NCBI RefSeq assembly: GCF_001194135.2
Contig: NC_069000.1
Location: 26,735,375 to 26,782,434, forward strand
DNA: 47,060 bases
Source: Octopus bimaculoides
Taxonomy: Eukaryota
Direction of reading: 5' to 3'
In this document: positions 1 through 47,060 of the stretch, one piece after another
Layout of the letters: every line of letters begins with the position of its first letter
Numbering within the stretch: the stretch's first letter is position 1
Translations under genes and position numbers: made by a program
The notes under the pieces: generated by a model
What the model saw: only the letters and a program-made list of their open reading frames with translations
Told to the model about the DNA's origin: nothing
The model's database searches: none

Positions 1-277
1 TTTATAGCGAATTATCGGCCCCCGAAGGCTTCAGAAAAATACTCTATCACGTGACCTTATTAGGGGCCGTGATTGGTCAGTTTGCGTTCTGGCGGGAACG
101 GTTCGAAGAAGTTGCCGCTTCGAATATTATTCAGTCACGTGATGACAAGGAGATGGGTTCTCCGCTACGCCCGCGCTTGTTTATATTTAAATGAGAAGAA
201 TGGCGATAGCAGTTTTGTATCTAATGGCGATAGGTAGTTTCATATGTAATGGCGATCGAGGTGTTAGTTTCACTACA
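1..277 (-). mobile_element. Partial LTR (U3 end), cut by the window edge; related to the solo LTR at 7669-8656
   Basis: Ends in GTTTCACTACA (267-277), identical to 8646-8656. Shares the order and spacing of TTTATA (1-6), TCACGTGACCTTATTAG (from 47) and ATTGG (72-76) with 8421, 8466 and 8492. Confidence 0.7.
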
Positions 278-529
278 CTAGCCTCTCACCAGTCGGTTTG
301 TCGAAGGCAAACAGACGAAATAAAGATGCTTGGTTTTACAATTCCTGTTATTCAGCTTAGCAGCCGCTGATTCAATTGTAGTTTGGTAATGGAAGGTTAA
401 GGTCTTCCTTGATGCCTGCCAGAGAACAGTGTAAAAGTGCTTTGTGGAGGAGCGAGGTGTTGTCACGTAGAAGGTCTCAGGCTCAACTCGCTTAACAAAG
501 TGAAACTCTCTCTTTAAGTACGAGTTTTA

Positions 530-630
530 CTAAGCATGCGCAACTCAAGGGGCTTCCGGTGGTGAAGTCCCCTGCGCATGCGCAGAATAGTACTTCCTCA
601 ATGGCGGCTATAATTTCGCGCCACTACAGT
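530..630. promoter_or_regulatory. CpG-rich cluster of housekeeping-promoter-type motifs (host promoter or U3 of another LTR)
   Basis: GCATGCGCA 534-542 and TGCGCATGCGCA 573-584 (NRF1 type), CTTCCGGT 553-560 (ETS), AATGGCGGC 600-608 (YY1), TTTCGCGCC 614-622 (E2F), ACTACA 623-628. Confidence 0.5.
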
Positions 631-2289
631 ATTATCTTATTGAGAACCTTCATGTTACCATCATCCCAGACCCATGAGTACATAGTAAATTTTCTTTTCT
701 TCCTGCTTTTTATATATACATTGATCTCACATTTCATACATTCAAATACATTCCACCTCCACATCCATACAGCAATGTTATGCTGTCACATGGACTCATT
801 GACACACAATACGTCTACAATAAACAAAAATAAACAAATGTGATCCGAGAGGGAAATCAACATTCACATAAATGCATGGTTCTGTCTTTTCAAGACTGAA
901 GACATAGACGCTGCATGACTGAATTACTTTGCCAAAAGAACACTCAAACTGTTTGATATCCAATCGGAGAAGCAGATACAGAACAAACCCAAACATATTT
1001 GTCCCTTGTTTAAATTAATTCACAGGAATTTTGAAAAGCTTCAACATGTATTTTCTCCAACTACCCTTCAACAACAAGAAAGAGGAACTACCACAGAAAC
1101 AACAGTAACAGAAGCAACAACAACATGACCAGCAGCCACAGTCACTCCTCAATCCTGGCCCAGTTGATGACCCTTTAAATTCCACAATCAGCAGCCCTTC
1201 ACATTCTTCATTCCCTCGGAATGTGTCAACTGACCCAGCATCATCATTGCCATATTTCATCTTTCTCTACTGCTGCTACCACAACTAAACAACTACACAA
1301 GCCACAGTCACAGTCACTCCTCTAGACTTGCGCTATTGTCTCTTTATGACTGTGCCGATAACAGAACATACCACTAGGGTTTGAGAATTTGTATCACCCC
1401 AGATATGGGTCAGGTCTCCCTTTGAGGATGACAGAGCATGCCAAGAGTCATAGTGACATACATAGGGGAGATGGAGTGAAAGAAAGAGTTTATAAAGGGG
1501 AAAAGTGATGCTTGTGAATGTCAGTGTTTATACATTGTTTTCGTATTTTGTAATTTTTAAAATTTTTATCTTTTTTTGTTGTTTAATTTTGGTACATCTC
1601 AAAATAGCTTCACTTTTTCTCTTTGGTGCTTTGATATCCCCACTTTTCTATTATTGCACTTCTGCTACATAATGGCCAGGTTTGATTTTAAATTTAGCAG
1701 TCCATTGAAGGGGAGGAAAAATAAAATAAAATAAAATAAAGTTCTGGGTCATGTGGTGAGTGACCAAGAGACCAGCATGGTTAAATGATTTTGTTACAAC
1801 CTACCAGCCTTCATCCTCCTGCTCTGCACCTCCTCTGTCACATTCTAGCGAGTTAACTTGTATCCCCCCCCCCCCGCGGCCATCTCTCTTCTACCCATTC
1901 TGTTGGCAGATTTGGCCAGAATTAGTCCTGCACATCCTTTTACTCACTCCACAACTTCCATAACAGCCAGTCTGCTGCCATCGCCTCCTGCCACCCTGCT
2001 AGCTGAACCTCACTGCCAGTGTTAATGCTCTTCATCCACCACCTCTCCTGTAATAGCCAGCCTGCCTCCTGCATCCCACCAGAATTCCACTGCCAGAGTT
2101 AATGCTGTTCACCCAGCTACCCACTCAACCCCCAGCACCAATCTTTGCCTACCACTGTCACCTCCCCATCTGAATTCTAATTCTAATGCTGACCCCACTG
2201 ATGCTGCCAGTTCACCTCCAAGTTGTGTTCTCTGCACCTACACAAGTCGCTATTTGAAGACCATCAAATACCACTTGTGTAGTTTAAGT

Positions 2290-2477
2290 CAGTGCTCTGC
2301 AACCGGTATGCTGCAGCACACTGGTGTGCCAAGAGACAAGGCTAGATGTGTCGCAGTGTAACCCGAATATAATATTTTTCCCTATACTTTTAGTTATATT
2401 TTTAGTTCAGGTGTGACATTGAATTTTGAAAACAATATAAGTGTACTTGCAAGTGCAAAATGGGTTGCAGAGCACTG
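2290..2477. mobile_element. hAT (Charlie-type) MITE
   Basis: Perfect 15 bp TIR CAGTGCTCTGCAACC (2290-2304) / GGTTGCAGAGCACTG (2463-2477). Flanks GTTTAAGT and GTCTAAGC are an 8 bp TSD with 2 mismatches. Subterminal GCAGCACACTGGTGTGCC is hAT-like. Confidence 0.85.
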
Positions 2478-4772
2478 GTCTAAGCTACCACAGGAGCTGT
2501 GTTGGCATTACTAAGGTTCAAGCTGAAAGTTTTTCAAACTGGATATGCAACCAATGCCATATCAGCTCCAACATACTTAGTAGGGCAGAACCTTACTCTG
2601 ATGTCCAGATACCTGTTGAGGATTTTGCCCTTGCCCTCCAGGGCTTGTCCAAGTTGAAGCTCATCAATTGGATCTCTAAGGAAGCTTAGACTTGTTTCGC
2701 CTGTGTTCTCCCGAAACTGTTGAAGAACATCTGCCTATCCAACAACACCTCAAATTGACAGAAACTGTTCCTATTCCCTTTAGTCTCTCTCTGTGACAAA
2801 TGTGAATATTGGATCCCTTACTTCTTCCCTTAAATGGCATTTTGAGCTGTTCAAATCCACCCCCAACCACTGTTCATCTCAGGTAAGTGATCAGCACAAT
2901 CCTAAACACTGGTCAACCACCTAACTTAAACAATCTGTTAATGCCAAATTCAGCATATTTGATATTAAAGGGGTTGTTCGACTTCTCTCCTCTCTGAACT
3001 TCCTCACCCTGTGTACCCACAGACTCCCTCAATAAACTGAAGGAGAAACATCCTCTGGCCCCTCCAGATGACTACCTACACTGGTCTGACCTACCAGGTT
3101 TTCTACAACCTGTTTTCACCTGCAACAATGTTAGGAAGGTGACTCCATCTTTTCAAGTGGGTTCTGGCACTGGGATTGATGACTTACAACCCCAGTATTT
3201 CGAAGATGATATTTTCCTGTCAGCCACTGATGCTAGTCTTGAGCTCTTGGAGAAGCTAACACAGTTCATAAATTCTCTACATTTGTCCCTGTTCTTTGGG
3301 GCTTAACTATTTGGTCTCACCAAGCTCAATGGTGATTTTCGCTCCATAGCAGTTGGTTGTATTCTATGTCAGCTCACAGCAAAAGTGTGTCACAGTTTCT
3401 AACTGCCTGTCTACCAAATTTTCCCCCATTCAGCTTGGAGTGGGTACTAAGTTAGATTGTAACGCTGCTGCTCATGCCACTAGAGCTTTCATCAACTTGC
3501 CCTCTAAGTCTCCAAAGGTCATCCTCAAACTAGACCTTAAGAATGCCTTCAATTCCATCAGTTAGGACACATCATCCTCCATGCAGTAAAGGAGAATGCC
3601 CCACAGCTCTATCATTTTGCTTGGAAAGCTTATCAGAAACCGTCCTACCTCTCCTTTGGTGACCACTTCATCCCATCTGCCTCTCGAGTCCAACAGGGTG
3701 ACCCACTTGGACCTGCTCTATTTGCACTGGGTATTGATGATGTTACCAAGATAGCAGCTGACCTAGACTTGATTGTCTGGTATCTTGATGATGCTTGTAT
3801 GGAGTGGGGGTGGCCTCCTGGCAAGGTTCTTGCAACTGTGAGGCTGATGATTGACGAACTTGGTTGTAGGGGCCTTAGCATTAATAGTTTCAAATGTGAG
3901 CTCTGACTCCTCAACCATCCAGCTTCGCATCAGCAGATTGTAAACCTGTTTATAGACTCCTTCTCCTCTATCACAGTTCCTCCTTCATCAGCATCATGTT
4001 CTCTTGGAGCCTCAATTACTGACTGAGCCTTTGAGTCCATCTTTCAATCCAAAATTGCTAACTTTGAGCAACTTTTAAAAAATCTTGGGGTAACTGAGCC
4101 CCACCAAAGTTTTTTATACTGAGGAATTACTTGTCAATTCCTAAGTTATTGTATTTTCTCAGAGTTTGTCTCTCTAATGTTCTGACAACCTAATCTTCAG
4201 GTGACCAGGTTGCTTTGCCCAAGCAGTTTGGGGGTCTAGATCTGCACAAGTGCTCATCTTTATCCTGTTTCTTTCCTTCATCCCTGTTTCTTTCCTCCAT
4301 CCAGGCTTGCTCCTCTTTAGTAGGCAACATCCTCTCCTCTCCAACAAGGTCTAGTTCCAACAGAGAGATGGATGAATCTATGTTACAGTGGAGAGAGCTG
4401 GGTCTGACAATTCCTGTTACAGTTGAGTATAGATGGAAGTAGAGAGTATGGGACAAACTGCATTCACTTGTCACACTCAGCTAAACTTAATCATTAAGGG
4501 AGCCCTGGCTTGGATTAATATCCCCTCAGTTCTGGAGCTGGTGGGATTATCCAGAAGTGATAGTAAGAGACCAAGTGGTTTTACCCTCAGTTCCTGGGTA
4601 AGAAGTAGGTGCCTCATCTGGGAGGCTACAGTCTGTGATTCTTTTGCCCCCTCCCACATCCTGGATGCTGCGGTAAATGGAAGGGTCACTGCTTCTGTAG
4701 GTGAATAAACAAAACCCTGAAGTATTGAGACCTGACAGTGACCTGTCTCTTCCAGCTTGTTGCATTTGAGAT

Positions 4773-6626
4773 TATAGGAAAGTGGGTTATACATCTTTAG
4801 ATTGTATACCTGACTTCCTACTACAAAATTAAAGAAATAGACGGAACGCTGAACTCCAGACTAAACAACTTAAACAACACTTTATTTAGGTGGTAAACAT
4901 ATAAACACATCTTTAGTTCTTGTGTTACAGCTTCTGTGTGTATGAGCATAGTTGTTGGGACGTTGTTCTGTTCTTGTTGTGAGCGAGCTGTCTTGTGTAA
5001 GTCCGAAAGATGTAGAGACAGCTTTAGCACACGTCCATGCTCATGGTCGGCCGACCGTAAAAGAGAATGAATTGAGCGGGAAACNNNNNNNNNNNNNNNN
5101 NNNNNNNNNNNNNNNNNNNNNNNNNNNNNNNNNNNNNNNNNNNNNNNNNNNNNNNNNNNNNNNNNNNNNNNNNNNNNNNNNNNNNNNNNNNNNNNNNNNN
5201 NNNNNNNNNNNNNNNNNNNNNNNNNNNNNNNNNNNNNNNNNNNNNNNNNNNNNNNNNNNNNNNNNNNNNNNNNNNNNNNNNNNNNNNNNNNNNNNNNNNN
5301 NNNNNNGTACAAACACACACAAAGAAAATTCAAAGAAATGAAATGTACACTTGTGAAATACATGCATGCAACGTATAAATGAAATGACAATGACAAAACA
5401 ACCGTGATGACAACTGTCCAGGAAACTGGAATCACGCGATGTAAAAGTCTGAGTGTTTTTTTTCCCTGAAAGGAAAGAAAATGTATGAGTGCACAAGTGT
5501 GTGTGTGAGAAAAAACACAGAACAAGTGAAAGTGTCTGTAGTATAGACTGCGAAAAATCCCAAAACACCAAGATAGAGTACATTGATGAAGACGTCAGCG
5601 CAGGAACTGCTATAGCTGTGTTCTGTATGTGTGGTGGTAATGATGTTGGCAGTGGTAATGATCTGTTGAAACTTGGCAACGTCAGGAGGAAAGCTTGTAA
5701 TTGGTAGTAGTAATTGTTGTCGTCACGGTGGTAATCTTGGTTGGCGCACGACGCTGGTGGCAAAAAGGCTGTTTGGTGATGAGTGTTTGAAGAGGTACGC
5801 TTTTACAGAACGATCGACAGACAAATCTCCGTACGACTATTAGCGAAAACCTCGAAGAAAAATTTTCTTAACCCAAGATGAAAGAACGACCGTGCGAAAT
5901 GAATAACAAGAGTTAATGTGTGGCATAAAAAATGTATGTGTATGTGAGAGTGTGAAATGCGACATATAAGAACATAATAAAAAACAGGCNNNNNNNNNNN
6001 NNNNNNNNNNNNNNNNNNNNNNNNNNNNNNNNNNNNNNNNNNNNNNNNNNNNNNNNNNNNNNNNNNNNNNNNNNNNNNNNNNNNNNNNNNNNNNNNNNNN
6101 NNNNNNNNNNNNNNNNNNNNNNNNNNNNNNNNNNNNNNNNNNNNNNNNNNNNNNNNNNNNNNNNNNNNNNNNNNNNNNNNNNNNNNNNNNNNNNNNNNNN
6201 NNNNNNNNNNNNNNNNNNNNNNNNNNNNNNNNCAGAGTCCATGCTGCGTTTTTTCTTCGTCGGGGTCACCACTTTAGTGGAAAGTGGGTTATACATCTTT
6301 AGATTGTATACCTGACTTTCTACTATAAAATTAAAGAATATGACGGAACGCTGAACTCCAGACTAAACAACTTAAACAACATTTATTTAGGTGGTAATCT
6401 TATAAACACATCTTTAGTTCTTGTGTTACAGCTTCTGTGTGTATGAGCATAGTTGTTGGGACGTTGTTCTGTTCTTGTTGTGAGCGAGCTGTCTTGTGTA
6501 AGTCCGAAAGATGTAGAGACAGCTTTAGCACACGTCCATGCTCATGGTCGGCCGACCATAAAAGAGAATGAATTGAGCGGGAAACGCTTGCTTGTTTAAT
6601 TCTACGCATGCGCAGGAGTTACTACA
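4773..6626 (-). mobile_element. Short non-autonomous Gypsy-like LTR element
   Basis: Near-identical direct repeats 4773-5084 (runs into a gap) and 6273-6626 with TGTAGT..ACTACA-type ends (both left termini mutated). AGAT on both flanks (4769-4772, 6627-6630). On the minus strand TGGTGACCCCGACG (6271-6258) follows the 5' LTR and is complementary to the 3' end of tRNA-Trp. No gag/pol motifs in the visible interior; two gaps. Confidence 0.85.
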
Positions 6627-7668
6627 AGATGTTTGGAAGGACTGGGCCACTAATGGCAAAGTTTTTGTCATTGTTGGCAGCTTGCCTCACTTAGGTGTCA
6701 GGTGATGCCCATGAGGGCACTTGGCATTTCCAATGCCTTAGCCTTCATCCATGCATGCTGGCATGCTTCAGTATCTTCCACTGAACCTTGTGGTGTGTGG
6801 CCAATTGAAGCACTTGGTGTTGCATTGATGTTTTCTTTTGTTAAATATATTCCTGTTCATATTTTGAATAAAAGATAGTAGCTGAAAAAAATGAATATAT
6901 ATATATATATATACACACACTTTTCCTCTTCTCCTTCCCTCTGTTGCTTTTCATATTTGGCACTCTGCTTTCCAATTTCCATGTTTCTTAAAGAATTATC
7001 TTTTAGTTGTTTTACCTTATCCCTTAGCATTCAGATTACTCTGTCAATTGTAATACTTATTCATTCATATTGTTTAGAATTAATGATGCATGATCCCATA
7101 GCTTTGAGATTTTGATGATGTAATTGCTTATGATTTGACTGACATTGTCATGTATGTGTGAGAGGCCTAATCTGGTCAGTTTGAACATAAGACAGGTAGA
7201 ACATTTTGGGCTGGATATAGCCAGTTTAAATGCTAAAGGGTTTTTCAAATTTGCTAGAGTTGATTATCTCCCCTCTTTGACCACCATCCAACATTTGTCA
7301 CCTTATCACCTCATTCCTTATTCTTCACTATTATTCACTTATTCAATTCCCTTATTCTTTAATTTTCTCTTTTTCCTCTTTCTTCTTCTTGACTCCCCCC
7401 TCCTCTCTACTTTCAATCTATCTATTTGATCCCATACAAAATGCAAATCAGTGGCACTGATAGAAACATTAGAATCTTCCTTTTATTCTCAGCAAACTGA
7501 TTTATTACAGTTTAGAACTAGAGATATCTAAAAAGCTCTCTAGTAATTTTCTTCCTATATACAGAATGGATTATCATTATTCGATTTGACTCAGGTTTGT
7601 TCTTATTCCTGGTACAATTTATGTAGGTAGCAGGTTACTACCCATAACCTGAGATATCCACAAGCTTT

Positions 7669-8656
7669 TGTAGACGACCGTGCGAACCAAAGGAGAAATG
7701 ATGATGAATGGAAATAGGCTCCTTTTAACGCGTCGCACGGTCGACACAAAAATATGATATATAATATGTTATAATACTATAACATAGAGAATTTGCATGT
7801 GAAATGCGAAGGAGTGCCAGTAAGGTAAAGATAGGGAGTCAACCGGTAAAGATGTATAACAGTAAGGTTTATTAGAGCATTAAACTGTACGTCTGTGTGT
7901 GAGTGTGAATGCGACATAATAAAACACAATGTAAGACAGGCCGTCATGTAAACAAAGAGTGTGTATACAAATATATGTATGTGAATGCAAGAGATACAGA
8001 GCATAGAAAAGAGTCAGTAACACGGATAGGAAAATACCAGTTCTCAGTTAAGGTACACAGTAGATTTGAAAGTCTGTATATAAGAGGTTGAGGCAGAGCT
8101 AAGTCACTTGTCATGCAGTTGAGGCTTCTATGCCGGGCCGGGCTACTTGATACAGATGGTTTCTCGCAGGTGTCGAATTCTGGCTGTTATTTCGTGGTGA
8201 ACAATTCACACAAACAGTAGTGTTGAGAGAAGCTGCGGTTGCTGTTGGTAGCTTGTGTACGTAATGTTGTGTTGACGCTGGCGACGATGCTTGTAGTAAA
8301 CAGTTGAATGATGGTGTTGATGTCATCGCTGGAAACTGGCTGGTTGGTGTTACGTGTGTGGTCAACGACCAGATCTTAGATCTGAAGCCGTGACAAACTG
8401 GCGCGGGTTAAAGCAGGCTATTTATAGGTACAATGAGGCTCCAGAAATCATCAGAAAACACTCTCTCACGTGACCTTATTAGATGGCCACAATTGGTTGG
8501 TTTGCACCCTGGCGCAAACAGGACTGGAGACAATTGCCGCACAAATAAGAGTCAGTCAGGTGATGGACAACAGCCGGGTCCAAGGCGGGAAAGAGATGTT
8601 ACCTGCTACGTTCACATTTGTAAATAAATAACCATGAGAGAGATGGTTTCACTACA
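7669..8656 (-). mobile_element. Solo LTR, 988 bp, Gypsy-like
   Basis: TGTAG at 7669 and CTACA ending at 8656, CTTT on both flanks (7665-7668, 8657-8660). Minus-strand CCAAT (8496-8492), CACGTG, TATAAA (8426-8421) and AATAAA near 7870. Confidence 0.85.
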
Positions 8657-8660
8657 CTTT

Positions 8661-10165
8661 CAATAATCTTTCAAGTGCTCAAAACCTTCCTGGTAGTCTT
8701 TCCTGTCCTTAAGTGGCAAACTTTCTGTAGAAGCTCTTCGGGACATTCTATTCCAATCTCCAACCATTTGTCTATATCATTTTTCACAGTTCTTAATGCA
8801 CCATTTATTATAGGAACAACCTTTACAATTTTCATACTCTAAATTTTAACAATTTCAAATTTTAAAGGATTGTAGTTTTTCATTTTCCTTCTTTTTTATA
8901 ATCCAAAATTCAAATGGACATGATGGATCAATTAGTAAGCAATTTCACTTTCCCTTATCTATTATTGTTATGTCTGGTTTATTATTTTCTAGCTTCTTAA
9001 CCGTTTGAATGGGAAAATTCAAAAAAATCGTGCACTTCTCTGAATAAAGAACTCTTTCAACCCAATGATCACACCAAGTACTTCCAGTCTTAAATCCCAA
9101 TTTTTGACAAAGCTTCCACAGCAAAAACTTTCACAACTTGGTCATGCCTCCCTTTCTTCTATTTCTATAAACCAACTTGGAGCATTCTGCAACAATGTCT
9201 GCCAAACTCCACACACTCTATATCTTGCTGATACTGTCTCCCGGTACACATATTTTCTCAAGTTGTTTGTTGTTAATACTTGATCTTGAGCTGTTATGAT
9301 AAGACTTTCTGTTTCTTTTTTAATTGCCCTCTTTTCCAAAACAGATCATGCAAAGCTTTCTCTTCAACCTGTTTAACATACTCTCTTTGAATTTCATTCT
9401 TGTCCTTTTCCACACTTCATCACCTGTTCTTTATTCACTGTCTTTAGTAATTTCTCTGTGCTGCTCTATAGATATTCTAGTATGCTTTTTCTTTCTATCT
9501 GCACACACTCTTCCACAGCAATTAAGCCTCTTCCACTTTGGTCTTTTTTCAAGTACAACTGGTTAATATCAACTTTCAGATGGTGAGCTCCATACATTGT
9601 CAAAATCTTTCAAGATTTTCTATCAACTCACTTTTGGTCCAATTTACAATTCCAACTTTGTATCTGATTATCAGTACTGCTCTTACATCCATTGTTTGTT
9701 CATTTGGCATTTCAATTCCCTAGCTTTCTTCAAATTTTAATGTCACACTGGACTGTTCTAAAGTTTTCCCCAAAATACTTTACTTTCTTCTACAGGAACC
9801 ACTTCCTAATGTTCTCTCCTCTATTTCCCCCCAAAGACGCCTTCTATTTGATTGAAACAATCTATTCTGGTCAAAACCTATGCATTCAGCAACATATCTT
9901 ATCAATTTGGCCTTTAACACTGTCACCCTTTGTGACAATTCTTCATGTATTGTCTAAACAATTTTCTGATTACTATCACATTCTTGAGTTCTCCTCTCAT
10001 TATCCTATTCAATTGCCCAGTTCTTTTTGTATCTTTACCAACTTCATTCATAATCTCTTCCTCCAGTTTGGTTCTTTCTTTTCATTCCTCATCTTCTACT
10101 TGTATCCTATTATGTCAACTACTACATTAGCAGCAGCTATGATTAGCTGGTTTGCTTCACTAATG
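8661..10165 (-). mobile_element. Degenerate, 5'-truncated R4/Dong-clade non-LTR retrotransposon with RLE
   Basis: Minus-strand fragments: YGAHHLKVDINQLYLKKDQSGRGLIAVEECV; KKETESLIITAQDQVLTTN followed by a decayed CCHC knuckle; NFPIQT..PDITIIDK..LLID (PD-D/ExK); KVVPIINGALRTV..LLQKV..TTRKVLST stop (8671-8673). Confidence 0.8.
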
Positions 10166-10170
10166 CTCTC

Positions 10171-10370
10171 GGCAAGCTAGTATAATTGTTAGTGCACCAG
10201 ACAAAATACCTTGTGGCATTTCATCTGACTTTATGTTCTGAGTTCAAACTACCCAAGGCTGACTTTACTTTTCATCCTTTTGGGATTGTTAAAATGAGTA
10301 CCAGTTGAGCACTGGGGTCAATGTAATTGACTCACCCTCTCGCCCGAAATTGCTGCTTTGTGCCAAAATT
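10171..10370 (+). mobile_element. tRNA-derived SINE, family A
   Basis: Degenerate A box, B box GAGTTCAAA, shared core CTTTCATCCTTTTGGG..GTACCAGTTGAGCACTGGGGTC; matches copies at 13510, 15338 and 34711. Confidence 0.8.
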
Positions 10371-10384
10371 TGACAATGACAATG

Positions 10385-12420
10385 ACGACGCTCCATGTCT
10401 TTCTGGGTCTATTTCTTCCATGAATTCCATCCACTCTTAGTGATCAACACTTCTTTATGGAGCTGCTGTCGACATCCATCCATATCACATGACCAAACCT
10501 ATGCAGTTTTCTCTTTTTCCCACTGCATCTAATTCCTCTTATGCCTAGCTTTTCTGTCAGTACACTAGCGTTCTGTTGCACATGTACACTAACATTACAC
10601 ATCCAGCAGAGCATACTAGCTCATTCCCCTGCATTTGGGACCTGCATCTAAAATGTAAAATTGTTGTTTGTATACATGCATCATACAATCTTCCTTTCAC
10701 TTGGAGGAAGAGACCTTTGGCTGCCAACAGACGAAAAGCTCTCTGAATTTTCTCCATCCCATTGTTATTCTAGCTATTATATTTTCCATACATCTTTCCC
10801 CACTACTAATTTGGTCCCTGAGGTAGCAGAAATTATCCACAACCTCTGAAGAACTTCCAGGGAATTTGAGAAAAATCAATTTCCCAAGTATCTGCAATTT
10901 TTATGGCTTCTGTGTATCATCCACATTTGAACACTGCTTACTCAGATAACCTTCCTATTGTTCCTCTTGTGTGTCCAAAGCTTGCACTAGGTACACTGTA
11001 TGGAATTCCTTCCTACAACTTTCCTACAAATCAAGTAGGGCCATTTACTTGAAGTGGGTAAGGTTCTGTCTGTTTTCTTGCTTACTAAGACCTTAGTCTT
11101 TGCTAAGTAAACCTTAGGGCCCTTAGATTTTCACACCTGGAATTTCTTTTCTACCACTGTTATAGAATCTGTTATGAGAGTAAGATCATCAGCATACAAA
11201 AGTTTTCAGGGGCTGCCAGTCTTAAATTCATCTTTTATGGCCTGGAGGACAATGATGAAAAGGAGTGTGGATTGAGGACTGAGCTTTGACGAATGCCTAC
11301 CATTACACCAAATTCTTCATCGCACTTGTGGTTAACTCTCATCTTACTAACAGCCTGTAAATGGCCTGTACAGCTTTTACAAGTCACTCATCTACCCGTA
11401 GTCTCCTCAGAGCCAACCATATCATGCAGTAGTGTACTCTATTGAAGGCTTTCTCTAGATCAACAAATGCCAAGTATAGCAGTTTGTTCTTTGCTAAGTA
11501 CTTCTCTCACAGTTACCTGACTATGAAAATATCATCAGTAGTGCTTCTCCCTGAAGCAAAGTCAAACTGTATTTCATTTAGTCTAATTCTGCTCCTAACT
11601 AATTGGGGTATAACTTTCTCTGTAATTTATCACCTAGTCCAGTAGTTTGATACCTCTATAATTGCTTCTATCTAAGGGATCTCCTTTATCGTTGTAACAG
11701 CTAACTATAATGCTGCTACATAAGTCACTGGGTATTATGTCTTCCTGAATAACCTGATTAACTATGCAAGTGACTAGCCTGTATCCTACCCTACCAGATA
11801 TTTTGCTCACTACATTGATAAGTGACCAGACAGTTAGCAGGTTTCCTGAAGTTGGTGTTGTAAACCAGTAAGCCATAAGTATCACAAAACTCAAACAGCC
11901 TTGTTCTCTCTTCATTTCTAGAGCCAAAGCTATAGCCTCCATGCACACCCTGAAATCCATCAGAGTGTCTTCCGGCATGTCTGTTGAAGTCCCCTGCCAC
12001 AATAAGAACATTGTTGTCTTTCATAATCAAGGTAGTCCTCAGAAGGGACTTCTAGAAGTGGTTCTTCTGGGTATCTGTAAGACTGGCATGTCAAGCATAT
12101 TCAGAAATAACTGACACTGTTACATCAAACAAGGCTGTTCTTAGCTTAATAATCCTATCACATACCCTGACCACTTCAATCACCTTATTTACTCACTTCT
12201 CTGCTAGTAGAATATCATTCCACCTTGACTCTCATTGCTGCTCACTCAGAAAAACTTGTATCTATGTCTCTGCCCATAAGCAGTCTAGTTGAGGCTCCTG
12301 TATCATATCTCTTGCACACAGCAGACATCTATACATCTTCACTTAGGCATTTCATCTTTCTCTCCAGATGTACCTTTCATTATGCCAATGTTGATTGTGG
12401 CAGCTCAGCTTGAAGACTTG
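10385..12420 (-). mobile_element. Degenerate RTE-clade LINE (APE and RT), internally deleted
   Basis: Minus-strand LIVAGDFNRH (APE), KGDPLDRSNYRGIKLLD, YLAFVDLEKAF, LLYADDLTL near 11175, VKGRLYDAC, FGHVI.MD; stops and frameshifts. Confidence 0.85.
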
Positions 12421-13509
12421 GGAAAAAGTTTGAGGGATGTTTTCAGCTTCTGAAAAGAAAAAGAACTTTGGTGTTGCATGTCCTTGTGCTTAGTGTGAAA
12501 AATAATGTTACTATTGCAGTTTCAATTTCCCTCAGTCCCAAAAATCCTTTGTAAGCATGCACATACATATAAATGTAGATATACAACACACACACACACA
12601 CACACACATTGCAATGTTATTGCACAACACTGTATTACTGTGTAACGATTATTGCACTAATTTATTGACAATCCATATATTGTATGGACTATTACTATGT
12701 AATAACAAAAATAGAATGGAATTCATGGGTTATTAGTTCAATTCCACATTAAGTTTCAGTTTCCCTTGTCAGTCAGAAATAAGTAATTAGAATTGATGAA
12801 TAAAATAACTATTAGTATATTAGAGAAGCTTGTTTAAGAGGAAATCTGTTTCACCTTAATGTGGAGGTACAAAAAAAAAATTAAAATAAAAACAGTTACT
12901 TACTTGTTCTCTAGATGAGCAATGTTTGTGAAAAGATCATTTTAGTCATACTTACTTACACAGTCACATTACTTGTATATTGCTGGTTTGTGTATAAATC
13001 ATTAATCTTGAGCCATTAATCTCAATCCGGTATATGCAAGAGAACCTTTATATGTCCCCAAGCAAAATCTCTCTCAAATACACCCTACCTTCATAAAAAA
13101 AAAGGAAGAATACATTGTGTAATGTTGTCTCAGTTATACAAAGAGACAGGATGGTCATAGATGGAATACCTTTGATCATAGATCTGCTTGGACAGTGTTG
13201 ACCAAAGCTCAACAATTCAATATCCAGCCACTCCCTCAGCTCTGCCATTCCTGCAGCATTGGTGTTGCATAACCAACACATCATTTTCAACTAATTTTTC
13301 CTCACCCTCTGCATAGGTTCTGCATTCAATGGCCATGTGTCACAGTTTATTACATGCTTTTCATATGCCACATGTGTAAAGGATGTAATACTGCTTTCTA
13401 CATAGAGAGAAACCTTTTCTTGTTTAGTTCTTGGGCAATCTTGACTGATCAGAATTATGATCAAAGACATTCCAGCTATAATCATTTCATCTTTTTGTAA
13501 ATTCAAGAT

Positions 13510-13660
13510 TAAGTGGTGGAACTGGCAGAATCATTAGCACATTAGACAAAATGATTTGCTGCATGTAGTTATGGCTCATTAAATTCTGAGTTCAAATCCT
13601 ACCAAGGTCAATTTTGCCTTTCATCCTTCCAAGGTTGATACAATAAAGTACCAATCAAGT
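13510..13660 (+). mobile_element. tRNA-derived SINE, family A (partial)
   Basis: TGGCAGAATCATTAGCAC A-box head, GAGTTCAAATCC B box, TTTGCCTTTCATCC core. Confidence 0.75.
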
Positions 13661-14459
13661 AGAGGCAATTTAAAATTACTTGGAGTTATTATACAAGCCG
13701 GTCCAATGTGTTCTCCCATTTTTCTTTAAACATGGTGGGGGCAGATTTAGCTGTTAAAGCTTTCTAATTGGCTTAAGGAACTGTTTCATGCAAAGATAAC
13801 AATACTCCCCACCTCACAAATACAAACACATACGTAAATAAAAATGTAGAAAGCATTGGTATATTGGTACAGTTTTATATAAATATATACACATTGAATT
13901 GGATGCATAACTGATTGCAGCTCGGTATACATGGAAAAGTAATCAAGTGTGAGTGCCATACAGGTCCCATACATATCTGGTAGAGTACAGACCTTTGCAT
14001 ATATACATTGAGAAGTACATATTTCTAATACATACATACATACATACATACACACATATATATATANNNNNNNNNNNNNNNNNNNNNNNNNNNNNNNNNN
14101 NNNNNNNNNNNNNNNNNNNNNNNNNNNNNNNNNNNNNNNNNNNNNNNNNNNNNNNNNNNNNNNNNNNNNNNNNNNNNNNNNNNNNNNNNNNNNNNNNNNN
14201 NNNNNNNNNNNNNNNNNNNNNNNNNNNNNNNNNNNNNNNNNNNNNNNNNNNNNNNNNNNNNNNNNNNNNNNNNNNNNNNNNNNNNNNNNNNNNNNNNNNN
14301 NNNNNNNNNNNNNNNNNNNNNNNNNNNNNNNNNNNNNNNNNNNNNNNNNNNNNNNNNNNNNNNNNNNNNNNNNNNNNNNNNNNNNNNNNNNNNNNNNNNN
14401 NNNNNNNNNNNNNNNNNNNNNNNNNNNNNNNNNNNNNNNNNNNNNNNNNNNNNNNNNNN

Positions 14460-14507
<48 letters not shown>

Positions 14508-15337
14508 GCACACACACACACATGCACACACAGAAATTGACTGACAGATGGATGGAAGGAGAGATTGACAGCTAGCTGAATCTATTGACACATAGATGAG
14601 TGAATGGATGGATTGAGAAATAAATAAATAGATAATTACCATTAGTAAAGTTCTTACAAAACAGAACAGCCATTAATACTACAACTCCAGATTGAAAACT
14701 TGCAGAAAGTATAAAATGGACAGAATGACAATCTTAAGGGAAGCAGTGGGAATGGAAGAAAGAAAGAATAAGAAAGGAGAAAGAGAGAGAGAAGAGAAAA
14801 AGACAAAAGGAAAGAGAGAGAGTCAAAGAGTAGCAGTGAGTGAAAGTGTAACAGTTGTAGTGAGAATTAGAACCCGGTTTTCTGGATGCGTTGTTTTATG
14901 GCCCAAAGACCCAGTAAAAAAGTAAACCCCAGCTGACACTCAACTTTTAGTTAAAATTATTTAAAAAAAAAAAAACATTTTTTCTCATTACAATGGTATG
15001 TCTCATTTTTTTTACTGCTTTCTTTTTTGTTAATTATTTGTTATTATTATTATCATTTCATACATAGACACATGGTCAAATTTGGAGGGAGAAAACAGTC
15101 AGTTATAACAAACCCAAAACTTAACTTATACCAAATTTTATGAATCCCAGAAGGATCAAAGGCAAACTTGATCTTGTCAGGATTGAACTCGAAACATAAA
15201 AAGCCACTGAAATCAACTTTGTCTTTCACCTTTCTAGGGGTGATAAAATATCAAAGTATTAAGACTAATTTAATGAACTAATTTTGTTACCAAATTTTTG
15301 CCCTGTGTAAGAAATTATTATTATTAACATTATTATT

Positions 15338-15537
15338 AAGGTGGAAAGCTGACAGAATTGTTAGCATGCCAGGCAAAATGCTTAGCAGTATTTTATCCAT
15401 CTGTATGTTCTGGGTTCAAATTCTGCCAAGCTTGACTTTACCTTTCATCCTTTTGGGGTTGATAAAATAAGTACCAGTTGAGCACAGGGGTCGATGTATC
15501 TGACTTAGCCCCTCCCCCTTATACCAAAATTTGAACT
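15338..15537 (+). mobile_element. tRNA-derived SINE, family A
   Basis: GCTGACAGAATTGTTAGCA head, GGGTTCAAATTC B box, family core; (TAT)n flanks. A diverged opposite-strand fragment lies at about 15095-15200. Confidence 0.8.
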
Positions 15538-17159
15538 CATTATTATTATTATTGCATTTTCCTCTATTTAGCTTATGGTTTTATTTTTTCACAGCTTAAT
15601 GAAAAGCTAATGAGAAAAAAGAAAAGACAAAAATACCCTACCACTACCATAATGGTTGTACTTCTTCCATGTTAGTTTATGATTCCCATTGAATTATTTG
15701 CAAGTCAACAACACTGATATCTAAAATGAATATCTTGGCTTAAATCAAAGTTTGAACTTGATACCAAATATATTATTATTATTATTAGTAGTAGTAATTT
15801 AAATGAATCTTATTTGAAGGGGGAGATAAATTAAAAAATTTTTAAACAGGTTTGAAATTTTGTCAACATAAATGTAGGTACTTGTGTTTCCTTTCCTGTG
15901 CATGCATGCACACACACACACACACATACACACACTAACATTTATGTGTGTACATATATATGTGTGTGTGTGTATGTGCACTTTAAATAATATTGGTTAA
16001 ATACCTGGGCTATGTTTTCTTTTAATGTATTTGCTGAGATTTTCTAATTAAATTTTATTTTCTTGCCTTTTTGACATATGAGAGAGAGAGAGAGAGAGAG
16101 AGAGATTTAGCAAAGTGGTACTTACCAATTATTATCTTGTGAGTAGCTGATCAAATATTTATAATGGTTTGGGACTTTGTGATGATTTCTCAAACATTTT
16201 ATGTTATAACATTTCATATAGTGCTGTATGGTGATGTCAAGGGATTAGGATATGTACAACTGAAAACTGTGAAATATTTTGACATATTTGCTAATAGAGT
16301 CAAAGCTAAATGATTGGGAATTTTCTCAAGATACTGGACTTGGTGTACATTAAGTTTAAAACTTACTGAATACTTATTTTATTCTTGTTTGTTTGTTTTT
16401 CTCTAATCAAATAAAGACAAACGCAGATACCACTCTCATTTCACAGATTGTAACAAATACGACTCTTTTCAAAGGAAAGTCATGTAACAATCTCACAATG
16501 AAAGTATGGAAAAATGGTTTCAGTCATTGTACTACAGTCTCACTGAGGCATCAGCTTCAAAGATTTTCGCCAATTTTATTGATCCTGCCCAATACTTAGT
16601 TCTGGCACTCATTTTATTGATCTCATTTTACAGAATGGTTACATTTAGCTGAGTTGAGCCCCTTTCAAGAGTGGTTTCCTTTTTATAAACTTCAATATCT
16701 TGAGGATATGACTCTGGCCCTTTACCATCATTTTATTTTTCTTTCATACACACTCTACCCACTCTTATATCATGTGGAGTAGTACTGAATCTCCTCCTGC
16801 TCAAACCTTCCCATTGCCCTCATCATCCTCTGATTCTTTCTCATTGATCCCTTGACACTACTTTTTCCTTTTTCCTCCTATTATCTCTTCCATCTTATCT
16901 TCCCTTTCATCATCACTTTACCTACCTATTTATAACATTAGGTGGCACTGCATCTCTTCCTACTTAACTCTCTCCACTGTATTATCAGTCTCTATCTCTC
17001 CCACAGTAACATCCTGACACTACTTTTCATTTTCCCTCCTATTACCCACTTCACTAACACTGTGCTGTGTATCTTTATTTAAGTCTGTATGGTATAATTT
17101 GAAGGAAATTAAGTTGCCATTTTTAGCAGGTTGAGCAATATAACACATAACTTAGAAGC

Positions 17160-17520
17160 AGCACCACAGATGTACCAACACAACACACACGAGATTGAAA
17201 CAGCCGACCTCACGCACTTCTCATGAATAATTCCAGAAGAAGCTTCGTGAGACCACTCCTGAGACGCTTTCGAAAAAAGGAAAACCGTTGGAAAACAGCA
17301 AATAAGATCTGAAGAAGGAATTGTAATTCCGAAATATCATCGGACTATAGATAACCAAGTTACAACAGGTATATAGTCCATTTTTTGTTCTATAGTGCAT
17401 TGTTATACNNNNNNNNNNTTACAACAGGTATATAGTCCATTTTTTGTTCTATAGTGCATTGTTATACCATTCTAAACTTTTTATTCTTTACAAACAGTAC
17501 ACAATGCTTCAAGCGAACTA
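17160..17520 (+). mobile_element. Penelope-like element pseudo-LTR fragment
   Basis: Carries the hammerhead core CTGAAGA-stem-GAAA typical of Penelope pLTRs. No RT or GIY-YIG sequence is visible. Contains a 10-N gap with duplicated flanks. Confidence 0.45.
17306..17341 (+). ncRNA. Minimal type I hammerhead ribozyme motif
   Basis: GAT / CTGAAGA (17309-17315) / extra A / stem II GGAATT-GT-AATTCC / GAAA (17331-17334) / loopless ATAT helix III / C17338 predicted cleavage site / ATC pairing with the 5' GAT. Confidence 0.6.
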
Positions 17521-17629
17521 CAATACTCTCTTATTTGTTTTATATTATAAAGACAAGTGGAGTGCTATTCACAGCAATTCATATAATTCTGAGATACTAG
17601 CATACAAACAGTGTAAATGAATAAATGTA

Positions 17630-17785
17630 TATATGGCTGTGTGGTTGAGAAGTTTACTTTCTAACCATATAGTTTCAGGTTCAGTCCTACTGTGTGGCAC
17701 CTTGGGCAAGTGTGTTCTGTAGCCCTGAGCCACACACAGCTTTGTGAGGGGATTTAGTGGAAAGAAGCTGGAAGAATCATATTGT

Positions 17786-17824
<39 letters not shown>

Positions 17825-18050
17825 CATGGACACCTGGGTATGTTAGGTGTTGTAAACGTGTCACTGCCACACAAGCAGTGTCCTTCATTTCCAATTTTCA
17901 ATGAATACATGTCTAGCCAGGGGAAAATATTACCTTATTGGAAACAGGTGATGGTTGGTGATAGGAAGGGTATCAGCTGTAGAAAATCTACTTCAATGGA
18001 TTCTATCTGACCCATTCAAACATGGTAAAGTGGATACTGAAATGATGGTG
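17630..18050 (+). mobile_element. tRNA-derived SINE, family B head with (TG)n and a different 3' tail
   Basis: TGGCTGTGTGG A box, GGTTCAGTCC B box, GGCACCTTGGGCAAGTG core; (TG)n 17785-17822; tail ending GCATGGTAAAGTGGAT-like, resembling the RTE 3' end. Confidence 0.75.
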
Positions 18051-19341
18051 AGTATGACACTAGGAAACTTAATTTTATACAAGGAAACATTTCAAATGTT
18101 TTCTCTAAAACAATCTTTGAGTCTTACAACCAAAGGATAATGATTTCAATTTAGTTGTTTCTTGTTAAACAATGACTTCATTAATAAAAATAAATCCATG
18201 CTCAAACAAAGAGTATGTTTAATCTTGTTCTAAAATAATTGGGATCGTCATTTCAAGAGAGAATAGGTCACTGTTTTTACCAAAATGTGGCCTGTTGTGT
18301 GTTCTTCAGCTTTGGTGCAGTGAGTATTACACTTGCCCAGTCTAACAGACAATTTACCATCAAAAGAGATGTAGATTTGACATATGGTCTAAGGTACTAA
18401 TACAATTTATTCAAACATTAATTATTATGATTATATGAGTAGTATGAAGTTCAACAAGTAGTGTAACACTCGTTCAGTTGAGAGAGTAAAAATATTATTA
18501 TGATTAAAAGCCACAAAAAGCCTTGGAAAATACAGCTGTCCAGGGTTCCTGGCTAAAATTTTAAATTTAATAAATTTAAATTTATTTCACCATTTATCAA
18601 ACTGGTGAAAAAAGAAGATGGTTTAATAACTGCATTTGCTCTCTCCTCCATTGTTTATGAGGAACAAGTAACAGAAAATTATGGTACAGGTTACTCTCAA
18701 GGGCCACTGGTTTAATCTACCAGGGTGTGTTGAAATCTAAGCCATGGCAAAGGCAACTAACCCAGGAAATAAAGAACTCTAACAGAAAAGCTTGAGGTAT
18801 GTTGTTCTGGCAAACATTTGCACCAACTTTCTGCTATCAGCATTTCTCAAAGGTGTAGCTGCTCCTATATAAGCCTTCACTACTACAAACAAATCATCTG
18901 TGTGGGTAGTCTAACAATTATAATATTGGCTGTTAGACCCTCATATGTTGAAGCCAATAGGAGAATCCATTATTTATCATCATCATCATCATCATCAAAA
19001 CAACATCCTTTCATGTCTGTTTTTGATGGGGGCACTGGCTGGATTGTTCAACAGGGTTAACTAGATTGGAGGACAATGTGTTGCCCCAATGTTTCAGCTT
19101 TGGCAAGGCATCTATAGATGGATGCTCTCCCTAACACAGATATCATTATTATTGTGAACAGTTTTATGCTTGCTTTTCTATGCTAGTATGTGTTAGGCAG
19201 GACCATTTATCTCTTTCCCAGTCACAGTCCTTTGCTATTTTATTTTCTTTATGAGGATCAGCATTCTGAGATATGACCTCACCACTGTTTACAGGCTTCT
19301 TTATATAGAATGAATCCATCTATATTGACTAATCTATTTGT

Positions 19342-21010
19342 AGGTGCAGGTGTGGCTGTGTGGTAAGGAGTTTGCTTCCCAGTCACATGATTCTAGGTTC
19401 AGTCCCACTGTGTGCCACTTTGGGCAAGTGTCTTCTACTATAGCCTTGGGTTGACCAGAGATCTGTGAGTGGATTTGGCAGACAGAAGCTGAAAGAAGCC
19501 TGTCGTATATATCATCATCATCATCGTTTAACGTCCGCTTTCCATGCTAGCATGGGTTGGACGATTTGACTGAAGACTGGTGAACCAGATGGCTACACCA
19601 GGCTCCAATCTGATTTGGCAGAGTTTCTACAGCTGGATGCCCTTGCTAACGCCAACCACTCTAAGAATGTGGTGGGTGCTTTTACGTGCCACCGGCACAA
19701 AGGCCAGTCAGGCAGTACTGGTAACGGCCATGCTCAAAATGGTGTATTTTACGTTACACCTGCACAGCAGCCAGTCCAGTGGCACTCACAACGATCTCGC
19801 TCGAATGTCTTTACATGTGCCACCAGCACAAGTGCCAGGAAGGCGACGCTGGGCACAGGTGCCATCACGATTTCGCTTTTGCTTGCCCCAACAGGTCTTT
19901 GCAAGCCGAGTTTAGTGTCCAATGAAGGCGACAACATTGGCATGGGTGCCAGTCATCGAATTTAGTTCAATTTCGATTNNNNNNNNNNCCCCAACAGGTC
20001 TTTGCAAGCCGAGTTTAGTGTCCAATGAAGGCGACAACATTGGCATGGGTGCCAGTCATCGAATTTAGTTCAATTTCGATTTCACTTGCATCAACAGGTC
20101 TTCGCAAGCGGAGTTTAGTGTCCAAGGAAGGAAGGTATGCATAAGTGGGCTGGCTACACCCCTGGCAGAGGCCTTGGATATTGGTCTCACTTGACTTGCC
20201 AGGTCTTCTCACGCACTGCATATTTCCAAAGGTCTCTGTCAGAAGTCATTGCCTCGGTGAGGCCCAATGTTCGAAGTTCGTGCCTCACCACCTCATCCCA
20301 GGTCTTCCTGGGTCTACCTCTTCCACAGGTTCCCTCAACTGCTAGGGTGTGGGACTTTTTCACACAGCTATCCTCATCCATTCTTGCCACATGACCATAC
20401 CAGTGCAATCGTCTCTCTTGCACACCACAACTGATGCTTCTTATGTTCAACTTTTCTCTCAACGTACTTACACTCTGTCTAGTATGCACACTGACATTAC
20501 ACATCCATCGGAGCATACTGGCTTCATTCCTTGTGAGCCTACTCATGTCTTCAGCAGTCATGGCCCATGTTTCACTGCCATGTAGCATGGCTGTTCGTAC
20601 ACATGCGTCATACAGTCTGCCTTTTACTCTGAGTGAGAGGCCCTTTGTCACCAGCAGAGGTAAGAGCTCTCTGAACTTTGCCCAGTCTATTCTTATTCTA
20701 GCAGCTACACTTTCAGCGCACCCTCCCCACTACTAACTTGGTCACCTAGATATCGGAAGCTATCAACTAAGTCTAGTTTTTCTCCTGTATATATCTATCT
20801 GTGTGTGTCTTTGTGTTTGTCCTCTCATCACCACTTGACAACAGGTGTTGGTGTGTTTATGACCCTGTAACTTAGCAGTTCAGCAAAAGGGTATGATAGA
20901 ATAAGTAATAGGCTCAAGAAATAAGACCTCGGGTCGAATTGTTCAACTAAAACCCCCCAAGATGGTGCTCCAGCATTGCCGCAGTCAAATGACAGAAACA
21001 AGTAAAAGAA
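19342..21010 (+). mobile_element. tRNA-derived SINE, family B, split by an RTE insertion
   Basis: Head 19342-19512 and tail 20787-21010 (GGTGCTCCAGCAT..GCAGTCAAATGA..AACAAGTAAAAGA) together match the intact copy at 35073-35472. Confidence 0.85.
19513..20786 (-). mobile_element. 5'-truncated, well-preserved RTE LINE
   Basis: ORF 20187-20651 (RVKGRLYDACVRTAMLHGSETW..RLHWYGHVARM..GRGRPRKTWDEVV), long 3' UTR, (GAT)n tail at 19513; flanked by GTATATAT at 19505-19512 and 20787-20794. Confidence 0.92.
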
Positions 21011-21392
21011 TATGTACTAATCCATCCATATGCACTAATCTGTTCATATGTACTAGTCCAGTCATATGTCTATAATATGCAATGTATTTTCTCTCATGCA
21101 CTTGAAAATATCAACAAGTTTTTGGTGAAAGCTCATTTAACAAATGAACTTTGGAATATTATTCAACCAACCACAAGGTAATATTTGGTAAAATGCTTTG
21201 GATGATTTATCAGCACTCAGCAAAAGACATTAGAAAATTAAGCTCAACAAAACACACATGCACACACAAATATACTTCACATACATATGCATACATATGT
21301 GTTGGTTGTATATATTACTGAAAACAATGTTTGTTATGCAGCTTTAATCTTCTTTTACTGAGGATTTTTTTCATATTTGCTTATTGAGAAAT

Positions 21393-21452
21393 TATGTGTG
21401 TATGTATGTGTGTGTGTGTGTGTGCGTATGTGTGTGTGTGTATGTATGTGTG

Positions 21453-21494
<42 letters not shown>

Positions 21495-21722
21495 GGAAAA
21501 AATATATGAAAAACTAGCAATAAAACAAAACTGAAATGTAGTTATGTTCCCAATAAAAAATTTAAAAGAATAACTAGTTCTCTCTCCCCATTTACAAACA
21601 TGCATAGACACACATGTGTGATGGTGTGAGAAAGAGAAAAGGAAAGAGAGTGTGAGAAAGAGATGTGTTTGCAAATAAATATGTATGATTAGGTATAAAT
21701 ATGTGTGTGTGTGTGTGTGTGT

Positions 21723-21767
<45 letters not shown>

Positions 21768-21935
21768 TGTGTGTGCATAGGTACAATTGTTACATATATA
21801 TATGTACATATGGTATGTGTGTATGTACACATGTACATACAGACACACAGATACATATACATACATATACACAGATACATATTCATATATACAGATACAC
21901 ACACACACAAACACTCATGTATCTTTATATATATA
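21393..21935. repeat. Cluster of (TG)n/(TA)n/(TACA)n microsatellites just 3' of the zinc-finger ORF
   Basis: Directly visible at about 21393-21490 and 21700-21935. Confidence 0.95.
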
Positions 21936-22233
21936 GAATGTGGGTTAATAGACTGCATAGATTTGTCTTGCTAAACCTTCATTAACATACCTCTATACAT
22001 ATTCACAGATAAGTTTTTACATGCTAGGCCTTTTTCATCAGACCCATTTAGTTTTACTTTTTCTCTTTTTTTTTTTGTATAATTGCTTTTTAAATTTCTA
22101 TTTTTTGGTGGGATGGGCGGGTAGGAGTGTTTTTAAGATATTTCAGTTTTTTGGCAAGTGGAGGTCACTGAAACAACAGGTTGCTGACCTATAACTATGC
22201 TTTGGCATAAGTGATAAAAAAAAAAAGGAATTG

Positions 22234-25200
22234 CTAAACAGGACTAAATCGGCACCGAGCAGGAATGCAGATTGGTTGATGCATCTTTGTATGCATCTTC
22301 AATGAAGACGACTGTGAAAATTTCTTATTGCAGAGTCCACATTGGAAAGGTTTTTCACCTGAATGAGTGCGCAGGTGAGCAGTGAGGTTCGATGATTGGG
22401 AAAACTTACGAGGACACCATTTGCAAACGAATGGCTTTTCTCCTGAATGAACACGCAAATGTCGACGCAGATCAGACATCTTTAGGAATGATTTGGCACA
22501 GATAGAACAAGGATACCGATGCACACCACTGTGGTAGCGCATATGAGAAGCCAACTGTTTCTGCAGTGGAAAAGTACGAGAGCACAAAGAACACTGAAAC
22601 TCACTTTTGTTCTGTTTATCACTGACTGATAAGAAAGACCTTGAATGTGACATTGTATCTTCAGTGGAAAAACGACTTTGATTGGTTTCTTGAGTTTTGA
22701 AAGAACTTTTTTGTTGGTTATGGTCTAACTCTTTGGTATTGAGGTGTAGGATTGGCTTTAAAACAGACCCTACTTTGCACTGAATGTTCCAAATGGATTT
22801 GGAAGAATCTTGAAAAACTTTTTCTGTTCTTCTAATGGAACTATGAGAAATGGAGGAAGACAATGAAGAGTAAGCAGAAGAGGAATGAATATTAGAAATA
22901 GAAGAGTCTCTTTCGGAAGACTTCTTAAACTGAACCTTCAAACTTGATGCATGTGTCCCGTTAAGAAATTTTTGTCCTTTAGAAAATGTGTAAGAAACTG
23001 CTGCTGTACCATGGCGGTTGTGTGTCTTCAAGTGTCCCATCAAATTAGACTTCTGCGAAAAGGTACGCTGACATAGGCCACATCCATATGGCTTTTCTCC
23101 AGTGTGCACTCGAGTGTGTCGATTTCGATCAGAGGATGTGAAAAATGCCTTATCACAGTAATCGCAGTGGTAGGGTCGTTCACCTGTATGTGTGCGGAGA
23201 TGGTAACGCAAGTGGGAAGACTGTGAAAATGTACGGAAACAGATTTCACACTGGTTTGGGGACTTCTCTTCAGAGAATTTTTTGTTCCCAGCCACTACAG
23301 GTTGAGAAGGTGCTGACTGTTCTTTCTCATTTGCCTTGGTAACTGGCACAAGCTTTTCAACTAAAACTACATCAGATTTTTCCTTTACCAAGTCACATAC
23401 TTTTTCCTCTGTTGCAACATTTTCTGGATCTTTATCTGACAAACTTAGAGATTTGAGAAGGTCGCTAGTTTCCTTGCTAGTTTCTGTTGTTTGTAGATCA
23501 GATGGCTGCTCTTCCATCAAATCAACCTTTCCAGTGGTTACATTCATGGTTCCCAAACTCCTGTTCAGTCCTTTGTTGTTATAGAAGCTTTCATTAGATT
23601 TGAATACTGATCTAGGTGGAATTCTGCCAGATAAATCTTTCTGGGAAGCAGATGTTGATATTGTAGAATCAAAGGCTTTAACATTTGTGGCCCAATTCAG
23701 GTTATCTTCTTGATGAGGTTGTTGGTTACACTGGTGTTTAGAAAGCTGAATGCTATCTGGGAAAGATTTTTCACACACAGCACAGCTTAGTGTAGCTGAC
23801 AAATATGTGACCATATCAGATAGTGAATCATCAGAAATAGTAACTGTTCCAGATTTCACAGGTAGCCATGATGAATCTGACTTATTGGATGTATGTGGAG
23901 TAGACATTGTCTTTTCTTTCTTCTTGTACTCTGGCTTTTTCACCAAACTTGGATGAGAAGCTTTGAGATGATTAGTGAGACTGTAATAATTAGTAAACTT
24001 CTGTTGACAAGCAGGACAACAGAAATTGATTTCAGAATGATTGGTGATTGTAGAGTGAGTTTGTTGATGTCTGGCCAACATAGAAGAAGTTGAAAATTTT
24101 TTGGGACATAAACGACATCGATAAGGTCTATCACCAGTGTGAGAGCGAGTGTGGATGAGTAAATTTGAACGCTGAGTAAATCTTTTTCGGCAATGGTTGC
24201 ATTTGAAAGGTTTCTCACCTGTATGAACTCGTGTGTGACGTTTCAGATCAGATGATGTGAAGAAAGCTTTCCCACAATGTCTGCAGCCATAAGGTCTTTC
24301 TCCAGTGTGTGTTCGAATGTGATAAGTTAAGTGACATGCCTGAACAAAAGTACGACCACATATTTCACACTGGTGCTGTTTACGATTATTTTCTAAACTT
24401 GGTGAACTTATTGGAAATTTTGGCCTTATTTTGCCTTCTTGATTTAATGAAGTTTTAGATTGTTTCATAACAGCCTTGGGATCATTCCCTGATTCATCCA
24501 CAACAGCTTGTGTAATTGTAGTGTCTTTCTGTATGGATGCATTTTGAAAATTTACCTGCCTTTTCAAACTTTTTACCTGATTTTTAGATTTAGCCTTGGA
24601 TTTTGTAGCATAATAAGCTACACTTTGTGTATTTTCATTGCATCTTTTGTAAGCTGGGGATTCTTCAGTAAATGCAGAGTCACCAGTTAACCAACTGTGT
24701 CCTGCAATAGAGATCTCTAGAGGTTTAACACTTGGCCTATAGTTGTGAGTGGTCTTAGAAATTAATCTATCGGACTTAGACCTGTTGAATAATTCAACTT
24801 CTTTGGAATCAGCAGCATCTTTTCTTTCCTGTGAGACAGAGTCTGCATCAAAATTTGATGCAGATGTTATGTAGGTCGATGGATTGTCTTGAAACTTTTT
24901 GTCCCCTTTATTAAGTTGCCAATGACCAGATCTAACCTGGAGAAGTGTTATTGGTTGAATTGTATTTTCTTTTTTGTGTCTGTCACTCTTCTTATGCACT
25001 ACAACATGCTGACCAAGACTAGAGAGGTGTTGAAAGCGTTCTAAACACATACTACATTGAAATAATTTATTGCCAGGATTCTCCACCTTATTTTGTCTTT
25101 GGTATAACTTTTTAGACAAGGAAATGGGATAATATGTTCTACTTTGGGTTTCAACATTACTGACACCAGGCTCAGCAGAATGTTTCACACTGAATGTATG

Positions 25201-28200
25201 TTGTCTCCCAGCATAGAGTTTCTTATGGTGCCTAACCTGAACAAGGCTGGTTGTTACCCAACAGCATACATTGCACACATACTTGCAGATTGAAGTGTGT
25301 TTCTTCAAATGCAGTAATAAAAAGACATTGAGATAGAATCGACGGGAACAGTAGCCACATCTGAATGGCTTACGTTGTCTATGTCTTGAAGAATGTTGTC
25401 TGAGTGCAGATCTGGTGAAAAAGGATTTTGAGCAGACTTTACAGGAATAATGTTTCTGCTCATTATGAGTCATGATGTGATTGATCAAAAGGCTGGAGTG
25501 GTCAAAGGACTTCATACAAAATGGACATTGGAAACCACTAGACTGCAAATGAGGTGCTAATGTTGTCGTCATACTGACTAATTTCTTTGAACCAGCTGGA
25601 TCCTCAGATTCTACAGAAGCTGGTAAAGATGTAAGGTACATGTTACCATCATTGCTGACATATGTGCTAAGATCTAAAGTAATATTTTCTGAAGGCTCTG
25701 CCTTATTTGAAGGGGATTCATTGCAACTGCTGTTTTTTGTTTCACTGTAGGAGTTAGTTATCACTTCTCCTTTATCTGCATTATCTTTTCCATCAACTAT
25801 CTCTTTGGGTTCTTCCTCAACATGGGACTGTGGCTGAGGAGAACTTAAGTAACCTGCCATAGTTTCAAGGGGTTTTGCAGTTTTCTTCTCATGTACTTGG
25901 ACAGCTGACTCAGAGGAATTTTCAAGTTCACAATGGGTTGCCATATGATATTTGAGAAAGTTTGCTCGTGAAAAGCACATTTGGCATATATTGCATTTGT
26001 AAGGTTTTTCACCTGTATGTAATCTTCGATGACGATATAACATGGCTGTTGAGAAGAATTCACGGGGACAGAAATCACATTTGTGTGGCTTTACACCCGA
26101 ATGTGTTTTTACATGAGAAATAAGATTAGAACTTTGATTGAATCTTTTCTCACAATAGTCGCAAGCAAAGGGTTTCTCACCAGTGTGTATACGTGTGTGA
26201 CGCTTGAGATCTGATGATGTAAGGAACTCTTTACCACATGTATTGCAAATATGACAACGTTTCTGTTTGGTAATTCCACTTCTGACATTTAGATGGTTAT
26301 GAGCATGTGCGGTGTGCTTGGAAAGTAGATGAATGCTGCTGAAAGTTCGCAAACACAATTTGCATTTGTAGCTTTTGGTCGTATGACATGCAAGATGTTT
26401 ACTGAGAAGTGGAAAGTCTGAAAAGGATTTATTGCAGTGACTGCATCTGTATGGCCGTTGTGATGTAGCATGAGTGCGTAAATGGGACACAAGATTTGAA
26501 TTCTGTGTAAAACGCTTGGCACAAAACTCACATTTGAAAGGTTTTTCCCCAGTATGAATGCGGGTATGGCGATTCAAATCGGACGGCTTAGCAAAGGCCT
26601 TGCCACAATATACACACTTATATGGACGGTCACCAGTGTGTGTCCTGATGTGATATGTCAGGTGATTGGCCTGTTGGAATGTCTTACTACACAACATACA
26701 TGCATACTGGTTCTCTTGGCCACACAGCTTATCATCACCTTGGATAGAAGTTCTCTTCAAATCCCTGCCATCATCTACGTTAGCATTATTTACAGTGGTT
26801 ATATTGTTATCTGTACAGTTGCTCTCTCTAACACATACACCATTTGATGATGATAAAGACAGGGGAACAACATTTCCCATTTCATTTTTATTGGCATCAG
26901 TGAGTAGGTACCCTTTACTAGCTACTTTGTTAGTACCATCATGTGACTCAGATGACAAATGTGGTTCTTCATCAGCACAAATTTTAGATGCAAGTTTATC
27001 CTGAAGTGGAGAAGACAAATCAATGCAGGTAATTTCTGGGTCAATTTTCAGTCTTTTGTCTGACCTTTCAGAATAGTTACAGTTTAATGTGTTAATATCT
27101 ACAAATTCTTCACACAAGTAGGAAGACTCACCACTGTTTGTTATATTATTAGAATCTCTGTCAAAAGCAAAACTTTCTAGATTTGTTAGAGCCTGCATGT
27201 CAGGTATTTGGCATTGAATATCCTCTGATATACAAGGACTGCTACTTGGAATGTTCAGTGCAGACACAGCAAAGGTATTAGGAATAAGACTGCTGCACCC
27301 TGAAGACTGTTCACTACTATCATCACTAACATAGATAGGCAAAGTATTACAGTTGGTGGAACCAATGTCTCTGCTAGTTTCCCATTCCTCCAAAATTCCT
27401 TCACTTGTTACTAAACATGTGGGAATTTCATGAACTCTTGTTGATGAATCCCTGCCAGAGTTCACTTCTATATCCTTGCCTAATAATGACACTGGTTCTG
27501 TACCTGAGTAAGATGTTGAAACAGTTGAGTTACCTGAAGGTGTTAACAGCATCATATCATTCGTGCTTGTTAGATCAGTCACATTTGCAGTTTCCTCTAA
27601 TTTTTGGCAGTTGTCAAAACCTAATTCAACTTTTATGTTGGATCCAGTCTGGCTTGGAGTTCGACTGATGCTATTTTTCACTATTCTACTACTTGGTTTT
27701 GTTTCATTGACACCGGCTTCTTTAGGATTTTCTACTCCTTCTGCAACTTTATCACTATTATATAACAATGATTGGAGGTTGTCAGCTAATGCAATTTCAC
27801 TCTCAGAACTACTACTGCTTGTGTTGTTACTGCATGAGCTTTCTTTGCTGAAGTAGCCTGCAGCATCAGAAGAAGATTGGACTGCTGGCTCCTCGGTAAT
27901 GACTTTGTCGTTAAAATCAAGTAGCACTGTTTTAACAGTAAATTGGTTATCAGGTGCCAAACCCTGAAGGACAGACTTACGATCTACTTCATCTTTTGTG
28001 ACCACTAAAGGTAGTGGATCAACATCCATACTGCTATCACACAAGTCGTGTTCCACCTTGAGATGTTGCACAAGATTACTGACTTCAAGAAACTGTCTTG
28101 AACAAAGGCTGCACATTAATGGGTTTTGACCTTCAACTGGGAAATTTTCAGCTGTGGTAGAATTTTCTTTTGCCACATTTGTTGGTGAAGAACTGATACC

Positions 28201-29178
28201 AGACATTAAGCTAGACAGCAGCTGTTTATCCCAACTACTAACAGTTGATGGGAAGAAGTCAAGAGGAACCACTTTATCTTCTAGTTTCTTTATCTCAACT
28301 TGTTTAGAAACAATATTTAACAGTCCCTGAGCGCCATTATTATTTCTGTTAGTAGTAATATTATTATTGTTGATTGTATCATTAGGTGGGCTCTTGGTAG
28401 TACTGCTTTTTTTGGCAATGTCACCTTTGTTACTGATAATGTCAGTAGGAGTGCTGTTATCATTGTGGTGTACACGAATGTGTTGTGTAAGGGCAGCCCG
28501 TGTTGTGAAACCAATACTACACTGCATGCAGTGGTGTGGATAGACCTTTGTATGAGTGCGCAAATGAACTTTAAGGTTGGAGTTCTGTGTAAACCTCTTT
28601 CCACAGAAACGACATTGAAATGGCTTCTCTCCAGTGTGGATGCGAGTGTGTCTGTTAAGATCAGATGAAGTGGCAAAACGTTTTTCACAAAACATGCATC
28701 CATACGGTCTCTCACCTGTGTGCATTCGAACATGGATTGTCAGCATAACTCCACTTACAAATACTTTGCCACAAATGTTACATTCATGGTGACCTCGTTT
28801 GCTGTTATCACCATGCTGTGACACTTTATGTGAATTGAGAAGGTCAACACTGCTAAAACTTTTATTGCATTTTTGGCAGCAGTATTGTTTAGTAATTGGT
28901 GAGTGGTGGCCAGTACTTTCTTCATCTTCAGTAGCATGGGTGCGCATATGACTTACAAGGTTATTCTTCCGACTAAAACGGCGAGAACACCACTTGCAGA
29001 AAAATGGCCTCTCCCCAGTGTGTACACGTGTGTGTTGGTTAAGATGAGACATCGTAGAGAACACCTTATCACATGATCTGCATTGATAAGCCTTGTAGCC
29101 AGGGAAGATCTGTAGATATTTATTAAAATGGCCAGAATAGTTAAAGATTTGTAAGAAATACTTGCAAGTATAATCCAC
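22234..29178 (-). CDS. Large multi-cluster C2H2 zinc-finger protein (about 35 fingers; N-terminus unresolved)
   Basis: 6945 bp stop-free frame. I count 33 canonical Cx2Cx12Hx3-4H fingers plus 2 degenerate ones, many with TGEKP/TGERP linkers, in clusters separated by Ser/acidic spacers. No KRAB, SCAN, BTB or ZAD domain seen. The track start at 29178 is GTG, and the first in-frame ATG lies inside finger 1. Confidence 0.93.
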   Translation of the reverse strand: MDYTCKYFLQIFNYSGHFNKYLQIFPGYKAYQCRSCDKVFSTMSHLNQHTRVHTGERPFFCKWCSRRFSRKNNLVSHMRTHATEDEESTGHHSPITKQYCCQKCNKSFSSVDLLNSHKVSQHGDNSKRGHHECNICGKVFVSGVMLTIHVRMHTGERPYGCMFCEKRFATSSDLNRHTRIHTGEKPFQCRFCGKRFTQNSNLKVHLRTHTKVYPHHCMQCSIGFTTRAALTQHIRVHHNDNSTPTDIISNKGDIAKKSSTTKSPPNDTINNNNITTNRNNNGAQGLLNIVSKQVEIKKLEDKVVPLDFFPSTVSSWDKQLLSSLMSGISSSPTNVAKENSTTAENFPVEGQNPLMCSLCSRQFLEVSNLVQHLKVEHDLCDSSMDVDPLPLVVTKDEVDRKSVLQGLAPDNQFTVKTVLLDFNDKVITEEPAVQSSSDAAGYFSKESSCSNNTSSSSSESEIALADNLQSLLYNSDKVAEGVENPKEAGVNETKPSSRIVKNSISRTPSQTGSNIKVELGFDNCQKLEETANVTDLTSTNDMMLLTPSGNSTVSTSYSGTEPVSLLGKDIEVNSGRDSSTRVHEIPTCLVTSEGILEEWETSRDIGSTNCNTLPIYVSDDSSEQSSGCSSLIPNTFAVSALNIPSSSPCISEDIQCQIPDMQALTNLESFAFDRDSNNITNSGESSYLCEEFVDINTLNCNYSERSDKRLKIDPEITCIDLSSPLQDKLASKICADEEPHLSSESHDGTNKVASKGYLLTDANKNEMGNVVPLSLSSSNGVCVRESNCTDNNITTVNNANVDDGRDLKRTSIQGDDKLCGQENQYACMLCSKTFQQANHLTYHIRTHTGDRPYKCVYCGKAFAKPSDLNRHTRIHTGEKPFKCEFCAKRFTQNSNLVSHLRTHATSQRPYRCSHCNKSFSDFPLLSKHLACHTTKSYKCKLCLRTFSSIHLLSKHTAHAHNHLNVRSGITKQKRCHICNTCGKEFLTSSDLKRHTRIHTGEKPFACDYCEKRFNQSSNLISHVKTHSGVKPHKCDFCPREFFSTAMLYRHRRLHTGEKPYKCNICQMCFSRANFLKYHMATHCELENSSESAVQVHEKKTAKPLETMAGYLSSPQPQSHVEEEPKEIVDGKDNADKGEVITNSYSETKNSSCNESPSNKAEPSENITLDLSTYVSNDGNMYLTSLPASVESEDPAGSKKLVSMTTTLAPHLQSSGFQCPFCMKSFDHSSLLINHIMTHNEQKHYSCKVCSKSFFTRSALRQHSSRHRQRKPFRCGYCSRRFYLNVFLLLHLKKHTSICKYVCNVCCWVTTSLVQVRHHKKLYAGRQHTFSVKHSAEPGVSNVETQSRTYYPISLSKKLYQRQNKVENPGNKLFQCSMCLERFQHLSSLGQHVVVHKKSDRHKKENTIQPITLLQVRSGHWQLNKGDKKFQDNPSTYITSASNFDADSVSQERKDAADSKEVELFNRSKSDRLISKTTHNYRPSVKPLEISIAGHSWLTGDSAFTEESPAYKRCNENTQSVAYYATKSKAKSKNQVKSLKRQVNFQNASIQKDTTITQAVVDESGNDPKAVMKQSKTSLNQEGKIRPKFPISSPSLENNRKQHQCEICGRTFVQACHLTYHIRTHTGERPYGCRHCGKAFFTSSDLKRHTRVHTGEKPFKCNHCRKRFTQRSNLLIHTRSHTGDRPYRCRLCPKKFSTSSMLARHQQTHSTITNHSEINFCCPACQQKFTNYYSLTNHLKASHPSLVKKPEYKKKEKTMSTPHTSNKSDSSWLPVKSGTVTISDDSLSDMVTYLSATLSCAVCEKSFPDSIQLSKHQCNQQPHQEDNLNWATNVKAFDSTISTSASQKDLSGRIPPRSVFKSNESFYNNKGLNRSLGTMNVTTGKVDLMEEQPSDLQTTETSKETSDLLKSLSLSDKDPENVATEEKVCDLVKEKSDVVLVEKLVPVTKANEKEQSAPSQPVVAGNKKFSEEKSPNQCEICFRTFSQSSHLRYHLRTHTGERPYHCDYCDKAFFTSSDRNRHTRVHTGEKPYGCGLCQRTFSQKSNLMGHLKTHNRHGTAAVSYTFSKGQKFLNGTHASSLKVQFKKSSERDSSISNIHSSSAYSSLSSSISHSSIRRTEKVFQDSSKSIWNIQCKVGSVLKPILHLNTKELDHNQQKSSFKTQETNQSRFSTEDTMSHSRSFLSVSDKQNKSEFQCSLCSRTFPLQKQLASHMRYHSGVHRYPCSICAKSFLKMSDLRRHLRVHSGEKPFVCKWCPRKFSQSSNLTAHLRTHSGEKPFQCGLCNKKFSQSSSLKMHTKMHQPICIPARCRFSPV

Positions 29179-30344
29179 ATGTACCGTCAGTAGGAAATGG
29201 CAAATGTGAGCTATTTTAAGAGGAATTTATATGATGATTAGCAACAGATATTGTTTGTTGTAGTTTGGGTGGAGTCAGTGGCTGTTCCCTTTGGACGGGA
29301 TCCACATATGAGGAGGTCATAACTAAGCAACTGGAAGAGCAATAGTTTTCATGGCTAAGAAGTTAAAGTACATCACTTGGCTCCATATGTTGTAGGAGTG
29401 AGAGTAAAAAGACTTTACAGCAAGATTGTAGCAGTTGCTATGTAGAAGATTGATGATGGGAATGTTTTCTGAATTTAGCTGCAACAGATGTTGATAAGAC
29501 TTGACTGCATGATAGTGAGACAGCATTGCCATGTGTGTCCATGACAACACGTCTGACTGGATGCAGCCAGTCATGATTACTTTCAACAAGTCACAATAAG
29601 AAAGTGTAAACCTGCAGCTGAGAAAAAATAGCAAAGTTTGCATCCCGTAAAAACACTGGGTTCATCCCATTTGAATTCATGTCTTGTTAACAGTACAGAT
29701 TCATTATTGGCTAATCGTCTTAAAAATTACATAACATTGGTGTAGTAGTAGTAGTAGTAATTGTTGTTGTTGAAGAGGCAAAGTTCTCTGAAGCTCTTGT
29801 TAGTTGTTCATGATCCAGACCTGTGATGAAAAAGAATATCATTATAAACACCAAAAATCTCATCTATATCAAGATTAAAAAACAATATTGAAGAATTGTG
29901 GAAAAAAAAAAAAAGGTGGGATAGAAAACAAACTTTTTTTTGTTTATTTTGTTACCTGCACACAGTCTACATACCTTCACATATCTATCATAACCACCCC
30001 CCAGCCATTCCAATTTCTCTCACCATCACTTGTTACATTCACTTCTATCTCTAAACATCTTCCTTCACACTCTTATGTAACATTCCCCTCTATCCCTCCT
30101 GTACTACTTATATTCCCCCCACTATACCTTGTAGATGTGTCCCCACCAATATCTCACTCTCTCTCTCTCTCTCTCTCTCACTCTGTCTACCTCTCTATCA
30201 CTTTTCCCTCTTCATTCTTGCCCCACTGAGGTAGCCAAGTATCTCCTCTATAGTAAGACACCTATCTTTATCTCTCTATTATACTTTAACCTCTCAATCA
30301 ACCCAAAGCTACTTCCCTCAGTACCATTCCCTCTCCCAGCTGAA

Positions 30345-30590
30345 GGGTTCTTGTCTTGCAAGTTACTTGGTGACCTCACTGATGATGGTGCCATGTAAAA
30401 TGCACCAGTGCTGGTGCCACACAAGATGCATCCAGTACACTCAGTAAAGTAGATGCCATTAGGAAGGGCACCCAACCATACAAACCAAACAATGGAGCCT
30501 GGTACAGTTCTCTGGCTTGCCAGTTCCTGCCAAACCATCCAGCCTGTTCTAGCATGGAAAATGGACATTAAATAATGATGATGAAAGTTA
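30345..30590 (+). mobile_element. SINE-like repeat with an RTE-type 3' end
   Basis: ATTAGGAAGGGCA..CCATCC..CTAGCATGGAAAATGGACATTAAATAATGATGATGA matches the RTE 3' terminus seen at 43580-43716. Confidence 0.65.
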
Positions 30591-31443
30591 GTCTCAGAAA
30601 GAGATAAGCACAAATCCATAGTCTTCTTTAAATCACCAGTGTACAAGTCAGGGTAATTGGGAAATGCTAGCATGGTTAACGTTCACTTTGATTTCTTGTA
30701 GAGTGGCTTGCTTGGAAAAAGAAAAAACACAAAGTGGGGAAAACAATTTTAGTGTGGTGCCATTCTAGATGGAAAGAAGGATTGGGTCCACAACTAAAGA
30801 AAGTGTCTAGAAGAAATAAAGTGAGAAGGATAATGTAATGGGGAAAGCAAGGGTGTGTGCAAGTGTGTGCAGATTTTAGTTTGGATAAGATGTACAGTCA
30901 GCTGAAATTGTTGTTGTTTGGTCCCAATTCAATCTGATAGAGCAAAGTTATGATTAAAGACATTTCAGCTATAACTTTTTAGAAGTATGTAGTACTATAT
31001 TACTTACCAACTTCCTCACCTTCAAAATATTAGTAGTGAAGCCCCTTCACCTTTATTAATGAGAATACAAAACAGAGTTTTTTCATCCATATAATTCTTC
31101 TTTCTTCACCATAGTGTTGGACAAATTAAAAAAGTTTAAAACCATCTTAATATTATAAAACATAGCAATTTGTCTGCTCCCTTTTTACTCCCTGTAGCCT
31201 CCTGCTACTTCTGTAAGAAACATCAATTTATTGTTTCCTTGATTGAGAGGGTGGGATGTAATTTGAGTAAGATTTCTAACAGATCAAGTAATCACATAAG
31301 AGTTCCCTTGTTGGTCCATAAAAGGGACTAGTTGTAGAAGCAGAAGTAGCAGTGGAAGAATACAGAAAACAACATTGACAGTGGTTGTAAAGTGTTCATG
31401 AGTGAGGACACACATTAGATCAATTTCATATGAGAAAGGAAAA

Positions 31444-32990
31444 TCTATATGCATAAATATGTAATGGTGTCTGTCTGTGTGTATGTTTGGAGTTACTCCA
31501 ACTCCTCCCACACTGTCCAACCAATTTTAATGATTTTTGGTACACAGGTAGATCACATGCCCTGAAGTTGAAATAAGGCCGGAATTTTTCGAAAATTCGA
31601 TAATGCTCAGTTGGCATCGATTTTTGTGAGCTCAATCAGAATGGAAATTTCCATAATGATGTTATTTTTCCTGCAGCTTTTGCATTTTTTGTCTAATTTT
31701 GATGAAAATTGATGAGTGAGCAAGGCTCATGGCAGTGAGTTGATGTCAGTATATGAAGTTGACGAAAAATCGATAATTGCGCCTGAGTAGTGGTTTTATA
31801 AAATCAATAGGCTTTTTGTGTGCAAATACCCATAAGGATTTTATTTTTGGCCGTAACTTTTATATTTTTTATCTGATTTTAATGAAATTTGAGATGTAGG
31901 TAAATTTTGTGGTGGGGGAGATGATAAAGGTGTTTATTTAATTCAAAAGGACTCAAAAAGGCACAAATGCAAATAAGCATTTCCTTAGAGACATCCTTAC
32001 TGATTTTGTAGAAATTTTACATGTGATTACGCTTCATGTCCATTATTTGATGTCAGCGTGAAGAGTTGACAAAAATTCGATAATTGCGTGTGAGCAGGAG
32101 ATTTTAAGAAATCAATAGGCTTTTTTTAAGCAATTACCCATAGAATTAATATTTTATGTTGTAACTTTTACAGAATTCATCCAATTTTGATGGAATTTGA
32201 CATTTAGGTCAAGTTTATGGTCAGAGTCATCATCATCATCGTTTAACGTCCGCTTTCCATGCTAGCATGGGTTGGACGATTTGACTGAGGTCTGGTGAAC
32301 CAGGTGGCTACACCAGGCTCCAATCTGATTTGGCAGAGTTTCTACAGCTGGATGCCCCTCCTAACGCCAACCACTCCGAGAGTGTAGTGAGTGCTTTTAT
32401 GTGCCACCGGCACAAAGGCCAGTCAGGTGGTACTGGCAATGGCCACACTCGAAATGGTGTATTTTACATTCCACTTGCACAGGAGCCAGTCCAGCGGCAA
32501 TTAAAATTAAAGTGATAAAAGGCAGAAATCATCAAATATTCTCTCAATAAAATAATGAACTGATTTTGAAGAAAATTGACCCACTTCAACATCTGAAACA
32601 TTGATTATTCATATAATGTATTGAGATATTTTCATGTAAATGGTCACATGGATTCTATTCTATGACATAACCTCAACACTTTTCTTTGGATTTTGCTGAG
32701 ATTGGACACACTGAGCAATTTTGTACAGATGGTGGCATTAAGGGGAGAGAAATAAACAAACATCACTCTCAATAGGTTGAGGTACACCCAAAAGTTTGAC
32801 TGCGATTTCAAATGGTCCAGTATGTAGGAATATGTCAAAAGCATTAACCAGGAGAAATCCCTGCCGAACCAGATTTAACATCTTAATGGATAATAGTTGG
32901 CATGAGGAACATAGAAGATTTCAATACAAGGTCAGAGGTAGGCTTAACTTCAACACGGAAAACACGAGCAAAGCTGGGTCCAACAGCTAG
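31444..32990 (+). mobile_element. Non-autonomous Helitron with internal direct repeats and an inserted RTE 3' fragment
   Basis: Starts A|TCTATAT..GTCTGTCTGTGTG and ends ..GAGCAAAGCTGGGTCCAACAG-CTAG|T (CTAG 32987-32990), consistent with AT-site insertion without TSD. Internal repeat 31740-31910 vs 32047-32220. Confidence 0.75.
32228..32499 (-). mobile_element. RTE LINE 3' UTR fragment
   Basis: Highly similar to 19513-19790 and to the reverse complement of 43440-43716; (GAT)n tail. Confidence 0.9.
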
Positions 32991-33544
32991 TAATACATAT
33001 ATACAACTGATACATTTAACCCTACTATGTTAAATGGATTGGCTGTATTATTATCAATCCCACAGAGATAAAATACAAGCCTGACTACACTTGAATTTGA
33101 ACTAATATACTGTAATGTTTGTAGTATGGACAACCCTTGCCTTTTGTTTTACCTAACTGACTCAGTCACATTCTCAGTATATTATTGGTATATATTTTAC
33201 TGATTCAAAGAAACAAGGAAAGCTAAAATGAACACTCGGAAAAATGTACATTCAGAATTACAAATCCTTTGAGAGTAGATTCCATAATATTCTAGTGTTA
33301 CTCTTATAATCTGAGATAATTCTATCACTTGAAAAATTTTAAATAACTCATGAGCATAAAGATGGGTGGGAAGGCTCTCTGTTGTGATCCAAACTCTTAG
33401 AATTGTAGTCAATTCTCTCTCATTTCACATCCATTATGCATGAAATAAAGACAGCATGACAAGAGGTTGAATGCTGTTTCCATTCCTCATATGTCTGCTC
33501 AACCAGACAAAAGTTTATTGGACTAGTTATATAACTAATTACAT

Positions 33545-34200
33545 AATGATAACATTACAGTATCATGGTATTGACTAGACCATCAGATGCTGTTATATAC
33601 TGCTGGTCACAATGCATTTCCAATTTTGTCTTGATCACGCCATTCTTTTCCATCTTGATCCAAATTACTTAACTAAATCATCTTCCCATCATTGTGGAGG
33701 CCTTCCAAGTGGCCTTTTCTGATCTCTTGTATACCACTTGGCAACTGCACAGGTCCACCTGTTGTCTGTGAGCCTTGAGATATTTCTGGCCCAGTGAACT
33801 TGTGCTTTCAGTATTCTGCAATCACAACATCCACTCTGCTCCATTCTCAAATTATCTCATTTCAAATATAATCTCATAATGATATTCTTAACATGGATCA
33901 TTCTATGCTCCTTTGTGTCATAACCAATCAATGTTCTATCCTTTTTGTAGTAGCCCACATCTCACTTGCATAGGAATGTTACTGAAAAGTCTGGTATGCA
34001 CAGTATTGTCTAGCTTTGTTTTGAGCACATCTATTATTTAAATTAAATGCCTTCCATCCTGCCCTTATTCTTTTTGAGATTTCAGTATCCATATCTCAGT
34101 ACATATTCACTGTGTACCCTAAATAGATGTACTTCTATTTTGGTTTCTAGAGCTTTTCACTCATTGAAATATTGGCTATTTTTTATGCCATATCTATGGT
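33545..34200 (-). mobile_element. Degenerate RTE LINE 3' part, second subfamily
   Basis: Minus-strand HWARNISRLTDNRWTCAVAKWYTRDQKRPLGRPP..WEDD; its 3' UTR recurs inverted at about 44660-44740. Confidence 0.65.
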
Positions 34201-34710
34201 AAAACTTATTTGAATTGTTCTGAACTCTAATAGTTAGTATGAAGGATTAGCTAGTGTGAATTTTAAGCCGTAATTCTCTACGACAAAATAATTTTACTTT
34301 TCAATTGTACTATAAATGCTAAATGTACATAAATAAACTAATGTAGTAATTATTTTCTCTCTCTTCACGTTCTTCAACTTGTTAATGAAATTTATTTCTG
34401 TTAATAAAATTTTGTGAAATGAAACTGTCATCTATTTTCTATTGAAAATTTATATATTTTTCACAATTGCCTATACTTTTATGATGTGGTGGTTTATCTA
34501 TGAGATCACATTGGGAGGTCACCACTTTTTATAGCCGCGTTTTGTTATCATATAATACTTATTGTTCCGCAGACTCCATTTCAAAATGAATGGAAATGAT
34601 CTATATTAAAATGCTATATTAATGCTGTTTATGGAAAGTTAGCTTAATTTCACTTTAGTTGAGAAAAAGATGAATAGAGCCTTTAATTTCTTTATTATAT
34701 AAGATCTGAT

Positions 34711-34925
34711 AAGGAAGCAAGTTGGCAGAATTGTTAGCACACTGGACGAAATGCTTAGTGGTATTTTGCTTGTGGCTTCGTTCTGAGTTCAAATTCTGCT
34801 GAGATCGACTTTGCCTTTCATCCTTTTGGGGTCAATAAATTAAATAGCAATGAAACACTAGGGTTGATGCTATCGACTAGTTTCCTCCCCCAAATTTCAG
34901 GCCTTGTGCCTATAGTAGAAAGGAT
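34711..34925 (+). mobile_element. tRNA-derived SINE, family A
   Basis: TGGCAGAATTGTTAGCAC head, GAGTTCAAATTC B box, GACTTTGCCTTTCATCCTTTTGGGGTC core. Confidence 0.85.
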
Positions 34926-35072
34926 CCTATAAGATCAAATAAAATTGAATATTGTAATATGATGAAAACAGCTTCTTAGCATGTATTCTGTAAAGTGAGA
35001 AGACATTCTGCCCTATAGTCATAATAATAAAAAAAAAGATAGAGAATAAAAAAGGTATAACATGGGCAGCAT

Positions 35073-35472
35073 TACTCTTTTACTTGTTTCAGTCATTTGA
35101 CTGCGGCCATGCTGGAGCACCACCTTTAGTCGAGCAAATCGACCCCGGGACTTATTCTTTTTAAGCCTAGTACTTATTCTATCGGTCTCTTTTGCCGAAC
35201 CACTTAGTGACGGGGACATAAACACACCAGCATCGGTTGTCAAGCAATGCTAGGGGGACAAACACAGACACACAAACACACACACACATATATATATATA
35301 CATATATACGATGAGCTTCTTTCGGTTTCCGTCTACCAAATCCACTCACAAGGCTTTGGTCAGCTCGAGGCTATAATAGAAGACACTTGCCCAAGATGCC
35401 ACGCAGTGGGACTGAACCCGGAACCATGTGGTTGGTAAGCAAGCTACTTACCACACAGCCACTCCTGCGCCT
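35073..35472 (-). mobile_element. Full-length tRNA-derived SINE, family B
   Basis: Minus strand GGCGCAGGAGTGGCTGTGTGGTAAG (A box), GGGTTCAGTCCC (B box), central (TA)/(TG) microsatellite, tail ACAAGTAAAAGAGTA. Confidence 0.9.
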
Positions 35473-35489
35473 ATATAGCAGAACAAGCA

Positions 35490-37434
35490 TTGTCCATAAA
35501 AAAAAAAGGCTGTGAAATACTTCCTTACAGAAGAAAATAAAGCTTTGTGCCTTAAATGTAGTGAAAGGATTGCTTTTATGAGACTAAGCATAGATCAAGT
35601 CCTTCGAAAATATTTGCTATTTGTTGGCTAAATGAGAATTGCCATGTACTGGTAGGAGTCTTATCAACGAATGCATGATGGAAGCAGTAGAGGAAATATG
35701 TCCAGTATAAAATAAGTTTGTTTCAGAATATCAGTCTTGCTGCAAATAATTTGCTCATAAAATTGAAGATATTGAGCATAATATAATTTCTCAAGTGATT
35801 GAGCAAAAGTTGTATGTTGTATTCTTTTGCACTTGATGAACCTCTCAAGTGGTATTCAGTTATGACATCATCAGATTATAATGCTGAATGGAAATACTTA
35901 TAAGTGTAACAACTAATGAAGAAAGAAATGCATGTGCAGTAAAAGGTTTGGTAGGGTAAATTTCAAAAGCTTGTGAAGTTGGTGAATGGTCAAAACCTAT
36001 GTTTCTTTATCATATTGTATAACAGTAAGCAATGTGTAGTAAATATTTGAATGTCTGATGCCATAAAACCTATTATGTCAGCTTATATTTCATTCAGTCC
36101 CCACAACTTACTCATCAACACTCTTACAATTTTCTGTAGGATATTGATTTTGAGTTTCATAACTTGCTTAATCATACATCAGTTCAATAACTTAGATTTA
36201 GAAATGTCCTATCAATATTTTTACCCTAAAATAAAAATGAAATACAAGTGCACAGTCTCTTATCTGAAAACTAAAAAGCTGTAGAAATCAAAAGTTTTTC
36301 CATACAAATCACAGTTATTTCCAAATTTGGAGTAGGGTGGGGTGGCCTAGGCTATTCCTGGGAAGCATGACTTATAATTGAAGTTATATCCTATGGATAT
36401 ACAGTACTGCCACTTCCAAAATCAGAAAAATTTTGAATTTCAAAATATATCTGGTCCCAAATAAGTGATTGTGTACCTGTATTTTTAATGAGAGGAGAAT
36501 TGATGAAAATCACTAATGTCAAACAGTAAATGGTAATGGAAATTAGCATTTTTTTATGGTACTGATAGATCATATGAGTCAATTTAATCTGAAACTGTAA
36601 GGAGAAACAACTTGATCTGTGATTTTAAAGCATTCAAAGCCAAACTTTTGTTATTTGAAGTCCAAATAAAAATTTACAAGAACTTGTTTAAAAAGCTGTA
36701 TTAAAAATGTAGAAAATTTTTTTCTTTTTTATTCATGAAAGGAATTCTTTCTAAATTACAAAACCAGTTTCAGGAACATTTTCTCAAACCTAATGCAAAA
36801 GTAGAAGAAATTGATTGTTTCATGATCCATTTAACTTCACTATTGCAGAATTTCTGAGTGAGTTACAAATAGAAATGATAGACCTGCACTCAAATGATAT
36901 GTTGAAAGGAAAAAGAGTAAAATTTAATCAACTTTTATAAGTCATGACCAAATGAAGAGTTTCCTCATTTGAAGAGCTTTTCCTACAATTTTATATCAGT
37001 CTTTGGTACCATGTACTAGTGCTAACAATCATTTCTAAAAAAATAGAGTGTGTCAAATCCTGCTACAAAGCAAGTTTATGTAATGACCATTTAAAGTTAA
37101 TTTTAATAATTGGTGCTATAAAAGTTGAAGCTTGATATTTTTGACATTTTGAAATAAAAAAAAAAATCAGTTTCACATTTTCTTTCAGAAATATACTGAA
37201 AGTGGTTATTTTTATGAAAAGCATGAAAATGAAATATTTTATAGGAATAATTAAGTTATGGAAAATTTATATAACTTTATACATATTCATATTTTTGTTT
37301 TTGATGAATAAATGCATTAAATTCATACTTCAAGAATTGCTGTACTTATATTTCTTTTATCCTTTTTTCTTGGTTCGCAAACTCTGCTAAATATGCAGTA
37401 TGGTCTTTGCAATGAAAAGCTTGGAGATCCCCTA
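35490..37434 (+). mobile_element. Decayed Charlie-type hAT transposon (GTF2IRD2/EPM2AIP1-like transposase)
   Basis: Broken frames: KYFLTEENKALCLKC (BED-like start), LINECMMEAVEEICP, KIEDIEHNIISQ, YSFALDE, VKGLVG, DFEFHNLLNHTSVQ*L (for HTEVRWL), a LNLKLQG-like segment, a FGSTY-like segment; hAT-like right end AAAGCTTGGAGATCCCCT. Left terminus not found. Confidence 0.72.
36245..36479. mobile_element. Tc1/mariner-superfamily (pogo/Tigger-like) MITE inside the hAT remnant
   Basis: TA flanks at 36243-36244 and 36480-36481; imperfect TIR CAAGTGCACAGTCTCTTAT / ATAAGTGATTGTGTACCTG; transposase similarity resumes after it. Confidence 0.75.
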
Positions 37435-38359
37435 GTGTAAATCATGAATGGTGGTGCTATTAGCATGTTGACAACAAATTTAGTGAGGAATACAGCACAC
37501 ATATCGGCATACCAGAGCTAGATTCAATAGAGTAAAATTTGTAAAAGAGTTGCAGAAAAAGACCTAAACTTGAAGCATGGACCACAATCTGAAAACCAAG
37601 GTACATTTCCAAAGACTCAAAAGAGAGTAAAGAAGGTACCAAGTGAAAGCAATAGATGTAAAAGGTACAAGCTGACAGAAAATTAGGCCTTCAGATGTAA
37701 CTGAAGTAACAAGAATAGTTACAGCAGGAGTAACCATAAGTAGAGTCAATGAACTATTCAGGATGACATCAACAGTTTTTTTATAGAGCCTCTACATGGC
37801 CACTTAACCTGCAAGAAATATCAGCCAAATTGCACTTTATTGCCTTAAAACAGAACACATTAGATAATGTATTTCAAAGTATACGATGCCTGAAAAAAAG
37901 ACAGTACCTTTGACCATAACTCTACTAGATCAAAAAAACAATTAATGCAGGAGGTGAATGTAGTGAAAACAGTGCAGCTAAAGTATAGAAGGGATGAAAG
38001 AAATTTTGGGATGTCATTGCTTCAAAGGATTTCTCTCCTGTGAAAATCAGACTCTTAGAGGAAGTATATACCAGGACAATGGTTGAATAGTAGATTTGAG
38101 ATGTTTGTACTCTCAGAAAGGAAACAAAATTCTTCTACCATCATGGTACACATAGAAACTTATTTCATTTTGTGGTCTTGATTGGTTGGTTCAAGCTAAG
38201 ACACTGATTCATACAGCCACTGCCAGCCAGAGTTGCTGACTGACTCAGACATTATAAGTCCGAGTTGCTGATTAACTAAAACAACCACTGGCATTCAAAC
38301 TCATTGATATTCGTTCATGCAACATGAAGAAGCTTATGATATAGCAAACAAGGGACCCT

Positions 38360-38575
38360 CTATATGGTTACTTATCTGCAGAAATAACAAGCAAATTACT
38401 CTCATACCATATCATCTTTAAAACAAAACAAAAAAGAAAAGAAAAAAATGAAGGCTCTTTGGATAATGATATAGTTCTAGATACATTAAGTTTGAGTAAA
38501 AGATGGTTTATCATAGCTGGGATACTGTTGAACACAGGTCTGCTAAGTCAGAGCTGGCTTGGGACAATATTTAGA
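38360..38575 (+). repeat. Unclassified interspersed repeat family
   Basis: Motif GGATAATG..CTAGATAC..AAAAGATGG..CATAGCTGG..CCTTTGATCATAGGTCTGCT recurs, diverged, at about 13095-13215 and 37790-37925, and inverted at about 13410-13500 and 30905-30985. Confidence 0.6.
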
Positions 38576-38904
38576 ACAGAATGAATACTTTAAGAAAATT
38601 ACAGATATAATATCCAATCCACAAAAATACTAAAATACATAAACTGTCATAGTGTAATGCACAAGAATAGCATCAGATCACTAGTACTGAACATTCTGAT
38701 GATCATCTGTTACAACACGGACAGATGTATTCATAAACATTGAATAATCATCTAAATTCAGTTCAGAATTATACTTTTCAACTCTTATTTCTATCAAACC
38801 ATCCACCCATTTTTGCTACCCACCTTTTCCTGTGAGGGTTGTGGGGGTAGAGTCCTCAGGCATCTACTCTATAGAGTCCTATCAGAAACAGCTATCATTA
38901 AACT

Positions 38905-39420
38905 TTTCTGTTGGATCCCAGTATTACCAACTGAGACTGGATATTATCCAACCATCTCACTTGTAGGCTACCACTAGGTCTCCGGCCAGTTGACTTGCAT
39001 TGAACCTGTCATGTGGTTCTTTCCTGCAGTATTCTAACCATTTGTCTGTAGTGCTAGAGTTGTGATATCTCAATGCAGAGAAGTAGTGGCTCAAACTAGA
39101 GAGACTCTTTGGTCTCTGAGCTATGCACTCCACAGACACTTCAGAAGAACCTTATTTCAGTTACTTACATTCATAATTGTACTCTTTTGGTCAATATCCA
39201 ACATTTATGACCATAGGTGAGGACAGGCACAAAAACTGAATTGAAAATGAAGTTTGACTTTTTTTTACCAATCTTTCATCTTCTGAGGATCGAATGCTGA
39301 AACTGGAGGTACAACACTGTACTAGCACCTCCAATTATAGCACTCAGTTCAGCCTCCTGCTTCTCATCACTTGTGAATACAGCCCTTAAATACTTAAACT
39401 TGCATTCTGATTTAACCCAC
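38905..39420 (-). mobile_element. Degenerate RTE fragment, Rex3/Expander-like
   Basis: Minus-strand VFVPVLTYGHKCWILTKR..TEIRFF and TGRRPSGSLQVRWLDNIQ. Confidence 0.65.
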
Positions 39421-39763
39421 AACGAAAGTGTTTTTCTGATTGGAATGTAGAAGCTCTAGTCAACATGTAAAAGAAAGGAGTTAGCAGGATATTTTTTTAC
39501 TGCACAGTAAAGCTAGTGAAACTACAGGTAAATCAATTAAATATTTGGATAGGGACTAGTTACTGATAAAACAGTTCAATATCGGAATCATATGTTTTGG
39601 AGTGCTTTCCAAGTTAAAGGAGGCTGAAGAAGGAAACCCTTTCATGAAGGAAACTTATAAGAAAGGGTTGAAGTATATCCATGTACAATAGCATGTGAAC
39701 TTGCATAAAAGATTGCTCTACTTAAATACAATTAGAAAGAAATATAAAACTCAGTATAAATTT

Positions 39764-39878
<115 letters not shown>

Positions 39879-40799
39879 TAAGCTAATGAAGTTTATTAAA
39901 ATAAATGCAAAATCCCAACAATAACAAATCCATCCCCATCCCAAAAAACATCAGAGTGATGATGAAGTGATTACACTGCAGGAAGTATTTAGGGCATGTT
40001 GAACAAGATCAAAATACCTCAGTGGAATTCTCCAATTCAAACTAAATTGGAAGCTGCATGTCAACAGAGTCATCGAAGTGGAACACCAAATGCGTTGCTT
40101 TCATCACAAGACTATTAGAGGGAGCTCCAAGACAACCAAACTGCAATGTTTTAAAACATTTTTAACTAATAGAAGAGTAAGATAAATGACTTCCCTGATA
40201 CACCTTTTGTACAGTAAGTTGTTGGTGATGCAGAAATGTTAGGTTAGTGGGCAACACAAATACCCCAAAAGGCACTCCAAAGGCCTCCCTAACAATCTTC
40301 AGCATCAGGCTTCAGTTGAGAGAGAGGGAGAGAGAAAGAGAGAGAGAACATACCATAATATCTGAGCAAGCCAAGAGCAGATGGGCTTTGCAGAAGAGTT
40401 GAGAAAGTGCACTGCTGTCAGCAAACAGAGAAAAAAACTCAAAAGACAAAAAAACTTGTCAGCTACTCCAAATATATTTATGAGTGGTGTCACAGCCATC
40501 ACCCATATGGATTGATAAACTATATACAAACAGATAAATTGCATAACTGGATCCTAAACTGAAAATACTTCTGCAGTTTAGGATCCAGTTATGTAGTTTA
40601 AAATGCAATAAAATTTAGAACAGACTGAAAGGAACATAACACAATTCCTACTCTCTGACTAGTAACACAATAAGTGTAATTAGGCATTACAAGTTAAGGT
40701 GAGTGCCTTTCGTTGAATACAACATAAGCATGTTGTAAAGAGCAAGTAGGGGAGAAATAATTCACTGAACCAAGCAACATAGATTCCTCTGGATGGCTA

Positions 40800-41085
40800 G
40801 TGGCTCTCTGGTAAGGCTGAATTTGCTAGAAGAATGAATGAGAGAGGTGAAAGACAACCAAGTGGCTCCAAGGAGAGGGAAAGCAGGTAGGACAATTGAT
40901 GGAATAGAATATGTGCAGTTTTGCTCTCGTAATTACAACAACTGAGGAAATAGTGCCATAGCTGGGAGGGTGAAGGAGGGATGTGTTATTAAAAAAATGA
41001 GCAGTGGGGAAGATTTGACTTGTAAAAATTAGGTGCAGGGGCATAAACGTATGAGACCACATTTTCTGTTGAGATAGACAGTGCA
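40800..41085 (-). mobile_element. Possible CR1/L2-group LINE C-terminal remnant
   Basis: Minus-strand CSFF..IPPSPSQLWHYF resembles the SFFPxxxxLWNxLP motif; heavily decayed. Confidence 0.35.
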
Positions 41086-41089
41086 TTAC

Positions 41090-43900
41090 CAATCATCTGT
41101 CTTTTGTTACCTCCTCTGTGAGGCTCAACCACCTGAACTTGGTTTTCATTATTTTGTTCCATGTCTTCCTAGGTCTTCTTTTCACAGGTTCCATCCATCT
41201 TAAACAATCAGGTGTCCTAATCTATGCACATCATATGATCATGCCAACATACTCTTCTCTTTTGCACACTACATCTGATGCCTCTTATACCCAATTTTTC
41301 TTTCAACACATTTGTACTTTGTCATACATGCACACTGACATTGTACATCCAGTGCAGCATGCTAGTTTCATTTCTTTCTAGTCCTCACAGGTCCTTTATA
41401 GTAACTGCCCACATTTATCTACCAGCATTACTGTTCATAAGCAAGCATCATACAATCTTCCTTTTGCTGTGAAAGAGAACCTTTTGTTACCAACAGCAGT
41501 AGTAGCTCTCGCAACCTTTTTCCATCCTATTCTTATTCTGGCAACTATACTTTCAGAACATCTGCTTTCACTGCATATTTGATCACATACTATCTATTAC
41601 TTCTAAGGATCCTCCTGGACATTTGAGAAATCTATTTACCATCTGTTCTCATTGCTCCTACATAACTGCAACAGAGTCTATTTTCTTTAATAATGATTCC
41701 ACTACACTTCTAATGTACCCAAAGTTTGCACTGGGAACACCATATAGAATTGCTACCTACACATTTTCTACATATTGAACAGGGTCATTTTCCTGAAGGA
41801 GTTAGTGTACTCTGTTTACTTGTTTATTAGAGCTTTGGTTTTTGCTAAGTTAACTTCTAAAATTCAGCTATAAGAACAAAGTCATTAGTACAGAGGAGTT
41901 CACATGGGTTACTGGTTTTAAGCTTCTCAATCCTGGTGAACTACTCCTACACCTCTAGGAAATAACAGAGGAATTCAAGACAGGATGCCCCTGGGAGCTC
42001 CTCTATGCTGACGACCTTGCTCTTATTACTGAACCACTATCAGAACTAGAGGAGAAGTTTCAGGTGTGGAAACAAGGATTAGAATCAAAGGGCCTTAGAG
42101 TCAACCTAGCTAAAACCCAAGTCCTGATAAGTAGGAAAGCAGACAAACCACAAATCCCTTCAGGTAGATGGCCCTGCTCGATCTGTAGAAAAGGGGTAGG
42201 TAGAAACTATAAGATGTACCCAGTGTAAGCTATGAACACATAAGAGGTGCAGCAATATCGAAGGAAGGCTAACTGGGAAGATAGTTTTTGTATGTGGCAG
42301 ATGCTAAGGAGCAATAAACACTGAAAATGTGCAGAGAACAACTTCTGCCACATTCCAGGGAGAAAAAATACAAGTAGTTGATAGCTTTCGTTGCTTAGGT
42401 GACCAAGTCAGTAGTGGGGGAGGGTGCACTGAAAGTGTAGCTGCTAGAATAAGAATAGCCTGGGCTAAGTTCAGAGAGCTCTTACCTCTGCTGGTGACAA
42501 AGGGCCTCTCGCTCAGAGTAAAAGGCAGACTGTATGACGCATGTGTACGAACAGCCATGCTACATGGCAGTGAAACATGGGCCATGACTGCTGAGGACAT
42601 GCGTAAGCTTGCAAGGAATGAAGCCAGTATGCTCCAATGGATGTGTAATGTCAGTGTGCATACTCGACAGAATGTAAGTACCTTGNNNNNNNNNNNNNNN
42701 NNNNNNNNNNNNNNNNNNNNNNNNNNNNNNNNNNNNNNNNNNNNNNNNNNNNNNNNNNNNNNNNNNNNNNNNNNNNNNNNNNNNNNNNNNNNNNNNNNNN
42801 NNNNNNNNNNNNNNNNNNNNNNNNNNNNNNNNNNNNNNNNNNNNNNNNNNNNNNNNNNNNNNNNNNNNNNNNNNNNNNNNNNNNNNNNNNNNNNNNNNNN
42901 NNNNNNNNNNNNNNNNNNNNNNNNNNNNNNNNNNNNNNNNNNNNNNNNNNNNNNNNNNNNNNNNNNNNNNNNNNNNNNNNNNNNNNNNNNNNNNNNNNNN
43001 NNNNNNNNNNNNNNNNNNNNNNNNNNNNNNNNNNNNNNNNNNNNNNNNNNNNNNNNNNNNNNNNNNNNNNNNNNNNNNNNNNNNNNNNNNNNNNNNNNNN
43101 NNNNNNNNNNNNNNNNNNNNNNNNNNNNNNNNNNNNNNNNNNNNNNNNNNNNNNNNNNNNNNNNNNNNNNNNNNNNNNNNNNNNNNNNNNNNNNNNNNNN
43201 NNNNNNNNNNNNNNNNNNNNNNNNNNNNNNNNNNNNNNNNNNNNNNNNNNNNNNNNNNNNNNNNNNNNNNNNNNNNNNNNNNNNNNNNNNNNNNNNNNNN
43301 NNNNNNNNNNNNNNNNNNNNNNNNNNNNNNNNNNNNNNNNNNNNNNNNNNNNNNNNNACCATTCGAATGTGGTCATAACCAGCGTTGCCTTACTGGCACT
43401 TGTTCCGGTGGCACATGAAAAAACATTCAAGTGATATTGTTTCCAGTGCCGCTGGACTGGCTCCTGTGCAGGTGGCATGTAAAAAATATCACTTGAGTGT
43501 GGCCGTTGCCAGTACTGCCAGACTGGCCCTCGTGCCGATGGCACATAAAAGCACCCACTACACTCTCGGAGTGGTTGGCGTTAGGAAGGGCATCCAGCTG
43601 TAGAAACTCTGCCAGATCAGATTGGAGCTTGGTGCAGCCATCTGTTCGCCAGTCCTCAGTCAAATCGTCCAACCCATGCTAGAATGGAAAGCGAACATTA
43701 AACGATGATGATGATGATTGCTAACTCTCACCTTACTAACAGCTCTCCTGTACATAGCTTGAACAGCTCTCTTTAGCCATTCTTCTACTCCTAGCTTCCA
43801 CAGCAACCACCAGATCAGGGAGTGAGGAGCTCTACTGATGGCTTTCTCCAGGTTGATGAAAGCCAAGTAAAGCAAATTACTTCTGATTAAATAATTCCCC
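41090..43900 (-). mobile_element. Older RTE LINE split by a younger opposite-strand RTE
   Basis: Minus-strand pieces 43717-43875 (YLAFINLEKA..VQAMYRRAVSKVRVSN) and 41090-41960 (GVVHQ, VNLAKTKAL, MLHWMYNVSVH, GRPRKTW) are consecutive parts of one RT. Confidence 0.7.
41958..43716 (+). mobile_element. 5'-truncated, well-preserved RTE LINE (contains a gap)
   Basis: TGCPWELLYADDLAL at about 41980, ORF 42329-42685 near-identical to the 20187-20651 family, 3' UTR after the gap, (GAT)n tail 43704-43716. Confidence 0.9.
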
Positions 43901-44248
43901 TACATTTGCCTTACTGAGAAGAGAGCATCAATAGTACTTCTTGGTACAAAAACAACCTGCATCTCATCTAGTCTAACACTCTTCCTAATTAGTTGAGCTT
44001 TAGCTATATAAGTGTGTGTGCGTGGAAAGAAGGGTTGCATTTTACAGATTTAATGTTTTAGCAAAGAAATTCCATTTCAATGATTCAATTGCTTATCTGT
44101 AAAATATTTGCACTACAGTTATCTTTAAAATCTAAAGAGTTCTATGTGAATTCCAGGTCTCTTTGATCTTTGATTCAAGAATTTTCATAATGTAAGTACC
44201 TACACACCCACCAACCTGCCTCTCTCCGTGTCTGTGCCCCCTCTCTCT

Positions 44249-44395
<147 letters not shown>

Positions 44396-44796
44396 ATGAA
44401 GATGCATTATTAACAATTTAATTAGATACACATGTTTCAAATAGACTGACACAACCAATTGATGCACATTGTAAATAGCAATATACATATTTAATCAATC
44501 CCTCATCTGATCAATTAAAATGCTATAGAAAAAGAGGTATTAAGAGCCATTCTGTTCTAGTATATATTGTAATAAATCAAGATGGTTCATAGCAGTAAAC
44601 CCAGGCTGACTGGTACCACTACTTTACTGACCAGTGCCAGTTCTTGGCACAATTAAGGTAAAATTGGAAACACATTGTGACCAGCTGTGTGTAACAACAT
44701 TTGATGTTCTGGTCAATACTGTGATACTATGATATGTTCATTCTAAGAAAAGGTATGTCATGAAAGGGCAACTAAGAAAATAGAATTAAAATTAAT

Positions 44797-45160
44797 ACAA
44801 GAGCACTCAAAGAGCACAAACCTCTGCCCAGACAACACCAACGTTCTCTTAACAATTAGCCAGAAATGATTTTTAAAATGGGATTATTTGAAATAAACTT
44901 GACTGCTCTCACAAACAAGAATACTAACAATGAACCCAACCGCTCTCAAAAATTAAGTAAAAAACAGGAAAAATAATCCAGAATCCTTGTCTGGTACTGG
45001 ATTGATCCCTAAATCTAATCAGTTCATGCCAGTCACGAAGCGAAACATCCCTGAAAATTTCATCTGAATCCATCCAGTGGTTATTGAGATATCTTGTCCA
45101 TGGACAAACAAACAAATAAATACAACTGAAAACAATACCTCCGCCTTTGCTAAGACAATA
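44797..45160 (-). mobile_element. Helentron/DINE-1-like non-autonomous element
   Basis: Minus strand GGCGGAGGTATTGTTTTC..TTTGTTTGTCC..GGATGGATTCAGATGAAATTTT..GGCAGAGGTTTGTGCTCTTTGAGTGCTCTTGT: repeated subterminal GGC(G/A)GAGGT, short microsatellite and 3' palindrome-like end. Confidence 0.6.
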
Positions 45161-45311
45161 ACTATATACACTAGACCAAAAAGGGTAGATCAAACGTGGT
45201 ATATTATTAGGATACACTTATCAACAATTTATTTATTTGGGAAAGTACTGAAAGTTCTAGATAAATGAACAATGTAACACACATACATACATACACACAC
45301 ACACACATCCA

Positions 45312-45620
45312 TCATCATTATCATTTAACGTCTGTTTTCTATGCTGGCATGGGTTGGACAGTTTGACGAGAGCTGGCGAGCCAGGAAGCTGTCCAGACTC
45401 CAAATTGTCTGTTGTGGTATGGTTTTTACAGCTGGATGCCTTTCCTAATGCCAACCACTTTACAGAGTGTGCTGGATGTTTTTTTTTACATGTCACTGGC
45501 ATGCGTGTGTTTATGCAGCACCAACATGAGTGCATTTTATGTGGCATCTGTAAAGGACAAGTTTGTATGTGTGGATGACAGTGATTTTACTTGGCTTGAC
45601 ACATCTTCTCAAGTACAGCA
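45312..45620 (-). mobile_element. SINE-like repeat with an RTE-type 3' end
   Basis: CATCATCATTATCATTTAACGTC..ATGCTGGCATGGGTTGGAC..CAGCTGGATGCCTTTCCTAATGCCAACCAC, the same terminus as 19513 and 32228. Confidence 0.7.
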
Positions 45621-45795
45621 AATTGCCACAGTTTCCAATTTCTTGTCATTCCCACAATTACATTACTAAACCAGTGGAGCATGCTAGCTTAATTTCTTTC
45701 AAGCCTTCACAAATCCTCTGCAGTCAAGGCCCATATTTCACTGCCACATAGCAAAGCTGTACATAGACATCAAACAATCTGCCTTTCATGCATAA

Positions 45796-45827
45796 GTGTG
45801 TGTGTGTGTCTATGTGTGTACATATTT

Positions 45828-45922
<95 letters not shown>
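45796..45922. repeat. (TG)n/(CA)n/(TA)n microsatellite
   Basis: Directly visible. Confidence 0.97.
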
Positions 45923-45923
<1 letters not shown>

Positions 45924-47027
45924 TCTTAGCTACAATAGCAACAACATGAATTTCTTCCATCTTCTTGCTTTGTTAAAATACTTGGGAAAAATTATATTAA
46001 TGCATCCTACTTGTTAAAATTCCATTTATTTATTTGTGCAGCTAAAGATGGCACTGCATCACTATTTGATGTCCTGTTGCTTATTTTGATTTTATATATA
46101 TATAAGTTAAGTTATACATAATGGTCATTACATATTTTACCTTTATTAGAGCAAGTAAAGCTTACAGTTGTTTCCAGTGGTCATTATAGATACATTACTG
46201 ATAGATTTATTCAATCAGTCTATTGATCAATTGAGAAAAATTGAATGATAACAAAGCAGAACACTGAAGGAATGGTGAGTGCGTGAGACAGAGAAGAAAA
46301 GATGCAAAGATGCAAGTAGAATAGAGAAAAGGAGGAAGACAGGTTACAAAGGGGTGAAGAGAAGTAAGGAAAGGATAAAGGGAGGGGTTACTTAATAGAA
46401 GCAGAGGTGTAGGATGGCCCAGATTTGGGAAAAGGACAGTCATAAAACATTAGTGTTCATAGTCAGGTCAACAAACATGACCATATTAGCATTGTTTTTA
46501 GGTTTGATATCCTCCAAATGTTGTGTTGATATGGGCCATTTATACACATGGTCACTGGTGTTATCAAGCATAGTGGGGGAATTGTATTAGAAGATGAATG
46601 AAATATCAGTAATAATCATATTGTGATGTAGAGGTCAAGAAAGCTCTGATTAGCTAGGATATAAAATACTGAGAGATTGAGAGGTGTGAGGTTGAAATGA
46701 GATAAAGTCAAGTTGAGTTGCTGAAATTAACCTCATTACAGGAATTTTAAAATTTAAATCATTAAATGGATGATAGATTAAAATTTGAACAAAAGTTTAA
46801 AATTTCTAAATTAAGCATTAAAGGAAACTAAAGATTAAAGAATTAAAATACTAAAATGATACTGAAACAATAATGATGATGACAGCATCAACATCCACAA
46901 CACCAATAAAAATAATATTAATAAAATAACAATATAATAATGAAACAGCAATAAACAACGTAAGAAAAAGCAACAATAATGAAATCAAAATTAAAAGAAT
47001 TTTTTTTTAAATTTAAAAAGAATTTTT

Positions 47028-47060
<33 letters not shown>

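Follow-up and report, generated by a model that had tools for sequence, protein, structure and literature searches.

Six retained copies of one predicted DNA-reading module in a giant Octopus zinc-finger protein, a candidate multi-copy gripper of a short DNA motif

INTRODUCTION

Most work on animal C2H2 zinc-finger proteins concerns contiguous finger arrays, whose contact residues change faster than any other part. The repetition of one module in separated clusters is, nevertheless, not unusual for giant zinc-finger proteins, as ZNF236 illustrates. The bilaterian ZNF236 (~1750 aa, ~29 fingers) resembles the octopus protein described here in having clusters divided by long spacers and in reusing sets of recognition helices: KPSDLVR-VKSTLTA-TxGSLKV-TSGHRKx recurs twice, as do KSSHLKQ-SxGVLKx-TNGSLxR and KPSQLxR-QKxALQx-QKGNLxx. 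These modules are conserved in Priapulus, Lingula, Tachypleus, Asterias and a primate, and ZNF236, too, is without an effector domain among precomputed Pfam families.

The HIVEP/ZAS (Schnurri) proteins provide the experimental precedent for several heads with the same site on one chain, although the likeness to the octopus protein is a functional analogy only. Their widely separated C2H2 finger pairs each bind the same consensus, GGGGNNNNCC (PMC3048431, citing Fan and Maniatis 1990). HIVEP proteins have two such heads, each within a composite ZAS domain that includes acidic and Ser/Thr-rich parts, in contrast to the six or seven heads of the octopus protein. A third point of reference is the SALL/Spalt family with its several widely spaced, mutually similar double-finger clusters; one of these clusters, ZFC4, recognises a short AT-rich motif and binds in a dispersed manner (PMC9672407, PMC9838217). 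One SALL cluster alone is known as the main DNA reader.

Zinc-finger expansions in metazoans, the octopus included, have been tied to transposable elements in the literature (PMC10547256; PMC12513265), and the gene described here would by default be grouped with the recent coleoid expansion. It is one of the roughly 1,400 C2H2 genes of O. bimaculoides and appears to stand apart from this grouping.

RESULTS AND DISCUSSION

A single-exon Octopus gene encodes 33 zinc fingers in separated clusters

The gene lies on the reverse strand of the window, that is, the whole 47-kb stretch of DNA that was analysed. A sequence-only reading of this DNA had placed the gene at 22234-29178. This ORF does exist (reverse strand, 2314 codons), but it is a mechanical one: the annotated CDS starts further downstream, its ATG (29052-29050) being residue 43 of the ORF. 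The encoded protein, P0122, has 97% identity with O. vulgaris CAI9737562, shares a 90% cluster with O. sinensis XP_036366687 and maps to one called gene in O. bimaculoides GCA_001194135.2 (CM046620.1); the gene is, therefore, genuine, protein-coding and conserved, and encodes a multi-cluster C2H2 protein in one coding exon. The product name in O. sinensis and O. vulgaris, 'zinc finger protein Xfin-like', reflects a generic best match and is uninformative. Orthology with Xenopus Xfin, whose fingers form one long contiguous array, was considered and rejected: the Xenopus tropicalis 'Xfin-like' protein P0059 matches 25-37% of the query at 29-30% identity, carries the KRAB family PF01352 and does not have the module described below. 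A literature search on this octopus 'Xfin' gene found nothing.

Over the whole ORF, the Pfam gathering thresholds are passed by zf-C2H2 (PF00096; 385.6 bits, cut-off 25.2) and zf-H2C2_2 (PF13465; 441.2 bits, cut-off 40), while matches to zf-C2H2_jaz, a dsRNA-binding finger type, are sub-threshold or overlapping. Parsing with the regular expression C-x2-4-C-x12-H-x3-5-H yields 33 distinct C2H2 fingers in ~10 clusters, with spacers of 111, 443, 128, 73, 201, 228 and 135 aa between clusters. The earlier claim that the protein has no recognised effector domain is borne out: Pfam returns zinc-finger families alone, with no KRAB, SCAN, BTB/POZ, ZAD or SET/PR domain either in the whole ORF or in the longer N-terminus of a distant orthologue. 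We have also considered whether an upstream exon coding for an effector domain had been missed, and rejected the idea, as in O. vulgaris finger 1 is closely preceded by a stop codon and the sequence 5' of the ATG represents a decayed finger rather than a splice-in site.

One finger module recurs in six clusters

The core of the repeated module is a pair of neighbouring fingers with helices (positions -1 to +6) of the type xxSD(L/R)xR followed by QxSNLxx, and it occurs six times (modules M1 to M6, Table 1). All six pairs had been picked out in the sequence-only reading, and each is found exactly as written there, in adjacent fingers; so is the QxxHLxY finger that it had noted ahead of three of them (QANHLTY at aa 827, QACHLTY at aa 1604 and QSSHLRY at aa 1977). 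A canonical HTGEKP(F/Y) or HSGEKPF linker connects the two fingers in each of the SD/QSN pairs. The ancestral unit, as reconstructed, comprised two to four fingers, QxxHLxY, xxSDLxR, QxSNLxx and xxxMLxR.

The heads are not uniform at their flanks: the SD finger has T or K at position -1, the QSN finger carries V, S, I, G or A at +6, and the neighbouring fingers differ. In M5 the SD finger has Arg at helix position +4, where Leu, a structural residue, is normal; O. vulgaris and O. sinensis have this helix unchanged.

Table 1. Features of the octopus gene in the window, with the first Cys of each finger in the core pair (SD/QSN) and the conservation of the 51-aa core in the distant orthologue L002/P0243
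Feature	Position	Strand	Residues and helices	First Cys of core pair	Core in distant orthologue
Annotated CDS	22234..29052	(-)	single exon, 2272 aa + stop codon		
M0 first-finger relic (QxxHLxY type), upstream of annotated ATG	29083..29175	(-)	DYTCKYFLQIFNYSGHFNKYLQIFPGYKAYQ		
M0 fingers 2 and 3, remains (from alignment with L002/P0243)	28936..29088	(-)			
M1	28465..28788	(-)	aa 131-238: SGVMLTI, TSSDLNR, QNSNLKV, TRAALTQ	aa 161/189	50/51 identical
Isolated finger 9	28048..28119	(-)	EVSNLVQ		
M2	26470..26706	(-)	aa 825-903: QANHLTY, KPSDLNR, QNSNLVS	aa 855/883	45/51 identical; copy-specific 'KP' kept
Two fingers after M2	26299-26451	(-)	DFPLLSK, SIHLLSK		
M3	25930..26253	(-)	aa 976-1083: TSSDLKR, QSSNLIS, STAMLYR, RANFLKY	aa 978/1006	45/51 identical; contig frameshifted just upstream of M3
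Non-module fingers 19-22	24994..25533	(-)	HSSLLIN, TRSALRQ, LNVFLLL, HLSSLGQ		
M4	24055..24375	(-)	aa 1602-1708: QACHLTY, TSSDLKR, QRSNLLI, TSSMLAR	aa 1632/1660	
M5	23020..23256	(-)	aa 1975-2053: QSSHLRY, TSSDRNR, QKSNLMG	aa 2005/2033	
M6	22279..22599	(-)	aa 2194-2300: LQKQLAS, KMSDLRR, QSSNLTA, QSSSLKM	aa 2224/2252	

The helix pair is rare elsewhere

We compared the protein with 394 other zinc-finger proteins comprising 7255 fingers and 5310 adjacent finger pairs. In this set the ..SD..R and Q.SNL.. helices each make up 1.8% of fingers, and the ordered SD..R/Q.SNL pair accounts for four of the 5310 adjacencies, with at most two per protein. The octopus protein has six pairs in roughly 21 adjacencies, against ~0.008 expected for a protein of this size. 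No SD/QSN pair is present among 749 fingers from 80 metagenomic loci retrieved with module-derived patterns (best identity 58%). Beyond the Octopus orthologues, the matches of the whole-protein search are generic many-finger proteins, none of which has the module; such proteins score by finger-by-finger addition.

The closest described proteins each differ from the octopus protein in a distinct way. The SD..R then Q.SNL pair is absent from all six ZNF236 sequences compared, and ZNF236 repeats three modules twice each, whereas the octopus protein repeats one module six or seven times; with no module shared and with the clusters differing in order and not collinear, orthology with ZNF236 was rejected. 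In SALL proteins the second finger of each double finger carries the SAL-box helix, TKGNLK. This motif is not in the octopus protein, which speaks against membership of the SALL/Spalt family. Two other octopus giants of 2400-2800 aa, O. bimaculoides LOC106883442 (P0043) and O. vulgaris LOC115211127 (P0108), also have one module repeated, 7-10 times, but their modules (xxxDLKV-ISRNLTA-QKSALTV-YSxSLxV and xxSALxx-QxAHLDV-QNxNxNR) are wholly unlike the SD/QSN module, and the two proteins are 24-28% identical to the octopus protein over 28-31% of its length.

The nearest natural adjacent pair found is QKSDMKK-QSSNLIT in fingers 4-5 of GFI1/Senseless (seen in P0241; PDB 2KMK is among the matches), and the DKKDLTR-QRANLRA pair of Aart (PDB 2I13) is among the nearest solved ones. 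The GFI1 pair has Lys rather than Arg at +6 and is not repeated, and GFI1 has six C-terminal fingers in one uninterrupted array, plus a SNAG repressor domain at its N-terminus, in contrast to the 33 fingers and ~10 clusters of the octopus protein; with an unlike architecture and one similar finger pair only, membership of GFI1/Senseless was rejected.

Contact residues are kept between copies of great age

Among the six copies, contact positions -1, 2, 3 and 6 are 82% identical and six of the eight contact columns are invariant, as against 24% identity for the hairpin and 20% for helix positions 1 and 5 (Mann-Whitney p = 0.002). In ordinary giant zinc-finger proteins the pattern is turned round, with 22% identity for contacts and 45% for hairpins. 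The suggestion that the contact residues are selectively kept thus holds among the copies. Its companion, that the framework residues differ, is right for the variable hairpin positions and for helix positions 1 and 5, which have diverged, and wrong for the zinc ligands, the core Phe, the TGEKP linker and much of RHTRxH, all of which are conserved among copies.

Synonymous sites between the six cores are saturated (mean pS 0.90), and where two copies have the same amino acid they share its codon 41.8% of the time, as compared with the 42.5% that codon usage by itself would give. The similarity of the copies, therefore, reflects retention under selection, and neither recent duplication nor gene conversion. 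We conclude that one ancestral unit was duplicated internally at least six times, and that the copies have been held near-constant by purifying selection since, the base-contacting positions being the part kept between copies. The duplications, whose age is bounded by synonymous saturation alone, predate the split of Octopus from a species that is now synonymously saturated relative to it.

Orthologues tell the same story at two distances. Between O. bimaculoides and O. vulgaris (dS 0.049), fingers and spacers have a dN/dS of 0.042 and 0.39, respectively, and the six cores have accumulated 12 synonymous changes and no nonsynonymous one, M4 included. The distant orthologue L002/P0243 covers the N-terminal 1500 residues only (modules M0-M3); it comes from a deeply diverged relative of Octopus, probably a cephalopod. 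Its finger clusters differ from those of Octopus with pS 0.92 and dN 0.10 and its spacers are 29% identical, yet every contact residue of M1-M3 is identical. Orthologous cores are 45-50/51 identical versus 28-39/51 for paralogous ones. The stronger conservation of helix than of framework that the sequence-only reading had asked for accordingly holds between paralogous copies but not between species, where both are nearly frozen.

A seventh, N-terminal module has decayed in Octopus

The distant orthologue has an intact further module, M0, at its N-terminus. In Octopus, the relic of the first M0 finger has lost its second Cys and both His ligands; it is collinear and of equal length with the intact finger of the distant orthologue, and in O. 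vulgaris a TAA stop is found at its 3' end. The helices of the other two fingers have become TMSHLNQ (was KMSDLSR) and RKNNLVS (was QKSNLMS), and the Octopus M0 core retains 36/51 residues of that of the orthologue. The annotated ATG falls within the helix of the TMSHLNQ finger, so that the protein contains just one complete M0 finger, RKNNLVS. It is thus in the Octopus lineage that the most N-terminal copy decayed, and its remains across the start codon illustrate how heads are lost in such proteins. The earlier count of about six reading heads is right for the working copies and short by at least one for the ancestral protein.

Predicted DNA reading by the repeated heads

The recognition code is unreliable for individual C2H2 fingers, an example being Aart DKKDLTR, which was selected for ACC despite its Arg at +6, and a head of two or three fingers is expected to bind DNA weakly alone. 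Taking the canonical code at face value, each module would be a short head for reading DNA, its fingers joined by canonical TGEKP linkers, and all heads are predicted to read a core 5'-(n)AA-GC(n)-3', which three of them would extend to about 5'-nAA GCn nGA-3'. The known targets of the two nearest adjacent pairs, AAA-ACC for Aart and an AATC core for GFI1, fit 'NAA followed by xCx'.

Since two or three fingers should bind weakly, the protein would stand to gain affinity and selectivity from gripping several copies of the core at once by way of its long spacers, which are poorly conserved and probably flexible. Such multi-site engagement would give preference to DNA in which the motif is clustered or arrayed, and the short conserved islands in the spacers may recruit partner proteins. 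Because the flanking contacts and neighbouring fingers differ, the heads may prefer different extended sites, and the Arg at +4 of M5 in place of the structural Leu also counts against this reading. Simultaneous binding, looping, repeat recognition and a site like nAAGCTnGA, all put forward in the sequence-only reading, are suggested by the recognition code and by analogy. The predicted core AAGC(G/T)NGA shows no enrichment over the 47-kb window (9 matches versus 8.0 expected), a comparison that is uninformative.

We lean, if only slightly, towards the reading in which an ancestral unit was duplicated, its copies were kept, and the heads share a predicted AAGC-type core that they engage multiply at once. 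A polydentate 'molecular comb', in which six (ancestrally seven) near-identical heads on flexible tethers would sit simultaneously on arrays or clusters of AAGC-type cores, is a tentative picture that we judge unlikely. If it were true, the protein would be a dedicated reader of tandem or dispersed repeats or an architectural factor bridging chromatin, with the spacer islands as its partner-docking motifs.

Weighing the alternatives

The alternative we take most seriously, while doubting it, is a conventional transcription factor that uses redundant or alternative heads one or a few at a time on single sites, in the way that other multi-cluster zinc-finger proteins employ subsets of their fingers. 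It would do without cooperative multi-site binding, looping or repeat recognition, leaving other clusters for protein or RNA contacts. Modules that vary in their flanking contacts and neighbours, the survival of the gene after M0 was lost in Octopus, conserved non-module fingers and spacer islands that suggest further functions, and the core motif's lack of local enrichment all agree with this; yet redundant copies should drift, and here the same six contact residues have persisted in six copies through synonymous saturation, while a lone head of two or three fingers should be weak. That the repeated fingers are protein- or RNA-binding units, for instance for self-association or for repetitive RNA, rather than DNA readers, seems to us improbable; the 'contact' residues would in that case have been conserved for such an interface. 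C2H2 fingers can mediate dimerisation (PMC12774644), and the zf-C2H2_jaz matches hint at RNA, but the residues conserved are those at canonical base-contact positions (Arg +6, Asp +3, Asn +3, Gln -1), the TGEKP linkers are a hallmark of DNA-binding arrays, and the closest solved finger pairs are DNA-bound.

Two further explanations fare much worse. The gene could be a fast-evolving, transposon-targeting member of the coleoid expansion, its helices repeated through recent tandem duplication or gene conversion; the published link between zinc-finger expansions and transposable elements (PMC10547256; PMC12513265) and the repeat copies flanking the gene in the window point that way. This explanation, which we consider very improbable, is already contradicted by the data: the copies are saturated at synonymous sites and each keeps its own conserved residues across species, the fingers evolve at a dN/dS of 0.04 with no excess change in the helices, and the modules correspond one-to-one in a deeply diverged orthologue. 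Nor is a close paralogue found among the returned protein matches, and a dS-saturated orthologue exists; the clusters of the coleoid expansion (PMC12513265) are marked by many recent paralogues and by lineage-restricted clades. With strong purifying selection across all its fingers, the gene is therefore a conserved factor and probably not a product of recent coleoid expansion. Scarcely credible, lastly, is recurrence by chance, or because SD..R/Q.SNL is a zinc-finger default. Although neither helix type is rare by itself, the ordered pair is nearly absent from the other proteins compared, and other octopus giants use different modules; the refuting case foreseen in the sequence-only reading, that the pair is the default across most octopus zinc-finger paralogues, is thus not what we find in this set.

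In this protein the usual pattern of animal C2H2 proteins is inverted: the contacts are the part kept between copies too old for synonymous similarity. The octopus protein, as judged from its sequence, is a candidate multi-copy gripper of one short DNA motif and may show cleanly, in nature, how selection can act for multivalent DNA reading. A concrete prediction follows, namely a common core and an affinity that increases with the numbers of heads and of sites. The architecture is not unprecedented, with ZNF236, HIVEP, SALL and other octopus giants as forerunners, and the value of the case is moderate.

Other features of the gene and its surroundings

Repeat copies lie on both sides of the gene within the window, and two flanking repeat ORFs have no Pfam match. 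Within the protein, non-module fingers 19-22 are the least conserved, 10-13/21 positions being identical in the orthologue versus 16-21/21 in module fingers. The isolated finger 9 is flanked by the conserved spacer islands LLSSLMSG, PLPLVV and FTVKTVLLDF. An AlphaFold model of the region around it (aa 299-438), made to seek extra strands as in dimerising fingers, was uninformative (mean pLDDT 41, three-sequence alignment). Among the conserved islands in the spacers are HEIPTCLVTSEGILEEWE and PEITCIDLSS.

A giant octopus protein with six copies of one zinc-finger module

We show that the gene under study is real. The window's own protein (P0122) maps as one called gene to O. bimaculoides chromosome CM046620.1 (assembly GCA_001194135.2), which locates the window, and no second called gene lies within 10 kb of it. 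The annotated protein of 2272 aa starts at residue 43 of the mechanical ORF (ATG at 29052). The ORF product is 97% identical to O. vulgaris CAI9737562 (2276 aa), which falls in the same 90% cluster as O. sinensis XP_036366687; both are annotated as 'zinc finger protein Xfin-like', a generic best-hit label. A literature search found no paper linking 'Xfin' with octopus, and the gene is not described in work on cephalopod C2H2 expansions (PMC12513265) or on zinc fingers and transposons (PMC10547256). A regular-expression parse yields about ten clusters, which together hold 33 distinct fingers and are separated by spacers of 73-443 aa. C2H2-type families are the only Pfam families in the ORF; KRAB, SCAN, BTB and ZAD are absent.

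All six adjacent helix pairs quoted in the sequence-only reading, an SD finger (..SD..R) followed by a QSN finger (Q.SNL..), are present, as are the three QxxHLxY fingers claimed to precede pairs, and every pair has a canonical linker, HTGEKP(F/Y) or HSGEKPF. As a background we used 394 other zinc-finger proteins (7255 fingers, 5310 adjacent finger pairs). Each of the two helix types makes up 1.8% of background fingers, and the pair in this order makes up four of the 5310 adjacencies, with at most two per protein; it is absent from the 749 fingers of 80 metagenomic loci picked by module-derived patterns. Because the pair is rare in the one set and absent from the other, its recurrence cannot be put down to chance or to a general default, the latter having been named beforehand as a possible refutation. 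The module is probably larger than first seen, judging by a fourth finger of type xxxMLxR/xxAALTQ that follows three copies (TRAALTQ, STAMLYR and TSSMLAR). In the SD finger of the fifth copy (M5, TSSDRNR), Arg replaces the structural Leu at helix +4 in all three Octopus species, and this may weaken or alter that head.

The copies are old and their contact residues are kept

We compared the six 51-residue cores (SD plus QSN finger) with each other by position class. Mean pairwise identity is 82% at the base-contact positions -1, 2, 3 and 6, versus 24% at variable beta-hairpin positions and 20% at helix positions 1 and 5, with contact columns scoring higher than variable non-contact ones (Mann-Whitney p = 0.002). 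Of the eight contact columns, two vary: position -1 in the SD finger, which is T or K, and position +6 in the QSN finger. The other six are invariant. The pattern is reversed in 119 generic giant zinc-finger proteins (contacts 22%, hairpins 45%). These values bear out the proposal that contact residues were selectively kept. The accompanying statement that framework residues differ holds for the variable hairpin positions and helix positions 1 and 5, but not for the structural framework (zinc ligands, Phe, linker and much of RHTRxH), which is retained.

Recent duplication or gene conversion as the source of the copies is excluded, since their similarity at the DNA level is gone: mean pS between cores is 0.90, and amino acids shared by two copies have matching codons 41.8% of the time, where the codon usage of the ORF predicts 42.5%. 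The duplicates are old, and in every head the contact residues have been under selection.

Against the O. vulgaris locus (L001), the whole gene has a dS of 0.049 and a dN/dS of 0.23, the latter being 0.042 in fingers and 0.39 in spacers. The six cores carry 12 synonymous and no nonsynonymous changes. Nonsynonymous changes in fingers number two at helix and three at non-helix positions, so that between Octopus species both classes are nearly frozen, and it is only between copies that contacts are better conserved than variable positions.

A distant orthologue retains a seventh module

When the 588-aa spacer (aa 239-826) was searched exhaustively against 1.84 billion representative proteins, one true relative emerged, P0243, with 42% identity and E = 2e-50. 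Its coding sequence lies on L002, a 5.6-kb Logan contig from run SRR9970007, the source of which we guess to be a decapodiform or other distant cephalopod. Allowing for a frameshift in L002, P0243 spans octopus residues 1 to about 1560. The frame switches between M2 and M3, at about 3690-3730, probably through an assembly or sequencing error, since orthologous sequence continues in the downstream frame over more than 500 residues. Spacers are 29% identical between octopus and P0243, module fingers share 16-21 of 21 residues, and the contact residues of modules 1-3 are all the same. Orthologous cores are identical at 45-50 of 51 residues versus 28-39 of 51 for paralogous cores, and the finger clusters show a saturated pS of 0.92 with a dN of 0.10. 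Given this deep split and the closer match of orthologous cores, the duplications are older than the split, and every copy was conserved in its own right.

The spacers, fast-evolving elsewhere, hold seven short islands that are kept in P0243 and are candidate partner-docking motifs. In several of them a hydrophobic core precedes acidic or Ser residues (TVLLDF, CLVTSE, CIDLSS); that they recall SUMO-interaction motifs is pure speculation. AlphaFold is uninformative for the region around isolated finger 9 (mean pLDDT 41).

The N-terminus of P0243 consists of about 50 extra residues followed by an intact module, QLGHLTY, KMSDLSR, QKSNLMS (L002 635-1030), the counterpart of an Octopus relic, M0. 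From this alignment, the Octopus stretch reads as a fossil, a decayed zinc-finger module that spans the annotated start codon. The first-finger relic is now 5' leader sequence, with a TAA stop at its 3' end in O. vulgaris; the helix of the second finger has become TMSHLNQ and contains the start ATG, and the third survives as RKNNLVS. The fossil upstream of the ATG and the O. vulgaris stop therefore rule out a missing upstream coding exon with an effector domain.

Predicted DNA site and mechanism

According to the canonical recognition code, a helix with Thr or Lys at -1, Asp at +3 and Arg at +6 selects GC(T/G); one with Gln at -1 selects nAA if Asn is at +3 and nGA if His is there. The predicted site of the heads is 5'-nAA GCn (nGA)-3', in this order because finger arrays bind DNA antiparallel, and it agrees with the site given in the sequence-only reading. 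Of two sequence neighbours from solved structures, the adjacent pair DKKDLTR-QRANLRA sits on AAA-ACC and QKSDMKK-QSSNLIT reads an AATC core. The former belongs to the designed protein Aart (PDB 2I13) and the latter to GFI1 (PDB 2KMK among the matches; the pair is seen in P0241), and both agree in outline with the predicted core. The code has its limits, since Arg +6 of Aart pairs with A. The predicted core has 9 matches in the window versus 8.0 expected, and is too short for this count to be meaningful.

We propose that each head would bind DNA, that the heads would read one common core, and that simultaneous contact with several sites, permitted by the long, fast-evolving spacers, would raise the affinity of the chain. 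The main rival keeps the same heads and has them act one at a time or as alternatives. Less likely are a function of the fingers other than DNA reading and a transposon-chasing role; against the latter, positive selection at contact residues, typical of fast-evolving finger arrays, shows no sign between O. bimaculoides and O. vulgaris. The observation made in the sequence-only reading is thus confirmed, and its interpretation is supported in part.

The architecture is not unique, and the octopus protein belongs among multi-cluster C2H2 proteins with internally repeated modules. ZNF236 (compared in Priapulus, Lingula, Tachypleus, Asterias, Glandiceps and a primate) has three different multi-finger modules, each present in two copies that share their helices. 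The giant cephalopod proteins P0043 (O. bimaculoides LOC106883442), P0035 (Argonauta hians) and P0108 (O. vulgaris LOC115211127) each contain 7-10 copies of a multi-finger module of their own, in which helices recur, and P0244 (1252 aa), from the spacer search, has a KKQHLTT-REGNLKR pair five times at a constant 154-aa spacing. There is a loose likeness between the module of P0043, TASDLKV-VSRNLTA-QKSALNV-YSNSLKV, and KPSDLVR-VKSTLTA-TxGSLKV of ZNF236, so that P0043 might be the cephalopod ZNF236 relative. Helix comparison found no ZNF236 helices in the octopus protein, and the SAL box (helix TKGNLK) is absent from it; with these and the effector domains missing, assignment to the ZNF236, SALL or KRAB/SCAN/BTB/ZAD types is ruled out. 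As analogues, HIVEP/ZAS proteins, in which separated finger pairs bind one consensus, offer a tested precedent (PMC3048431), and SALL proteins a further one (PMC9672407, PMC9838217). What distinguishes the octopus protein is the copy number of one single module and the clear evidence that selection kept its contact residues.

Flanking sequence

Two nearly identical ORF fragments (…KGLSLRVKGRLYDACVRTAMLHGSETWAMTAEDM…) flank the gene in opposite orientations; neither has a Pfam match, and both presumably represent copies of some dispersed repeat or retroelement tail. The N runs are assembly gaps and appear as X-runs in ORF translations.

Coordinates of features in the window and, for spacer islands, in the ORF
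Feature	Position	Strand	Remarks
Mechanical ORF	22234..29178	-	2314 codons
M5 SD finger	23089-23151	-	aa 2005-2025
M0 first-finger relic	29083-29175	-	one Cys and both His ligands lost; upstream of start codon
M0 second and third finger remains	28936-29088	-	alignment with distant orthologue
Spacer islands	ORF aa 316-329, 388-393, 412-421, 583-599, 686-699, 713-722, 1168-1182		conserved in P0243; LLSSLMSG, PLPLVV, FTVKTVLLDF, HEIPTCLVTSEGILEEWE, SYLCEEFVDINTLN, PEITCIDLSS, DLSTYVSNDGNMYL
Flanking ORF fragment	20187-20651	-	
Flanking ORF fragment	42329-43378	+	
N runs	about 5100-5500, 13950-14450, 42650-43350		
Microsatellite (TG)n	21702-21775		
Microsatellite (GA)n	39788-39875		
Microsatellite (AGAC)n	44253-44395		
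Microsatellite (AC)n	45830-45908
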